Positions 1-64,000 of a DNA stretch of 64,000 nucleotides are shown in pieces; the first letter of the stretch is position 1, and the number at the start of each line of letters is the position of its first letter. Below the pieces are notes generated by a model. That model had not been told where the DNA came from, did not search any database, and saw only the letters and a list, made by a program, of their open reading frames with translations. This stretch comes from an uncultured Gemmatimonadales bacterium (GTDB taxonomy: Bacteria; Gemmatimonadota; Gemmatimonadetes; Gemmatimonadales; Gemmatimonadaceae). The stretch lies in contig OY969695.1 in assembly GCA_963701965.1 (NCBI GenBank), forward strand, positions 2,176,001-2,240,000. The letters run 5' to 3'. Position numbers and translations under genes: made by a program.

Positions 1-250
1 AACCGCACACCGCGCACCAGCAGGACGCCGGCCGCCATCGACACCATGCCGACGCCCGCGACTATCGCTGACAATCCCTTCGGCGTGCCAGCAGAGAGCA
101 GAGCCGCGAACGCGGCATAGGTCAGCCAGGCACCGCCGCCGATCTCCGCGACCGCGGCAACAGTGCGGATGCTGAGCGGAATCGTGGTGTCACGCGCTCC
201 CAGCGCCGCGAGCCGCGTCCTCCACCGCGCCAGCGCCAGGTCCCAGTCCG
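1..250 (-). CDS. Possible membrane protein running off the left edge
   Basis: Open minus-strand frame ...IPLSIRTVAAVAEIGGGAWLTYAAFAALLSAG...VSMAAGVLLVRG with two hydrophobic segments; start not identified. Confidence 0.3.
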
Positions 251-363
251 CCGGCCGACGGCAGCGCCGCAGCGCAATGATCGCGCCAAAGCGGAAAGGA
301 TATTACGATCGTCCACGGTGAAAATCGTGTCACCTGATAGAAAGCGGCGCTGAGCAACTGAAT

Positions 364-768
364 ATGGAGCTCCTGCGTCCGCACCACCCCACCGCTCCAG
401 GGCACGTGGACCGCGCCGACCCCGACGAGGTGCCCAAGCACACGCCGGACTCGGCCTGGATCGCCGTGATGCACTACGACCCCATCAAGACCCTGGAGCG
501 GGTGCGCGTGCCCGTGCTCATCTTCTACGGCGGCGCCGACCCCTGGGTCCCGGTGGCGGCGTCGGTCGAACGGCTGAGACCGATCGCGGCGCGCAAAGCG
601 AATATTCACTACTATGTAATTCCCAACGCCGACCACACGCTGTCGTTCCCCAAGACGCAGACGATGGACTGGGACAAGGGCGCGCTGGAAGAACAGCAGC
701 CCGAATCGACGGAGTATTTCTTCGTGATGGCGAGTTGGTTGACGCGGCAGTTCGCGCTGAATCCGTAG
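364..768 (+). pseudogene. C-terminal fragment of an alpha/beta hydrolase
   Basis: YDPIKTLERVRVPVLIFYGGADPWVP and NADH motifs give the catalytic Asp and His; no GxSxG-containing N-terminal half. Confidence 0.65.
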
Positions 769-777
769 GGAGGCCGA

Positions 778-1653
778 ATGGCGACCGACACCCGATCGGC
801 GAGCAACACCACCGCGCCGACACAATTCAGCAAGACGCCAATGGAGACGTACGCCTATCGTCGATTCGGCGCCCGCGGCAAACTCCCGCTGCTCTGTCTG
901 CAGCACTTCACCGGTACGCTGGACAATTGGGACCCCGCAGTCACCAATGCGTTGGTGGCAGACCGTGAGGTCATTCTGTTCGAGAGCGCCGGTCTCGGGC
1001 GCTCGACGGGCGAAGTGCCGCCGCGCATCAGCACGATGACGGCGCACGCCCTCGCCTTCGTCGACGCGCTCGGCCTGCGCCAGATCGACATCCTCGGCTA
1101 CTCGCTCGGCGGAATGATCGCCCAAGAGATCGCCCTCGCCCGGCCCTCGCTCGTTCGCAAGATGATCCTGGCCGGCACGGCGCCCGAGGGCGGCGAGGAC
1201 ATCATGCACATGGAGAAGCCGGAGCTGAGTCAGATCACGAACGATCCGGCGATCCCCGGCCTGCAAAAGCTGGTGCATCTCTTCTTCCCCCGCACCACCG
1301 CAGGCCGGGCCGCGGGCGAAGCTTTCGTCGCCCGGCTCGCCGAGCGCACGAGCGATCGCGAGCCCGTATCCGGACCCGCCGTGGCCATGGCGCAAATCGC
1401 CGCCTTCCGGGGTTGGGAGCAAGTGACCGGCGAACGGTTCGCCAAGCTCCGCGGAATCGCGCAGCCGTGTCTCGTCGTGGGCGGGGTCTTCGACAACATG
1501 ATTCCGGTCCGCAACTCCTACATGCTGAGCGAGCATCTGCCGAACGCCATGCTCCTCACGTACCCCAACGCCGGCCACGGCGCCCTCTTCCAGTTCCACG
1601 AGTCATTCGTGGCGCATGCGGAGCGGTTTCTGGATTCGGCGGAGATAGGATGA
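778..1653 (+). CDS. Alpha/beta fold hydrolase
   Basis: GGAGG RBS; LQHFTGTLDNWDP, GYSLGG nucleophile elbow, DNMIP, AGHG. Confidence 0.9.
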   Translation: MATDTRSASNTTAPTQFSKTPMETYAYRRFGARGKLPLLCLQHFTGTLDNWDPAVTNALVADREVILFESAGLGRSTGEVPPRISTMTAHALAFVDALGLRQIDILGYSLGGMIAQEIALARPSLVRKMILAGTAPEGGEDIMHMEKPELSQITNDPAIPGLQKLVHLFFPRTTAGRAAGEAFVARLAERTSDREPVSGPAVAMAQIAAFRGWEQVTGERFAKLRGIAQPCLVVGGVFDNMIPVRNSYMLSEHLPNAMLLTYPNAGHGALFQFHESFVAHAERFLDSAEIG

Positions 1654-1662
1654 GCTCGAATC

Positions 1663-4109
1663 CTACTCCGATTGAATGGCGACGGCGGGGTCGACCCGGG
1701 TCGCGCGGAAGGCCGGCACCAGTACCGCGATGAGGGCCACGAGCATCAGACCGAGCGTCGCGAGGAGAAACGTCGCCATATCAAACGGGGATGTCCCGTA
1801 GAGCACCCCGCGGAGGAATCCCGCAAGCCCGAACGCGGTCACGATACCGAAACCCGCGCCCAACAGCGCGAGCGCGACCGATTGCGAGACCACGCCGGAG
1901 AGAATGCGGAGCGGCGTCGCCCCGAGCGCCATCCGAAGACCAAACTCCCTGGTCCGCTGCGTGACGCCATACGCGGTCAGGCCGTAATGCCGATCACGGC
2001 GAGGAGCACGGCGGACGCCGCGAAGACCGCGACGAGACGCGCGAGATAGCGCGGGACGGCGAGCGATGCCTCGGCAAAGCTCACGAGGGGACGAAAGCCC
2101 GAGTCTCCCACGGCGTTGTCGAATGGAATGTCCGGGAGCAGCTGGGAGACCATTCCCCGCAGGGCGGCGATCGCGCTTGACGGACTCAACGTCGTCCGCA
2201 CTTCGAGCGCGATCCCCGGCCACACCTCTCGCGTGTACGGCACGTACACTTCCGGCCCCGGCGTGTCGGTGAATCCGAATTGCCGCACGTCATCGACGAC
2301 GCCGATGACCACGCTGGGCATGGGCTGGCCATATCCGGGGCGGTTGGCCGACGCGCGAAAGAGCGTGACGGGACGTCCGATCGGGTCTTGGTTCGGCCAA
2401 TCCCGCGCCGCCATGGCGGCGTCGATCACGACGCCGTCGCTGGCCGTCGCCATGTCGGTCGCGGTAAACCACCGGCCGCGCAGCAGGTGGAGGCCCATCG
2501 TGCGGAGGTATCCGTCCGAGACGGTGAAGTAGAGGGCGCTACTTTGGACCGCCAATGGCGCGTCGGGCCGCACAACCTTGGTGATGACATTCCCACCAGT
2601 CAGCGGCGGAGTATTCACGACCGCCGCGGCCTCCATGCCCGGCACGGCGGACGCGCGACCAATAATGGTTCGATACAACTCCGCCGCCTGCTCCGGTCGG
2701 CCGTACTGGCTGGCGGGGGGAAAGATGTAGAACGTGATGACGTGGTTGGGATTGAAGCCGAGCGAAACCCGCGCCAGACGGCCGAGCGTGTTGACCAACA
2801 GGCCGGCGCCGACCACGAGCACGAGGGCGAGCCCGAACTGACCGACCGTCAACACTCCCCGGACCCGACTCTCCCGGCGTCCGCTGGTCGACCCGCGCCC
2901 GAATTGAAGCGCCGGCATCGCACCTTCTCGGCCGATACGAAGCGCCGGCAGCACGCTGGCCGCGATCCCCGTGAGCACGGCGAGCATCACCGCGGCCGCC
3001 ACGATGCGGGCATCCATCGTGAGCTCCTGGGTCCGCGGCAGTCCGGGGACGGCGCCCGCGGCAACCAATCGCACGACCCAGGCGCCGAGAGCCGTTCCAA
3101 ACACACCTCCGGTCAGCGCGAGGAGGATCCCTTCGACGAGAGTCTGCCACGCCAGCCTGGCGCCGGTCGCGCCCAGCGCTATCTGCACGGCCCGCTCCCG
3201 CGCTTGGCGCATCCCGCGCGCAACCGCCAGGTTCGAGATGTTGAGGCACATGAGCAACCAGATCAGCATCGACGCCGCGGCCAACACGCGGAGTGGCACG
3301 GTGACATCGCCGACCACGTCCTGCTCGAGCGGGACCACGTCCATCAATGTCCAGTCGGCGTCGCCCGGATCGGCGCTCGCCCACCGGGCCTGGACCGCGC
3401 TGAGGTTCGCCACCACACTCGCCACGGTGGTGCCGGGTCGCAGCCGGACGATGAGGCGGCCATCGGCGTGCCCGCCGCGGTTCCTCAGCATCGCTTCGTT
3501 GTCGTAGATGGCGCCGATCGGTCGCCACAGGCTCACCCACGCCGGATAGCCGACCCCTCTGGGCAATATGCCGATGACCCGCTCGGTCGCTTGGCCGACC
3601 CGTATGGAACGTCCGACGATCGCGGGGTCGCCGCCGAAGGCCCGTTGCCACAGGTCGTAGGATAGGACCACCACGTCGCCGCGCCCTCGACGCTCCTCAT
3701 CGGCCGTGAAGAGCCGGCCGTGCGCCGTGCGGGCGCCGAGCATGCGAAAAAATCCGGGCGACACGTTTCCCACACCGGCGCGGATCGCGCCGCCCGGCGT
3801 CACGATATCCACGCCGCGCGGGAGCAGATAGCCGAGGCTGAGGTACGATCGCGCGTGTTCCTCGAGGTCCAGAAACTCGGGATACGATGGCAGGCGCGTA
3901 TCACCGGATCGGCTGTGCTCCCAAATGATCGCGAGTCGGTTGGCGTCCGTGTACGGCAGCGGGCGCAACAGGACCTGATCGACGACGGTCAGCACGGCGA
4001 TCACCTGGGCGAGCGTGAGCACCAGCGTCAGGAGCGTCGCCATCGCGTACGTCTTGCTCCGGATCAACGATCGGAGCACCGGCCGCAGCGCATCGAACGC
4101 GGTGGACAT
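1663..4109 (-). CDS. ADOP-family duplicated ABC permease (MacB_PCD/FtsX x2), 1-bp frameshift near 1987
   Basis: 710-aa ORF (LLRPLPY, LSYDLWQRAFGGDP, LVLVVGAGLL) continues in another frame as YGLTAYGVTQRTREFGLRMALGA...RATRVDPAVAIQSE. Confidence 0.88.
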
Positions 4110-4135
4110 GGCCCCAATGTAGCATCAGCCGGGTC

Positions 4136-4166
4136 TTGACATTGTTGTCGACAGACGACAACAATG
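4136..4166 (+). promoter_or_regulatory. PadR promoter with overlapping palindromic operator
   Basis: TTGACA 4136-4141 and AACAAT 4160-4165 (18-bp spacer); perfect 11-bp inverted repeat CATTGTTGTCG-acaga-CGACAACAATG at 4140-4166. Confidence 0.75.
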
Positions 4167-4171
4167 AAGAC

Positions 4172-4501
4172 ATGAGCCCCGACGATCGGCTCCAGGGTAC
4201 GCTCGACCTGCTCATCCTCCGGACGCTGGCGGACGCGCCGCTGCACGGGTGGGCCATCTCGCGCCGGATTCGGGAACGATCCGGGGACGTCCTGCAAGTC
4301 AATCAGGGCTCCCTCTATCCCGCCCTCCACCGTCTCGAAGACGACGGCTGGCTGGCGGCCGAATGGGGCGTGGCCGAAACCGGCCGGCGGGCCAAGGTGT
4401 ATCGTCTCACCGCGCAAGGCCGTCGCGCCTGCGAGCGTGAAGAGCGCGGATGGCTCGCGTTTGTCGCCGCCGTCACGCAGGTGCTGCAATCGGCCGTATG
4501 A
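4172..4501 (+). CDS. PadR-family regulator (acidobacterial type)
   Basis: LQGTLDLLILRTL...HGWAI...QGSLYPALHRLE...RRAKVYRLT; directly precedes an ADOP gene. Confidence 0.93.
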   Translation: MSPDDRLQGTLDLLILRTLADAPLHGWAISRRIRERSGDVLQVNQGSLYPALHRLEDDGWLAAEWGVAETGRRAKVYRLTAQGRRACEREERGWLAFVAAVTQVLQSAV

Positions 4502-4508
4502 AGCGCCC

Positions 4509-7079
4509 ATGAAGATCCTCCGGCGGATCCGCTCCATCGTGTCCCGGCGCGCCGCCGAGCGCGATCTCGACGACGAGATCGCGCTGCATCTGACTCTCGA
4601 GGCCGAGCAGCTCGAGCGGCAGGGCCTCGACGCCCGCGCCGCGGCCGCGACCGCGCGCCGGCGCTTCGGCCGGATCGAGGCGATCAAAGACGCCCTCCGC
4701 GCCGTGCGGGGCGTCGAGCCCTTCGAGGATCTTCGCCGCGACCTGGCCTTCGCCGCGCGCGCCCTGCGGCGCCGCCCGGGGTTCGCCACGGTCGTCGTCC
4801 TGACCCTGGTCATCGGCCTGGCCAGCGCGACCACGATATTCGGCGTCGTCTATGGCGTCCTGTGGGCGCCCCTGCCGTACGCCGACGCGGACCGCGTGGT
4901 CACCGTCTGGCAGACCGACTTGCCCCATAGCATCGCACGCGGCCCGGTGTCGCTGCCCAATCTCCTCGATTGGCGCGAGCGCTCCCGATCATTCGCCGCG
5001 CTCGCGGCCGCGGAGCCGTTCGGCGTGCGCTACGCGGCACCCGAAGGCCCCGAGCGTTTCCCCGCGTGGCGCGTCACCGACGGATTCTTTGCCGCGCTCC
5101 GCGCGACGCCGCTCCTCGGCCGCACCTTCTCCCCCGAGGAATATCAGCCCGGCAACGACGCCGTCGTCGTCCTCGACTACGATCGGTGGCGTACGCGGTT
5201 CAACGCGGATTCGAGCTTGGTCGGCCAGACGCTCATCCTGAACGACCGGCCCGTGCGCGTCATCGGCGTCATGCCGCCGACGGTCCGATTTCCACCCGGG
5301 CCGGGGATCTGGCTGCCCAAAATCCCCCAGCCCGGTGAGCTGCTGCAGCGGAACGCGAGCTACTACGTCGCCGTTGGCCGCCTCGCGCCTGGCGTATCGC
5401 TGGAACGCGCGCGCCGGGACCTGCAGCGCGTCGCGGGCGATCTGGCGCGCGAGTACCCGGCGGTGGATCGCGACGTCAGCGTGTCCCTCGTGCCGTTGGC
5501 GGACGATCTCGTCGGTCATGTGCGTGGCCGGCTGTTGCTCGTGTTCGCGTCCGTCGGCCTACTATTGCTTCTGACGGGCGCCAATCTCGCCATGCTGCTC
5601 CTCTCCCGCGCCGTGGAACGTGAGGGCGAGTTGCGGATCCGCGCCGCGCTCGGCGCCGGCCGCGGCCGCATCGCGCGGCAAATCATGGCCGAACACCTCC
5701 TGCTCGGCGCCCTCGGGTGGGGACTCTCCCTCATCGTCGCGCATTTCGCGCTCGGGGCCGTGCGCCTGATGGGCGCCGGCTTCCTCCCTCGCGCCGGCGA
5801 GTTGCGCATAGGCTGGCCCACGGCGCTCTTCGCCGCTCTCGTGGTGCTGGTCTTTACCGTCACACCAGCGCGGAGCCCCCAGAAGGGGCGCCGCGTGCAG
5901 CGGCTGCTCGTGGTCAGCGAAGTCGCGCTCGCACTGGTCCTGGTGATCGCGGCCGGACTGTTCGTCCGCAGCGTTCGTGCGCTGCTGGAGGTCGATCCCG
6001 GGTTCAAGCCCGCGAACGTACTGGCCCTCACGCTCCAGACCGAGCACCTGTATCCGTCGGATACTGCCCGCGCGGCCTTCGTGCGGACGCTCGAGGATCG
6101 CCTGTCCACGATTCCGGGCGTTCGCCAGGCCGGCGTGACGTCGACGCTGCCATTCGGCGGCGCCATTGGCACGGAGCGGGCCGAGTTCGAAGTCGTCGGC
6201 CGGCCGGTCGGATCGGCCCGCGAGCGGCCCAGTGTCCACGCGGCCGCTATCTCGCCCGGGTACTTTCCCGCCCTCGGCATCCCAATGCGCGTCGGGCGCC
6301 CGTTCGCGCCGACGGATGACGCGACCCATCCGCCGGTGGCGATCGTGAGCGCCACGTTCGCGCGCGCATACTGGGGCAACGCCGACCCGGTGGGTCAGCG
6401 ACTCAGCGTCTCGTTCGACAGCGACCCCACTGTGCGCGAGATCGTCGGCGTCGTCGGTGACATTCACGAGACCGGACTCGACCAACCCCCGGAGCCGGTG
6501 TTGTACGTCCCCTATGCCCAGGCCCCGATCGGTGCCGTCGTCTTCGCGCTCCCGACCTCGGTCACGCCGCGGACACTCGTGGGTGCCGTCCGGCGCGAGC
6601 TTGGCACGGTGAACGGCGCCATGCCGATCGCCTCGCTGACGACGCTCGACGAGCTCCTGGCGTCATCTACGCGCCCACCCCGCGTGATCCTGGCAGTCCT
6701 CGGCGCGTTCGCCAGCATCGCCTTGGCGCTGGCCGGACTGGGTATCTTCGGCGTCATGAGTCATGTCACGCGGAGCCGCACCAAGGAAGTCAGCATTCGC
6801 CTCGCCCTCGGCGCGTCCTCTCGCGGCATCCTGGGTCTCGTCCTCGGGGAGGCCATCGGACTCGCCGGTATCGGCGCGGTCATCGGCATTCTCGGCGCCG
6901 CGACCCTCGGACAGTCGGCCCGCGCGATGCTGTACGCCGTCTCGCCGATCGACCCCCTCACGCTCGCGGGCGGCGTCGCACTCCTGATCGCCGTCGCCGG
7001 CGTGGCCGCGTACGTGCCGGCCCGGCGCGCGGCGGCCGTCGACGCCGTCCGCGCACTGCGCGACGGCTCGTTAAACTGA
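4509..7079 (+). CDS. ADOP-family duplicated ABC permease with permease-prefix domain
   Basis: ERDLDDEIALHL...ARRRFG prefix; RRPGFATVVVLTL; two MacB/FtsX modules; YVPARRAAAVD. Confidence 0.92.
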   Translation: MKILRRIRSIVSRRAAERDLDDEIALHLTLEAEQLERQGLDARAAAATARRRFGRIEAIKDALRAVRGVEPFEDLRRDLAFAARALRRRPGFATVVVLTLVIGLASATTIFGVVYGVLWAPLPYADADRVVTVWQTDLPHSIARGPVSLPNLLDWRERSRSFAALAAAEPFGVRYAAPEGPERFPAWRVTDGFFAALRATPLLGRTFSPEEYQPGNDAVVVLDYDRWRTRFNADSSLVGQTLILNDRPVRVIGVMPPTVRFPPGPGIWLPKIPQPGELLQRNASYYVAVGRLAPGVSLERARRDLQRVAGDLAREYPAVDRDVSVSLVPLADDLVGHVRGRLLLVFASVGLLLLLTGANLAMLLLSRAVEREGELRIRAALGAGRGRIARQIMAEHLLLGALGWGLSLIVAHFALGAVRLMGAGFLPRAGELRIGWPTALFAALVVLVFTVTPARSPQKGRRVQRLLVVSEVALALVLVIAAGLFVRSVRALLEVDPGFKPANVLALTLQTEHLYPSDTARAAFVRTLEDRLSTIPGVRQAGVTSTLPFGGAIGTERAEFEVVGRPVGSARERPSVHAAAISPGYFPALGIPMRVGRPFAPTDDATHPPVAIVSATFARAYWGNADPVGQRLSVSFDSDPTVREIVGVVGDIHETGLDQPPEPVLYVPYAQAPIGAVVFALPTSVTPRTLVGAVRRELGTVNGAMPIASLTTLDELLASSTRPPRVILAVLGAFASIALALAGLGIFGVMSHVTRSRTKEVSIRLALGASSRGILGLVLGEAIGLAGIGAVIGILGAATLGQSARAMLYAVSPIDPLTLAGGVALLIAVAGVAAYVPARRAAAVDAVRALRDGSLN

Positions 7080-7598
7080 AGAGTCCGTCGCCGTCGGAGG
7101 CAGGACGCCGTTGATCCGCAGATAGATCGCCGCCTGGCTGTAGTGATCGGACCAGTGGCCGGCGCTCTGGAACATGATCAACACTCGCGGCTCAGTGAGA
7201 CCGGCGAACGCCAATGGCTCGGTCAGTTTCGTGTCGTCGAGTGACATCAACGCCTGGTCGCAGAACGTGAACGTCTCTTTGAGACGCTCGACGAGATGGC
7301 CCTTCCCGGCCGTGGCCGCAATGGCCGGCCGCGACGGCGCCGGGACACCCGTGATCACGCTGCAGATGATGTCATTGTCCTCGGCGACGTGTATCACCAT
7401 TTCGCCAAAGGTCATCTGGGGGGCTGTCGGCTTGTAGCCGTACCGGCCCGCCGGCATCGCCTCTGCGGAGAGTATGATCCGCTTGGCGATCTTCGCGGTG
7501 TTCGCGCGAAAGGCATCGGCGACGGGCGCGCCTTGCGCCGCGGCGAGCGTGGGGGACATGATGCACGCGAACAAGACAGAGCAATTCAATACGGACAC
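7071..7598 (-). CDS. Secreted DinB-family protein
   Basis: Signal-peptide-like N-terminus; AEAMPA..Y.YKPT..MTFGE..IHVA; HxxxH (HWSDHYSQ); YLRINGVLPP. Confidence 0.85.
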   Translation of the reverse strand: MSVLNCSVLFACIMSPTLAAAQGAPVADAFRANTAKIAKRIILSAEAMPAGRYGYKPTAPQMTFGEMVIHVAEDNDIICSVITGVPAPSRPAIAATAGKGHLVERLKETFTFCDQALMSLDDTKLTEPLAFAGLTEPRVLIMFQSAGHWSDHYSQAAIYLRINGVLPPTATDSSV

Positions 7599-7660
7599 AG
7601 TGCCGCTCGGTTGAAGTTCACGTAACTAAGCGACCCGCGATCGCACGAATCAACCAACTC

Positions 7661-7676
7661 GTTGTACTAGTACAAC
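7661..7676. promoter_or_regulatory. GntR/MocR-type operator
   Basis: Perfect 16-bp palindrome GTTGTACTAGTACAAC, 3 bp before the MocR ATG, between divergent dinB and mocR. Confidence 0.75.
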
Positions 7677-7679
7677 TTC

Positions 7680-9092
7680 ATGAGCGCTTGGTACCCACCG
7701 CCGCTGGCCGAGGACCGCCCCACCTACATCGCGCTCGCCAATGCGATCCGTGATGCCGTCACCGCCGGCACGCTCGCAGCGGGTGCGCGCCTCCCGACCA
7801 TCCGCGACCTCGCCGCCCATCTCCGTGTCGCCGCCGCGACCGTGACGCGGGCCTATGCCGAAGCCGAACGACGTGGGCTGACCACCGGAACGGTCGGACG
7901 TGGCAGCTTTGTGCGGGCCGCGCGCGCGATCGAATCCGCGTGGCGCGCGCCGTTCGCCACGCGCGAGTTCGTGGTGCCCGGCATCTACGACCTGCAGTCA
8001 CGCGTCCTGCCGAACCCTCACGAATGGGAGACCGCTGGAGGCGGTCGCGCGCTTTTGCCCTCGCCGCGGCATCAGGCCGAGCTCTTGGAGGCGCTCTACA
8101 CCCTGGCGCGCTCGACCGAACCGTGGACCGTGCGCGAGGCCGGCGTCCAGTGGGCGGCACACTGTGGTGTCGACATCGCGCCCGAACAAGTTCTTCTCGC
8201 CGCTGGCGGGCAACATGCGGTGGCCGCGGCGTTGTGCGCGGTGCGGACGGGCGATGCGCCGATCGCGGTGCCGGCGCTCACGAACTCCGGCGTCCTCACG
8301 GCGGCGCTCCATCTGCGTGTGCCACTGGTCGCGGTGCGGACTGATGCGCAGGGGTTCGACCCGCGCCATCTGGAACGCGTCTGCCGGTCGGCACACCCGT
8401 GCGCGATCTACTGCGCACCGGCCGTGGGGAATCCTATCCCGCAGGCCATGACCGCCGATCGCCGTATGGCGCTGGCGCGCATCGCCGAGCGACACAAGAT
8501 CTGGGTCATCGACGATGACGCCGGCGGACTGCTGGTCAAGCGCTCGGGACCAGCGCTCACGACTTTGCTCCCGGCGCACACCCTGTGGCTCGGCAGCGTT
8601 TCGCAATCGCTCGGAATGGGATTTCGCGTCGCGTTCGTCGGTGCGCCACCGGGGCTCGCATCGCCAATGCAGGAGGCACTCCGCGCGCTCGCGTGGGTCG
8701 TGGCGACGCCGGGCGCGCAGCTGACCGCCCGCTGGCTCGCCGACGGGACGATCGTCCGCGTGATCCGCGCCCGCCGCGCCGCCATCGCCGAGCGGCTCCG
8801 CATCGTCACGCGCGTGCTCGGCCGACAACGCCATGTGATGATGCCGGGCGTGCCGTACGTCTGGCTCGACGCGCCGCCTGGGTGGCGCGCCGGACGACTC
8901 CATGCCGCCCTGTTGAGTGCCGGCGTCTCGGTCGCTCCCGGAGCGCAATTCATCGCCGGCGCGCTTCGGCCGCGTCAGGGCGTCCGAATCTCGGTCGGTG
9001 CGATGCTCTCGACCGCGCAGTACACCGACGCCCTGCGTCGCATCGCCGACGTGTGCGCCCATCCGGCGCGCTACCGCGCGACGGCGACGTGA
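7680..9092 (+). CDS. MocR/GabR-family regulator (GntR HTH plus degenerate aminotransferase-like domain)
   Basis: GARLPTIRDLA..L.V...TVTRAYAEAERRGL..G.VGRGSFV; GGQHAV, IDDD, GSVSQSLGMGFRVAF. Confidence 0.9.
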   Translation: MSAWYPPPLAEDRPTYIALANAIRDAVTAGTLAAGARLPTIRDLAAHLRVAAATVTRAYAEAERRGLTTGTVGRGSFVRAARAIESAWRAPFATREFVVPGIYDLQSRVLPNPHEWETAGGGRALLPSPRHQAELLEALYTLARSTEPWTVREAGVQWAAHCGVDIAPEQVLLAAGGQHAVAAALCAVRTGDAPIAVPALTNSGVLTAALHLRVPLVAVRTDAQGFDPRHLERVCRSAHPCAIYCAPAVGNPIPQAMTADRRMALARIAERHKIWVIDDDAGGLLVKRSGPALTTLLPAHTLWLGSVSQSLGMGFRVAFVGAPPGLASPMQEALRALAWVVATPGAQLTARWLADGTIVRVIRARRAAIAERLRIVTRVLGRQRHVMMPGVPYVWLDAPPGWRAGRLHAALLSAGVSVAPGAQFIAGALRPRQGVRISVGAMLSTAQYTDALRRIADVCAHPARYRATAT

Positions 9093-9208
9093 TTACTGGG
9101 TGGACGCGGGAGTGACCCGCGTCCGAGCGTGACGTTCGGCACTGGGACTCGCCGGCGCGGCAGAACATCCATGGACGCAAGCCGTACCGATTCTGGCGAT
9201 CACGCGCG

Positions 9209-10037
9209 CTAGTGGGCCCTCCACCAGGCCGTCACCAGGGCCGCGTATTCGTCGGCCCGGTCTTCCCAGAATGAAGTGCCCGGCGTCAATGATATCGAGC
9301 TTGCTGTCGGGTAGCCGGTCATGGAGAAACTCGGCGTTGACCGGCGGGACGATCGGATCATTCTTGCCGGTAATGATCTCCACGGGCGTTCGGATCGTCG
9401 GCAGCAGATCGCGCAGCACCGGCAACTCCGCCGGATACTGCCGCACGTAGGCCATGGACTCGGCGAACCGCTCGCCCGCGTACGACGCGAGATAATCGTC
9501 GCGCGCGGCTTCGGATGGCTTGTATCGATCGAGCGTCGCGATCGCGCCGGTCACGACCTGCCGTCCGTCGATGCGCCGGTAGGGCTCGATGTCAGGCGCC
9601 TCGACCCACTCCTTGAGCAGCCCGCCGACCTGGAGTGGATACGCCGCGGCCCCGGTCCCGACCACGAGGCTCCGGAGTCGTCCGGGATGCAGCGCCGCGG
9701 CGAAAAGCGCCGCGCCGGTGCCGACGTCCGGACCGACGACGTGCGGCCGCTCCAGGCCGAACGCGTCGATCACCCGTATCAGAAAGTCCCCCATCGCCCG
9801 CGGCGCCATGAGCGCCTCGCGGCGTTCGGACAGGCCGAACCCCGGGAGATCAATGGCGACGAGATGCGCGTGCTCCGCGAGCCGCGACCACGTGGCCTCG
9901 TACGCGTAGATGCTCTCCGGCCAAGGACTCAACAACAGGGCATCAATGTCGCGGTCGTCGCTCTCGGCATACCGGATGGCGAGCCCGTCGATCAGGCGGA
10001 TCTGCGGGCGGATGGATGAGTGCAGCGAAGTGGCCAT
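9209..10037 (-). CDS. Alpha/beta hydrolase (epoxide hydrolase-like), 1-bp frameshift near 9270
   Basis: SPWPES, DLPGFG, GPDVG (Asp nucleophile), AGHF; the shifted frame reads WED.ADEYAALVTAWWRAH-stop at 9209. Confidence 0.85.
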
Positions 10038-10081
10038 GTGATGCTCCTCCCAATTCGCACGATACTGGGTCTGGTGGCCGT

Positions 10082-13000
10082 CTACAACACGCGCGGCAGC
10101 GTAAGGGTAAAACGTGATCCGTGTCCGAGCGAGCTGTGCACGGTCAGATCACCCTTCATAGCGCGCGCCAACTCGCAGCTGATCGCCAAGCCCAGCCCGA
10201 CGCCATCCGTAGCCTGACTCGTCAACTTGCGGTCGATCTGCACAAAGGGCTCGAAGATGCGTTCGATATACGCCGGGGCAATGCCGATGCCGGTGTCCCA
10301 GACCTCGATGCGCACGACATCGTCCGTGGTGGCGTAGTCAATCCCAATGCGCCCCTCGGGCGCCGTGAACTTGAGCGCGTTGGAGAGCAAGTTGAGCAGG
10401 ATCTGTCGGACCTTCTCCGGATCGGCGCGCACGACCGCCTCAGAGTCCCCCCGCTCGAACTGGAGCGCCTGCGCCCGGAGCTGCGGGGTGATGAGCTCGT
10501 GCAATTCCGCCGCCAACGCTCCCACGGGCACGTCGGACAGGTGGATGTCGAGGTGGCCCGCCTCGAGCTTGGCGAAGTTGAGGATGTCGTTGATGAGTAC
10601 GAGCAGATAGCGCGCGCTGCGCTTGATCCGACCGAAATCCACCAACTGCGCCTCGGTTACTGGCCCACGCAGCCCCTGTTCGAGCAGCTCCGTATATCCA
10701 CTGATCGCGTTGAGCGGCGTCCGCAGATCGTGGCTCATGTTGGCGAGGAAGTTGCTTTTCGTCTTATTGGCGATCTCCGCGATCTTGCGCGCTTCCTCGG
10801 CCATCGTCCGTCCCGCTTCGGCGACGTCGAGCAACTGCCGCCGCGCCTCGGAGACTTCGTCCGCCCGCTCGCCATAGCGCTTACTGGCGTCAATGTCCGC
10901 GAACACCAGCACGGCCCCGTCGACCCGGTGGTCGATCGTTTGATAGGGACGGATCGTCAGCGCCCACCAGCGCCCGTCATCGCCCCGCACTTCCTGCTCG
11001 ACCAGCGTCAGCGTCTCGATGACCTTGAGGATCTGGCGCTCCAAGTCGGGCACCGCGACGCGCATCCGGACGTCGTCGAGCGGGCGATTGACGTCGGATG
11101 CGATCACCCGCATGACCCGCTCGGTGGCCGGTGTGAACCGCCGGAGTCTGAGATCGGCGCCGACGATGACGATCGGGATCGTCGTGCTGGCCAGAATGTT
11201 GGCGAGGTCACCCGACAACGCCGCCAGATCGGTATTCCCGATCCCCAGTTGCTCGTTGAGCGTGGTCAGCTCCTCGTTCGTCGACTGCACCTCTTCCTTG
11301 GTAGTCTCCAATTCCTCGTTCGTGCTCTGCAACTCCTCGTTGCTCGACTGCAACTCTTCACTGGCCGCGCGGAGCTCTTCCACGGTCGCCTCGTGCTGCT
11401 CGACGATCCCTTGGAGATACCGCTTCATCACGGCAAGCTCCCGCGTCTCCCCACGCTGGCGGCGCTCCCGTATCGGGTCGCCTGGCGGATACGCTGCTCC
11501 ACGCCTTCGCTCCGTCGTCACGACTGGCACGACGGTAAACGTCACGACGAAACACGGAGCGCTCGCCGACGGTCGGAACGGGAACACGTCAATGGTGACT
11601 CGCCGGATCACGTCGCCGTCCACGAGCGTGATCCCTTCCTCGCGAACGGGCTTGCCGCTGTTCTGGGCGACGCTGACGGCGGCGCGGAGCGGCATGACCA
11701 GCTCTGGCCTCGCGAACTTGAGCAGCTCCAAGCTGGCCACACCTGGTACGTGCGTGAGGACACTCGCCGTGTCACCGCGGAACTGCAGGATCCGCAGGTG
11801 CTCGTCGATCACGACGCCCGGAGGCGACTGGGCGAGGAGGCACCGATCCGCCGCTTCCGCGATCTGTTCGGGCGATGGCACAGCCGACGGCGCGCGGCTG
11901 GGTTGGCCCATGCCTGCGCCCGGCTCCAGGGTCGGGAGAGTCGCCAGCGCGCGACCAATGTCGATCGGGTGCGTGGGGATCGCCCGCGGTCGATAGATCC
12001 GCTGCGCCTTGGCCAGGGGCTCGAACAACTCCGACCCCGCGTCCGCGGACTCGGCGCTTCCGAGGACGAGGATCCCGTGCTGGTCGAGCGCGTAACGGAA
12101 GATCGGGAACACACGCCGTTGCAGCGCCGGCTCCAGGTAGATGAGCACGTTCCGGCAACTGACGAGATCGAGATGGGAGAAGGGCGGATCGCGGACCACG
12201 TTCTGGCGGGAGAAGACACAAAGGTCGCGAACCGCCTTCGTGATTTGATACCCGTTCTCCCGCGCGACGAAGAAGCGCCGGAGCCGGTCCGGGGAGACAT
12301 GCTCGGCAATGGAGGCCGGATACCAGCCCGCGCGTGCTTTGACGATCGATGTTTCACGCAGGTCAGTGCCAAAGATTTGGATCGCCACATCGGCGGCCGC
12401 CTCACCCAGAAACTCGAGCAGCGCAATGGCCAGCGAATACGCTTCCTCGCCGCTGGCACACCCCGCGACCCACATGCGCACGGGGGTACCCCGGATATGC
12501 TCGTGCATCATCGCCGGGAACGCGGAGGTCTGCAGCGTCGCGAAGACCTCCGGGTCCCGGAAAAAGCGGGTCACGCCGATGAGCAGATCGTCATAGAGGA
12601 CGTCGAGTTCGGCGGGGTTGAGCCGCAGGTAGGCGAGATAGCCGCCGCGCGTGTCTTGCCGTTGGACGAGCATCCGTCGGAGGATGCGACGTTGCAGCGT
12701 GCCGCGACGATACTGCTGGAAGTTGACGCCGGTCCTCTTGTGCAGCAGCGTCAGGATCGCGCGCAGCTCCTCGTCTTCACGTACGAGCGGTGCACCACTC
12801 GACCGCGTCGCATCGTCGGGATGCTGCGCGAAGTGCGAACCCAGGCGGGTGAGCTGGTCGGCAATCTCCTCAGGCGTGAGAATGAAATCGACCGCCCCCG
12901 TGTCGACCGCGCTCTGGGGCATGCTGGGATAGAGCGCCGACGCGCCGTCTTGGGCGACCGTGATACCACCCGCCTCCTTGATCGCCTGGATCCCGCGCGT

Positions 13001-13465
13001 GCCATCCGACCCGGTCCCCGAGAGGATGACGCCGACGGCGTTGGTGCCATGCGCCTCGGCGAGCGAGCGCAGAAGCGCGTCGATGGGGAGGTGCGGCCCG
13101 CGACCCTGCGCCCGCGTGATCAGTCGGAGATGCCCGTCGGCGACCGTCATCGTGGTGTTGGGCGGGATCACGTGGGCCCGGTTCGGCTCAATGCGCATGC
13201 CGTCGACGGCCTGCACCACGGCCGTCGCCGATGCGCGGCCCAGCAACTCGGGCAGAAGACTCTTGTGCGTGGGATCGAGGTGCTGCACGAGGACGTACGC
13301 CAGGCCGGTGTTCGAAGGGATATGGTGCAACAGGCGCTGAAACGCATCCAACCCGCCCGCCGATGCGCCGATCCCGACAATGTATGGCTCCTGGCGGCGC
13401 AGGGACTCCGGCGGTTGGAATTCCGCGGCGCGTTGTGGCGCCGGGCGTGCTCTCTTCTTCGTCAT
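10082..13465 (-). CDS. CheB-CheR-PAS-histidine kinase fusion protein
   Basis: CheB GIGASAGG/VQHL/GSDG; CheR GCASGEEAYS and SCRNVLIY; EELQS heptads; HisKA SHDLRTPL; HATPase NALKFT, DTGIGI, GLGL. Confidence 0.93.
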   Translation of the reverse strand: MTKKRARPAPQRAAEFQPPESLRRQEPYIVGIGASAGGLDAFQRLLHHIPSNTGLAYVLVQHLDPTHKSLLPELLGRASATAVVQAVDGMRIEPNRAHVIPPNTTMTVADGHLRLITRAQGRGPHLPIDALLRSLAEAHGTNAVGVILSGTGSDGTRGIQAIKEAGGITVAQDGASALYPSMPQSAVDTGAVDFILTPEEIADQLTRLGSHFAQHPDDATRSSGAPLVREDEELRAILTLLHKRTGVNFQQYRRGTLQRRILRRMLVQRQDTRGGYLAYLRLNPAELDVLYDDLLIGVTRFFRDPEVFATLQTSAFPAMMHEHIRGTPVRMWVAGCASGEEAYSLAIALLEFLGEAAADVAIQIFGTDLRETSIVKARAGWYPASIAEHVSPDRLRRFFVARENGYQITKAVRDLCVFSRQNVVRDPPFSHLDLVSCRNVLIYLEPALQRRVFPIFRYALDQHGILVLGSAESADAGSELFEPLAKAQRIYRPRAIPTHPIDIGRALATLPTLEPGAGMGQPSRAPSAVPSPEQIAEAADRCLLAQSPPGVVIDEHLRILQFRGDTASVLTHVPGVASLELLKFARPELVMPLRAAVSVAQNSGKPVREEGITLVDGDVIRRVTIDVFPFRPSASAPCFVVTFTVVPVVTTERRRGAAYPPGDPIRERRQRGETRELAVMKRYLQGIVEQHEATVEELRAASEELQSSNEELQSTNEELETTKEEVQSTNEELTTLNEQLGIGNTDLAALSGDLANILASTTIPIVIVGADLRLRRFTPATERVMRVIASDVNRPLDDVRMRVAVPDLERQILKVIETLTLVEQEVRGDDGRWWALTIRPYQTIDHRVDGAVLVFADIDASKRYGERADEVSEARRQLLDVAEAGRTMAEEARKIAEIANKTKSNFLANMSHDLRTPLNAISGYTELLEQGLRGPVTEAQLVDFGRIKRSARYLLVLINDILNFAKLEAGHLDIHLSDVPVGALAAELHELITPQLRAQALQFERGDSEAVVRADPEKVRQILLNLLSNALKFTAPEGRIGIDYATTDDVVRIEVWDTGIGIAPAYIERIFEPFVQIDRKLTSQATDGVGLGLAISCELARAMKGDLTVHSSLGHGSRFTLTLPRVL

Positions 13466-13683
13466 GTGCGGTCGACGCTCGAATAAGGTACGTCGGACAG
13501 GCTCACCCCTCGCATTCTCTCGAGCCGTGCTGCGTTGAGTAGCATGGGACGCGTACCTCGAGCGGGGCCATCAGGTGATTGCGTCGAGCCGGGCCGGTGC
13601 GGCCTGGGATCCGGCACGGGGTCGATCCGGTTCGCCCGGCGGTCCGATAGTCTGGGCCGACGGGCGGTCGGGATCGATGGGCG

Positions 13684-14169
13684 TTATGTCGCGTTGGGCG
13701 GCGCGAGGTTGCCGCAAGCGACGACGGTCTGCATGTTGGCTTCCGACGCGTTCACGGCGACGAAGTACGTCCCCGACGTCGGCAGCACCATGGGCACGGT
13801 CGCGGTGGAGGTTGCTTTTCCGTATTTGTCCACGACGAGCGGCGGATACGTGGTTCCCGCACCGACCACCGTGGCGCTGCCGTCACCGCACTGCCCCTGA
13901 TACAAGTGCCAGGGGTGCGCGCCATTCGGCGCCGCGTTGGTTATCGACACGGTGACCAGGCTCGTGCTCGCTCCACTCGCCGCCAGTGAGGCAATGCCAT
14001 CCACGTCGACGGCTCCCGTCATCCCACTCGGCGTGGAGAGGGTGCCGTTCCACTGGGTACTGGACGCGGCGTTCTGGGGATTGATCTGGCCGACCTGGCG
14101 ACGGCCCGCACACGCTAGCGCCGTGGACAGCACGGCCAGCGTGACGAAACTCCGGGTGACTACTCTCAT
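13684..14169 (-). CDS. Lipoprotein with Cu/Zn-SOD-like or CHRD-like fold
   Basis: Lipobox ALAC; HPWHLYQGQC and VVACGNL resemble the HPWHVHxGxC...ACG motifs; GGAG-type RBS upstream. Confidence 0.7.
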   Translation of the reverse strand: MRVVTRSFVTLAVLSTALACAGRRQVGQINPQNAASSTQWNGTLSTPSGMTGAVDVDGIASLAASGASTSLVTVSITNAAPNGAHPWHLYQGQCGDGSATVVGAGTTYPPLVVDKYGKATSTATVPMVLPTSGTYFVAVNASEANMQTVVACGNLAPPNAT

Positions 14170-14250
14170 GAAGGAGGCCTCAAAGGCCAGAGGGTGACAC
14201 GCAGAGGACGAGAATCGTCGACCTTGCGGTCGTTCATGTGTTCGTGGTCA

Positions 14251-14279
14251 ATTATATTGTGCGTGATCGAATTTGTCAA
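14251..14279 (-). promoter_or_regulatory. Consensus sigma70 promoter for the lipoprotein gene, overlapped by an OhrR-like box
   Basis: Minus strand TTGACA (14279-14274), 17 bp, TATAAT (14256-14251); CAATT-N16-AATTT at 14249-14274. Confidence 0.85.
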
Positions 14280-14289
14280 TATCTAAGCG

Positions 14290-14317
14290 TTGACAAGGTC
14301 ATTGCGCGCTATATTAT
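14290..14317 (+). promoter_or_regulatory. sigma70 promoter of the MarR/OhrR-like gene
   Basis: TTGACA 14290-14295, 16 bp, TATTAT 14312-14317. Confidence 0.65.
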
Positions 14318-14370
14318 TTAAAGATGTCGGGCGGGTCCCATCGCCCATCCTTATCGACCGAGAGCCTTTC

Positions 14371-14871
14371 GTGACGAAGACCACCGACGACATCCCCGTC
14401 AACCTGAGCGATCGCGTGTCCTTCGACCTCTACGCCGCCGCGCGCGCGATCACGCGCGCCTACCGACCGCTCCTGGCGGAGCTCGGTCTGACCTACCCGC
14501 AGTACTTGGTCATGCTGATGCTCTGGCAACATGCCCCGCGCACGGTGAAAGAGCTGGGCGAGAGCCTGGAACTCGACTCCGGCACGCTGTCGCCTCTGCT
14601 CAAGCGGTTGGCCGCGTCCGGCCTGGTCACGCGCCAGCGCCGGGAGGACGACGAGCGCACCGTCGAGATCGCGCCCACGCTCAAAGGGCGCGGGCTATCC
14701 CGGGCGGCGGCCAGTGTACCGACCGCGCTCGCCACGGTGATGGGCCTGTCGCCCGACGAGGGCCGCAAGCTCCGGGCGTTGCTGCGGAAATTGGCGACGT
14801 CCCTCGAACTCCACCGGACGGAAGAGCCAATGTCCGTCGCGCGCGTCATCCCGCAGCTGGGCCAGGCCTGA
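14371..14871 (+). CDS. OhrR-like MarR regulator with no cysteine
   Basis: FDLYAAARAITRAYRPLLAELGLTYPQYLVML and LDSGTLSPLLKRL match OhrR; the xLCF position reads RVSF. Confidence 0.88.
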   Translation: MTKTTDDIPVNLSDRVSFDLYAAARAITRAYRPLLAELGLTYPQYLVMLMLWQHAPRTVKELGESLELDSGTLSPLLKRLAASGLVTRQRREDDERTVEIAPTLKGRGLSRAAASVPTALATVMGLSPDEGRKLRALLRKLATSLELHRTEEPMSVARVIPQLGQA

Positions 14872-14893
14872 TCGCGCCGCACGGACGCGCACT

Positions 14894-15358
14894 TCACGTC
14901 GTGTACTTGCGCACCGAATAGGCGATCGGCAAGCCGACGCCGAACCAATGCCAGACGAACTCCGGGATCTGCCGGTACCATGGCGAGTGACCGGGCGGCA
15001 AAGCGGACAACGGGACCACGACGAAGTGCATGAACGTCCACACACACGCGCCGAAGATCATGCCGGAAATCAGCGGCTGTTGCGTCAGGAACGCCCATTG
15101 GCGACTGACGACGTAAAACACCGTGGCGGCGCCGAGGGCGATCGTGAAGTGCAGCACGAAGCCCAATACGGTGGTGCCAACCGTCCCGCCGAGCTGGTGG
15201 CCGACCCCGAGCAAGCCGGCCGCGATGCCGCGCGGGATGCGGAGGGGATCCGACGGGCTGTAGACCAGCATGGCGTACGTCATGTCCAGCGCGCCGGCGG
15301 TCAGCCCTCCGACGAAAATCGCCGGAAACGGGCGCGGCCCAACCTGAGAATTTTGCAT
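14894..15358 (-). CDS. Hypothetical 4-TM membrane protein
   Basis: GGLTAGALD, IAAGLLG, LHFTIA, HWFGVGLPI; hydrophobic helices. Confidence 0.8.
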   Translation of the reverse strand: MQNSQVGPRPFPAIFVGGLTAGALDMTYAMLVYSPSDPLRIPRGIAAGLLGVGHQLGGTVGTTVLGFVLHFTIALGAATVFYVVSRQWAFLTQQPLISGMIFGACVWTFMHFVVVPLSALPPGHSPWYRQIPEFVWHWFGVGLPIAYSVRKYTT

Positions 15359-15399
15359 CGTCTACGGTACAGCGCGACCATATCCGACACAACGTACCT

Positions 15400-15517
15400 C
15401 GCGTCCAGTCCTGGGACGCGCCGTCCCATCGCCGGCCACGGCGCCCTGGCGGTCGCCGCCGTAACAAGCCGACAATACGCGAGTTAGACCCCGGCCGTAT
15501 CCGGCACGACACCTGCT
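15400..15517 (+). promoter_or_regulatory. sigma54 promoter with upstream activator-like palindrome
   Basis: CGGCACGACACCTGCT with GG 15503-15504 and GC 15515-15516 (N10); palindrome CGCGTCC-N7-GGACGCG at 15400-15420; TAAC...GAGTTA tract between them. Confidence 0.7.
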
Positions 15518-15534
15518 CGACGTGACGGACCATT

Positions 15535-16113
15535 ATGGACATTCTCCAAGACACGCGCGCCGCGGTCCGCCGTCTCATGCGGTCACCGTGGTTCACGCTC
15601 GCCGTGGTATCGACGCTCGCCATCGCGATCGGCGCGCCGGGCGTTGGCGGAGACGGATCCGAACGTTCCCATGTACGACGCGCGCCCCTTCGCCGCCGCG
15701 ATCCGCCAGTCCGTCGAACGACCGCACATCTACGCGTCGGTCGTCAGCGCCTTCGCACTCGTCGCGGTGGCGCTCGCCGTGATCGGCATCTATGGCGTGC
15801 TCGCCTACTCGGTGCGGGCGCGCCGGCGCGAGCTCGGCATCCGCATGGCGCTCGGCGCGCGGCACCGTGAAGTCGTGGGCCTCGTCGTCGGTCAGGGGCT
15901 GCGCCTTGCGGGCATCGGCCTCGGCATCGGCCTCGCCGTCGCCTGGCTCACCAGCGGGTGCTGTCGGCGCTCCTGTACGGCATCACGGCCGGAGATCCGG
16001 CGACCTATGGGCTCGTCTGTGGCGCGCTCCTGATCGTGGCCACGCTCGCGTCGTGGTTGCCGGCTCGGAGCGCGGCGTCGATCGATCCCATCATCGCAAT
16101 GCGTCCGGAGTGA
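15535..16113 (+). pseudogene. ADOP permease remnant with a large internal deletion
   Basis: First ~34 aa ([34 protein letters not shown]) joined out of frame to the terminal FtsX module ([24 protein letters not shown]...WLPARSAASIDPIIAMRPE); further shift near 15958. Confidence 0.88.
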
Positions 16114-16277
16114 GCATGCGCCCGGCGCCGGCCCCGTGGATGTCGTCGCGCGTGTCCTTGCGTAGCGCATCGACGTCGTAGGGCGAGACGAAGACGCTGA
16201 CGGCATCGACGCGGGTAGCGCGTTCGTCTGGGCGAATGTGGCCTGGCAGCCAGTCTCGTGCCAGATTTGACGTAGAC

Positions 16278-18914
16278 ATGACGGACCCCGAGGATGCCCT
16301 GCGCACGGCGTTGGCCGATCGCTACCGGATCGAGCGCGAGCTCGGGCGGGGCGGCATGGCGACCGTGTATCTCGCCCAGGACGAGCGCCATCACCGCCAG
16401 GTGGCGATCAAGGTGTTGCACCCCGAGCTCTCCGCCATCCTGGGTCCCGATCGGTTCCTCAAGGAAATCGAGCTCACCGCCAGCCTGCAGCACCCGCACA
16501 TTCTGCCGCTGTTCGATAGTGGGAGCGCCGATGGCCATCTCTACTACGTGATGCCATACGTCGCCGGCGAGTCACTCCGCGCTCTGCTAACGCGCGAGCG
16601 CCAGCTGCCGGTCGCCGACGCGATCCGGATCGCCAGCGAAGTGGCCGATGCCCTGGAGTACGCGCACCACCGCGGCGTCATCCACCGCGATATCAAGCCG
16701 GAGAACATCCTGCTGCACGGCGGTCACATCCTCGTGGCCGATTTCGGGATCGCGCTGGCGGTGGAGCAGGCGGGTGGTCAGCGGATGACGCAGACGGGCC
16801 TCTCGCTGGGCACCCCGCAGTACATGAGCCCCGAGCAGACCATGGGGGAGCGCGAGATCGGCCCCCGATCCGACATCTACTCGCTCGGCGTCGTCACGTA
16901 CGAGATGCTCATCGGCGAGCCGCCGTTCACGGGGCCGACCGCGCAGGCGACCGTGGCCAAGATGATGACGGAAGAGCCGCGGCCCTTGATATCGCAGCGA
17001 CGGACCATTCCGCCCGCGGTCGAAGACACCGTGCTCCGCGCGCTCGAGAAGCTGCCCGCCGATCGCTTCGCCAGCGCGGCGGCATTCGCGCAAGCACTGG
17101 CCGAGCCCCAGGCCGAGCACTCCCGCGCGCGCCGCTCCGCGCATCGACCATCGGCGCCGGCGTATCGGTCACCGGCAGTGCTCGGCGCCGCGGCCGCGGG
17201 GATCGCCGCGCTGGCGTTCATGCTGGGCCGCGGGCTTTCGCCCGTGCGCTCGCCGATCGCGGCTTTCGGGCGCTCCGCGCAAGTCACGTGGGAGCGCGGA
17301 CTCCAGATCACGCCGGCCCTCTCCCCCGACGGCCGGTACGTCGCCTACGCCGCTGGCACGTCGGTCAAAATGCGGATCTTCGTGCGACAGGTCACCGGCG
17401 GTCGCGCGACGATGATCACCGGCGATTCGCTCGCCGTCGAGACCAACCCGTCGTGGTCGCCCGACGGCTCGCGCATTCTCTTTCTGGCGAATGGCGGCGC
17501 CTTCAGCGCGCCTTCGTCGGGCGGCCCCGCCCGGCCCGAGCTGCAGCCCGTCGCGCGCGGCTCGATCATTTCCGCCGTGTGGGCACCCAATGGACAGACG
17601 ATCGCCTACGCGGTGCAAGACTCCGTGTACATCAGGAGCCCGGCCGGTCAGGTCCGTCCGCTCGCCAAGATCGTCGACGTGTCCCTGTGCCAATGGGCTC
17701 CCAAAGGCGATCGCATTGCCTGCGTGTCCCAGAATCCCGACTACTCGCGCGTCGGGCTCCTGTTCGGCAACCGGTCGCCCAGCCGCATCCTCGTGGCGCG
17801 GGTGAGCGACGGCGCGGTGACGGCCGCGACCGATGGCCTCTGGATCAACCAAAGCCCCGTGTGGTCTCCCGATGGGCAGTGGTTGTACTTCGTGTCGAAT
17901 CGCCTCGGACCCATGGACGTGTATGCGCAACGCGTCTCGCGCGCGGGGAGACCCGAGGGCGTGCCGGTCCGCCTGACCACGGGCCTCGGCGCGCACACGT
18001 TCTCCATCTCGGCGAACGGGACCCGCTTTGCGTACAGTGTCTACACGGCCACGGCGAATGTGTGGTCGCTGCCGTTTCCACCGAACGGCGCCACCGAGGC
18101 CGCGGCGACCCCGGTCACCAGCGGCATTCAAGTCGTCGAGGAAGTCACCGCCTCGCGCAATGGGCACTGGCTGCTGTATGACTCGAACGTCAGCGGCACG
18201 TCCCTCCTCTATCGACAGAGAATACCGGGCGGCGAACCGGAGCAGCTGACCTCGGGCCCGAGTGATGACTTCTCGCCGGAGCTCTCGCCCGACGGTCGCC
18301 AGGTCGCGTTCCACTCCTGGCGGTCGGGTTCCCGCGACGTCTACGTGCTGCCAGTTGATGGCGGCCCGGTCGAACAGGTCACGTCGTCGCCGCTTCAGGA
18401 GTCGGCGCCAAGCTGGTCGCCAGACGGTAAGGCGCTCACCTTCGTCATGTTCGGCGATCCGGGCGGCGTCTGGGTCGTCCGGCGGAACGCGGCCGGGGTC
18501 TGGGGTCATCCCGTGAAGCGCTCGTCGGTGGGGACGTCGTCGGCTTGGTCGCCGGACGGCCGCTGGATCGCATACGCCACCAGCCTGTTCGGCGGAGCGT
18601 TGCAGGTCGTTCCGCCGGATAGCGGCGCACCGCGCACGGTGTTCGACCCGGCCGCGACGGGCGGGCCGCGCGTCGAGGAACCGTTCTGGAGCAGCGACAG
18701 CCGCACGCTCTACTTCAAGAGTCACGACCCCCAGGGAAACGCGACATTCTGGTCGATCCCCCTGACCGGGGGCCAGCCGAAGCTGCTGACGCGCTTCACC
18801 GACCCGCTGCGCCCGTCGTATCGTCCGCTGTGGGGCCTTGGTCCCGACCACATGTACTTCACGATCAATGAACGACAGAGCGAGGTCTGGGTGATGGAAG
18901 CAACGCCTCGGTGA
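16278..18914 (+). CDS. Hanks-type Ser/Thr protein kinase with TM helix and TolB/PD40 beta-propeller repeats
   Basis: LGRGGMATVY, VAIKVL, HRDIKPEN, DFGIA, GTPQYMSPEQ; multiple WSPDG repeats. Confidence 0.95.
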   Translation: MTDPEDALRTALADRYRIERELGRGGMATVYLAQDERHHRQVAIKVLHPELSAILGPDRFLKEIELTASLQHPHILPLFDSGSADGHLYYVMPYVAGESLRALLTRERQLPVADAIRIASEVADALEYAHHRGVIHRDIKPENILLHGGHILVADFGIALAVEQAGGQRMTQTGLSLGTPQYMSPEQTMGEREIGPRSDIYSLGVVTYEMLIGEPPFTGPTAQATVAKMMTEEPRPLISQRRTIPPAVEDTVLRALEKLPADRFASAAAFAQALAEPQAEHSRARRSAHRPSAPAYRSPAVLGAAAAGIAALAFMLGRGLSPVRSPIAAFGRSAQVTWERGLQITPALSPDGRYVAYAAGTSVKMRIFVRQVTGGRATMITGDSLAVETNPSWSPDGSRILFLANGGAFSAPSSGGPARPELQPVARGSIISAVWAPNGQTIAYAVQDSVYIRSPAGQVRPLAKIVDVSLCQWAPKGDRIACVSQNPDYSRVGLLFGNRSPSRILVARVSDGAVTAATDGLWINQSPVWSPDGQWLYFVSNRLGPMDVYAQRVSRAGRPEGVPVRLTTGLGAHTFSISANGTRFAYSVYTATANVWSLPFPPNGATEAAATPVTSGIQVVEEVTASRNGHWLLYDSNVSGTSLLYRQRIPGGEPEQLTSGPSDDFSPELSPDGRQVAFHSWRSGSRDVYVLPVDGGPVEQVTSSPLQESAPSWSPDGKALTFVMFGDPGGVWVVRRNAAGVWGHPVKRSSVGTSSAWSPDGRWIAYATSLFGGALQVVPPDSGAPRTVFDPAATGGPRVEEPFWSSDSRTLYFKSHDPQGNATFWSIPLTGGQPKLLTRFTDPLRPSYRPLWGLGPDHMYFTINERQSEVWVMEATPR

Positions 18915-18928
18915 GGGAGCCGACGCCA

Positions 18929-19603
18929 TCACCGGGCCGCTGTTCCATCTGACCAAGTCCCGACGGGAATCAGGAGCACGGTAACGCGATCCTCGGGGCT
19001 CTTGGATGACAACATCGGAGAGCCGGGGAGATCGGCGCCCCAATTGCCCGCGCCGGTGGGCGGAACGAAGAACATGAGGTGGGGATGCCAGCGCCCGTCG
19101 CGATCGTTCAGGTATCCCTGGGCGGACATCATGTAGCACATCGCGCCGGGTTCCAGGGGCGGCAATGCTTTCGTGTCGAACGCGACTTTGAGGCGGTCGA
19201 ACATCTGCGTCTTGGAGCGTCCGGCCAACACCCACTCGGTCTTCTTGAGTGTGAGGGGCAGGTAGGTTCGGACGGCCGGCGGGTTGAAGCAAATGGGAGA
19301 CCGCAGCTTGGGATTCCAGAAATCCGGATCGTCAATACCGGCGGTCCACGAGCGCTGCACCACGCAGACGAAGCCGTTCTTGCCTTGGACCGCGGTTTCG
19401 TACCCATGCCGTCCAAGGACCAGAACCTCGGCATCGCGCGAGATGGATGCCGGGGCCGCGCTCCGCGCCAGGGCAATCTCGGCATTCCGATCGGCCATCA
19501 GGTATTGGTCGACCGGGGCCATGGCGGGATACCGTGAGGTGGCGCTCTGCGCCTGCGCTTGCCACGCCGCAGCCCACACGACCAACCCGATTGTCGGCTT
19601 CAT
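18929..19603 (-). CDS. Secreted hypothetical protein
   Basis: AGGAG RBS; signal peptide; ALARSAAP, GKNGFVC, PICFN, HPHLMFF. Confidence 0.8.
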   Translation of the reverse strand: MKPTIGLVVWAAAWQAQAQSATSRYPAMAPVDQYLMADRNAEIALARSAAPASISRDAEVLVLGRHGYETAVQGKNGFVCVVQRSWTAGIDDPDFWNPKLRSPICFNPPAVRTYLPLTLKKTEWVLAGRSKTQMFDRLKVAFDTKALPPLEPGAMCYMMSAQGYLNDRDGRWHPHLMFFVPPTGAGNWGADLPGSPMLSSKSPEDRVTVLLIPVGTWSDGTAAR

Positions 19604-19695
19604 TGATCTCTCCTGGGCAGTTCTCGCCAATAATTTCGCCGAACCACCCGAAACCGCCAGGCATGGCCGCGGTGGCGTTCCTCCTCGCCACCCCC

Positions 19696-19917
19696 TCACT
19701 CGGCGACCGCCTGAGCGTGCACATTCGCGTACTCGTACCGCGTCGATGAGTGAGCCTTGTCGTTGTCGCCAGGGTCAATGTCCGTCTCCGTCCGCAACAC
19801 GAGCCCGGAGCTCTTGGCGATCCACCCCTGCGAGTCGGATTGTACACCCTCATTCTCGTTGTGGGCCGCGTACACTACCGCCGGCGTACCTCCGACTGCC
19901 TCGTCGCGCAGCGCCCC
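19696..19917 (-). pseudogene. C-terminal remnant of a paralogue of the secreted protein at 54830-55375
   Basis: LRDEAVGGTPAVVYAAHNENEGVQSDSQGWIAKSSGLVLRTETDIDPGDNDKAHSSTRYEYANVHA aligns by eye with VREESVGGVAATVYAVHSESEDADSDGQIWIANGSGLPVKTEIGLD...HISTRYDYSNVQA. Confidence 0.8.
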
Positions 19918-21090
19918 CTATCGCTTCGCGGTCTCTTTGACGCTGTAGGAATGCGCTCCGGTCCCGGCGAGCTTGCCGGCGTCGACGATCAGGTACTCGT
20001 CACGAATCGGCTTCTTGCCGAACCAGCACTCGAGAATCTCGCGCGTGCCCGCGGCGTACCGCGTTTGGGCCGAGAGCGATGTGCCGGACACGTGTGGCGT
20101 CATGCCGTGGTGCGGCATGGTACGCCAGGGATGATCCTTCGGCGCCGGCTGCGGGTACCACACGTCGCCCGCATATCCCGCGATCCGTCCACTCTCCAGC
20201 GCGCGCACGACCGCGTCGCGGTCGACGATCTTCCCGCGCGCGGTGTTCACGAGATAGGCGCCCCGTTTCATCTTCGCGAACATCGCGTCGTTGAACATCC
20301 CTTCCGTCTCGGGGTGAAGCGGCGCATTGATCGTCACCACGTCACAGACGGGGACCATCGACTGCGCGTCCGGATGGAACGTGAGCCCCAACTCCTGTTC
20401 CACCGCGGGCGGGAGGCGATAGCGATCGGTATAGTGCAGCTTGACGTCGAATGGCTCGAGACGGCGCAGCACAGCGAGCCCGATGCGGCCCGCGGCGACC
20501 GTCCCCACCTCCATCTGCTCCAGATCGTACGAGCGCGCGACGCAGTCCGCGATGTTCCAACCACCCGTGATGACCCACTGGTACGACGGGATGTAGTTCC
20601 GCACCAAGCCCAGGATCATCATCACCACATGTTCGGCCACGCTGATGCTGTTGCAGTACGTCACCTCGGCGACCGTGACCCCGTGCTCGATCGCGGCGTC
20701 GAGATCGACGTGATCGGAGCCGATACCCGCCGTGATCGCCAGCTTCAGTTTTTTCGCCTTCTCCATGCGTTCCGCCGTGAGATACGCGGGCCAGAACGGT
20801 TGCGAGATGACGACCTCGGCGTCGGGTAGCTCGCGATCGAACTTCGAATTGGCGCCCTCTTTATCGGACGTCACGACGAGGGTGTGCCCCTGGGCTTCGA
20901 GGAACTTCCGGAGGCCCAGCTCGCCAGACACCGACCCCAGGAGCGCACCCGGCTTGAAGTCGATCGCCGACGGCGTTGGCGCGGTCTGTCCGCCAGGATA
21001 GCGTTCGATTGTGGGGATGGTATCCCGCGCATACTTCGGCGGATAGCCGTCGATGGGATCGTCGTACAGCACGCAGAGCACTTTCGCCAT
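19918..21090 (-). CDS. fdh: NAD-dependent formate dehydrogenase
   Basis: MAKVLCVLYDDP, LLGSVSGELGLRKFLE, SQPFWPAY, TAGIGSDH, AAGRIG, PHVSGTSLSAQTRYAAG. Confidence 0.97.
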   Translation of the reverse strand: MAKVLCVLYDDPIDGYPPKYARDTIPTIERYPGGQTAPTPSAIDFKPGALLGSVSGELGLRKFLEAQGHTLVVTSDKEGANSKFDRELPDAEVVISQPFWPAYLTAERMEKAKKLKLAITAGIGSDHVDLDAAIEHGVTVAEVTYCNSISVAEHVVMMILGLVRNYIPSYQWVITGGWNIADCVARSYDLEQMEVGTVAAGRIGLAVLRRLEPFDVKLHYTDRYRLPPAVEQELGLTFHPDAQSMVPVCDVVTINAPLHPETEGMFNDAMFAKMKRGAYLVNTARGKIVDRDAVVRALESGRIAGYAGDVWYPQPAPKDHPWRTMPHHGMTPHVSGTSLSAQTRYAAGTREILECWFGKKPIRDEYLIVDAGKLAGTGAHSYSVKETAKR

Positions 21091-21259
21091 TGGAGTCGCC
21101 CCCGTGAGGAAATGCTTCTTGAGTGAGTGAACCGTACGATGTCCACGTGCATAGCCCTTCATCAAATCAGTGCTTTTCATGGCGCCATAATCGCGCTTTA
21201 TCGAGTTTGCGTTAGTTTCATTGAGGCATGACGCCATCCGCCCGTGACGTGGGGCTACG

Positions 21260-22204
21260 GTGCTGATCCGCCATTTCGAGTACCTCGTCGCGCTGTCGCG
21301 CGAACGTCATTTTGCACGCGCCGCGCAGGCGTGCAACGTCTCGCAGCCAGCACTCTCCGCCGGACTCAAGCACCTCGAGGAGTGCTTTGGCGTGCCGATC
21401 GTCGAGCGCGGCTACCGCTTCCGCGGATTCACGCCGGAAGGCGAGCGGATTCTGGCGTGGGCGCGCCATGTGCTTGCCGAGCGCGATGCGCTCTCACAAG
21501 AACTGGGCGTGATGCGCCAGGGACTTGTGGGGACCCTGCGCATCGGCGGCATTCCCGTCACGCTCCCCATCATTTCCCTGCTCACGTCGCCATTTGCGAC
21601 CCACCATCCGCGCGTCCGCATGACCGTCACCTCGCTCACGTCGCGCGAGATCCAGCGGGGTTTGGATGAGTGCTCGTTGGATGTGGGAATCACCTATCTC
21701 GACAACGAGCCACTGACCCACGTGCGCCACGTCTCGCTCTATCGCGAGCGGTACGTGCTGCTCACGCCGCCGGACGGGCCGCTCGCGGGACGCGTCTCGG
21801 TCACGTGGCGCGAAGCGGCGGACTTGAAGCTCTGCCTCCTCAATCACTCGATGCAGAACCGTCGCATCATCGACGCGAACTTCGAGGCGGGGGGCGTGGC
21901 GGCCGACCCGCTCCTCGAGACGAACTCGCTCGTCACACTCCAATCGCACCTGCGCCAGGGCGAGTGGTCGACCGTCCTTCCGCACACGATCACGTACCTC
22001 CTTGGCCAACACCACGGGTTGCTGATGTTGCCGCTCGTCGAACCCTCCGTCACCCACGAGATCGGACTCATCGTACCAGATCGGGATCCGGTCACCCCCG
22101 TCGCGTCCGCCCTCATGGCCGAAATCGGCGCGATCAATGTCGAAAGTGCGGTGCGCAGCGCCTTGCTGCCGGGTGACGAGGCCGTGACGGCCGCGGTGCA
22201 CTGA
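21260..22204 (+). CDS. LysR-family regulator divergent from fdh
   Basis: HFARAAQACNVSQPALSAGLKHLE HTH plus substrate-binding domain. Confidence 0.93.
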   Translation: MLIRHFEYLVALSRERHFARAAQACNVSQPALSAGLKHLEECFGVPIVERGYRFRGFTPEGERILAWARHVLAERDALSQELGVMRQGLVGTLRIGGIPVTLPIISLLTSPFATHHPRVRMTVTSLTSREIQRGLDECSLDVGITYLDNEPLTHVRHVSLYRERYVLLTPPDGPLAGRVSVTWREAADLKLCLLNHSMQNRRIIDANFEAGGVAADPLLETNSLVTLQSHLRQGEWSTVLPHTITYLLGQHHGLLMLPLVEPSVTHEIGLIVPDRDPVTPVASALMAEIGAINVESAVRSALLPGDEAVTAAVH

Positions 22205-22380
22205 CACAACCGGGAGAGAGAGAAGCGAGTGGACGAACGCGCCCGGAAGCATCCTCGATGCAGGAGGCCGAGCACGTGTTCGTGACCGCCTAGAAGCGCG
22301 GCTATGTCGCCGTCTGGACGATCAGCGCCATCGCGCAGCTCCTGGTCTTCTCGGGCCAGGAGCTGCACGCGCACGGCTCG

Positions 22381-22941
22381 TTAGCGGCCGACGATGCGCT
22401 CGACCTCCTTGATCCCGCGGCTCAAGAGCGTCGTGTTGGCGTACACGAAGTCGCCGCCGACGCCCGCCACGATCAAGAACCACTCCGATGGATCTTCGTC
22501 GCCATCGACGCTGCAAAAGAGCGACACGCCAATGCCGGTCTGTACTTGGGTCGGCGGCACGGTCAATTGATTGACTCCGTCCGCCGACAGGTGCGATCCA
22601 TGCCAGTCGGTCTTCTGAAACGTGGTCACGAGGTTGGGACCATCCCACACATCGATCTTCTCGATCCGCACGACGCCATCCAATCCCTGGCTGGGCGCAA
22701 CCAACGGCGCGTTGGCGTCGGTCTGGAACAGCACCGTGATCTTGGCGATCACCGGCGACGCCCCATCGACGGTCTGCGGGGTCGGAATCGGGATGTGACA
22801 GACCCGGAGGTCGTCAAGCGAACTCGTCCCCGCGTTGTACTTGAGCAACGTGCCATATCCACGGTGCCTGATGTACTCGTACTCGCCCGGGTCTTCGACG
22901 ACCAGCGCGTTGCCGTGCGTCCACATCGTGGTCAGTGTCAT
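22381..22941 (-). CDS. Hypothetical protein (DUF6623-like)
   Basis: GGAGG RBS; MWTHGNAL.VE, HIPIPTP, VWDG; family name from recall only. Confidence 0.7.
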   Translation of the reverse strand: MTLTTMWTHGNALVVEDPGEYEYIRHRGYGTLLKYNAGTSSLDDLRVCHIPIPTPQTVDGASPVIAKITVLFQTDANAPLVAPSQGLDGVVRIEKIDVWDGPNLVTTFQKTDWHGSHLSADGVNQLTVPPTQVQTGIGVSLFCSVDGDEDPSEWFLIVAGVGGDFVYANTTLLSRGIKEVERIVGR

Positions 22942-23143
22942 TCGTCAAGCCTCCAGTATTAGTGCGGATACAGCACCTGTCGTCATATGGGTCGAACAAT
23001 GCGGGCCGGGCCGTCGGCTGAACGTCTGCTGACTGTCTCGCGCCCCCGTCGGGCAGGGTCGACCCGGCTCAACCGCGGTCGATTGCGCAATCGGCACGGC
23101 GCGGCATATAGATTCGGCCCCAAATAACCGTTGGAGATCCGCA

Positions 23144-23872
23144 ATGGCCGACTCATCCGCGACGCAGAGGGTCAACAACGTCGTCCTCGTTCACGGCGGA
23201 TTCGTCGACGGCTCGGGTTGGCGGGGCGTCTACGACATCCTGACGCAAAAGGGGTTCAACGTCAGCATCGTCCAGAATCCCACCTTGTCGCTCGCCGGCG
23301 ACGCGGCGGCGGCGAAGCTCGTGATCGACCAGCAGCCCGGTCCAGTCATCCTGGTCGGTCATTCATACGGCGGCGCGGTGATCACGGAGGCTGGGACCAA
23401 TGCGAATGTCGCGGGGCTCGTCTACGTCACAGCCTTCGCGCCCGACAAAGGCGAGTCGGTGAATACCCTGATCGCCAATCCACCGCCCGGCGCGCCAGTG
23501 CCGCCGATCTTGCCCCCGATCAACGGATACCTCTTTCTCGACAACGCCAAATTCGCGGCCGCGTTCGCGGGCGACGTGGATGCCGAAACCGCCCAGTTCA
23601 TGGCCAGGGCACAAGTGCCGTGGGGATTGGATGCGCTTGGTGGCCAGATTACGAATCCCGCCTGGAAGGCCAAGCCGACGTGGTACCTGCTGGTGTCCGA
23701 TGACCACATGATTCCGATCGCGGCCCAGCGCTTCATGTGCGAGCGCGCCGGCGCGACCTCCACGCTAGTGCCGGGCAGTCACGCCATCTACGTCTCGAAC
23801 CCCCGCGCGGTCGCATCGTTGATCGAAACGGCCGCCACTTCGCCGAAACTCGCAGGCGGAGTTGCCTCCTAG
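23144..23872 (+). CDS. Alpha/beta hydrolase (Abhydrolase_6)
   Basis: VLVHGGFVDGSGW, GHSYGG, DHMIP, GSH. Confidence 0.93.
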   Translation: MADSSATQRVNNVVLVHGGFVDGSGWRGVYDILTQKGFNVSIVQNPTLSLAGDAAAAKLVIDQQPGPVILVGHSYGGAVITEAGTNANVAGLVYVTAFAPDKGESVNTLIANPPPGAPVPPILPPINGYLFLDNAKFAAAFAGDVDAETAQFMARAQVPWGLDALGGQITNPAWKAKPTWYLLVSDDHMIPIAAQRFMCERAGATSTLVPGSHAIYVSNPRAVASLIETAATSPKLAGGVAS

Positions 23873-24109
23873 GGCGTGGCGCCGAGCGCTCGGACGATGC
23901 GCCGAAACACCTGCAACCGCGTCGACCGATCGTCAGTCCGCGCGATGAGTTGAGTCTCGAGAGGGATCGCGACGTCCGAGAGCGCGACGGAGCGTGGCCG
24001 GCAGCGCCGCGCGCGCCGTCGTGGGGAGGAGCGCGTTGGCGAACGTCCACGCGCCGGGCGCGGCGGCCATGTGAATGACGCGAGTAGGTCCGGACACGAC
24101 GGCTATGAA

Positions 24110-24862
24110 CTACGTGCTGAGCGGAAACTGAATCTCCAGCACGGCCCCATGATAGAGTTCGCGTTTCGGCCCGGCGAGCGCGTACTGTCGGGCGCCCATC
24201 CAATCGCGAATGCCGTCGTACGCGAGTTCGGCCGCCTGGAAGTCGTCCGCTGCGTAGGCGCACGCGACGACGACGGCCGGCAAATCCCTAACGTGAAGTC
24301 CGTCCCAAGCCGCCTTCCGCCCTTCCGTGAGTTCCACGAATGGCTCGCCGAGCGGGGTACCATCGTTGGCGCACCGATGCCAGACCACGCCACGCAGTGC
24401 CACCCGAGCCTGCGCGGGCAGGCGATCCCACAGTTCCTGCTCCGCGTGCGCGACGTCCTCGTAACCGGCCAAGGCCCCGCCCAGAGAGGCGACACGCATA
24501 GCGGCCCGTTGCTTCACGACGACGGGCACCGGGTCGCTCGACCCCGGGCGGTGCGCCAGCCAGCGCTCGATGCTGTCCAACGACGCGCGCGTGCGCAGCA
24601 TCGTGCGCGTGAGCCGCGCCCGGGCGCGCTCCAGCGTCGCGCGACGGTTCACCTTCGGCAACGCCATCACTTCGGCGAGCGAAAGGCCCAACTCTTTCAA
24701 GCTGACGATCGCCGCCAGGTCCCGGAGTTGCTCGGGGGCATAGCATCGGTACCCGGTGACAGGGTCCGTCCGCACGGGCCGCAGGAGCCCGATTTCATCA
24801 TAGTATCGGAGGGTCTTGGCGGAGACGCCCCCGAGTCGCGCGAACGGCCCGATGCGATACAT
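24110..24862 (-). CDS. MerR-family regulator with C-terminal GyrI-like domain (BmrR-like)
   Basis: IGPFARLGGVSAKTLRYYDEIGLL..TGYRCY; C-terminal PKRELY..EIQFP. Confidence 0.92.
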   Translation of the reverse strand: MYRIGPFARLGGVSAKTLRYYDEIGLLRPVRTDPVTGYRCYAPEQLRDLAAIVSLKELGLSLAEVMALPKVNRRATLERARARLTRTMLRTRASLDSIERWLAHRPGSSDPVPVVVKQRAAMRVASLGGALAGYEDVAHAEQELWDRLPAQARVALRGVVWHRCANDGTPLGEPFVELTEGRKAAWDGLHVRDLPAVVVACAYAADDFQAAELAYDGIRDWMGARQYALAGPKRELYHGAVLEIQFPLST

Positions 24863-24876
24863 CGTGGGCTCCAGTG

Positions 24877-24907
24877 TTGAAGCTTCCCCTGGCTGGAAGC
24901 TTTAATT
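24877..24907 (+). promoter_or_regulatory. MerR-type promoter/operator
   Basis: TTGAAG, 19 bp, TTAATT, with dyad AAGCTTCC-N7-GGAAGCTT at 24880-24902. Confidence 0.8.
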
Positions 24908-24914
24908 GGGCGAC

Positions 24915-25598
24915 ATGACGCATCCTTTGCAAGTCGCCGCGGCCGCGGCCGCCATCACGCTCCTGTTCGTTCCCGCCACGAGAGCGCAATCGGCCGGAAC
25001 GGCGGCCCGCATCGTCCTGTGGCAACCCGATATCGGGCGTGAGCGCGATTTCGAGGAGGGATACAAGCGCCACTTGGAGTGGCACCGATCCAACAATGAT
25101 CACTGGACGTGGCTTGGATGGAATATCATTTCCGGCGACCGTACGGATCAGTTCATGGACGGCACGTTCTTCCACGCTTGGACCGATTTCGACGCGCCGG
25201 TCTCCCCCGGCGGCGACGCAGCGAACAACGCCCTCAACGTCGAACCGTACGCCAGGGTCCGTTCGGTGGGCTCCTATGAGATCGTCCCGTCGCTCACCGC
25301 ACTGACTCCGGACCAAATGACGTCCCCGCTCCTCACCTTGTGCTACGTGTCGGCACACGACGGTGCGGCGTTCGAATCGACGCTCGGCGCGGCACTGAAA
25401 CGGATGACGGCCGCGATGCCCCACGCGGTGCTGCGCCCGATCAACGGCGTCACCGAGTATCTCGTGATCGTCCCCGGCGTGAAGGCGTCCGATGCCCCGG
25501 CGCACGCCGCATTCCTAACGAGTGTGCTCGGAACGACGCCCTGTCAGCGCACCGAGACGGCGCTGCATCGCGCCGACATGAGTTACCTGCCGCGGTAA
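24915..25598 (+). CDS. Secreted hypothetical protein, probable MerR target
   Basis: Signal peptide; FEEGYKRHLEWH, W.W.GW.I.SG.R, GTF.H.W.DFD; ATG 7 bp after the -10. Confidence 0.78.
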   Translation: MTHPLQVAAAAAAITLLFVPATRAQSAGTAARIVLWQPDIGRERDFEEGYKRHLEWHRSNNDHWTWLGWNIISGDRTDQFMDGTFFHAWTDFDAPVSPGGDAANNALNVEPYARVRSVGSYEIVPSLTALTPDQMTSPLLTLCYVSAHDGAAFESTLGAALKRMTAAMPHAVLRPINGVTEYLVIVPGVKASDAPAHAAFLTSVLGTTPCQRTETALHRADMSYLPR

Positions 25599-25665
25599 AT
25601 GGTCGTGGCGGTCGACAGCTAGTTGGATCTAGCCGATCGGGCTCCGGCGCCATAGTAACGGGGTC

Positions 25666-26616
25666 GTGAAAAGATCACTTGCTCGCCGCTTCACCGGATG
25701 CCTCGCGACCGCGTTCGTGCTGGCCTGCACGCACACGGCGCCGTCGACACGGCCCGTGGCTACTGTGGCTACTGTGGCTACTATAGATATCGAAGATGTC
25801 GATCGCTTTTATGGGATCTACGACTCCGCCGGCGGCCATCCGACCGCCGACCAGCTCCAGCACGACTACATCGATGTCGGCTCCGACGGTCTGCACGCGT
25901 TTGCCAAAGCCCGAAACATTTCGGGAATCAGAATCGCCGCCACGCTGGAGCAGCACCCGGAGATCTATTCCGGGGCCAAGAGTTGCTTGGCCGTGCTCCC
26001 GCGGGTGCGCGAGCGCGTCCAGGTGGCGCTCCGGAACCTGGGCCAGATCTACCCCGAGGCACGCTTCCCTCCGGTGACGATTGCCGTCGGCCGCGGCCGG
26101 CCAGTCGCCATCGGGAGCCCGAACACTGGACTCCAGATTGGCCTCGAGGCCTTGTGCGCGACCGATTGGCTCAATTCCAACGTCGAGGACCGCTTCGTCC
26201 ACGTCATCGCGCACGAATATGTGCACGTCCAGCAGGCGCAGGTCTCTCGTCGACGTCGAGCATCCCACCGTGCTGCAGTTGGCGTTGGCCGAAGGCGCGG
26301 CCGAATTCATCGGCGAGCAGATCTCCGGCGACGTCGCGTACGCGCTCTTCCGAACATCGACCAAGGGCCACGAACAGGAAATCGAGACGGCGTTCGTCGC
26401 CGACGAGGATAAGACCGATCTGTCCAACTGGTTCCAGAACAGCACCCGGGAAAAACCCGGCGACCTTGGCTACTGGGTGGGATATCGCATCGTGAAATCT
26501 TTCTATCAACGCTCGAGCAGCAAACGCGAGGCCGTTCGCACGATCCTGCAGATGACGGACGCCGAGTCGCTCCTGGCCAAGCAGTGGCTGGTCATCCCGG
26601 CATGGCGCTCCGATAG
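25666..26616 (+). CDS. DUF2268-like putative Zn-dependent protease lipoprotein, frameshifted
   Basis: VLAC lipobox; HEYVH; after a shift near 26243 EGAAEF and DLGYWVGYRIVKS; further indels near 26582-26592. Confidence 0.8.
25756..25782 (+). repeat. 9-bp tandem repeat x3
   Basis: GTGGCTACT x3 encoding VAT x3, in frame. Confidence 0.9.
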
Positions 26617-26617
26617 C

Positions 26618-28133
26618 ATGTCCTACCGACGCATGCTCCTCGCGATGGCCTCCTGGCTGCCCCTGATGTTCGGCAGCACCGCCAGCGCGCAAATACTGTC
26701 GTGGGGTGTCGACGAATTCCGCGCGCCTCCCGACCCCCATTGGGCGGTGACCACGGCGCGCGACGTGGACGCGGCCTACGCGCTGCTGCGCGACAACCAC
26801 CCGGGCGCCGCACCCGAGGCACACGACCTCGACTTTCAGCGTCGCTTGGCACACGGACACCGCGTGGCCCTGACGCGCGCCCGGACGGTCACGTCGTACC
26901 TGGGCTACATGGCCGTCCTCGCCGGCTTCGCGACCGCAATGGGCGATAAACACATTCTGGAGTCGCCCGACTTTCGTGGTCAACCTCCCGCGCTGGCCGC
27001 AGATTATCGTCAGCCGGCGCGGCAACACCTGGGTCGTGACCGACGCCGATCCGCCGAGCACTGCGCTCCTCGGCGCGGTCTTGGACAGCTGCAATGGTCA
27101 AGGCGTCGAGGCTCTGGCGCGGAAAAATGTGGGCGGGTTTCGCGCCGACTGGGACATCGGGGCGCAGCAAGCCCAGTTCGGCCCATGGCTACTCGTGGAC
27201 GAAGGGAACCCCTTTATCACGCGTCCCACGAGTTGCGTGTTCGACACGAACGGCCAACGCCAAACGATCACGCTCGATTGGGTCCGTATCAAGCGCGATA
27301 AGCTCCTGCCACGCCTGACGAAGGCGGGCGGGGCCGGGCAGGCCGGCTTCGGCATTCGCCAGGTCGGGAGTGGCTACTGGATCGCGCTGCAAGACTTGAT
27401 AAGCGCGCGAGCCGAGGACGTCACGAAAGCCGTCGAGCAACAGAAGGAGATGCTGCGGAGTGCGCCATTCGTCGTGCTCAATGTGCGGGGCAACGGCGGC
27501 GGCTCATCCCTGCTGGGGCGAGAGATCGCGGCCTCATTGTTCGGCGCGCCCTACGTCGAGGCGCGGCTCGGCTCGGTCACGTCGAGCTCATGTGGCGGTC
27601 CCAATGGCGCGTGGCGCGTCAGTCCGGGCAACATCAAGGACCAAGAGTACCTGCTCGGCTCACCGGATTTCATGCGCCTGGGAGGCCCGGAGGTGCGGCA
27701 GGTCCTGGAGACGACGCTGCACAATCTGCGCGATGCGCGCGCGCACGGTCGGGCGTTTTCCGGGCCCACTCACTGCGCGGACGCTGCGCCTCAGTCCACC
27801 GGAACCGCCGCGCCGCCATCCGAGATGAAAGGCCGTCTCGTGTTGGTCACGGACAACCTGTGCTTCAGCTCGTGTCTCTCGGTGACGGACGATTTCCGGC
27901 AACTGGGCGCGTTCCACATCGGGCAGACGACGGACGCCGCGACGCACTATGTGGACGTTCGCGAACAGTACCTGCCCTCCGGCAATTCCCTGTTCTCGAC
28001 GCTCCAATCGCTCGATCCCAGCTCGCCGCTCGAAGTTGGCCCGTTCAAGCCGGCGTTGATGTACGATGGCGACATCGCGGACACCCCGACGCTAGAGAAG
28101 TGGGTCACTGATAGTGCCCTGATCCGCAAATAA
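26618..28133 (+). CDS. Secreted S41-like peptidase, frameshift near 26955
   Basis: Signal peptide; DNHPG, DKHI(W); NVRGNGGGSS; LVTDNLCFSSCL; HIGQTT. Confidence 0.75.
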
Positions 28134-28258
28134 CTCGGCCGTCAAGAGTTTCGTCGCGTCGGTCATGGTGTGATGGGAATCGGTGTCAACAATCTGTCAC
28201 CGCTGCGTGTTGAGGGCGAGGGTGTATGCTCCAGGGTCCACGAACTGGAGAGCCCGCC

Positions 28259-29236
28259 ATGCGCCGGCTTGTCGTAGTCCTCGTTGGGATACTCGCCTGC
28301 AGCGCTCCGACGACCCCGAACGAAGCCCTGACGGGTCTGCGGGTCCGCCCCAGCAACTCGACGATCCTCGTTGGCCAATCGGTGACCTTGAGCGCCGCCA
28401 CGGTCGACGCGTTGGGCGATTCGATTGGCGTCGCCAGCGTGACGTGGAAGTCGGGCGCGCCATCGGTGGTATCGGTCTCGGGCGCCGGCGTGGCGACCGG
28501 CCGCGCCGCCGGCGTGGCAACGGTCATCGCCACCACGACGAAAGGAGCCACAGACTCGGCGACGATCATCGTCAACGCCTCCGGCTGCGCCAACTTGCTG
28601 CGATCGCCGCAGTTGCACGGACAGGTCGACTTCTCGTACCGGTATACCACCACGTTGGACAGCGTCAAGTACGAGATGCATGACGTTACCGCCACGGACT
28701 TCGTCGTCGACTCGAGCGGGGGCGTCGACGCCACCGGCCACCGACTGTGGATGGGACCCGACACTGGCTCAGCGGTCATCGAGGATGTGCGCACCGACCT
28801 TCGGACCGGCCAAGTGAAAAAGATCGACGGCGATGGGGGACTCGTCGTCTCCGGCATCAATCTGTCCCACGTGGTCGTGTCGATCGATACGGCGTCGTGC
28901 GCGTACACGATCGAAGCCGTGCCGTACGTCGATCTCAAGGAGACGCCGCAGCCCGGTGACCTCGGCCCGTCGTGGTTCGGCTGGGTGCGTACGCCGCCGA
29001 CCCCGATCGACACGGCCGTGCCGCGGGACACGAGTGAGTTTCCGCTCGACACCGGCACCGTGGAGGCGACACTGGCCGTGCATTCGGCGAACTGGCTGGG
29101 GGCCAACTACTTCAGCGCCAATGGGTGGTATGTCCCATTGGGCTTCTCGACCGACTACTTCTCCGCCGGCGCGCCGGACGATGGATCGGCCGGCACTGCG
29201 ACCGTCCGATACTTCCTGAGAAAAGGCGGCGAATGA
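28259..29236 (+). CDS. Lipoprotein with Big_2 Ig-like domain
   Basis: GGAG RBS; ILAC lipobox; VTWKSGAPSVVSVSGAGVATGRAAGVATVIA. Confidence 0.85.
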   Translation: MRRLVVVLVGILACSAPTTPNEALTGLRVRPSNSTILVGQSVTLSAATVDALGDSIGVASVTWKSGAPSVVSVSGAGVATGRAAGVATVIATTTKGATDSATIIVNASGCANLLRSPQLHGQVDFSYRYTTTLDSVKYEMHDVTATDFVVDSSGGVDATGHRLWMGPDTGSAVIEDVRTDLRTGQVKKIDGDGGLVVSGINLSHVVVSIDTASCAYTIEAVPYVDLKETPQPGDLGPSWFGWVRTPPTPIDTAVPRDTSEFPLDTGTVEATLAVHSANWLGANYFSANGWYVPLGFSTDYFSAGAPDDGSAGTATVRYFLRKGGE

Positions 29237-29242
29237 CGCACC

Positions 29243-29365
29243 TCAGCGCGGCGGCTCAGCAAGCGCAGCGATGATCCCCTCAGGACCACGGACGTAACAC
29301 AGCCGATAGCTGTTCTCGTACTGCGCCACCTCGCCCACGAGCGTGGCGCCGTGGCCATGTCCATT
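29243..29365 (-). pseudogene. C-terminal remnant of a VOC/glyoxalase protein
   Basis: HGATLVGEVAQYENSYRLCYVRGPEGIIAALAE is a typical VOC C-terminus; no N-terminus. Confidence 0.75.
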
Positions 29366-29598
29366 CGTCGGATCGTCAAGTCGCCTCGATCTGCATTCTA
29401 GAGGCCAAACGGACTGTGAAGTCGGCGAGTTCGCGTGTATCCCGTCACTCGGCACGCATCGTGCTTTGTTACGCGAAGTAGCGTGTCGGCCCGCCCTTTG
29501 CGGCCGCACCAGAGCCGACCCCTGATGGCTCGAACCGACGCGTCCCGGACCCGTGACGCGTGCAGCGAAAACCAAAGCATGAGATGAGGAGGACGCGC

Positions 29599-30651
29599 AT
29601 GCGTGACATCCACTGGATTCGCTCGGCGTTGCTCATCGTGGGGCTCCTCGCCCCACCGATGGTTGTAACGGCACAAGTCTCGGTCTCGATCACGGTCGGT
29701 CCACCCGCACTGCCGGAGTACGAGCAACCCCCGATGCCCGCGGAAGGGTACTTGTGGGCGCCCGGTTACTGGGCATACGGCGACGGCGGTTACTACTGGG
29801 TACCCGGTACGTGGGTACTCGTGCCGCAGCCCGGGTTGCTGTGGACGCCGGGTTACTGGGAAAACACCGGCGGTAACTTCGTCTGGCACGATGGGTATTG
29901 GGCATCGCACGTCGGCTACTACGGCGGCATCAACTACGGATACGGCTACGGCGGCGGCGGATATGAGGGCGGGTATTGGAATAACGGCGCGCTGTATTAC
30001 AACCGTTCGGTGAACAACATCAGCAACACCACGAATGTCACCAACGTCTACAACAAGACCGTCATCGTCAACAACACCACCGTCACGCACGTGAGTTACA
30101 ACGGCGGTCAAGGCGGTACGACGGCGCGGCCGAGTGCCGAGGAACTGGCGGCGAATCGTGAACACCACATGGGGCCGACGTCCGAGCAAACGCAGCATCG
30201 GCAAGCGGCCAGTTCCGACCGTGCGCAATTCGCATCCGCGAATCACGGCCGGCCCGCGGTGGTCGCGACGCCGAAACCCGGGGAGATGAGCGGCCGCGGC
30301 GACAGCCACGGGACGGCTCCCAACCACACGGAGGCGGGCGGCGACGTCTCGACCAAGCCATCGACGCCGGCGCCACCGAAGCCCGATCATCCGCAACCAG
30401 CCGCTCCGGCGCCGCATCCCACTGCTCCACCGCCGTCCAAGCCTGCGCCTCAACCCGAGGCCAAGCCCGAGGCCAAGCCCGAAGCCAAGCCCGAAGCCAA
30501 GCCCGAAGCCAAGCCCGAAGCCAAGCCCGAAGCCAAGCCTGAGACCAAACCCGAGGGGAAGCCAGCGCCTGAACACAAGCCGGAAAACAAGCCGGCGCCT
30601 AAGGACAAGCCGAAACCCGAGGGTCCGCCCAACTCCGTAGAAGCGCGTTAG
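29599..30651 (+). CDS. Secreted YXWGXW-repeat protein with Pro/Glu/Lys-rich tail
   Basis: GAGGAGG RBS; PPALPEYEQP, YLWAPGYW, YYWVPGTW, LWTPGYW, WHDGYW. Confidence 0.9.
   Translation: MRDIHWIRSALLIVGLLAPPMVVTAQVSVSITVGPPALPEYEQPPMPAEGYLWAPGYWAYGDGGYYWVPGTWVLVPQPGLLWTPGYWENTGGNFVWHDGYWASHVGYYGGINYGYGYGGGGYEGGYWNNGALYYNRSVNNISNTTNVTNVYNKTVIVNNTTVTHVSYNGGQGGTTARPSAEELAANREHHMGPTSEQTQHRQAASSDRAQFASANHGRPAVVATPKPGEMSGRGDSHGTAPNHTEAGGDVSTKPSTPAPPKPDHPQPAAPAPHPTAPPPSKPAPQPEAKPEAKPEAKPEAKPEAKPEAKPEAKPETKPEGKPAPEHKPENKPAPKDKPKPEGPPNSVEAR
30454..30561 (+). repeat. 12-bp tandem repeat (PEAK x7 plus 2 degenerate units)
   Basis: CCCGARGCCAAG x7 at 30454-30537, then CCTGAGACCAAA and CCCGAGGGGAAG. Confidence 0.95.
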
Positions 30652-30745
30652 CGCGCTTGCGGCGCCGAGCCGGCCCGGCGAGTTGGCAGAACATGACCCT
30701 TCTCTAGTCATTGCTGCCAACTCGATCGGGCCCTAACGTCGGTGC

Positions 30746-32020
30746 ATGAAACAGATCATCGTGTTGGCGGCGCTCGCTGCCCTCCTCGGCAACGCGCCGA
30801 ACGTCCACGCGCAGGTGACCGCGATCCGGTTCGGCCGCCTGATCGACGCCCAAGGGCAGGTACACCGCGACGCCGTGGTCGTCGTCGAGGGCGACCGCGT
30901 GGTCAAAATCGGCACCGGGGAGGCCGCCATCCCGGCCGGCGCGACCGTCGTGGATCTGGGACGCTACACCGGCCTCCCGGGCCTCATCGACGTGCACACG
31001 CACATGACGTTCTACTGGGACCGCGCCCCGGGCACGCGTCCGTGGACGCAACTGGGCACGCTCGGCCCGGCGGTCACGGTGTTTCTGGCGCAGGAGAACG
31101 CCCGGAAGACCCTGGAGACCGGAGTCACGAGCGTCCGCGATCTGGGATCGTCGGACTACTCCGATCTCGCCATGCGCGATCTCATCAATCGCGGCGCCAT
31201 GGTAGGGCCCCGCATGTTCGTGGCCGGCTATGGCCTGCACGTGAGTACGACGCCCGTGCGACCCGGGGCCAGCGCCACACCGGATCCCGGGACGGCCGAC
31301 GGCGTGGCCGAAGTGCAGCGCGTCGCGCGACAGCAGGTCGCGGCCGGCGTCGACTGGATCAAGATGTACGGGTCCAGTGGCAGTGACAAAGACACGTCCG
31401 GATATCAGACCTTCACCTATGAGGAGATGAAGGCCGCCGCGGACGTCGCCCACCAGGCGGGCAAGCGCATCGCGATCCATTCCTACGGGCCGGACGGCGC
31501 CCGCGCCGCGGTGCGGGCCGGCGCCGAGTCGGTGGAACACGCGACGGACATGGACGATTCGACGCTCACCGAGATGGCGCGGCGGGGCACCGTCTACGTA
31601 CCCACGATCGACCACAATCGCTACTACATCGCCCACAAGGACGAATACGGATACACATCAGCCGACTCGGCCGGCCTCGATGTGTATATGCGCCGCAACA
31701 TGGCCACGTTGCGGCGCGCCCTGCGACTGCACGTCAAAATCGCCATGGGCTCGGACGCGGTCTTCACGGGTTTCGGGGAGAACACGCGGGAGCTCGATCG
31801 GTTCGTGGAAGCCGGCATGACGCCCGCGCAAGCCATCGCGACCGCCACGACAACGGCCGCCGCGCTCCTGGGGAAGGAGAAGGAGCTGGGCGCGATCGCG
31901 CCCGGCTACTACGCCGACATCATTGCCGTGGATGGCGATCCCCTGGCGGATATCGGCGCCCTGACCCACGGCGTCCGCTGGGTCATGAAGGGAGGGCGTG
32001 TCGTCGTCGACAAGCGCTGA
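30746..32020 (+). CDS. Secreted amidohydrolase (Xaa-Pro dipeptidase-like)
   Basis: PGLIDVHTH, DWIK, AIHSYG, VEHA, MGSDA, G.IAPG..ADII.VDGDP. Confidence 0.92.
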   Translation: MKQIIVLAALAALLGNAPNVHAQVTAIRFGRLIDAQGQVHRDAVVVVEGDRVVKIGTGEAAIPAGATVVDLGRYTGLPGLIDVHTHMTFYWDRAPGTRPWTQLGTLGPAVTVFLAQENARKTLETGVTSVRDLGSSDYSDLAMRDLINRGAMVGPRMFVAGYGLHVSTTPVRPGASATPDPGTADGVAEVQRVARQQVAAGVDWIKMYGSSGSDKDTSGYQTFTYEEMKAAADVAHQAGKRIAIHSYGPDGARAAVRAGAESVEHATDMDDSTLTEMARRGTVYVPTIDHNRYYIAHKDEYGYTSADSAGLDVYMRRNMATLRRALRLHVKIAMGSDAVFTGFGENTRELDRFVEAGMTPAQAIATATTTAAALLGKEKELGAIAPGYYADIIAVDGDPLADIGALTHGVRWVMKGGRVVVDKR

Positions 32021-32127
32021 CGCCGACTACAGCGGATTACGCCGCCGGCTATCGAGATGATTTTGCCGTAGGGCGTTTTCGCGATAGATTACGAAATCGT
32101 CATACGCTCGATTCCTGAGAGGATCCC

Positions 32128-32334
32128 ATGGACGCGGTCACGCTCTCGCCCAAGTTTCAGGTGGTGATCCCCCGCCGCGTGCGCGAGGCCCTGAAGTGGC
32201 AGCCGGGCGACAAGCTACAGGCGCTTATTGTCGGTGACGCCGTGCAGCTGATCCCGGTGCGCCCGATGCGCGCCATGCGCGGGTTCGCCCGCGGCATTGA
32301 CACGTCGGTCGAGCGCGAGGACGACCGTGCCTAA
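32128..32334 (+). CDS. vapB: AbrB/MazE-type antitoxin
   Basis: VTLSPKFQVVIP..VRE.L...PG; overlaps the PIN gene. Confidence 0.9.
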   Translation: MDAVTLSPKFQVVIPRRVREALKWQPGDKLQALIVGDAVQLIPVRPMRAMRGFARGIDTSVEREDDRA

Positions 32335-32767
32335 GCGCTCGCCCGGCGTGCGCGAGCGGCCGGCGGCGGCCCGGGCTCCCGGTCACAACGTCGTCGACTC
32401 GTCGGCATGGCTCGAATACTTCGCCGACGCGCCCAACGCCGGTCACTTCGCGCCGGCCATCGAGGCAGTGGCCGGTCTCATCGTTCCTTCGATCACGCTC
32501 TACGAGGTGTACAAGCGGCTCGACGAACAGCGCGGCCGTGCGTACGCCCAACGAGGTGTCGCGCAAATGATGCAGGGGGGAGTCGTCGACCTCGACGCCC
32601 ACATCGCCCTCACGGCCGCGCAGACGAGTCGGGCCGAACACTTGCCCATGGCGGACAGCATCATCCTGGCCACATCGCGCCTGCATAAGGCCGAGCTATG
32701 GACGCAGGACGACCACTTCGAGAACACGCCCGGCGTTCGCTACTTTCGGAAGGTCCTCAAGAAGTAG
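32327..32767 (+). CDS. vapC: PIN-domain toxin
   Basis: NVVDSSAWLEYF, LYEV, MADSII.A, LWTQD. Confidence 0.92.
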   Translation: MPKRSPGVRERPAAARAPGHNVVDSSAWLEYFADAPNAGHFAPAIEAVAGLIVPSITLYEVYKRLDEQRGRAYAQRGVAQMMQGGVVDLDAHIALTAAQTSRAEHLPMADSIILATSRLHKAELWTQDDHFENTPGVRYFRKVLKK

Positions 32768-32798
32768 TCGGCGGCCGGGCGACCGGAACCAATTCGAC

Positions 32799-32903
32799 TG
32801 TCGCATCGATGGGACCGGGAGTCCCACAACCGCACACGAGCCGTTGCACATCCGGCCGCAAGTGACTGAACGACAGAGAGTTACACGCGGCACGATCCTG
32901 GCT
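32799..32903 (+). promoter_or_regulatory. sigma54 promoter with activator-like and IHF-like sites
   Basis: CGGCACGATCCTGGCT with GG 32889-32890 and GC 32901-32902; TGTCGCA..TGGGAC and GTCCCA..CGCACAC at 32799-32837; CAAGTGACTGAA...GAGTTA. Confidence 0.68.
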
Positions 32904-32918
32904 TTGGGGGTGGGCCAT

Positions 32919-35363
32919 ATGCGAGATCTCAAGGCCGCTTTCCGCTCTCTGGCCCGCGCCAAGGGCCTGTCGATCACCGTCATCCTCACGCTCGCCCTGG
33001 GGATCGGCGCCAACGCCGCGATCTTCACCCTGGTCCGCGGCGTGCTGCTCCGCCCGCTCGTCAACCGCGATGAGCAGCAGCTGGTCTACATTCACCAGAG
33101 CCAGAGCGGGTTCGGGGACGATAACGCCGAGTTTTCGGTCCCCGAGCTCAAGGACATTGAATCCGGTGTCCACGCGTTCAACGCATACGGCGACTTCTCG
33201 CAGATCGGCTTCGTGTTGGTGGGCCTCGGCGAGCCGCGCGAAGTCCGCGCGGGTGTCGTCGGTGGCTCGTACTTCGATGTCATGGGCCTCCATCCGGTCC
33301 TCGGCCGCCTCATCGGCCCACGCGATGACGGCCCGGCGGCGGCCGGCGTGGTCGTCCTGACGTACCGATTCTGGTCCTCGGTCCTCCATAGCGATCGCGC
33401 CGTGCTCGGCAAGACGGTGCGTCTCGGCAGCGGGGCCCTGGGTACGCGCAACGCCACCATCATTGGCGTCCTCGAGCCGTCGATCCCCTATCCGGCCGAG
33501 ACCGAGATCATCGGGAACATGGTCACGAGCCCGCATCATCTCTCGGCGACGATGGTGACGGGCCGCGTCCACCGCATGACGGAGCTCTTCGGCCGGCTCG
33601 CGCCCGGCGCGACCCTCGAGCAAGCGCGCGCCCAGCTCCAGACCGTGTATGCCGAGATGGTGCGACAACATCCCGAGGCGTATCCCAAGCAAGCCGAGCC
33701 CACCATCAGCGCGGTCCGTCTGCGCGACCAGATCACTGTCCGCGCTCGCCCGGTGCTGCTCGTCCTTCTTGCCGCCTCCGGCCTGGTGTTCATCATCGCG
33801 TGCTCGAACGTGGCGAACCTGCTGCTCGCCCGCGCGGTACGTCGGGAAAGCGAGCTCGCGGTGCGCGCCGCGCTCGGCGCCAGCGCGCGCACACTCCGCC
33901 GCGCCCTGCTGGCCGAAAGCCTGCTGCTGTGTGGGGCCGGGGCACTCCTCGGCGTGCTGACCGCGCGCCCCATGGTCGCGATTCTCGCCCGCTACGCGTC
34001 GCGATTCTCCGTCCGCGCGCTCGATCTCACGGTCGACTCCAGCATGCTCTGGGTCGGCGCCGGACTCGCGATCGTCGCGTCCGTGGTCCTCGCGTTCGTC
34101 CCGCGCCTCCCATCGGCAGGGTTCGGACTGGCGAGTGGCGGCGTGCGCATCACCAGCGGCACGAACCGCCGGCTCCAGCTCTTCGCGGTCACGCAGATCG
34201 CGCTTTCGTTCGTCCTGCTGACCGGCGCCAGCGTGCTCTTGAAGACCCTGCTGGATCTGCAAACCGCCCGCACGGGTCTCGACCTCGCGCACGTGCTGGC
34301 CGTCAACGTCCCGGTGGACGGCTATGGCCGCACACAAGCGCAGGTCGCCGAGTTCTACAAGGAAGCGACTCGGCGCGTAGGCCAACTGCCCGGCGTCGAC
34401 GGCGTCGCGTACGGGAATACGGTGCCCTGGCGTGACGGGGACTTCCGGTTCGGCATGGAGTTCTCAGCCGAGGGACACGCCGCAGCTTCGGCAGAGGACA
34501 AGCCCCGCGCCGAGTATCGCACCATCTCACCGGGATATTTCGCTGCGCTGGGCGTACCGATCCTCGCCGGGCGTGACTTCAATGATCTCGATCGCGACAC
34601 GGTCGACGAGGTCGTGATCATCAGCAAGACCGTCGCCGAGCGGATGTTCCCAGGCCAGGATCCGCTCAATCATCATGTGACGTGGACCGACCCCGTGATC
34701 CAGTTCGGGGGCATCCGACCGACGCCTCGCCGCATCGTCGGCGTCGTGGGCGACATCGACGATTTGCACGTCCTGCCCGGACCCACGCTCACCATCTACC
34801 ATCCCATCGAGCAAGAAGGCATGTTCGGCGGGCGCTTGTTCGTGCACACGCGCGCCAACCCCTACACGCTGGTCAGGCCGATCACCCGCACGATCCGCGA
34901 TCTCTCCGCGGATCAACCGGTCGAGCACGCGGCAACGCTCGCGGATGTGCGCGCCGATGTGCTGTCACCGGACCGCCTGAATTCCCTGGTGTTCGGCGGA
35001 TTCGCCATCGTCGCACTCGCCATCGCGATCGTCGGCGTCGCGGGCGTCCTGGCGTTCTCCGTCAGCGCCCGCACCCGCGAGTTCGGCATCCGTCTCGCCG
35101 TCGGCTCGCAGTCGAGCCGCTTGTTGGCGGGTGTCGTGCGTGAAGGGGCGGTGATGGCCACCGCGGGGATCGTCGCCGGCGCCGCGTTCGGCTATCTCCT
35201 GGCCCGCGTGGCCGGCAGCTACATCCTCGACGTGAAGATGCCGGGCGCGCTCCCCGTCGTCGTCTCGGCGGTGATTCTGCTGGTCGCCGCGATCGCCGCG
35301 TCGGTGCTCCCCGCCGCCCGCGCCGCGCGTGTCGACGTCATCCAAGCGCTCCGCTCGGAGTGA
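32919..35363 (+). CDS. ADOP-family duplicated ABC permease
   Basis: LTLALGIGANAAIF, IACSNVANLLLAR, RTREFGIRLAVG, PAARAARVD. Confidence 0.95.
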   Translation: MRDLKAAFRSLARAKGLSITVILTLALGIGANAAIFTLVRGVLLRPLVNRDEQQLVYIHQSQSGFGDDNAEFSVPELKDIESGVHAFNAYGDFSQIGFVLVGLGEPREVRAGVVGGSYFDVMGLHPVLGRLIGPRDDGPAAAGVVVLTYRFWSSVLHSDRAVLGKTVRLGSGALGTRNATIIGVLEPSIPYPAETEIIGNMVTSPHHLSATMVTGRVHRMTELFGRLAPGATLEQARAQLQTVYAEMVRQHPEAYPKQAEPTISAVRLRDQITVRARPVLLVLLAASGLVFIIACSNVANLLLARAVRRESELAVRAALGASARTLRRALLAESLLLCGAGALLGVLTARPMVAILARYASRFSVRALDLTVDSSMLWVGAGLAIVASVVLAFVPRLPSAGFGLASGGVRITSGTNRRLQLFAVTQIALSFVLLTGASVLLKTLLDLQTARTGLDLAHVLAVNVPVDGYGRTQAQVAEFYKEATRRVGQLPGVDGVAYGNTVPWRDGDFRFGMEFSAEGHAAASAEDKPRAEYRTISPGYFAALGVPILAGRDFNDLDRDTVDEVVIISKTVAERMFPGQDPLNHHVTWTDPVIQFGGIRPTPRRIVGVVGDIDDLHVLPGPTLTIYHPIEQEGMFGGRLFVHTRANPYTLVRPITRTIRDLSADQPVEHAATLADVRADVLSPDRLNSLVFGGFAIVALAIAIVGVAGVLAFSVSARTREFGIRLAVGSQSSRLLAGVVREGAVMATAGIVAGAAFGYLLARVAGSYILDVKMPGALPVVVSAVILLVAAIAASVLPAARAARVDVIQALRSE

Positions 35364-35459
35364 TCGGCTCGAACCCCGGCGAATTGTTTTTCAACGCTCA
35401 TGGATCACGTTAAATCTTCGAAATTGTAGTTAAGGCCGCTCAACACTAGACTGGTCGGC

Positions 35460-36014
35460 ATGCGCCGCTCAGTCCTTTCGGGTCTCGAACTGCTGATAGC
35501 GATGGGCGCCACCTGCGCGCCGCTGTCAGCCCAGACCGATAACCCCACCGCGAATGGTGGGAACAATGCTGATTCATCCACCCAGCAAGCCCCATCGCTC
35601 GTCGGCACATGGATCCTTACGGGAGCCGACAAGCAGTTCCCCGACGGCATGCTGCTCGCCGACTATGGCCCGAGCCCACACGGCCAAGTGATCTTCACGG
35701 CCGACGGGTACTACTCCGTGCAGATCTACCGCGCGGCACGAACGAAGTTCGCATCAGGCGACAAATCCAAGGGCACGCCCGAGGAATACCGGGACGCGAC
35801 GCTCGGCATGAGTGATCACTTCGGCCGGTATAGCGTCGATCCCATCCATCACACGATCACCTTTCACATCGATCGATCATCGTATCCGAATATCAATGAC
35901 ACGTCGCCGGTCCGTCCGTACGAGTTGAAGGGTGACGTGCTGTCCTGGAGAGTCGAGGCAAGACCGGATGGCTCGGTGCCGATTACGACGATGCGCCGCG
36001 CATCGACTCATTGA
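35460..36014 (+). CDS. Lipocalin-like domain protein
   Basis: Signal-like N-terminus; LVGTW.L, G..IFTADGYYSVQI, FGRYSVD. Confidence 0.85.
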   Translation: MRRSVLSGLELLIAMGATCAPLSAQTDNPTANGGNNADSSTQQAPSLVGTWILTGADKQFPDGMLLADYGPSPHGQVIFTADGYYSVQIYRAARTKFASGDKSKGTPEEYRDATLGMSDHFGRYSVDPIHHTITFHIDRSSYPNINDTSPVRPYELKGDVLSWRVEARPDGSVPITTMRRASTH

Positions 36015-36030
36015 CCGTTCGCCACAGGAG

Positions 36031-36654
36031 CTACGCCCTTTTCGCGGCGTGACGCGCGGAGCGCTCGACCAGCGTGGCCTTGACTGCCTGCCACTCGCTA
36101 TCGAGGATCGCAAAGTAGACCATATCGCGCCGCCGTCCGGAGTCGGCGATCAGATGCTGCCGAAAGATCCCTTCCTGGACCGCGCCAAGCCGCGTGATGG
36201 CCGCGCGCGACTGCGCATTGTTGGTCTCGGTCTTGAACACCACCCGGATGGCGCCCAACGTCTCGAAGGCGTGCGTGAGCAGCAGCAGCTTGGCCTCACC
36301 ATTCGCCCCCGTCCGCTGCCACGCCGGTGCGAGCCACGTATATCCGATCTCCAGTCGGCGGTGCTCCGGCGCGATCTCCATGTATCGCGTACTGCCGACG
36401 ACGTGACCGCTCGCCTGATCGACGATGACAAAGGGCTCCGACACGCCGCGCCGGCGCTGCTCGAGGGCCGTCGTCACATAGCGCCGCATGTCATCAACGC
36501 TCGCGATCGGCGCCGGCTGCCACCGCCAGAGCTCAGGCTCCAGCCCAACCCGCGCCAGCGCTTCCACATGTTCGAGCGTCAACGGCTCGAGCCGCACGAC
36601 CGATCCGGTGAGCGTGACCGGCTCAACGCGCACAGACACGCCCAGCGGAATCAA
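36031..36654 (-). CDS. GNAT N-acetyltransferase (RimJ/RimL type)
   Basis: VRLEPL, VVGSTRY, LEIGYTW, EAKLLLLTHAFE, N.QSRAAI.RLGA..EG. Confidence 0.92.
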   Translation of the reverse strand: MIPLGVSVRVEPVTLTGSVVRLEPLTLEHVEALARVGLEPELWRWQPAPIASVDDMRRYVTTALEQRRRGVSEPFVIVDQASGHVVGSTRYMEIAPEHRRLEIGYTWLAPAWQRTGANGEAKLLLLTHAFETLGAIRVVFKTETNNAQSRAAITRLGAVQEGIFRQHLIADSGRRRDMVYFAILDSEWQAVKATLVERSARHAAKRA

Positions 36655-36678
36655 AGAGGCGAACGATCACGCCCCATT

Positions 36679-37586
36679 CTAGCGTCCAACGGGCCGCGTG
36701 GCCACCAGCCGGTCACGGGACGTATGGAGGGTGGCGGGCGCGGGCTTTAGCGCACGGTCGTAGGCCGGCGTCCCCGCCGGATGCGGCCAGAACGCCACGC
36801 CCCATGGCGCTGGGTTGTCGGTCGTCCCGATATACGTCGCAGTTTGGGCGCCGCCGGCGGCGAGTTGCGCCGCGGTCAGGTGGTAGAGACCGCCGCGGAA
36901 TTCGGCGACCCACACCCCGCCGATGGCATCGAACGCGATGTTGTTCAAGCTGAACACGGTGTGCCCGGTCACGTTGATGCTGACCGTGGTCGTGGGCGTG
37001 ACTCCGGTGGCGCTCGCGGCGAGCTGGCTCGCCGCGAATTCGAACAGCGCGTTGCCCTGCTGCGCGACCCACAAATTGCCCGACGCATCGAACGCCGAGT
37101 AGCCAATGTTCGGCGCGTTGGTGAGTTGGAGCGTGATCGACGGATTGACGCTGACGGTTCCTGAGTGTGCGCGCTGCGATGGGTGAACGCGTAGATGCCC
37201 ACAGGGCCGAACAGATCCGTCACCCACAGATTGCCGCTGGCGTCGAACGCGAGGCCCCACGGACTGACCATGACCGGATTGCTCACCGCCGGCCCGATGA
37301 TCAGGTTCGGCGCGGCCGAGCTGGCGCCGTGCATCGCGGCGAGCTGATGGGCGGTGTACTCGCTGATGTCGAGGTGTGTCGCATCGTTGAAAAACAGGTC
37401 GCCATTGGTGTCGAACGTCACGCCCATGATCCGCGGGTTGTTGGGCACCGTGATCGTCAGCGAGGGCGTGAGGTTTCCGCCGGTGAGCAGCGACTCCGCG
37501 TATTCAACGATCGTGCTATTGCCGGCGACCCAGAGGTTGCCGCTCCGATCGACGGCGAGGGCGGTCTGCAGGGGTACGTTCGCCAG
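36679..37586 (-). pseudogene. NHL/Vgb-like beta-propeller remnant, 5'-truncated and frameshifted
   Basis: Repeats AVDRSGNLWV, FDTNGDLF, AFDASGNLWV x2, AFDAIGGVWV; upstream in-frame stop and no start; shift near 37180. Confidence 0.75.
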
Positions 37587-37639
37587 CTAGAGGAACCCGT
37601 CGTCGCCGGCGGTCAGGCGGAGTTTGGGTGGGCGTTCTG

Positions 37640-38050
37640 TCAACGGCCGAGCATGTGCGCGAGGTCCCGCCGTCGCCCCCATACGACGAAGCTCGAAAGG
37701 AGGAGCAGCACCACCGGCGCCGTCGGAGGAACGTGCAAAAAGAAGAGGTGCGCGGTGATGGCGCCGAGCATGATGACGGCGAGCAGCCCAGCCCCGATGC
37801 TCTTGGTCTTCGGCACCACGATCAACACGGCTCCGGTGAGCTCGAGGATGCCCGTTACGTACCGAAACCACTGGCCAATGCCCACGGCGTTGAAGAGCGC
37901 CACCATGGCGGGCGCTCCGATCAACTTCTGAGAGGACGCCCCGAGGAACGCCAGCGCGAGCAACGCCTGCACGCACCACAGGATGACGTTGAGCGCTTTG
38001 CCGGGACCGGTGTCGATGTTGCTCTGATGAGGAGTTGCCGATGCACTCAT
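37640..38050 (-). CDS. DoxX-family membrane protein
   Basis: KL.G...M...F..G.GQWFRYVTG.LE, GAI.AH. Confidence 0.9.
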   Translation of the reverse strand: MSASATPHQSNIDTGPGKALNVILWCVQALLALAFLGASSQKLIGAPAMVALFNAVGIGQWFRYVTGILELTGAVLIVVPKTKSIGAGLLAVIMLGAITAHLFFLHVPPTAPVVLLLLSSFVVWGRRRDLAHMLGR

Positions 38051-38077
38051 GGCTTCGTTCCTTGTGGTTGAATCGTG

Positions 38078-38404
38078 TTACGCGGCGATGGCGGATACCT
38101 TGACCAACGCGGCGGCAACTGCGTGATCAGCAGCCTCTGGTCCGAATGCGACGCCCTCTATAGTGACCAGCTCAATGTCATTGAGACCAATGAACGGAAG
38201 CGCCGCGCGCAGGTACGCTTCTTGGAAGTTGAATTGCTGCATCGGGCCTTCGCTGCAGACGCCGCCCCGGGCCAGGACCAGGTAGATCTTCTTGCCTTTG
38301 ATCAGTCCCTCTGGTCCATTGCTCGAGTAATTGAACGTCAAACGCGGACGCACGATATAGTCGATGTACGCTTTCAGGTTTGACGGAATGCCGAAGTTGA
38401 TCAT
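38078..38404 (-). pseudogene. azoR: C-terminal half of FMN-dependent NADH-azoreductase
   Basis: MINFGIPSNLKAYID..RPRLTF.Y...GPEGL..GKK...ARGG; the N-terminal SSPR/FMN-binding region is absent. Confidence 0.8.
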
Positions 38405-38510
38405 CCCGTACCGGGCCCAACCGTTGCACCCACGATGAACAAAGCCCGCCGGATCGCGGCGGGCACGTGGACCTTGATCTCCTTCGAGCCGGATGGGGGG
38501 GTGGCAGCCG

Positions 38511-39857
38511 TCAGAGCCACCCACCCTGGAAGCCTGCGCGGCGCAGACCTGCGATGATGTAAGGCGAGCGGCGGGTGATATTCCAAATCAACTCCGAGCG
38601 GTAGTTCTCGATCATGAGCGCGACCGGCCCCTGGTCGATCCCGAAGTGATAGGGGGTCACCCACCAGCCAGTGGAGCTGTCCGGCACTCGGTACGTCTGA
38701 TTGTATGATGCTTTGAAGCCGTAGCGCTTCGTCATGCCGAGGTCGAGCCCCGCCATGGCGCGGACGGTCGGGATGACGATCTCCGGAGCGAATGGCAGCG
38801 AGGCGACGGCGACCCAGGGCGCTAGCGTCCCGTCGTCAGGCCCGAAGGGTGCCCCGCGCGCATTGTAATCGTAGAACTGTCGCTGGACGCCGTTTACCAA
38901 CCGGCTCTCCCAGGCGGGGCCATCGGTCGCCGTAATCCCCCAGGCGAATTCGCCGTAGCCGGCGAACTCGAACGGATTGCGGCGCGCGTACTCTTGGTGA
39001 ACGAATGTCGCCTGCCGGCTGTTCTCGAAGTAGTTGCTGTGATGCTCCCGCATGAACGCATCGGCGAGGTCGCGAAAGTCGATCCAAATGTGCGAGAGCT
39101 GGTGCGTGAACAGCGGCCCGGAGTAGAGCAGCTCGCGGCCGTAGATCTCTCTCCATTGGTACGTCGAGCAATAGGCGGCGTAGCTCTCTGGCGGCAGGGG
39201 GCAGGTCGGTGAGCCGAGGGCGAGCAGATAGACGAGCAGCGCCTCATCGTAGCCCATCCAATAGTGGGGAATGAAGCCGCTCTCCGGGCGCCAGCCGTGG
39301 CAGATGGCCGGACCACCGTTCGTGGCCCATTCCCAGTCGGCGCGGCTATACAGCTCGTGGACCAGGCGACGAACCGCGGTTTCCTCCTCGGTATCGGCGT
39401 CGAAGTAGGCGGCACACGTGAGCATTCCGGCAAACAGGAATGCGGAATCGATGGTCGATAGCTCGCACTCCCAGACGCGCTCGCCCGTCTTCATGTCCAG
39501 GAAGTGATAGTAGAAGCCCCGATATCCGGTCGCATTCGACTGCGGTCCCTGCGGGCTGTCGCGGAAGAACCGAAGCCGCTTCAGCGCTAGCTCCGGAGCG
39601 AACTCGCGGGCGACGACGCCGCGTTCGACGAGCACGGGGAGATTGGCCAGCGCGAGACCCGTGGCGGCAATGCTTGCCGGTGCCCCGGGCGCGGTCTTGT
39701 CGCGGACCAGCCCATTGGTCGGGTTGCTCTCGTGGACGTAGTACTGCAGCGTCGTGAGCTGTAGCATGGCCAGCTCTGCATCACTCACTGAGCCACCGGC
39801 CACGTGCCCGGTCGTTCCGCGTTCGGTCGCGTCCATGATGGCCCCTACCCGTGGCAT
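38511..39857 (-). CDS. Glucoamylase-like family protein (GH144-like, putative beta-1,2-glucanase)
   Basis: SIAATG, GFYYHFLD, ELSTID, HGWRPE, YDEA, GPLFTHQ.SH, WGITA.DGP, GIDQGP..MIENYR. Confidence 0.88.
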   Translation of the reverse strand: MPRVGAIMDATERGTTGHVAGGSVSDAELAMLQLTTLQYYVHESNPTNGLVRDKTAPGAPASIAATGLALANLPVLVERGVVAREFAPELALKRLRFFRDSPQGPQSNATGYRGFYYHFLDMKTGERVWECELSTIDSAFLFAGMLTCAAYFDADTEEETAVRRLVHELYSRADWEWATNGGPAICHGWRPESGFIPHYWMGYDEALLVYLLALGSPTCPLPPESYAAYCSTYQWREIYGRELLYSGPLFTHQLSHIWIDFRDLADAFMREHHSNYFENSRQATFVHQEYARRNPFEFAGYGEFAWGITATDGPAWESRLVNGVQRQFYDYNARGAPFGPDDGTLAPWVAVASLPFAPEIVIPTVRAMAGLDLGMTKRYGFKASYNQTYRVPDSSTGWWVTPYHFGIDQGPVALMIENYRSELIWNITRRSPYIIAGLRRAGFQGGWL

Positions 39858-39970
39858 ATCTCGGGCCCTCGGCCACGTGCACGATCACGGCAGGGGTCGT
39901 CGCCGGTGACGACGACCAAAGTACAATAGCAGTGAGCGGACGCTCGCTCCAAGATTGGTAGCGCCAAGAC

Positions 39971-41479
39971 GTGGAGGTACGGAACGTGGATGTCGTCTCG
40001 GTGGCATGCGACGTCCGACAGCCTGGCACGCCGCTGCCTCATGCATGGGAGCACACCGTCGGGAGCGGGCATGCGCTCCTCGCGCTACGCGCGGACTACC
40101 AGGCGCAACTCCAACGCTGCCACGATGAGTTGGGGATGCGCCACGTGCGCTTCCACGGACTTCTGTCGGACGATGTGGGAACGCTCGTCTGCGTGCAGAA
40201 CCACTTGCTCTATTCGTTCTTCAACGCTGAGACGATCTGGGATGCGCTCCTCGCGATGGACGTGCGACCATTCGTCGAGTTGAGCTTCATGCCGGCGACC
40301 CTGGCCTCGGGGCCGCAAGTCGTCTTCCACTACGCCGGCCGCATCAGCCCGCCCAAGGACTACACGGAGTGGGCCGAGCTCGTTCGGCGATTGGCCGCCC
40401 ACGCGGTGAGACGATATGGGCGCGACGAGGTCGCGCGTTGGTTCTTCGAGGCGTGGAACGAGCCGAATCTCGACGCGTTCTGGACGGGCAGCCAGAGCGA
40501 TTACTTCCGGCTCTATCAGCACACGGCACAGGCGATTAGAAGCGTCGATGACACGCTGCGCGTCGGCGGCCCCGCAACCGCCGGCAACGAATGGATCTCG
40601 GACTTTCTGGCCTTCTGCGAGCATACCCACGTCCCGGCGGACTTTGTCAGTACCCATCACTATCCGACCGATGCCTTCGGTCGGCCGGGCGACGACACGG
40701 TCGGTCAGCTCGCGGCCAGCACCCGAAGCGTGTTGCGTGACCGCGCCCGTGCGACGCACAGTCTGGTCGGCGACCGGCCGCTGTTTTACACGGAATGGTG
40801 TACGTCGTCCAACCCGCGCGACGCGCTGCACGATGAGCCGTATGCGGCGGCCGTCATCGTGAAAACCATGCTCGAGGCGCGCGGGTTCACGACCGGGTAC
40901 AGCTGGTGGACGTTCAGCGACCTGTTCGAAGAGAACTACTTCCCATCAGCGCCGTTCCATGGCGGATTCGGGCTGCTGACACTCCACGGCATCGCGAAGC
41001 CGTCGTATTGGGCCTTTGCGCTATTGCATCGTCTTGGTACGGATTTGGTGTTCGCCATGGAGAACGTCCACCCGACGGTCAATGCGTGGATCGTCCGGCA
41101 GCCTGACGACCGCGGCGTCACGGTCCTGCTCACCAATCACGCCTTGCCGCGCCACGACATCGCGACGGCGCACGTGCATATCGTGTTGAGCGGCATCGCT
41201 CGTCCCGCCGTGGTGATGACTCGCCGGATCGACGAGGCCCACGGTAACGCGAAGGCGCACTGGTGCACGCTCGGCAGTCCTGGCACGCTCTCGGTCGCCC
41301 AGGTCGATGAGCTCCGGGACGTGTCTCGCCTGGTGGCCGAACGGCAACCGTGGCGCTATGAAGACGGCGCGGTCCACATCGAGTTGGATCTTCCGCCTCA
41401 CGCGGTGGCGAGCGTGACGGTCGACACCTCGGTTGCGCCCGCCGAGCCGCCCGACGAATCGCCGACGCCCTGCACCTGA
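39971..41479 (+). CDS. GH39 beta-xylosidase
   Basis: VRFHGL, PFVELSFMP, WNEP acid/base, FVSTHHYPTD, TEW nucleophile, WTFSD.FEE, FHGGFGL. Confidence 0.93.
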   Translation: MEVRNVDVVSVACDVRQPGTPLPHAWEHTVGSGHALLALRADYQAQLQRCHDELGMRHVRFHGLLSDDVGTLVCVQNHLLYSFFNAETIWDALLAMDVRPFVELSFMPATLASGPQVVFHYAGRISPPKDYTEWAELVRRLAAHAVRRYGRDEVARWFFEAWNEPNLDAFWTGSQSDYFRLYQHTAQAIRSVDDTLRVGGPATAGNEWISDFLAFCEHTHVPADFVSTHHYPTDAFGRPGDDTVGQLAASTRSVLRDRARATHSLVGDRPLFYTEWCTSSNPRDALHDEPYAAAVIVKTMLEARGFTTGYSWWTFSDLFEENYFPSAPFHGGFGLLTLHGIAKPSYWAFALLHRLGTDLVFAMENVHPTVNAWIVRQPDDRGVTVLLTNHALPRHDIATAHVHIVLSGIARPAVVMTRRIDEAHGNAKAHWCTLGSPGTLSVAQVDELRDVSRLVAERQPWRYEDGAVHIELDLPPHAVASVTVDTSVAPAEPPDESPTPCT

Positions 41480-41521
41480 GAGGGGGGCGCGCCGCGTCGT
41501 CAGCGTCGGTGACGACCGTTA

Positions 41522-42130
41522 CTAGCGGTAGTTGCTGAATGTCGGTGGTTCATAGGCGTAAGTCGCCATGATGACACCAGTCGACGTCGCTTCACTCACC
41601 AGCAGCTTCATCGCGACTGGATGCGTGGTGCTGCCGAAGAGCCTTCTACCCTTTCCCAGCGCCAAGGGAAATGTCATCAGCAGGAGGCGATCGATGAGAT
41701 TGGCCTCCAACAGCTGCGGATAGAGGGTCGAACTGCCCCACAAGACAATGTCAGGCCCGTCGCCAGCTTTGACCTTCTTCAATTCGTCAACGCCGCGCAC
41801 CTGGTGGCTATTGACCCAGCCAAGGGTCCCCGTGCCGCTTGTCATCACATACTTCGTGGCCTTGGTGAGCACAGGCCCAATGGGATCGTCCCCAGGGACG
41901 TGCGGCCAATAGTTGGCCCAGATGTCGTACGTCTTGCGCCCGAACAGCAGGTCATTTGGCTTGGCGAGGGTGCCTACCATCCGCAGGACGGCGGCACCGG
42001 ATTTCTCATCCGAGTATTTCACGACCCATCCGCCAAGATCGAACCCGCCGCTCGGATCTTCAGTCGGGCCGCCAGGACCTTGCATCACGCCATCGAGCGA
42101 CACATATGCAATAGCAATGATCTTTCTCAC
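41522..42130 (-). CDS. Dihydrofolate reductase-like (RibD C-terminal) protein
   Basis: SLDGVMQGPGGP.ED..GGF..GGW, LLFGRKTY, WGSSTL, LGKGRRLF. Confidence 0.92.
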   Translation of the reverse strand: MRKIIAIAYVSLDGVMQGPGGPTEDPSGGFDLGGWVVKYSDEKSGAAVLRMVGTLAKPNDLLFGRKTYDIWANYWPHVPGDDPIGPVLTKATKYVMTSGTGTLGWVNSHQVRGVDELKKVKAGDGPDIVLWGSSTLYPQLLEANLIDRLLLMTFPLALGKGRRLFGSTTHPVAMKLLVSEATSTGVIMATYAYEPPTFSNYR

Positions 42131-42366
42131 TTTCGTCTCCTAGTGCCGGACGTCGTGACCGGATTCCACCCTGCGATCGACGGTTGGAAGAACGAGTTCG
42201 CGCGGATGCTGACAGACGACGCGATTCTAGGGGATCCTGAACTCTCGCTCTCTACTCATGAATCTATCTACGTTCCCGAGGCTGGCCTAGCAGAATATCA
42301 ATGTCGATGCGAACGGATGCGACGCGTCATTTAGCGCCAGTCTTCGATAGCCTGGCGATGATCACA

Positions 42367-43089
42367 TCATCGTCCGAATGCCCACGCCACCATCAGCGGG
42401 AACTCTTCTCGCCAGAATGCGCCACCGTGCGACCCCGCTCGCTCATTCATGACAACATCCGCGTCTGCATCGCGCAGCGCGTCCGCCCACGTCCTTGCGT
42501 TCTCGAGGAAGAAGGGCTCCTGTGTGCCAGCGACAAGGTAGGTGCGCGGAAGCGGTCTCGGCATAACGCCCGGCGGCTTGTAACCACCGCCGGGCGAGGC
42601 GCAGAAGACCGCGCCGTAGACATCGGGATGCCTAAGCCCAAGAGCGAGCGCCAGCTCTCCACCCGCCGAGACGCCGAATACGGCGGTACGTTCAGTGCGC
42701 AGCGCCACGCCAAACTGGGACTCAGTCCATCGGCGAACGTCCTCTACGAAGAACTTCTCGTGTCCGGCGAAGCGCTCCGGCTCAAAACCCGGTGAGTACT
42801 CATGGAGCCGCGGCATCTCGTCGGTCAGCCCATGTACGCCGACGATCATTGTGGACGGTACGTCGGCCTTCTCGAGCAACGGGCCCCACTGCGAGATTCG
42901 CTGACCGTCACCGGCGAAGACGATGGCTTCGGGCGGCTTCGGTGGCACGTACACCGTGACTTGCCTTCCGCCGTCGTACTCTAATGTGCCGGTGACGAAC
43001 TCTCCCGAGACTGCGCCGGTTGGTTTGGCGGGCGCTCCGTCGGACATACTGGGCTTGCTGCTGGCGTGATTGCCTGTTTGTTCCTTCAT
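42367..43089 (-). CDS. Putative esterase (Fes-like alpha/beta hydrolase)
   Basis: VYVPP, GDGQ, HEYSP, GVSAGG, AGTQE, GSHG. Confidence 0.85.
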   Translation of the reverse strand: MKEQTGNHASSKPSMSDGAPAKPTGAVSGEFVTGTLEYDGGRQVTVYVPPKPPEAIVFAGDGQRISQWGPLLEKADVPSTMIVGVHGLTDEMPRLHEYSPGFEPERFAGHEKFFVEDVRRWTESQFGVALRTERTAVFGVSAGGELALALGLRHPDVYGAVFCASPGGGYKPPGVMPRPLPRTYLVAGTQEPFFLENARTWADALRDADADVVMNERAGSHGGAFWREEFPLMVAWAFGR

Positions 43090-43350
43090 GGCCTCGCCTT
43101 CATTCTTGAAGTTTGGACCATCACCCAGAGAATGCGAAACGCCGCGTCACCGTCGTTTGGAACAGACCGCGCCAACAAGCGTCGGGTCCCGTTACGCGTG
43201 GTTGTCGTCCTATGGTCACTCGTGGCCTGGCCTGACAGTGCGATGGGCCAGACGGGCGATTGGATGCTGCCGGCTTTCACGCCGAAAATGTACGACGCGG
43301 CGACCTATGACATCGACCGGAACGAAACCGGTTCGGTCGATGCGCTCAAC

Positions 43351-45798
43351 TCAGGTAGATGTGAGCGCGAGCGCGGGATTGACGCGGGTCGTCCGGAAGG
43401 CGGGCACGCTGGCGGCGCCGAGTGCCACCACCGCAAACGTCACGGCGGCGCCCACGAAGATACCCGGATCGTGGGGGCTGACACCGACGAAGAGTTCGGC
43501 CAGTATGCGCGTCAGGATCCACGCCGCGAGTGATCCGAGCGCAATGCCAATAGTCGCCAGCGCGAGGGCGCGCCGCACGACGTCGGCCATGACGTGCGAG
43601 TGACGGGCGCCAAGGGCGAGACGGACGGCAATCTCCCGCTGGCGCTGTCCGACAATGTACGCGAGGACGCTGTAAATGCCGACGACGCCGAGGAGGAGCG
43701 CGACGCTGGCGAAGAGCGAAGCGAGGAACGTGGAGAAGCGCGTCGAGCCCACCGATTGGTCGAGCCGCTCGGTCATCGTCTTGATGTCGGTCACCGGCAC
43801 CAGGCGATCCAGGCCCGCGACGGTCTGTTTCAGCACCCGCGTTTGGGCTTGCGGATCTCCCACGGTACGCAGTGAGACAAATACTTGGACGGCTCTCGCG
43901 CCGAGGAGTTGCGCGGTCGGTCGGTAGTACGTCGGCTCGAGGTCGGCGGCGAGCCCGTTCTCTTTGACCGGCGCGACGACTCCGACGATCTGCAGCGTAT
44001 CACTTGTCATCTCGGCGGGGCGATCGATGACGAGGAACTGGCCGAGCGGATCACGGCCATCGAAGAACCGCCTGGCGAAGAGTGCGTCTACGACGGCGAT
44101 TTTCGCCGCGCGACTATCGTCGGTTGCACGCATGCCCCGCCCGCGCAGCAATTGGATGCCCATCGTCCGGAAGTAGTCCGGGCTGACAGAATTCGCAAGC
44201 GCGGCCGGGGTATGACTCGGATCCGTTGGGGCATCGCCGAGTATGTGGAATGGGAATTTGCGACTCATCATCCAGGCGGGTATGATCCCGCTGACACTCG
44301 CGCTCGAGATGCCCGGTTTGGCTTCGAGCTGCTCGACCAGCGTCGTGAGAAATTGGTTCTGACGTTCCGCGGTCGGATAGCGCTCGGCCGGGAATGCGAT
44401 CTGGGCCGTGAGCACGCCGCGTGGTCGGAACCCCGGATCCATCAATTGAAAGCGCGCGAAGCTCTCGACGAAGAGTCCGGCCCCGGTCAGCAGCACGAGC
44501 GCGATGGCGATTTGCGCGATGACCAGTCCGTCCTGGAGGCGGTGCTGTTGCGCCGAGCCGGTGCCACGTCCGCCTTCTTTCAGGACGCTCGCGAGATCGG
44601 CGCGCGACGCCTGCCAGGCGGGGATGACGCCGAAAATAAATACCGTGGCGAGCGACGTGAGGCCACAGAACGCCACCACGCGGGCATCGACGCCGATATC
44701 CGTCAGTCGCGGCAGCGTCGGTGGCGCCAGCGCGCGCAGCACCCGTACGCCCATCATCGCGAGCACAACGCCGAGCGCCCCAGCCGCGATGCCGAGCGTC
44801 GCGGCTTCGACCACCAGCTCACGGACCAGGTGGCCGCGCGTGGCGCCGAGCGCGGTGCGCAGGGCCATCTCGCGCTCGCGCGCCAGGCATCGGACGAGGA
44901 AGAGGTTGGCGAGATTCGCGGCGCCGACGAGGAGGACGCAGCCGGCGGCGGCGAGCAGCATGACGAGCATCGGTCGTACCGGTCCCACCAGATTGTCGAC
45001 CAGTGAGCCGCTCGTCACGGACCAGTGCGCGTTCGATTTCGGATACGCCGCGGCGAGTTGATCAGCGATCGTCTTCAACTCCGTCTCACCACCGGCGGCG
45101 GTGACGCCGGGTGCGAGTCGGGCATACGTATCGAGATAGTGGTCGACGCGATCGGTCGCTTCGATCGGCTCGAAGAAGATGCGGGTCCACATTTCGACGG
45201 GGCCCGGCAACCCTCGCGGCATCACGCCCACGACGGTATAGACGTGCTGGCGCGTCGGACGCGCGTCGTTGGGGTTGTCGATCGTGAGCGTCTGACCGAG
45301 CGCGGAGGGCGAGCCTCCGAAACGGCGCTGCCAGTAGCCGTAGCCGATCATGACCTCGGCGGGGCCGCTCGTATCCGGCGCCAGCGTCCGGCCGAGGATT
45401 GGGGCGATGCCAAGCGTCGTGAAGTAGTTGGGCGTAACGGCGAGGCCGACGACGCGATCCGCCTCTTGGTCGCCGGCGACGGTCAGTCGCAGCGCCGTGC
45501 CGCAGCAGGCGACGGCGATCGACGAGAAGGCATGGCTCCGTGCTTGCCAGTCGAAGAAATTGGCGGTGGCGACGCCGGCGCGCGGCGTGTGCTCCGTCGC
45601 GTTGCTCTCCCAGAGAACCCGGACGCGATCCGGGTCGCGATAGGGGAACGCCTTGAGGAGCACGCCATCGACGACGCTGAACACGGAGGCCGTCGCGCCG
45701 ATCGCAACGGCGAGGGTGAGCGTTGCCGCAATGGTGAATGCGGGGCTTCCGCGCAGCCGGCGGAGCGCGAACCGGAATTCGCCAGGTGGCATTCTCAT
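43351..45798 (-). CDS. ADOP-family duplicated ABC permease
   Basis: TLAVAIGATASVFSVV, ANLANLFL, LKEGGRG, RQREIAVRLALGA. Confidence 0.94.
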   Translation of the reverse strand: MRMPPGEFRFALRRLRGSPAFTIAATLTLAVAIGATASVFSVVDGVLLKAFPYRDPDRVRVLWESNATEHTPRAGVATANFFDWQARSHAFSSIAVACCGTALRLTVAGDQEADRVVGLAVTPNYFTTLGIAPILGRTLAPDTSGPAEVMIGYGYWQRRFGGSPSALGQTLTIDNPNDARPTRQHVYTVVGVMPRGLPGPVEMWTRIFFEPIEATDRVDHYLDTYARLAPGVTAAGGETELKTIADQLAAAYPKSNAHWSVTSGSLVDNLVGPVRPMLVMLLAAAGCVLLVGAANLANLFLVRCLAREREMALRTALGATRGHLVRELVVEAATLGIAAGALGVVLAMMGVRVLRALAPPTLPRLTDIGVDARVVAFCGLTSLATVFIFGVIPAWQASRADLASVLKEGGRGTGSAQQHRLQDGLVIAQIAIALVLLTGAGLFVESFARFQLMDPGFRPRGVLTAQIAFPAERYPTAERQNQFLTTLVEQLEAKPGISSASVSGIIPAWMMSRKFPFHILGDAPTDPSHTPAALANSVSPDYFRTMGIQLLRGRGMRATDDSRAAKIAVVDALFARRFFDGRDPLGQFLVIDRPAEMTSDTLQIVGVVAPVKENGLAADLEPTYYRPTAQLLGARAVQVFVSLRTVGDPQAQTRVLKQTVAGLDRLVPVTDIKTMTERLDQSVGSTRFSTFLASLFASVALLLGVVGIYSVLAYIVGQRQREIAVRLALGARHSHVMADVVRRALALATIGIALGSLAAWILTRILAELFVGVSPHDPGIFVGAAVTFAVVALGAASVPAFRTTRVNPALALTST

Positions 45799-45913
45799 AT
45801 GCCGGTCTATTTAGCTCACGAGACGTTCGACGGCTAGGTCACCGTCAGCGCGTCCCAAATGCGAACACTTCGGTGGGGAATCGGAACACCCCTCCGGTGC
45901 ACCAAGCAGAGCC

Positions 45914-46327
45914 TCACGCAGGGGCACCATGTTTGCGCTGCGCGGTGGCACGCCATGGCACATGCTCCCACAGCCCGCGCGCCGAGAGCATGACGGAGAA
46001 GAGAGCGGTCACGCCGAGCGCGAGGAGCGTCCAGATAAAGAAGAAGGCTCCGTTGGACTTGGCGATCGCTCCGCCGACTCCCGCCCCCCCCATGTGGACG
46101 ACCGGGACGACCAACTCAAGGAGCGACGCGAGGAGGATGATGACGTACCCAGATCGCTTTCCGGCCAGCACCAGCGTTCCGTACAGCTGGACCACAAGAA
46201 TGGGCAGCACAATCAGGTCTGAAAGCGTTCCTGGCTCCATGCCCCGCACGATGTCGTCCGTCAGGTGCAACGTCATGAAGAGGATCGAGAGGAGAGACGC
46301 GATGGTGAGCGTACCGTTCTGTTTCAT
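45914..46327 (-). CDS. Hypothetical 4-TM membrane protein
   Basis: AGGAG RBS; HLTDDIVRG, LYGTLVLA.KRSGY. Confidence 0.8.
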   Translation of the reverse strand: MKQNGTLTIASLLSILFMTLHLTDDIVRGMEPGTLSDLIVLPILVVQLYGTLVLAGKRSGYVIILLASLLELVVPVVHMGGAGVGGAIAKSNGAFFFIWTLLALGVTALFSVMLSARGLWEHVPWRATAQRKHGAPA

Positions 46328-46387
46328 TGGATATCTCCTTGTTAGAACTGGAGCACCCTGGTCTTGAAATGCGCGCGCGCAGGTGCT

Positions 46388-46810
46388 TTACGCTTTAGCA
46401 ACGCGCGGCTCACTGACAGGGGCAGCGCGGGCCGGTGCTGGTTCTTTTGTCGGAACGACGACAAGGAGCAAGACTCCAACACCGCCAATGATCACGATGT
46501 CCAAGGGACTGTCGGCTCTGTGAATCCCATGGGCCCAGGCCTCGGCTGATTGGATGGTCATCGTGAACGCATGGGCAAGGCTTGACCAAGCCCCATAGGC
46601 GATCAGCGAGCGATGCCTCGCCGGCTGCTTGACCGCCAGCAACAGAAAGACCCCGAGCACGGCGTTAAGGCTCGTGAACATCGGCAAGGCATCCTGATTG
46701 CCCTGAAGCCAACGGGAGTGCCAGAGCACATCGAACGTGATGTAGACCCAGGTGAAATAAAACAAACCCACCAAGACCAAGACGACCTGCACCGCGCGCT
46801 CGCGCTTCAT
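46388..46810 (-). CDS. Membrane protein (DUF6632-like)
   Basis: MKRERA..VVLVLVGL, LGVFLLLA..P..HRSLIA..AWSS.AH; family name from recall only. Confidence 0.78.
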   Translation of the reverse strand: MKRERAVQVVLVLVGLFYFTWVYITFDVLWHSRWLQGNQDALPMFTSLNAVLGVFLLLAVKQPARHRSLIAYGAWSSLAHAFTMTIQSAEAWAHGIHRADSPLDIVIIGGVGVLLLVVVPTKEPAPARAAPVSEPRVAKA

Positions 46811-46850
46811 ACGGGTCTCCATTGGGGGAAGGAAACTTCTACCGGCGCTT

Positions 46851-49550
46851 CTACTCCGTCCGCAGCGTGATCGCGGGATCGACGTGAGCGGCTCGGGCGG
46901 CCGGTACCCAGGAGGCCAAGAGGCCAACGATCGCGAGACCGATCACCGACCCACCGAACGTGAAGGGATCGTGGGGCGTGATGCCGAAGAGCAGGCTGCG
47001 CAACACCTCGGTCGCGAACAGCGCTCCGACGAGACCGAAAGCGACGCCGCTCAAGAGGAGCGCTCCACCTTCTCCCAGGATCATCCCGCGCACCCGCCGG
47101 GCGTCCGCACCCAAGCTCATCCGGATGCCGATCTCGGCCGTGCGCGAGCGCACGGAAAACGCGAGGACACCCGCGATACCGACCATGGCGATCGCCACCG
47201 CCAGACCGCCGAACACCGCCACGAACATGGCGTTGAGGCGTCGCGGCGCCACCGACTCGTAACGGATCTGGTCCAGCGTCTCAATGTGCTCTATCAGCTG
47301 CTGGGGCGCCATGGTGTGGATCGTCCGCGCGATTGTCGCTCCCAGCGTCGGCGCATCAGACCCTGTGCGGACGACTAACGCGCCACTCGGAATGAACTCC
47401 TGCGCGAAGGGTTCGTAGACGGTTGGCTCAGGGTCACTCTCCACGCCGGACTCTCGCGCGTCCCGCACGACCCCGACGATCGTGCGCCAGTCGTCGGTAA
47501 AGGGGGTCACCTTGAGCACATCACCCGTCGGTGCGATCCGATGCCCGATCGGATCGGCGTCACCGAACATCTGTCGAGCAAACGACTCGCTGACGATCGC
47601 TACCCGAGGCGCGCCGACCCGATCGATCGCCTCGAATTTCCGCCCCCGAACAATGGGTATCCCGACGGCGCCGAAGTATTGGGGATCCACGGACCGGAAG
47701 GGAGCTCTCGGCGTCGGTTCGTTCGGCACCAGTGGCCGCCCTTCCACCTTCAAGTCGAACGTGAGGATCGGCTCCCGGAGCGGCGGGACCTCAGCCAGCG
47801 CCGCGACGTCCACGCCAGGCAGCGCGGCCACTCGATCTCGCATCGCCTGGTACCGCCCGAGGTTGGCCGGATTCAGACTCTGACGTAAGCGGTCTACCGC
47901 CAGTGGGAGTTCCAGCGTGAGCACGTGTTCCATACGGAGACCCGTGTCAACGGCCTGCAGCTTGGTGATTGTGCGCGCGAGGAGCCCGGCGCCGGTGACC
48001 AGCACCATCGAAATCGCCACTTGGCCGACGACGAGGTTGCGCTGGATACGCTGCCGACGAGGTCCGAGCGTCGCGCGGCTGCCGGCAGGCATGAGCGATG
48101 GGACGAGGGCTCGCAATCCATCGAACGGCTGGATGAGCGCCAGGCCGATCGCTGCCAGAAGGCTCGACAGCACTCCCACTCCCAGCACGACTCCGTCGAC
48201 CTGGATTTCGGCCGCCCGCGGGGAGAACTGCGCGGCAAACGACACGAGGAGGTGAAGTGTCGAGTACGCGACGAGCACGCCCAACACGCCTCCGCTCAGC
48301 GCTAGCAGCAAGTTTTCCGCGAGCAGCAGTCGACGTAATCGCGCGCGACCCGCGCCAAGCGCGGCTCGAATGACCAGTTCCCGCTCCCGTCCCACGCCAC
48401 GCATGAGCGTGACATTGGACACGTTGGCGCAGGCAATCAGTAGCACGAACCCCGCAGCCCCGGCAAGCAGCCAGACCGTAAGGGCCGCTCGCTCATCCAA
48501 CGCCGAGTGCAGCGACTCCACGGTGATCGCGTATCGCGCTGCCGGCTCATACGCCTCGGGGTGAGCCTGAAACATGTGGGCGGCAATCTGCTGCAATTCG
48601 CTGCGCGCTTCCGGGATCGAGCGGTTGGGGTCCAAACGAGCGAACACCTGCGACATTCGGTGTGTGCGAAGCGTGACCATGGTCGGGCTCAGCTGATGCG
48701 GGCTGGTCACCGTATTCGCGTACAGGTCGGTCGCATCGGGAAATCGTGGCCCGGGCTCCGCCACGCCCACCACCGTCACCGGCCGGTCGTTCAGACGGAG
48801 CGAACGGCCGATGACTCGGCGATCGCCACCGAAGCGATCCCTCCAGAACGGGTATGAGAGAACGGCCACCGGCGCCGCCGCGGCTCCATCATCGTGCGGA
48901 CCCAACACGCGGCCCAACGCGGGTGCTGTTCCGATGACGTCGAAGTAGTTGCCACTGACGATGCCGACGGTCACACGCGCCGGCGCTCCGTTGTGATCGA
49001 CGAGGATGAACGGCACGGCCGAGGAGTACTCGCCGAACTCGCGTATCGTTTTCGACGCGTGGCGATACTCCACCAACTCAGGGACGGAGAACCGCACATC
49101 CGTTCGCCCGGCGCCAGGCATGTCCTGCCGCAGCACCAAGACCCGATCGGCATCACGATTGGGGAGCGGCCGAAGCAGCGTGCCCCGGAGGAGCGCGAAC
49201 ATCGCGGTGTTGGCACCGATCCCGAGTGCCAGCGTGATGATCACCGTCGCGGCGTAGCCCGGCGCGTGCGTCAAGTTGCGGATCGAGACCCTGATATCCC
49301 CGATGAGCTCCTCGAGCCAGCGAAGGCCGCGCGCATCGCGCACCTGATCCTTCTGGAACGCGACCCCGCCCATGGCGATGAGAGCGGCCTTGCGAGCGTC
49401 GTCGGGCGCCATGCCGCGTCGAATGTTCTCGACGATCTGCCGTTCAATGTGGTAGTGGAGCTCTTCGTCGAGCTCCGCGTCGACGGTGCCGCGGCGAAAC
49501 AGTGAGCGCACACGGAGGGGGATGATGAGCGCCAGGCGATCGAGGTCCAT
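46851..49550 (-). CDS. ADOP-family duplicated ABC permease with prefix domain
   Basis: ELDEELHYHIE, TLALGIGANTAMF, IACANVSN, RTAEIGIRMSLGA; start 1 bp after the padR stop. Confidence 0.94.
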   Translation of the reverse strand: MDLDRLALIIPLRVRSLFRRGTVDAELDEELHYHIERQIVENIRRGMAPDDARKAALIAMGGVAFQKDQVRDARGLRWLEELIGDIRVSIRNLTHAPGYAATVIITLALGIGANTAMFALLRGTLLRPLPNRDADRVLVLRQDMPGAGRTDVRFSVPELVEYRHASKTIREFGEYSSAVPFILVDHNGAPARVTVGIVSGNYFDVIGTAPALGRVLGPHDDGAAAAPVAVLSYPFWRDRFGGDRRVIGRSLRLNDRPVTVVGVAEPGPRFPDATDLYANTVTSPHQLSPTMVTLRTHRMSQVFARLDPNRSIPEARSELQQIAAHMFQAHPEAYEPAARYAITVESLHSALDERAALTVWLLAGAAGFVLLIACANVSNVTLMRGVGRERELVIRAALGAGRARLRRLLLAENLLLALSGGVLGVLVAYSTLHLLVSFAAQFSPRAAEIQVDGVVLGVGVLSSLLAAIGLALIQPFDGLRALVPSLMPAGSRATLGPRRQRIQRNLVVGQVAISMVLVTGAGLLARTITKLQAVDTGLRMEHVLTLELPLAVDRLRQSLNPANLGRYQAMRDRVAALPGVDVAALAEVPPLREPILTFDLKVEGRPLVPNEPTPRAPFRSVDPQYFGAVGIPIVRGRKFEAIDRVGAPRVAIVSESFARQMFGDADPIGHRIAPTGDVLKVTPFTDDWRTIVGVVRDARESGVESDPEPTVYEPFAQEFIPSGALVVRTGSDAPTLGATIARTIHTMAPQQLIEHIETLDQIRYESVAPRRLNAMFVAVFGGLAVAIAMVGIAGVLAFSVRSRTAEIGIRMSLGADARRVRGMILGEGGALLLSGVAFGLVGALFATEVLRSLLFGITPHDPFTFGGSVIGLAIVGLLASWVPAARAAHVDPAITLRTE

Positions 49551-49551
49551 C

Positions 49552-49887
49552 TCACGCCTCCTGAAGTCGGATGACCGCGCTGATCGCCGCCACGAGGCGG
49601 TCCCAGTTACTCGTCTCGACCTCGAGTTGGCGTCGCCCCGCCCGTGACAGCGAGTAGAACTTCGCTCGGCGGTTGTTCTCGCTGGCTCGCCATTCGGCAG
49701 TGATCCACCCCTGCTGCTCGAGCTTGTGCAGGGCGGGATACAGCGAGCCATCGCTCACCTGAAGCACGTCCGAAGAGAGTCGGCGCAGGCCCTGGCCGAT
49801 CGCCCAGCCATTCATCGACTCGAGCGCCAGCATCTTGAGGATCAACAGGTCCAGTGATCCCTGTACCAGGTCCTGCGGTTTGCTCAC
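49552..49887 (-). CDS. PadR-family regulator (acidobacterial type)
   Basis: QGSLDLLILK, GSLYPALHKLE, NNRRAKFYSL. Confidence 0.93.
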   Translation of the reverse strand: MSKPQDLVQGSLDLLILKMLALESMNGWAIGQGLRRLSSDVLQVSDGSLYPALHKLEQQGWITAEWRASENNRRAKFYSLSRAGRRQLEVETSNWDRLVAAISAVIRLQEA

Positions 49888-49895
49888 ACGGGTCC

Positions 49896-49916
49896 TCCAC
49901 TCGGTAACCGAGTGGA
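49896..49916. promoter_or_regulatory. Putative PadR operator
   Basis: Perfect inverted repeat TCCACTCGGT-A-ACCGAGTGGA overlapping the GGAGG RBS of padR. Confidence 0.75.
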
Positions 49917-50033
49917 CGATATGCTATTGCTCCGTGGCTTGCAAGCCCCGATATCACGTTTCCAAACAGCCGAGGGGGCGCCCAGGACCAAAAACGTACA
50001 CACTTTTCGATTTCGGGCGGGATGCGAAACGGC

Positions 50034-50076
50034 GCCACCTCCTGGACTCGAACCAGACTCTCCTGATCCAGAGTCA
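50034..50076 (-). repeat. Degenerate copy of the tRNA-Gln 3' half (att-like)
   Basis: GCCACCTCCTGGACTCGAACCAG-ACTCTCCTGATCCAGAGTCA vs tRNA GCCCCTCCTGGGCTCGAACCAGGACTCTCCTGATCCAGAGTCA. Confidence 0.85.
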
Positions 50077-50339
50077 AGGAGGGAAGGCGCTCAACTCCGG
50101 CACGTTACTCTCAAACCGAAGTTGCGCGTCTCGGCTTGCCGGAATACTTGGTGTACGTTGCCGGAGCTTGCCGGCACAACGTCCACTGGAACGCACACAC
50201 TTTTCATGCCCCCACCGGGCGTCGGTAGCGCGACAGCACCCATCGTCGGCGGCGGGCCACGCGCCGGACCTCCACGTTGCGCGCTACGCGGCAAGCCTCC
50301 GCACGGCCGGTACTGCTCCCGAATGGATACTGGTACTGA

Positions 50340-50729
50340 TCAGAAGCGCGTGTACCCCTCGGCCGGAGCGAGCACCGTATCCTCCACGAGCGCGCGCTCA
50401 ATGCCAGTAAGCGCCGACTCGAGCTCCGCGGCCGCGCCGGTCGATACACGCCCGGCCACCGTGAGTCGAATCTTGCACGCGTCGCCGAGTGGTTCGATGG
50501 CCACACTGAGCTCGCGCACACTCGCGCCGAGGTGTCCCCAGAACGCGCCTGGACTCACGAGGCCCGTCGCTGACGGCAACGCGTAACGGAGCGTGCCGCC
50601 GGCCAGTGGATGCCCACCGACAACGTCGATCAGCGTCAGGAGATGAGGCCGCCCGCGAAGCACACGGCCCAGGAGCGAGAGCGTCCGCTCCGCGGGCGCG
50701 TCGAACGCTCTCGTCACCGTCGTCGTCAT
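50340..50729 (-). CDS. Hypothetical protein coupled to the catalase stop (ATGA overlap)
   Basis: 129-aa ORF; no recognisable motif. Confidence 0.4.
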   Translation of the reverse strand: MTTTVTRAFDAPAERTLSLLGRVLRGRPHLLTLIDVVGGHPLAGGTLRYALPSATGLVSPGAFWGHLGASVRELSVAIEPLGDACKIRLTVAGRVSTGAAAELESALTGIERALVEDTVLAPAEGYTRF

Positions 50730-52207
50730 GACGCGGCACCGGCCAAACGGCCATCGGACAGGGCGGCCTCGGCCCCCAGGCCGAGCTTCTCCGCCACTCG
50801 CCGACCGTAATCCGGATCGGCGTTCAGGAAATGCGCGAGCTGTCGGCGCTGGACCTCGACGCGAGCCTGTCCAAGCCCCCGCGCAATGCGGCTCGTCAAT
50901 CGGTCGCGGTGGCTATCGTCGAACAGCCGGTAGAGGTCACCCGCCTGCGTAAAATCGTCCTGATCCGTTGAATCGAACCGGTCGGCCACAGCCGCGGCGA
51001 GGTGCCACGCCGGATCAGCGCAAGAGGGATCGGGCGCCGGCGTTCCCGCGACGCTATTCGGCCAGTAGTTCGGTTTGTCGCCGTACGGCGCCGTCGCCAG
51101 CGCTCCGTCGCGAATGTAGTTCGCGGCACTGTGGCGCGGCGCGTTGACCGGCACCTGGTGGTGGTTCACGCCGAGCCAATGGAGGTGCGCGTCGGCGTAG
51201 CTCACGAGGCGCGCCTGCAGCATTTTGTCCGGACTCGGACCCACGCCAGGCACGAACGCGCTTGGCTTAAAGGCGGCCTGCTCGACCTCGGCGAAATAAT
51301 TCTCGGGGTTCCGATTGAGCTCGAGGATGCCGACGTCGATCAACGGAAACTCGCGGTGCGGCCAGACCTTCGTCAGATCGAACGGATTCCAACGGAACGT
51401 CTCGGCCCGGCTTGCCGTCATGACCTGAATCGACATGCGCCACCGTGGAAACTGGCCGCGCGCGATCGCATCGAACAGATCCCGCTGGTGACTCTCCCGG
51501 TCTTGTCCGATGAGCTGCGCCGAGTCGTCGTCGTGAAGCGTGTCGATGCCTTGTAGCGTCCGAAAGTGGAACTTGCACCAGACGCGTTCGGCGTGGGCGT
51601 TCACGAGAGAGTACGTGTGGCTGCCGAACCCGTGCATGTGCCGATAACCCTTCGGAATGCCACGGTCGGAAAACAGCATCGTCACCTGATGCAGGGACTC
51701 GGGGCACAACGACCAGAAGTCCCACTGCATGTCCATGTCGCGCAGGTTCGTCCTCGGGTGCCGCTTCTGCGTGTGGATGAACATCTGGAACTTGTACGGA
51801 TCGCGCACGAAGAATACCGGCGTATTGTTGCCGACGAGATCCCAGTTCCCTTCGGCCGTATAGAACTTGAGCGCGAACCCGCGCACGTCGCGCTCGGCGT
51901 CGGCGGCGCCGCGCTCGCCGGCAACGGTTGAGAATCGCGCGAACACAGGCGTCGAATGGCCGAGCCGCTCGAACAGCTTCGCGCGGGTGTAGCGCGTAAT
52001 GTCGTGCGTGACCGTGAATGTGCCGTACGCGCCGGACCCTTTCGCGTGCACCGGCCGCTCGGGAATGCGCTCGCGGTTGAAGTGCTGCATCTGCTCAATG
52101 AGCTGGACGTCTTGCATCAACACCGGGCCGCGCGGGCCGGCGGTCAACGCCTGCGGGACGCCGAGCGGGGCGCCGTTGGCGGTTGTCAGAACGGGTGGCT
52201 GTTCCAT
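50726..52207 (-). CDS. katA: Monofunctional heme catalase
   Basis: FNRERIPERPVHAKG (distal His), RFSTVAGE, VGNNTPVFF, DKMLQARLVSYAD (proximal Tyr). Confidence 0.95.
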   Translation of the reverse strand: MEQPPVLTTANGAPLGVPQALTAGPRGPVLMQDVQLIEQMQHFNRERIPERPVHAKGSGAYGTFTVTHDITRYTRAKLFERLGHSTPVFARFSTVAGERGAADAERDVRGFALKFYTAEGNWDLVGNNTPVFFVRDPYKFQMFIHTQKRHPRTNLRDMDMQWDFWSLCPESLHQVTMLFSDRGIPKGYRHMHGFGSHTYSLVNAHAERVWCKFHFRTLQGIDTLHDDDSAQLIGQDRESHQRDLFDAIARGQFPRWRMSIQVMTASRAETFRWNPFDLTKVWPHREFPLIDVGILELNRNPENYFAEVEQAAFKPSAFVPGVGPSPDKMLQARLVSYADAHLHWLGVNHHQVPVNAPRHSAANYIRDGALATAPYGDKPNYWPNSVAGTPAPDPSCADPAWHLAAAVADRFDSTDQDDFTQAGDLYRLFDDSHRDRLTSRIARGLGQARVEVQRRQLAHFLNADPDYGRRVAEKLGLGAEAALSDGRLAGAAS

Positions 52208-52232
52208 GTAGCGGAGGCTAGTGGCGGGACGT

Positions 52233-52280
52233 ATAGTTGTCCAAGATGGATTGTCTCGCATATCGATAGGTGGAACCTAT
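52233..52280. promoter_or_regulatory. OxyR-type binding site
   Basis: ATAG-N7-AGAT at 52233-52247 and perfect ATAG-N7-CTAT at 52266-52280, between divergent katA and oxyR. Confidence 0.7.
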
Positions 52281-53181
52281 GGAATTGCATCAGCTCCGCT
52301 ACTTCGTCGCCACTGCCGAATGTGGCAACGTGAGCCGCGCCGCCGAGCGCTGCTTCGTCGCGCAGCCCTCCCTGAGCCAACAGCTCAAGAAGCTGGAGCA
52401 GGAGTTGGGCACGACGTTGTTCGACCGCCTCGGCCGCGGCGTCGCGCTCACCGACGCGGGCCGGGCGCTCCTCCCCCGCGCGCGACGCATCCTCGCGGAG
52501 ATCCGTGAGACGGAGGCGAATCTCAAGCGCGAAGCGGAAGACGGCCCCGGCACGCTCGTCGTCGGCGCCATTCCGACAATGGCGCCGTACCTGCTTCCAC
52601 CGGCCCTGCGCGCGCTGCGCCGCGCCTATCCCACGTGTCCTATCACCGTGCGCGAGGACTACAGCGAAGCCCTCGTGGGCGCGCTCGAGAACAACGAGAT
52701 CGACTGCGCGATCCTGAGCACGCCGCTCGACAATGTGCTGCTCGACGTCAATGTCATTGGGCAGGAGGAGTTGCTCGTCGCGCTGCCGCGGCGCCACCCC
52801 GCGGGCGAACGAGCCGAGCTCCACATCTCGGACCTGCGGGGCCAGCCCACGGTGGCGCTCGCCGACACGCACTGCTTGAGCCGCCAGATCGACCACTTCT
52901 GCTCGACGCGCCATATCGCGAGCCAGGTCGTCTGCCGCACGACCCAACTCTCGACGATCACGGAGCTCGTCTCACTCGGCCTCGGGCTTTCGCTCGTACC
53001 GGAGATGGCAGCGGCGACCGATCGGTCCGACCGCTGCCGCTACCTTCGGTTGCGCCCCGGCAAGCCGGTCCGGCAGATCGTCGTCGCGTGGCGAAAGGGA
53101 CGGAGCCGGCCGGTCGCTGCTGTCCGCTTGATCGCGGAAGTGACCGCGCGCCTCGCCACTGGACGTCACGCGCGACCGTAG
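52279..53181 (+). CDS. oxyR: OxyR-like LysR regulator
   Basis: LysR HTH; GAIPTMAPYLLP; redox Cys pair HCLSRQIDHFC (C-X8-C); divergent from catalase. Confidence 0.8.
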   Translation: MELHQLRYFVATAECGNVSRAAERCFVAQPSLSQQLKKLEQELGTTLFDRLGRGVALTDAGRALLPRARRILAEIRETEANLKREAEDGPGTLVVGAIPTMAPYLLPPALRALRRAYPTCPITVREDYSEALVGALENNEIDCAILSTPLDNVLLDVNVIGQEELLVALPRRHPAGERAELHISDLRGQPTVALADTHCLSRQIDHFCSTRHIASQVVCRTTQLSTITELVSLGLGLSLVPEMAAATDRSDRCRYLRLRPGKPVRQIVVAWRKGRSRPVAAVRLIAEVTARLATGRHARP

Positions 53182-53324
53182 CCGCGAAGTCATCGACCAA
53201 CGTGGTCCGGTGGGGGCCGATCCCCTCGGCTCCAATGCCTCTACTGCAGAAACTCCGACGAAACTCCGACAGCGTGGGCGGGAAAGACAAAGCCCCGCAG
53301 CGACCAAGCGATGCAGGGCCTTCG

Positions 53325-53354
53325 AGTTGCCCCTCCTGGGCTCGAACCAGGACT
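53325..53354 (-). repeat. 30-bp exact copy of the tRNA-Gln 3' end (att site)
   Basis: AGTTGCCCCTCCTGGGCTCGAACCAGGACT is identical to 60279-60308. Confidence 0.95.
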
Positions 53355-53689
53355 GTGGACGCCGAGTCCGAAGGCGCCACCACCCGGGCGAGCAGGAGCG
53401 CTCGGTCAGGAGCTGCCGCGCAATGTCCCCATAGTGGCAACCCAACAAGCGGTGCACGGCGATCTCGCGTTAGCACGGAGTCCCAGCGCGCAGCAGAGCA
53501 AGTTGCCGGACGTTCACGCACCCGATGAGCAAACGCAACCAACCGCGTCGTGAGCATCGACAATAGGGCCGCGCGTCGCCGACCACACAGTGGCGTAGGG
53601 ACCACGGTGACGCCCCGGCATAAGGCAAACCATCCTGTCGAAGCATGGTGAGCCCTAGCGATCCCATGACCGACGCGATTGGCGCTCGC

Positions 53690-54073
53690 GAGCGAGCGTG
53701 CGTCGTGTCGATTCACTCTTCGGACCAGGCCGCCGGATAGGGCTCCGATTACAGCTCCGGCGGCGGCAACCAGCACCACTGTTATCGCGAGGACGCCGAG
53801 GCTCGGGATCCCATTCGGGGGCCTTCCAGGGCCGATCGCCCAAGACACCGCCCAGCCAATAGTCGCTTCGACAGCGGCGATGATGGCGACTCCCCATGAC
53901 GCCGCAGCGACGTTCACTCGGCGGCCGATCATAAACCCGAAGGCCGCATAGATCAGCCAAGAGTCGACAGTCGCATAACTGTACCGGAATCCGATCGTTC
54001 GAGACGCGACCGAAGCCACTAGGTCAAAGACGACGATGGCCAGCGCGCCCCACGAGACCAGTCTTCCGACCAC
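53690..54073 (-). CDS. Hypothetical 4-TM membrane protein, 3' end uncertain
   Basis: First ~125 aa are hydrophobic and protein-like (EATIGWAVSWAIGPG); the rest of the 371-aa ORF looks like read-through. Confidence 0.55.
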
Positions 54074-54256
54074 GTTCGCACTCGGTTTCTCAAAGAGACG
54101 GCAATCATGCGCGGCGGAGCGGTCGACCGCCAGGCCGGCTCGCGCCTCCGTGTTACTGATCCGGAAGAGTCAGCCCCGCTCCTTGCCGCTTCTTGCCAGA
54201 TCTAACTCACACAGATCCTCACACAGCTTGGCGGGCCAGCGGCAGCTCGCTCCGCG

Positions 54257-54440
54257 CTACTGGGGAGGCAGCGTCGCGAGGAACGCATTCATCTCACGCA
54301 GTACGTCCGCCTCATTCGACCCAACCACCCAATGCGACGCGTTAGCTATTCGAACAACGTGCGCCGTGGGATTGGCGCGCTCGAACGCCGTCGCCTGGGC
54401 CGCAATGGCCGAATCGACGCCGGCGGGCACAACCGCGCTC
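54257..54440 (-). pseudogene. C-terminal remnant of an alpha/beta hydrolase
   Basis: AFERANPTAHVVRIANASHWV..SNEADVLREMNAFL covers the catalytic His region only. Confidence 0.65.
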
Positions 54441-54829
54441 ATTGTGCCTTGTGCCCACGTTGTGCCCAGGGGTTTCCGCCAAGCGATTGTGCGTCGGCCG
54501 TCCTCTCTCACCAGGAGCCGGCAAGCGGCCGATCGCGCGTCAGATTTGCAGCGACGAGGATCGTGCGCCTGTCAAGCGATCCGGTCCGTCTCTAGGCATG
54601 GGCCCACACGCTCCAGGTCGGGTCGGACTTCATAGATCTTCAGACCAACGGCCTCTGCGACCTCAGCTTTGGCGAGCATTTCGAGCACGCCACGCTGGCG
54701 CTGGCGATGGCGGGATAACCACTCGCCGGTCGGCACGGTCGCCAAAAAGACGGTGGGCAGACGTCCGCGCAACGGGCGTTCCGTAGGATTCAGCCATCAA
54801 CGAGCCTCTTCACCGTGTCCGAGACCCCT

Positions 54830-55375
54830 ATGCGCCTCCGCAACCGCCTTGCCGTCATCACATCTCTCTCCACCCTCGCGCCAGCCGTCGTGCTCGCGCA
54901 GAAGGACCTCGCATCCTGCAAAGTCGTCTTCGATGCCACCCTCAAACAGCGGGGTACGCCATACCATATGTATACGATGCTCCCCACAAGCCTGACGGGC
55001 GGCAAACCCAAGCAGGACGAGATGATTAGCACCAAGGACAAGACTTACATCATGATCGAGGGCAAATGGAAAGTCAGCCCGATGACGCCAGAGGACAGCA
55101 GGAAGCAGGAAGAGGAGAACATCAAGAACGCCAAGACGTACAATTGCCATCGCGTGCGCGAGGAGTCGGTGGGCGGCGTAGCGGCCACGGTGTACGCCGT
55201 TCACAGCGAGAGTGAAGACGCCGACTCGGATGGCCAAATTTGGATCGCCAACGGCAGCGGGCTGCCGGTCAAGACCGAGATCGGCCTCGATTCCGGTGGC
55301 AGCGCCGCGTCAAAGGACCACATCTCGACCCGCTACGACTATAGCAACGTTCAGGCACCACCGGTTTCGCAGTAG
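54830..55375 (+). CDS. Secreted hypothetical protein
   Basis: Signal peptide ending VLA-Q; GKW..SPM, EE.VGG..A.VY, WI....GLP.K.E, TRYDY.NV. Confidence 0.82.
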   Translation: MRLRNRLAVITSLSTLAPAVVLAQKDLASCKVVFDATLKQRGTPYHMYTMLPTSLTGGKPKQDEMISTKDKTYIMIEGKWKVSPMTPEDSRKQEEENIKNAKTYNCHRVREESVGGVAATVYAVHSESEDADSDGQIWIANGSGLPVKTEIGLDSGGSAASKDHISTRYDYSNVQAPPVSQ

Positions 55376-55505
55376 GGAACCGCATCATTGGCGTCGAGCG
55401 GAGCTTCCCCCGGCGAGGCGCCGGGGCACCGACTTGGAGGGGATTGCACTCTACTCTGTGGACACGCTTTCTCATCTTCAGCGATTGGGTTGTTCCGTCA
55501 GCCCG

Positions 55506-55697
55506 TCACTGTTCACGGAACTCAAGCGAGCAGAATCGCGCCTTGGGAGGCGTGAGGTTCCAACGCTGGCAATGGGGACAGACAACCCAGAGGCGCCCCT
55601 TCGCCGCATCGAATGCCAGGCGCTGACCCACTGGGAAGCGCTCGACGACCTGGTTCGCGCCGAGCGGCGAGTGGCAGAATAGGCAGGTCGAGTACAT
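55506..55697 (-). pseudogene. N-terminal zinc-ribbon fragment of a probably longer protein
   Basis: MYSTCLFCH...RLAFD..KGRLWVVCPHCQRWNLTP (2 x CxxC), followed by an abrupt stop. Confidence 0.6.
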
Positions 55698-55837
55698 GCC
55701 TTTGGCTATAATCCGAGAGAACGACCGGCTCTGCCAGGGCAGTCGCACGCTATGCAAGCCGAGTTTGCGTTGGCCAATGGCACTTGAGTCTTCAGGCCTG
55801 CAGGGCTGATTGAACGATCGCGCTCACGTGCCCAGCC

Positions 55838-56380
55838 CTACTCTGCCACTGTCGCCGGCCGTCTCGTGTCATCGCGAAATACGCGGCGAATCCAGAGCGA
55901 CTGAAAGACGACAACTGCGACCGCGTAGTAGGCAAAGGCGACCGCTGGATAATGGCCCCACGAACGTGGATCCGGGCTCAGATACAGCATCACCGCGCTC
56001 ATCAACGCAAAACAACTCGCATAGGCCAGGGTCGCCGCGAAGGCCTGTGCTCTCGTCGACTTCCCTACCGCGGTCTCCAGCATCGCCGCATACTGCGCCT
56101 CACCGATGCTGCGAAAGAACCACGCGCTACGGAGATTCGATGCTGTGACCATGAACGATAGGATCAGAACGACAACGCCGAGTGCCGTGTTGTAATACGG
56201 CAAGAGGCACACGGCGATGGTGGCAACGGCGAAACGATACCCTAGACCCCGTGCAATTGGGTTCGCCTCCAGCAGCAGCTTGGGGCTGATGAGCCACGTG
56301 CTGCCGATGTCTCCAACCCGCGACAACAAGACCAATCCGGCGAACACGTGTACGAAGTGACTGCTGACAAAACCCGCCAA
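55838..56380 (-). CDS. Membrane protein (DUF5658-like)
   Basis: AGGAG 9 nt before TTG; D..STW.....EANP motif; about 5 TM helices. Confidence 0.7.
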   Translation of the reverse strand: MAGFVSSHFVHVFAGLVLLSRVGDIGSTWLISPKLLLEANPIARGLGYRFAVATIAVCLLPYYNTALGVVVLILSFMVTASNLRSAWFFRSIGEAQYAAMLETAVGKSTRAQAFAATLAYASCFALMSAVMLYLSPDPRSWGHYPAVAFAYYAVAVVVFQSLWIRRVFRDDTRRPATVAE

Positions 56381-56681
56381 TTCTTGGTTCTCCTGATCAG
56401 AGTCCGACCGAGGCGCAGCTCGTTCCGGGTAACCAGTCCCGATACGGCGCCTAATCGGGCATCGGCGCCCGCCCACGCTGTCGAGATCGTCGCAACAGCC
56501 CGGAGAAACTGCGCCGAAACTACTGCCGACACGCCTCAAACACTTCATCAGGAGTAGGCCTGGCGAGGAAACAAACTGCGACCCCGCTCCAAACTCGACA
56601 ATACCGGTCCAGTTGCGCCTAGCTATATTCATCCAGCGTGCGCAATTCGGCATTTGTTCGGCACCGGATCGGAGGATCTCT

Positions 56682-57443
56682 ATGAGCTCGACCCATACTG
56701 CGATCGAATGGACCGATGCCACGTGGAATCCGATGACGGGCTGCACGAAAATCTCCGCGGGCTGCGACTATTGCTACGCCGCATTGTTGGCACAAACCAA
56801 GACCCGCGACGTGTATCTGCGTCGACGCCCTGTTAAGGAGAGCGCGGCGAACCTAGCGGATCCGTTTGCGCCCCGCTTTTGGGAAGATCGACTACGGCAG
56901 CCGCTAAGCTGGCGCACTCCCAAGCGGATATTCGTCAACAGTATGTCTGACGTATTTCATGCTCACTTTAGCGTCGAAATGATCCGTGCCGTTTTCGACG
57001 TGATGGCTCAAGCCGACTGGCATCAATTTCAGCTATTGACGAAGCGACCAGATCGTGCTGCTCGACTCTCACCCAAATTGCCTTGGCCTAAGAATGTTTG
57101 GATCGGGACTTCGGTTGAGAGCATGAACGTCGCACACCGCGTCGATGCTGTGCGGAGTATCGGTGAAGCGGCCGTCCGATTCATATCCGCAGAGCCCCTG
57201 CTCGGTCCGCTCGACCAGTTGGACCTGAGCAATATTCAATGGGTCATCGGCGGTGGAGAGAGCGGGCCTCACTACCGCCCAGTTGATCCGGCGTGGGCGA
57301 TTGGCCTGCGAAATCTCTGTCGATCGAAGCGCGTAGCCTTCTTCTGGAAGCAATGGGGTGGGCGAACGCCGAAAGCTGGCGGGCGATTACTCGAGGGGAA
57401 GGAGTACAGCGCTTACCCGGCACCTCTACCTACCCGTCGGTAG
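56682..57443 (+). CDS. DUF5131 (phage Gp37/Gp68) three-Cys-motif radical-SAM-like protein
   Basis: GGAGG RBS; IEWTDATWNPMTGCTKISAGCDYCYA (Cx6Cx2C), FVNSMSDVFH, LLTKRP, SAEPLLG, WVIGGGESG, FFWKQWGG. Confidence 0.95.
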   Translation: MSSTHTAIEWTDATWNPMTGCTKISAGCDYCYAALLAQTKTRDVYLRRRPVKESAANLADPFAPRFWEDRLRQPLSWRTPKRIFVNSMSDVFHAHFSVEMIRAVFDVMAQADWHQFQLLTKRPDRAARLSPKLPWPKNVWIGTSVESMNVAHRVDAVRSIGEAAVRFISAEPLLGPLDQLDLSNIQWVIGGGESGPHYRPVDPAWAIGLRNLCRSKRVAFFWKQWGGRTPKAGGRLLEGKEYSAYPAPLPTRR

Positions 57444-58635
57444 CGCCCGGAAACGCAAACTCGAGCGGTCGCTTACTAACCGCGTAACTTGCCAGTTCTT
57501 TCTTCAGATCGTCGCCCATGTGCGAGTAGAAACGGGTCTCTGCCAGAACAAATTCTTTTACGCTGTCTTGCGTGCCAGTCCAACGGACCCGTTTCCCCGC
57601 AAACTTCTTCCGCACCGCTTCGAGTATCGGTTGTAAGTCCGTGGTAATGTGAATCGTCATTGATTCCTTGGCGTCATCAGGCAATGCACTCTTATTGATC
57701 GCTGCTCCTATGACCGCCTTCATTTTCGTGAATGCGCGCGGCGACTTCGACGCATGAATCAAGTAGTACGCATGGCGATTGTCAGCGGTTCGAAGCGCGA
57801 ATGGAAGCACGTAAGTCGCGCCTAAGGTGATTAGAAGCTCAACGTACATTTCCACGGCACGTTCCGGCCTGCGTGAAATCGACGTCCTAATAAGCTCATT
57901 CGTCGCCGATTCATCGCCGTACGCTTCCCGCAAGATTCGCTCAGCCGCGGGTTTCGTGTAACCCAAAGCCCTTGCACTTGCTTCGACCTCCCTTCGTCTC
58001 CGCTCTTGATCCTCCACGTCAAACTCGGGGAACAGAGAAGGCCGATCCTGCAACTTCGCGACTTCGCGGTCGAGATCGGGCACCTCGCTGGCAACAACGC
58101 CAAGAAGTCGCACCGCAGACTCATCGGAGAACATCAAGAGCACCTCGCGGCGCTCACCCTCCAGAATCTTCTTAACCACGTCGCGTTTCAGACCATCAAC
58201 GCCGAACGGATCAAGGAAGAAGAATGCCGGTTCTTCCCCGATTTTCTGCAAGAGTCCGTCGACCTTTTCGGCGAACGTTGAATGCCTCAGATATGCCACC
58301 GGGTGTGGCCCAGACCGATCGATATCGTAGGGCGCCATGGCGGCCTCTAGTCGGCGAAATCGACCTGCGTCCTTTTCGATCGCCACTACTGTAACGCGTT
58401 TGCCGTGTCCCAATCGATCTTGTACTTGGACGGCTATTTTCGCCGCGATGACGGGCGACCCATCGTTCCCCAACTCGTCCTTTCCTGCGCCGGCGAACGC
58501 ATCGATGATCCAGACTCGCGAGAGCTTGGACAACAATATCATGGCCCAAGCCTTCAAGTAGCCATCTAAGATCAGATGCTTGAAGAGCGTGTGGGCTTTG
58601 AATTCTGCGAAATGGTCGTCGTGATTCGACAACAC
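57430..58635 (-). CDS. tcmP: Three-Cys-motif partner protein (SAM-methyltransferase-like)
   Basis: HT..KH.IL..YL.AW, IDAFAGAG...GSP, IEKD, FFLDPFG, YYLIHAS, KMK; adjacent to DUF5131. Confidence 0.9.
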   Translation of the reverse strand: MLSNHDDHFAEFKAHTLFKHLILDGYLKAWAMILLSKLSRVWIIDAFAGAGKDELGNDGSPVIAAKIAVQVQDRLGHGKRVTVVAIEKDAGRFRRLEAAMAPYDIDRSGPHPVAYLRHSTFAEKVDGLLQKIGEEPAFFFLDPFGVDGLKRDVVKKILEGERREVLLMFSDESAVRLLGVVASEVPDLDREVAKLQDRPSLFPEFDVEDQERRRREVEASARALGYTKPAAERILREAYGDESATNELIRTSISRRPERAVEMYVELLITLGATYVLPFALRTADNRHAYYLIHASKSPRAFTKMKAVIGAAINKSALPDDAKESMTIHITTDLQPILEAVRKKFAGKRVRWTGTQDSVKEFVLAETRFYSHMGDDLKKELASYAVSKRPLEFAFPGATDG

Positions 58636-59238
58636 TCCTCCTCTCGGTGGATCGCGTAGTACAGCGCCCAGATTGCGCTGCCGACGTGGTCACCGCAAGA
58701 GCCGAATGGGCTGGCGATTTCGAGTGAACGGGCAACTGTCTACGGTTCGATGATGTCCGTTGTGCGAGCAAGAGGATCGATACCGGTGCGTCGCGCCTTC
58801 GGCGCTTGCACCAGGTATCTGATCCCTGCTCGCCGCCATTCGCACCGGCTGCGCCGGCGCTCAAGGCGGATTGCAATCCTGCATGGTGACTAGCGCGCGT
58901 CTGGCGCAGGGCGACGACTCTTGGCTGCCCGGTCTAGCTCTTCCCCAAAGGTCGCCCAGTTCTGTCCGAATGCCGCAAACCAGCGCGATAGGTAGTCCCT
59001 CGAGATATTGCGCTTCCCCAACTCGGCATCAGACGCGTAGTTGGGATGGATTTGCGTTAGGAAGGCCCCCCGCTCCTGGGTTAGCCCTTTCGCTCCCGGA
59101 TTGCACGGAGCATCTGCCCGAGCACCGCTCGGTCGTCATTGGTGGGGGCACGCCCAAGGGGGACGAGTTCCCGCGCTAAAAGTCCACCCACCATCCGGTG
59201 GGTAACGGCAGATCGGCTTCGCCCGTGCGTCCCAGACG

Positions 59239-59496
59239 TCAGCCTCTGCCCTCAAGCAGTTGCGGCACACGGCCGGCAAGGGTTTCGAGCGCCTTGAAGT
59301 ACCGTCCATGCGTCCGCAACAGACCTTCCCTGTTCGCCGCCTCCAAGAGGACGATCTCGCGTTCGACGCCTTCGCGATTCAACACGATCTCCAGATCAAT
59401 GCGAGCATTTTCCGCCAGCGTCCGTTGGGAGTCGCTGAACGCTCGGATACTGACTAACTCCGCACGACCTCTGTCGTACTCAATCAGAAATAGCAT
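59239..59496 (-). CDS. Putative antitoxin, ATphRel / CapRel C-terminal-domain-like
   Basis: GGAG RBS inside the toxin 3' end; FLIEYDR...A..AR..LE......EIVLLEA....L.RTHGRYF. Confidence 0.72.
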   Translation of the reverse strand: MLFLIEYDRGRAELVSIRAFSDSQRTLAENARIDLEIVLNREGVEREIVLLEAANREGLLRTHGRYFKALETLAGRVPQLLEGRG

Positions 59497-60214
59497 TGTC
59501 ATCTCCAATCGCCGCTGAAAGGGTGCCGATAAGTTTCGCGAGATCTCGGTGCATCTGTGCGCGCGCCTCGGCGACCTTCGCCAACACTTGCGAGGAACCT
59601 TCGGGTTCGGCCGATCCGTTGGGCACTGAGAACGCCCGTTCGATCTCTTCATTTCGGGCGATGATTTCGGACATCGAACGCAACATCGATCGAGGAAGCT
59701 CAGCCCCTCCGCCGTACTTGATGTCCTTATCGTTCCGATCGGACAACTTCTCGGACAGCTCAGCCCATCCGTGTTGAAGCCAAGTGCGGACCTGAATCTC
59801 TACCGGCTTGCCATTCCTCTCTACAACGACGTGAACCGCTCGATAACCATGACTCGGCTCCCGGCGGCGATCGATCACACGCGCGTCGGCAAATACCGAG
59901 TGCAGCTGACCCACCACTCCATCCTGCTCGGACAGGTTCGAGACGATCAGCCGGCAACCAGCCATATCTTGAATTTGACTGAGGCGAATGCTCTCCCGAC
60001 GCAGTTTGTCCACGATCGCAGTAGTCGATTTCGCGGCTCGACCTGTTGGCTGCAGACCCAGGCGATCTCTGATTGTGGAGATGACGAATTCATAGGCTTC
60101 GCCGAAAGATCGACGGTAGTGGTCCAACAGCAGCAGGTCTGCCTCACTCGTATCGCCTCCCTTCAAACGATCACCAAGGCGATCGACCTGCGTCTTCGAC
60201 TCGCGCTTCGCCAT
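59480..60214 (-). CDS. Small alarmone synthetase-like toxin (RelA/SpoT SYNTH domain, PhRel/CapRel-like)
   Basis: SKTQVDRLGDRL, R.AKS...I..KL.R...LSQIQDMAGCRLI, GYRAVH, EIQVRT.LQH.WAE.SE, IKYG; no HD, TGS or ACT domain. Confidence 0.9.
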   Translation of the reverse strand: MAKRESKTQVDRLGDRLKGGDTSEADLLLLDHYRRSFGEAYEFVISTIRDRLGLQPTGRAAKSTTAIVDKLRRESIRLSQIQDMAGCRLIVSNLSEQDGVVGQLHSVFADARVIDRRREPSHGYRAVHVVVERNGKPVEIQVRTWLQHGWAELSEKLSDRNDKDIKYGGGAELPRSMLRSMSEIIARNEEIERAFSVPNGSAEPEGSSQVLAKVAEARAQMHRDLAKLIGTLSAAIGDDNAISD

Positions 60215-60231
60215 TCGGACCCCCGAAAGAG

Positions 60232-60271
60232 CAAAACGGCGCCGAATGAGCTAAGCTCATACAGCGCCGTT
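60232..60271 (-). terminator. Intrinsic terminator after tRNA-Gln
   Basis: Minus-strand hairpin AACGGCGCTGTATGAGC-TTA-GCTCATTCGGCGCCGTT followed by TTGCTCTTT. Confidence 0.65.
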
Positions 60272-60280
60272 ATTTACCAG

Positions 60281-60353
60281 TTGCCCCTCCTGGGCTCGAA
60301 CCAGGACTCTCCTGATCCAGAGTCAGGCGTGTTGCCAGTTACACCAAGGGGCA
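60281..60353 (-). tRNA. tRNA-Gln(CTG), CCA not encoded
   Basis: TGCCCCT/AGGGGCA acceptor stem; TGGTGTAACTGGCAACA D arm; CCTGA-CTCTGGA-TCAGG anticodon arm; GGTTCGAGCC T arm. Confidence 0.97.
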
Positions 60354-60446
60354 GTACGGTCCGGTCCCGGCGCGTCTGGACGCGCGCCAGGACCGAAAAA
60401 GAATGACGAGCCACCGCCCGCCCCCGCAAGCCCGGCGGACTGTGGC

Positions 60447-62612
60447 TTACTGCGTCACCGCCCCGGCCGCCGGGATCGTCATCCCCAAATTCGCCGCCGT
60501 GAACGTGATCGCGTCGGCCGTATTCGCGATCCGCTTATCCGTGGGCAGATACCCGTGGCTCCCCTCGGTCTCCACATGGATCAGGACCGGCTTGGCACAG
60601 CCCTGCGCCACCTGCATGGCCGCCGTGAACTTGTAGCTGTGACTCGGCACCACGCGGTCATCGTGGTCGGCCGTCGTCACCAACGTCGCCGGATAACAGG
60701 TACCCGCGTGCACGTTCTGCACTGGTGAGTACTTGATCAAGTACCGGAACGCCGTCGAGTCCGACGCCGAGCCGTACTCGCCGGCCCACGCGGCACCACC
60801 GGTGAAGTGATCGTAGCGCAGCATGTCCATCACCCCGACCGCCGGCAACGCCACGCCGAACAAGTCCGGACGCTGCTCCTCCACAGCCCCCACCAACAGC
60901 CCACCGTTCGATCCACCCTGAATGGCCAACTTCGCCGGCGACGTCACCTTTTCCTTCTCCAGATATTCCGCCGCCGCAATGAAATCATCGAACACGTTCT
61001 GCTTCTTCTCCAACATTCCGGCGCGATGCCACGCCTCGCCATACTCACCACCACCCCGGAGACTCGCCGTCGCATACACCCCGCCCAGCTCCAGCCACAG
61101 TGGGATATCCGAGGCGTAGGTCGGCGTGAGACTGATGTCGAACCCGCCGTACGCGTACAGGAGCGTCGGGTGCGACCCGTCGAGCACGAGCCCCTTCTTC
61201 GCCGTGATGAACATCGGCACCTTCGTCCCGTCCTTCGACGGATAGAAGACCTCCCGCGTCTCGTACCCGCTCACATCGAACGGCAACTTCGGCGCTTCGA
61301 ACGGGCGCCGCGTGTCCGTCGTGAGATCGTAGCGGAAAATCGTCGGCGGATAGAGCGGCGACGTGAACGCGAACAGGAGCTCGGGCGAATCCAACCGGGC
61401 GCCGATCCCAGCCACCGCCCCCACGCCCGGCAGCGCGATGTGCCCCTGCGCCACACCCCTGAGCGACAGGACATGCAGCTCGCTCTTCACATCCACGAGC
61501 TCCTCCAATACCAGATGCCCACCGGCCAACGCCGCGCTCTCGATGTGATTGTTCGACTCCGGCACGATCGTCTTCCAATGCGCCGAGTCCGGATGCGCAA
61601 GATCGACAGCGATCACCTTCCGCTTGGGCGCGCCATGGTCCGTCAACACGTAGAGCGTCGACCCCACAACGTCGAGCGGGAAATAGTCGGCCTCTGCCTG
61701 TGACACCACCGGCATCATCGGTGCATCCACGCGCGGATGCGCAGGATCGCCCAAGTTCACCACTCCCAGCGTCTTTATCGGATCGGTCCCCGGCGTCGAG
61801 ATCAGAAAGAGATACCGCCCATCCTCGCTGACCTGCGCCTGCACGAACCAGTTGGGCTTGTCGGCCCGCTCGTAGATCATCCGGTCCGCCGACTGCGGCG
61901 TGCCGACCTTATGGTAGTAGACGCGCTGATGCTCCAGGGCCGCGCTCAACTTCTGCGCGGCCGACACATCCGGGAACCGCTCATAGAAGAACCCGCGATT
62001 GTCCGCCGTCCACGACAACCCGGAGAACCGCACGTACTTGACCGTGTCCGCGAAATCCTTCCCCGTCGCCACGGTCCGCACCAACACGTCCCGCCAGTCG
62101 GCGCCCCCCTCGGACAACCCGAACGCGACGTACTTGCCGTCCGGCGACGGCGACCACTCCGCCAACGAGACCGACCCATCCGGCGACAACGTGTTCGGAT
62201 CAATCACCACCGACGGCGCCCCGTCCGCTCCCCGCCGCATATAGAGCACAGACTGCCGCTGCAACCCGCTGTTTTTTTGATAGAACCAGATCTTCCCCAA
62301 ATCACCGCGTACCGGCAAGGACGTGCGCGGAAAATTCCAGAGCTCCGTCAACCGCCGCTTCACGAAGTCGCGACTCGCCAGATGCGAGAAATAATCCGCC
62401 GTCACCGCGTTCTCCGACGCCACCCACGCATGTACCGGCGCCGCGTTCAGATCCTCCATCCATTGATAGGGCTTGGGCACCGGAGTCCCGAACATCGTGT
62501 CGACCACCGGGTCCGCCGTCGCCACCGGATAGTGCAGCCCCTGTGCGCCAGCCGGCGCGACCCCAATGCCTCCCACCACCACCGCCATCAGAAAAACGGT
62601 CGTACAGCGCAT
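60447..62612 (-). CDS. Secreted prolyl oligopeptidase (S9A)
   Basis: Signal peptide; PYQWME, YGGF, RGGGEYGEAWH, GGSNGG, DDRV, SHG. Confidence 0.96.
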   Translation of the reverse strand: MRCTTVFLMAVVVGGIGVAPAGAQGLHYPVATADPVVDTMFGTPVPKPYQWMEDLNAAPVHAWVASENAVTADYFSHLASRDFVKRRLTELWNFPRTSLPVRGDLGKIWFYQKNSGLQRQSVLYMRRGADGAPSVVIDPNTLSPDGSVSLAEWSPSPDGKYVAFGLSEGGADWRDVLVRTVATGKDFADTVKYVRFSGLSWTADNRGFFYERFPDVSAAQKLSAALEHQRVYYHKVGTPQSADRMIYERADKPNWFVQAQVSEDGRYLFLISTPGTDPIKTLGVVNLGDPAHPRVDAPMMPVVSQAEADYFPLDVVGSTLYVLTDHGAPKRKVIAVDLAHPDSAHWKTIVPESNNHIESAALAGGHLVLEELVDVKSELHVLSLRGVAQGHIALPGVGAVAGIGARLDSPELLFAFTSPLYPPTIFRYDLTTDTRRPFEAPKLPFDVSGYETREVFYPSKDGTKVPMFITAKKGLVLDGSHPTLLYAYGGFDISLTPTYASDIPLWLELGGVYATASLRGGGEYGEAWHRAGMLEKKQNVFDDFIAAAEYLEKEKVTSPAKLAIQGGSNGGLLVGAVEEQRPDLFGVALPAVGVMDMLRYDHFTGGAAWAGEYGSASDSTAFRYLIKYSPVQNVHAGTCYPATLVTTADHDDRVVPSHSYKFTAAMQVAQGCAKPVLIHVETEGSHGYLPTDKRIANTADAITFTAANLGMTIPAAGAVTQ

Positions 62613-62620
62613 GTGATCTC

Positions 62621-63115
62621 CTAGATCCAACGTGGTACTCGCTCTCGATACCGCCGATAATCCGACCCAAACTCCGACTCGAGATACTTTTCCTCCCGAT
62701 CGATCACCAAGCGACGTACCACCACAACTTCGACCGCCACCATGAGGAGCGGCCACACGGCGTTCGCCATGACCGCGAGACCGGCGCTGACCATCGCCAG
62801 ACCGAGGTACATGGGATTCCGTGTCCAGCGATAGGGTCCGCTGATCACCAATGCCGTCGTCGGCCGATCGGGCCGCACGCTCGATCCCGTGCGCAAGATC
62901 ATCGCGAGCGCGACCACCACCAGCACTACACCGCCAACTAAGACGAACAGCCCCGGCGCCTGCCACACATATGGCGCCGCACTCCGCGGAAAGATGGGGC
63001 CGCCGAGCCACCACTCCAGCAAGAAACCCACGGCCAGCCCGACGATATAGTACAGCGGCGGCGGGATGCGCCCCCGGCGGTCCGGTCGCTCTTCGGTTTC
63101 AAACTCGTTCGCCAC
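62621..63115 (-). CDS. Isoprenylcysteine carboxyl methyltransferase / PEMT-family membrane protein
   Basis: LVISGPYRWTRNPMYLG, REEKYL...FG..Y..Y..RVPRW. Confidence 0.92.
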   Translation of the reverse strand: MANEFETEERPDRRGRIPPPLYYIVGLAVGFLLEWWLGGPIFPRSAAPYVWQAPGLFVLVGGVVLVVVALAMILRTGSSVRPDRPTTALVISGPYRWTRNPMYLGLAMVSAGLAVMANAVWPLLMVAVEVVVVRRLVIDREEKYLESEFGSDYRRYRERVPRWI

Positions 63116-63161
63116 GGGCCGAACTTACGGCCAGGGCGCGCCCGACCGCTAGCTTTCACCA

Positions 63162-64000
63162 GTGCCGTTTCGTGACCCCCGCCGCGCCGCCCGCGTTGGA
63201 CTCCTGGGGGCACTCCTCGTGAGCGCCCTGGTGAGCCTCGCGGCCTGCCACGACACCCCCCAAGCGTTCGCGCCCGGCGTCATCGCCGCCCGCACCAACG
63301 CCGACTCGTTCTTCCTGGCGCTGGAACAGCGATTCACCGCCGTCCAACGCTCGCCCCGATTCGCCGCGGCCCGCACGCTCCTGATCCGCGACGCGCTCGC
63401 CCCCTCGCGCGTATTCAATGATACCATCGCATGGAACGGGGCGGCGGCCGGCGGCGACCCGCCGCCCAATGTCCGCACGCTTACCGTACGCGGATCGTTC
63501 GCCAACAACGGCCACTACGTCCTGGCCGAAGACGCGGCCGCGACCCTGCCCGCCCGCTTCGGCGAAACCCTCCAAGTGGTCCGCCTGGAGCACATCACCA
63601 AAGGCCAATACGAGTGGACCACGCGCGCCGTCGGCGCCGTCGGCTCCCTCACCGGCGATGACCTGGCCCGCGTCCTCTCCGCGCTCATCTCGGCGTCCGC
63701 CACCCGCGCCGAACCCGCGCTCCGCACGGACTACCGGACCGCATTCCCACGCACCACCCAGACCGTGGGCCGCCTGCTCAACCTCGACACGCTGCGCACG
63801 GAACCGCTCGGCGACGGCACCACCGTCGTCACGCTCGTCACGAGTTTCCACCCCGAGCGCATCGCGGCCGCGTTCCCCGCGTACGCGAAATACATCAAGA
63901 AGTACGTGATGCCCTCACGGTTCGCGATGGTGGTCACAGACCACAGCAACGATCGGTGGATCGACCTGCGCGGCGCCCTCGGCACCGTCACCGTCACCGT
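63162..64000 (+). CDS. Putative lipoprotein, partial at the right edge
   Basis: GTG 6 bp after TAGCTT; VGLLGALLVSALVSLAAC lipobox; GC3-rich frame, apparently open to the window end. Confidence 0.75.
   Translation, partial: MPFRDPRRAARVGLLGALLVSALVSLAACHDTPQAFAPGVIAARTNADSFFLALEQRFTAVQRSPRFAAARTLLIRDALAPSRVFNDTIAWNGAAAGGDPPPNVRTLTVRGSFANNGHYVLAEDAAATLPARFGETLQVVRLEHITKGQYEWTTRAVGAVGSLTGDDLARVLSALISASATRAEPALRTDYRTAFPRTTQTVGRLLNLDTLRTEPLGDGTTVVTLVTSFHPERIAAAFPAYAKYIKKYVMPSRFAMVVTDHSNDRWIDLRGALGTVTVT

Follow-up and report, generated by a model that had tools for sequence, protein, structure and literature searches.

A DUF5131–TcmP gene pair on a Gemmatimonadales tRNA-Gln island, with a putative LexA operator and a predicted fold nearest to spore photoproduct lyase

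Genes for DUF5131 proteins (PF07505, “phage Gp37/Gp68”) and for their TIGR04474 partners (TcmP, “three-Cys-motif partner”) form a pair that is already named in NCBIfam and in PADLOC, where it appears among the candidates PDC-M30 and PDC-M41. An identification of TcmP with the tetracenomycin O-methyltransferase was rejected as a coincidence of names only. More than 8000 database proteins belong to DUF5131, which RadicalSAM.org lists as subgroup Megacluster-5-2 (excerpt of PMC9477430). Excerpts of two further papers place SplB-like radical-SAM enzymes among SOS-linked repair genes (PMC3765255) and “a radical SAM protein” in the core Gram-positive SOS regulon (PMC7739468). A published characterization of the DUF5131–TcmP pair was not found in literature searches, in keeping with a preliminary description of the present locus that had called its biochemistry uncharacterized; PDC-M30 was found in print only as a listed entry in two papers, PDC-M41 was not found named, and an experimental test was found for neither.

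Here a copy of the pair was analyzed in a window of 64,000 nucleotides from an uncultured Gemmatimonadales bacterium (contig OY969695.1, assembly GCA_963701965.1). The HMM searches proposed in the preliminary description matched PF07505, TIGR04474 and PADLOC PDC-M30/M41, and the window pair is an ordinary member of this named but functionally uncharacterized family. Added here to the existing family entries are an operator and its conservation, a fold resembling spore photoproduct lyase (SPL) and counts of pairing. The preliminary description had overlooked both the LexA-type operator before the DUF5131 gene and SPL as the nearest solved structure.

The two genes and their proteins

The pair and the sequence elements next to it are as follows.

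56671..56676, + strand: GGAGGA, read from the sequence as the probable ribosome-binding site for DUF5131
56682..57443, + strand: DUF5131 gene, 253 aa, ATG 5 nt past GGAGGA, Pfam PF07505 match
57430..57443, unstranded: tail-to-tail coding overlap of DUF5131 and TcmP, 14 bp
57430..58635, − strand: TcmP gene, 401 aa, TIGR04474 match, PADLOC PDC-M30A match, invariant motifs
58756..58871, unstranded: strongly structured repeat of ~115 nt in the TcmP upstream region, several copies in the genus

The DUF5131 protein gave a full-length match to Pfam PF07505 (DUF5131, Gp37/Gp68; E 1.5e-85, 287.1 bits against a cut-off of 28.9), with residues 6–246 aligned to profile positions 2–243 of 243, and also matched the PADLOC profiles PDC-M41B (5.1e-91) and PDC-M30B (1.1e-86). 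The intact Cx6Cx2C motif noted previously reads C21-X6-C28-X2-C31; the three cysteines were kept in all 61 DUF5131 proteins examined from TcmP loci and were invariant in an alignment of 66 sequences (A2), C213 being a further invariant cysteine. The canonical CX3CX2C motif is not present, PF04055 was not among the Pfam matches, and TIGR04471 (radical SAM mobile pair protein A) was matched weakly (2.1e-18), far under its cut-off. Variant cluster-motif spacings exist in the radical-SAM superfamily. The predicted model of DUF5131 (pLDDT 93.6, pTM 0.90) was compared with 48,161 PDB representatives in a wide VIA-align search, giving SPL (4fhc_A) as the best match (Z 13.9, rmsd 2.9 Å, 198 residues aligned) and viperin as the second best (Z 11.1); the best 20 matches were all radical-SAM enzymes, with Z from 13.9 to 9.0. 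Judged by the core fold of this model, DUF5131 belongs to the radical-SAM superfamily. The SPL profile PF20903 was not among the Pfam matches of the protein, and an hhalign comparison of DUF5131 (A2) with the SPL-like partners of TcmP (A4) gave a probability of 1.7%. A PDB sequence search with both proteins and a TcmP profile returned nothing meaningful (best matches an L24 chain, E 0.45, and RecJ, E 0.28).

The 401-aa partner matched NCBIfam TIGR04474 (E 7.1e-45, 154 bits, cut-off 53) as well as PADLOC PDC-M30A (9e-23) and PDC-M41A (5.2e-4); a Pfam search was without a match, and an ESM Atlas query returned the protein’s own family alone. Its previously noted DAFAGAG and DPFG motifs lie at residues 45–51 and 142–145, and D45, A48, G49, G51, E87, D142, P143 and G145 were invariant in 65 homologues. 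In the predicted model (pLDDT 95.6), strands and helices alternate as in a Rossmann fold with a hairpin at the end. The architecture comprises a putatively Rossmann-type, SAM-methyltransferase-like N-terminal part (DxFAGxG, GSP, E87, DPFG), followed by a long insert of helices and, at the C-terminus, a variable helix/hairpin domain of winged-helix-like appearance; Pfam GMT-wHTH is found there in some homologues. By its motifs TcmP keeps methyltransferase-type SAM-binding features and is methyltransferase-like. Comparison by hhalign with Escherichia coli RlmJ (35.7%), with an RlmJ alignment of low diversity made up of close relatives only (82–91% identity to the first sequence; 14.5%) and with RsmJ (9.8%) gave probabilities that were not significant.

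That the two families co-occur, as had been stated, was borne out in a survey of 80 TcmP loci, 63 of which have an adjoining DUF5131 gene. Another radical-SAM ORF was among the nearest neighbors in 11 further loci (nine SPL-family, one Radical_SAM only, one weak DUF5131 match), bringing the total to 74 of 80, and the remaining six are truncated or at contig ends. One fusion protein joins DUF5131 and TcmP (P0077) and three join TcmP to an SPL-family domain (P0058, P0060 and P0061). TcmP almost always has a radical-SAM partner. The convergent arrangement with a 14-bp 3′ overlap, described earlier for this locus and located at 57430–57443, is the commonest layout (27 of the 63 pairs), and 20 of 27 convergent pairs elsewhere overlap too, by 4–64 nt. 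Median identity was 36.6% for TcmP vs 58.9% for DUF5131, and in each of 78 locus pairs DUF5131 was the better conserved of the two proteins; the much faster divergence of TcmP would suit a subunit for specificity or an arms race better than a repair factor with a housekeeping role. The TcmP loci span many bacterial and archaeal phyla, and the distribution within the phylum is patchy, with DUF5131 in 32 and TcmP in 19 of 151 sampled genomes.

The tRNA-Gln island

The preliminary description had placed the pair in AT-richer DNA inside a tRNA island and next to a toxSAS pair. The tRNA island and the lower GC content were confirmed, the toxSAS neighbors being a toxSAS-like gene and a candidate antitoxin ORF, and the setting could be delimited as follows.

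53325..53354, unstranded: left copy of a 30-nt direct repeat (att-like), the island’s left border, duplicating the tRNA-Gln 3′ end
53355..60278, unstranded: 6.9-kb island at tRNA-Gln with DUF5131–TcmP and a RelA/SpoT-type gene, defined by repeats, empty sites and a GC dip
59239..59502, − strand: small ORF, candidate antitoxin, 87 aa from an internal ATG, overlapping the end of the RelA/SpoT-type gene; phrog_22117 5.6e-8
59480..60214, − strand: small RelA/SpoT-homologue gene, toxSAS-like; RelA_SpoT 9.1e-16, PADLOC PDC-S33 9.7e-30, phrog_4773 3.6e-22
60280..60353, − strand: tRNA-Gln(CTG), integration target; ARAGORN, Rfam tRNA 61.9 bits

The right copy of the exact repeat (60279–60308) contains the 3′ 30 nt of tRNA-Gln. 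In two same-genus relatives, G002 and G003, the left flank abuts the tRNA directly, and their site is therefore empty. The GC content is 0.556–0.575 over 56500–58499 vs 0.64–0.68 in the flanks. A Pfam search of the candidate antitoxin ORF was without a match. Neither a nuclease nor an integrase domain was found by Pfam among the scanned island ORFs (52958–54073, 54257–54511, 54815–55375, 55506–55757, 55838–56746 and 59239–59652), which agrees with the earlier statement that no nuclease is encoded nearby and that this is not a classical restriction-modification (R-M) system. The structured repeat upstream of TcmP has an 87% identical copy at genome positions 4312695–4312812 and minimum free energies of −67.5 and −73 kcal/mol on the two strands. 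Rfam matched the tRNA alone over 52500–61000; a scan of 56300–59300 found no sigma-70-type promoter, and its sole terminator-like site falls within the TcmP gene. A look-up of RNA and DNA sequencing runs returned none covering 56400–59000.

A LexA-type operator and the possible roles of the pair

One further element lies upstream of the DUF5131 start codon.

56646..56661, + strand: LexA-type operator TTCGG-N6-TTCGG, an exact direct repeat 21 nt 5′ of the DUF5131 ATG

Still in 11-nt phase, an ATCGG at 56668–56672 adds a third half-site, which runs into the ribosome-binding site. A longer DUF5131 reading frame from a TTG at 56613 was rejected; the operator and GGAGGA would become coding, and homologues begin at the ATG. 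The box before DUF5131 has the same form as those before lexA and sits at the promoter/ribosome-binding region. In this genome, two tandem exact boxes precede lexA, one stands directly before dnaE2 and a one-mismatch box lies upstream of recA. Two exact boxes were found within ~105 nt 5′ of the primary lexA in 20 of 20 genomes (this genome and 19 relatives, the unpublished G012 being left out), while second lexA-like paralogues had a box in none of eight cases. Because it occurs before lexA in all 20 genomes, before dnaE2 and before recA, TTCGG-N6-TTCGG is likely the LexA operator of this lineage, with LexA binding predicted from these positions. Genome-wide, the exact repeat occurs at 16 sites vs ~11 expected by chance on our own base-composition estimate. 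Among the top literature matches listed, none named both LexA and a Gemmatimonad.

LexA-type boxes were found 5′ of DUF5131 in 18 of 63 TcmP-linked loci and 5′ of TcmP in 2 of 79, which fits the separate promoters that had been proposed from the tail-to-tail layout. Within 200 nt 5′ of DUF5131, TTCGG-N6-TTCGG was present in 10 of the 63 loci, these being 10 of the 13 Gemmatimonadota loci with DUF5131, and GAAC-N4-GTTC in eight, all from Actinomycetota or Chloroflexota (background per 230 nt, 0.0033 and 0.0041, respectively); each form was seen once in the 79 TcmP upstream regions. GAAC-N4-GTTC was not found before the DUF5131 gene of Gordonia phage ThankyouJordi, an observation that speaks against a damage-response role, and the lone occurrence in the 12.7-kb phage stretch (4631–4642) is within the integrase gene. 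Rv2734/Rv2735c, guessed from gene numbering to be a Mycobacterium tuberculosis pair, was dropped as a candidate and is unmentioned in the excerpt of the LexA ChIP-seq paper (PMC3381160).

Since DUF5131 lies directly behind a LexA-type operator, the pair is likely to be DNA-damage-induced, and the operator together with SPL as the nearest fold makes defence no likelier than a DNA-damage role. We give somewhat less than an even chance to the reading that DUF5131 is switched on by DNA damage and that the pair then processes damaged or altered DNA bases. LexA would repress DUF5131 until RecA-mediated cleavage. DUF5131 would carry a [4Fe-4S] cluster held by C21, C28 and C31 and cleave SAM to the 5′-deoxyadenosyl radical, which, in the manner of SPL, would take a hydrogen from a base or a lesion in DNA, the invariant C213 being a possible hydrogen donor. 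TcmP, presumably expressed from its own promoter, is predicted to bind SAM (DxFAGxG, E87) and, via its C-terminal winged-helix-like domain, DNA; its DPFG loop may flip out and present the target base and in this way provide target choice for DUF5131. The chemical result would be either lesion reversal or a DNA mark. Several observations weigh against a damage response: LexA control is also common among mobile-element genes unrelated to repair, the exact box is confined to the 18 loci counted above and LexA is not usable by archaeal loci, the pair is patchy, with islands and prophage immunity regions among its locations, genes for R-M, defence or mobility are its neighbors at about half of the loci, TcmP diverges fast, the cysteine spacing is not the canonical one, and hhalign linked neither DUF5131 to the SPL-like partners nor TcmP to RlmJ. 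In favor of a damage response, repair-type neighbors were seen as a Peptidase_S24 and IMS pair (umuDC-like) at locus L045 and as RecT at locus L057.

Defence against phages and mobile elements by an R-M logic is a serious alternative, though possible rather than probable. TcmP would mark the host’s own DNA site-specifically via its variable C-terminal domain, the radical chemistry of DUF5131 would damage or inactivate unmarked incoming DNA, and the convergent layout with separate control would hold back the dangerous partner for as long as it is not needed. The PADLOC matches of both proteins, the conserved overlapping layout, the fast evolution of TcmP beside a conserved DUF5131, the patchy distribution and the carriage of the pair as island cargo beside a toxSAS-like gene all favor this explanation. 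The gene-neighborhood survey suggested in the preliminary description points the same way, R-M, defence-type, toxin-antitoxin or mobility domains being encoded in the four nearest ORFs of 41 of the 80 loci (our own sorting; a raw count without a baseline), 17 of them with R-M or DNA-methylase domains. The earlier statement that the families occur on mobile DNA and in phages likewise holds for the tRNA-Gln island, for phage records and for ThankyouJordi, in which the pair lies between the integrase and the immunity repressor, with TcmP directly 3′ of the repressor. However, LexA repression of the “effector” would be unusual for R-M systems, the scanned island ORFs gave no nuclease, the literature searches gave no experimental test of PDC-M30 or PDC-M41, and the solved fold nearest to DUF5131 is that of a repair lyase, not of a DNA-damaging enzyme.

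The phage records are also compatible with counter-defence, in which a mobile element, on SOS induction or transfer, would hypermodify its own DNA with TcmP and DUF5131 and so resist restriction in the next host; we consider this unlikely. A tblastn search detected DUF5131 in 180 and TcmP in eight of 50,697 phage records, SOS control would suit the timing of prophage or island induction, and a SAM-binding transferase-like protein plus a radical-SAM enzyme could provide a plausible two-step route. Yet integrase, replication and transfer genes were not recognized in the island, so that little DNA of the element would need protection, many TcmP loci are chromosomal with ordinary metabolic neighbors, and TcmP of ThankyouJordi is oriented as the repressor (lysogenic) operon. 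Modification of rRNA or tRNA rather than DNA, with TcmP as an RlmJ-like rRNA adenine methyltransferase, appears very improbable. TcmP and E. coli RlmJ do share one motif order in alignments A1 and A3 (K-H, D-x-(F/H)-A-G-x-G-R, G-S-P, an acidic residue and D-P-(F/P)-(G/Y)), but the RlmJ profile match was not significant, a match to the RlmJ family (PF04378) was not found anywhere in this genome, and DNA is favored as the target by SOS control, the SPL fold match, the winged-helix-like C-terminus and the association with R-M genes, phages and islands.

A broader and tentative proposal is that DUF5131 and TcmP represent a so far undescribed class of SOS-induced radical-SAM machinery that acts on DNA, in which an SPL relative unable to locate its target by itself would be aimed at a particular base or lesion by a fast-evolving, methyltransferase-derived base-flipping specificity subunit, in a module traded in an R-M-like manner among bacteria, archaea and phages. 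If true, it would imply new chemistry, either a way to undo a lesion for which no repair enzyme is known or a DNA mark made by a radical. The widespread pair gains a testable handle in the predicted lexA autoregulatory site and the repair-lyase-like predicted fold, and the question shifts from candidate defence genes to whether damage induces a radical enzyme acting on DNA, and on what.

Comparison with described systems

Alphaproteobacterial LexA operators are of the direct-repeat type GTTC-N7-GTTC. They resemble the operator described here in being 11-nt-phased direct repeats with TTC-N8-TTC spacing, whereas the half-site here is TTCGG. For RlmJ, the 23S rRNA m6A2030 methyltransferase (PF04378), the likeness to TcmP consists of a collinear K-H helix, DxxAGxGR, GSP, acidic residue and DP-x-x loop. 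In contrast to RlmJ, TcmP has DPFG instead of DPPY, does not have the ~45-residue insert between motif I and GSP, has an additional C-terminal domain as well as a long insert of helices, and gave no HMM match.

Type II R-M systems with convergent R and M genes share with the pair a methyltransferase-like gene placed tail to tail with the gene of a second enzyme under separate control, as well as mobile carriage, a patchy distribution and a fast-varying methyltransferase-like partner. They differ in that no nuclease was found in the scanned ORFs of the island, the second enzyme being a radical-SAM protein behind a LexA-type operator and methyl transfer by TcmP being putative. In the structural search, the DUF5131 model matched SPL/SplB (4fhc; PF20903) best. 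Of the 17 loci in which no DUF5131 gene adjoins TcmP, nine have an SPL-family protein in its place, and the SPL family also occurs in the TcmP–SPL fusions. DUF5131 is unlike SPL in having no SPL HMM match, in its CX6CX2C as opposed to CX3CX2C motif, in being ~90 residues shorter and in sharing only 13% identity in the structural alignment. To our knowledge, SPL functions without a TcmP-like partner. The closest described system is the TIGR04474/PF07505 pair itself (PDC-M30, PDC-M41), of which the window pair is a member without essential difference, both HMMs being above cut-off, the genes adjacent and the motifs invariant; this copy stands apart by its location on a tRNA-Gln island, by overlapping over 14 bp and by having a LexA box of the Gemmatimonadota form ahead of DUF5131.

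The gene pair and its tRNA-Gln island

The DUF5131 gene, of radical-SAM type, and the gene for the "three-Cys-motif partner" TcmP (TIGR04474) occupy the positions given in the preliminary description and are convergent, as proposed there, with ends sharing 14 bp. The pair also lies in AT-richer DNA, with a GC content of 0.556-0.575 across it versus 0.64-0.68 outside.

Features of the pair and its island
53325-53354: exact copy of the last 30 nt of tRNA-Gln, at the island's other end
55506-55757, - strand: zinc-ribbon-like 83-aa ORF with two CxxC pairs; no significant family match
56671-56676: GGAGGA, 5 nt before the DUF5131 ATG
56682..57443, + strand: DUF5131 gene, 253 aa, ATG start; Pfam PF07505 over its full length (E 1.5e-85)
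57430..58635, - strand: TcmP gene, 401 aa
59480-60214: RelA/SpoT-type gene (Pfam 9.1e-16; PADLOC candidate PDC-S33, 9.7e-30)
overlapping the end of the RelA/SpoT-type gene: 87-aa ORF with a phrog_22117 match
60280-60353, - strand: tRNA-Gln(CTG)
further island cargo: a secreted-looking 186-aa ORF and a membrane-protein ORF, each without a significant family match

The DUF5131 cysteines (C21-X6-C28-X2-C31) were all present in 61/61 DUF5131 proteins from TcmP loci. The TcmP protein of the window had no match in a Pfam search; its DAFAGAG (residues 45-51) and DPFG (142-145) motifs fall within the invariant set of a 65-sequence TcmP alignment (D45, A48, G49, G51, G59, S60, E87, L96, D142, P143, G145 and R176).

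The suggestion that the pair sits in a tRNA island was borne out by the tRNA-Gln gene, the terminal repeat and empty sites in relatives. The sequence to the left of position 53354 abuts the tRNA in two relatives from the same genus (G002, contig C205; G003, contig C4), so that the 6.9 kb between the repeats represents an insertion. The tRNA end also recurs 7-10 kb away in three relatives (G001, C72; G003, C4; G005, C239), which makes tRNA-Gln a hotspot with changing cargo. These additional 3'-end copies, several in number and including about 44 nt of island-side sequence, are spaced 7-20 kb from one another and suggest tandem islands with different cargo at this one site. No integrase was found among the island ORFs scanned.

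Several smaller elements accompany the pair. A segment of the zinc-ribbon-like ORF (55537-55700) gave many DNA matches across relatives, several per genome, at 72-79% identity, and this ORF is a member of a multi-copy small-gene family. An 84-aa ORF (54257-54511, - strand) without a family match resembles, by eye, a C-terminal piece of an alpha/beta-hydrolase and may be a gene remnant within the island. Upstream of TcmP, a repeat of about 115 nt (58756-58871) has an 87% identical copy elsewhere in the source genome (4312695-4312812) and more copies in G003 and G005. Long hairpins are predicted for both strands (MFE -67.5 and -73 kcal/mol), the two copies in the source genome differ by at least one compensatory change, and Rfam gave no match; the repeat may represent either a small structured RNA or an element of the REP/MITE kind.

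Distribution, layout and divergence of the pair

The view that the two families are paired held up, the window copy being the named TcmP/DUF5131 pair, which PADLOC lists under the candidate systems PDC-M30 and PDC-M41. In a survey of one genome per species, 80 TcmP loci were collected from many bacterial and archaeal lineages and their layouts called with HMMs built in this analysis.

Position of DUF5131 relative to TcmP at the 80 loci
adjoining, convergent: 27 loci
adjoining, upstream in the same direction: 21 loci
adjoining, downstream in the same direction: 11 loci
adjoining, divergent: 4 loci
no adjacent DUF5131: 17 loci

An overlap of 4-64 nt was present in 20 of the 27 convergent pairs. 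Another radical-SAM ORF was among the nearest neighbours at 11 of the 17 loci without DUF5131, SPL (spore photoproduct lyase)-family ORFs accounting for nine of these 11 (L021, L027, L032, L040, L048, L049, L055 and L070, with two each at L021 and L040); a Radical_SAM ORF lay near TcmP at L019, one with a weak DUF5131 match at L056, and a weak DUF5131 match at L062. The other six had a truncated gene (L013) or contig ends (L014, L025, L029, L042, L079). Fusions were seen both of DUF5131 followed by TcmP (P0077) and of TcmP followed by an SPL-family domain (P0058, P0060, P0061). At one locus (L033) TcmP is flanked by both DUF5131 and an SPL-family gene, and DUF5131-TcmP at two deltaproteobacterial loci is joined, just upstream, by a gene for a canonical Radical_SAM protein of about 331 aa (L044:8128-9120 and L066:8075-9070).

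Within the phylum, DUF5131 was detected in 32 of 151 sampled genomes (29 above the cut-off) and TcmP in 19, 17 of which also carry DUF5131; given this sparse occurrence, the pair is accessory. The families were also expected in phages, and tblastn of 50,697 phage records found DUF5131 in 180 and TcmP in 8. Gordonia phage ThankyouJordi carries a convergent pair with a 4-bp overlap between integrase and immunity repressor, TcmP being directly downstream of the latter.

The two proteins differ in divergence. DUF5131 is highly conserved: among more than 8000 database matches, the best 120 share 69-75% identity with it, excepting the self match at 100%. The best TcmP matches were at 99% (P0001, 400 aa) and 61%, with all others at or below 46% (78 matches). 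Across 13 matched loci, kept after a length filter had dropped fifty, median identity was 58.9% for DUF5131 versus 36.6% for TcmP; DUF5131 was the more conserved in 78/78 pairs of loci, and no rank correlation was seen.

A predicted LexA operator upstream of DUF5131

Comparison of the DNA upstream of DUF5131 in Gemmatimonadota loci revealed a common direct repeat, present in the window as follows.

56646-56661: TTCGG-N6-TTCGG, exact, 21 nt before the DUF5131 ATG

A third half-site with one mismatch lies in phase with this repeat, over the ribosome-binding site. The source genome holds 16 exact TTCGG-N6-TTCGG sites, with about 11 expected by chance as estimated from base composition. Two tandem sites stand just upstream of lexA (G000:C1:4877053-4877095, outside the window), identified as an ORF with LexA_DNA_bind and Peptidase_S24 domains; another (genome position 2278764) lies upstream of a dnaE2-type gene, 3 nt from its start, with imuA-like and imuB-like genes preceding dnaE2, and recA has a one-mismatch site (4598862). 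In the source genome and 19 relatives (G012 left out), two exact boxes were found within about 105 nt upstream of the primary lexA in 20/20 cases (loci L112-L132). The source genome (G000:C1:864087-864278) and several relatives (L133-L141) also have a second lexA-like gene, which encodes a LexA_DNA_bind domain. None of eight such paralogues had a box upstream, so they are not autoregulated in the same way. From these counts the repeat is very likely the LexA operator of the lineage, and we predict that LexA binds it across this Gemmatimonadota order.

The exact repeat was present within 200 nt upstream of DUF5131 at 10 of 63 loci; all ten are among the 13 DUF5131-bearing loci from Gemmatimonadota, of which L010, L012 and L046 have no exact copy. 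Within the same distance, GAAC-N4-GTTC, the core motif of LexA boxes in Gram-positive bacteria, was found at eight of the 63 loci, all from Actinomycetota and Chloroflexota (L015, L043, L050, L059, L071, L072, L077, L080). Background frequencies over the same 1.34 Mb were 0.0033 and 0.0041 per 230 nt for the two motifs, respectively, and each occurred upstream of TcmP at 1/79; in convergent pairs, therefore, only the radical-SAM gene bears the operator. The Gram-positive box was absent before DUF5131 in phage ThankyouJordi. TCGAAC half-sites are visible in a table of PMC9380542.

No paper combining LexA and Gemmatimonad was among the top matches of a literature search. The window pair itself is an ordinary member of a pair already catalogued, and what is new for this window is the predicted SOS operator before DUF5131, which gives this copy its value as a clear SOS link, derived independently here, in one more phylum.

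Predicted folds and possible function

The preliminary description regarded the biochemistry of both families as uncharacterised, in agreement with the literature naming them or the PADLOC candidates, where no characterisation was found. DUF5131 appeared as a bare name in a list, and no mention of PF07505 or PDC-M41 was found; in the extracts available, three-Cys-motif partner was no more than an entry in a table or list of genes, PDC-M30 was named without characterisation, and the only match for TcmP together with radical SAM seemed unrelated. Extracts of PMC9477430 list DUF5131 as a superfamily subgroup at RadicalSAM.org.

The DUF5131 model (pLDDT 93.6, pTM 0.90) was compared with 48,161 PDB representatives, and all of its 20 top matches were radical-SAM enzymes, led by SPL (4fhc_A; Z 13.9, rmsd 2.9 A, 198 residues, 13% identity), then viperin (Z 11.1), lysine 2,3-aminomutase (Z 10.7) and lipoyl synthase (Z 10.6). 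In the TcmP model (pLDDT 95.6, pTM 0.91), strands (40-45, 80-86, 114-117, 137-141, 163-169; hairpin 275-296) alternate with helices in the manner of a Rossmann methyltransferase. The model also has a helix of 37 residues (203-239) and, at its C-terminal end, a helix/hairpin domain (334-394), and some TcmP homologues carry a Pfam GMT-wHTH domain at their C-terminus.

Taken together, the operator, the resemblance to SPL in predicted fold and the fact that SPL-family proteins can stand in for DUF5131 beside TcmP point to DNA as substrate and DNA damage as cue. SplB-like radical-SAM enzymes have been placed in SOS regulons, as seen in parts of PMC3765255 and PMC7739468, and with this literature a damage-induced mechanism becomes the most likely. 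We tentatively propose that LexA cleavage would release DUF5131, which would then perform radical chemistry on a base selected and presented by TcmP, with lesion processing as the probable outcome. A close rival, somewhat less probable, is a defence role resembling restriction-modification (R-M), favoured by the mobility and patchy occurrence of the pair, its settings in defence islands and prophage immunity regions, and the rapid divergence of TcmP.

By our sorting of Pfam matches in 289 flanking ORFs (up to two per side), R-M, other defence-type, toxin-antitoxin or mobility domains stood beside the pair at 41 of the 80 loci, a raw count without a baseline, 17 of these having R-M or DNA-methylase domains. 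A large Eco57I/MmeI-type methyltransferase(-nuclease) gene lay directly beside the pair at six of these 17 loci (L037, L042, L050, L057, L058, L062), which may be larger composite systems; at L050 it is accompanied by a Schlafen/AlbA_2 gene. Self-protective DNA modification by mobile elements was ranked lower and appears unlikely, and modification of RNA by the pair very unlikely indeed.

Among known enzymes, the 23S rRNA methyltransferase RlmJ of E. coli has motifs collinear with those of TcmP (K-H, DxxAGxGR, GSP, an acidic residue and DP-x-x), a likeness without statistical support. DUF5131 was not linked to SPL by sequence profile, the window protein matching neither the SPL nor the Radical_SAM Pfam models and showing no detectable profile-level similarity to the SPL-like partners of TcmP, but in predicted fold SPL is its closest counterpart.
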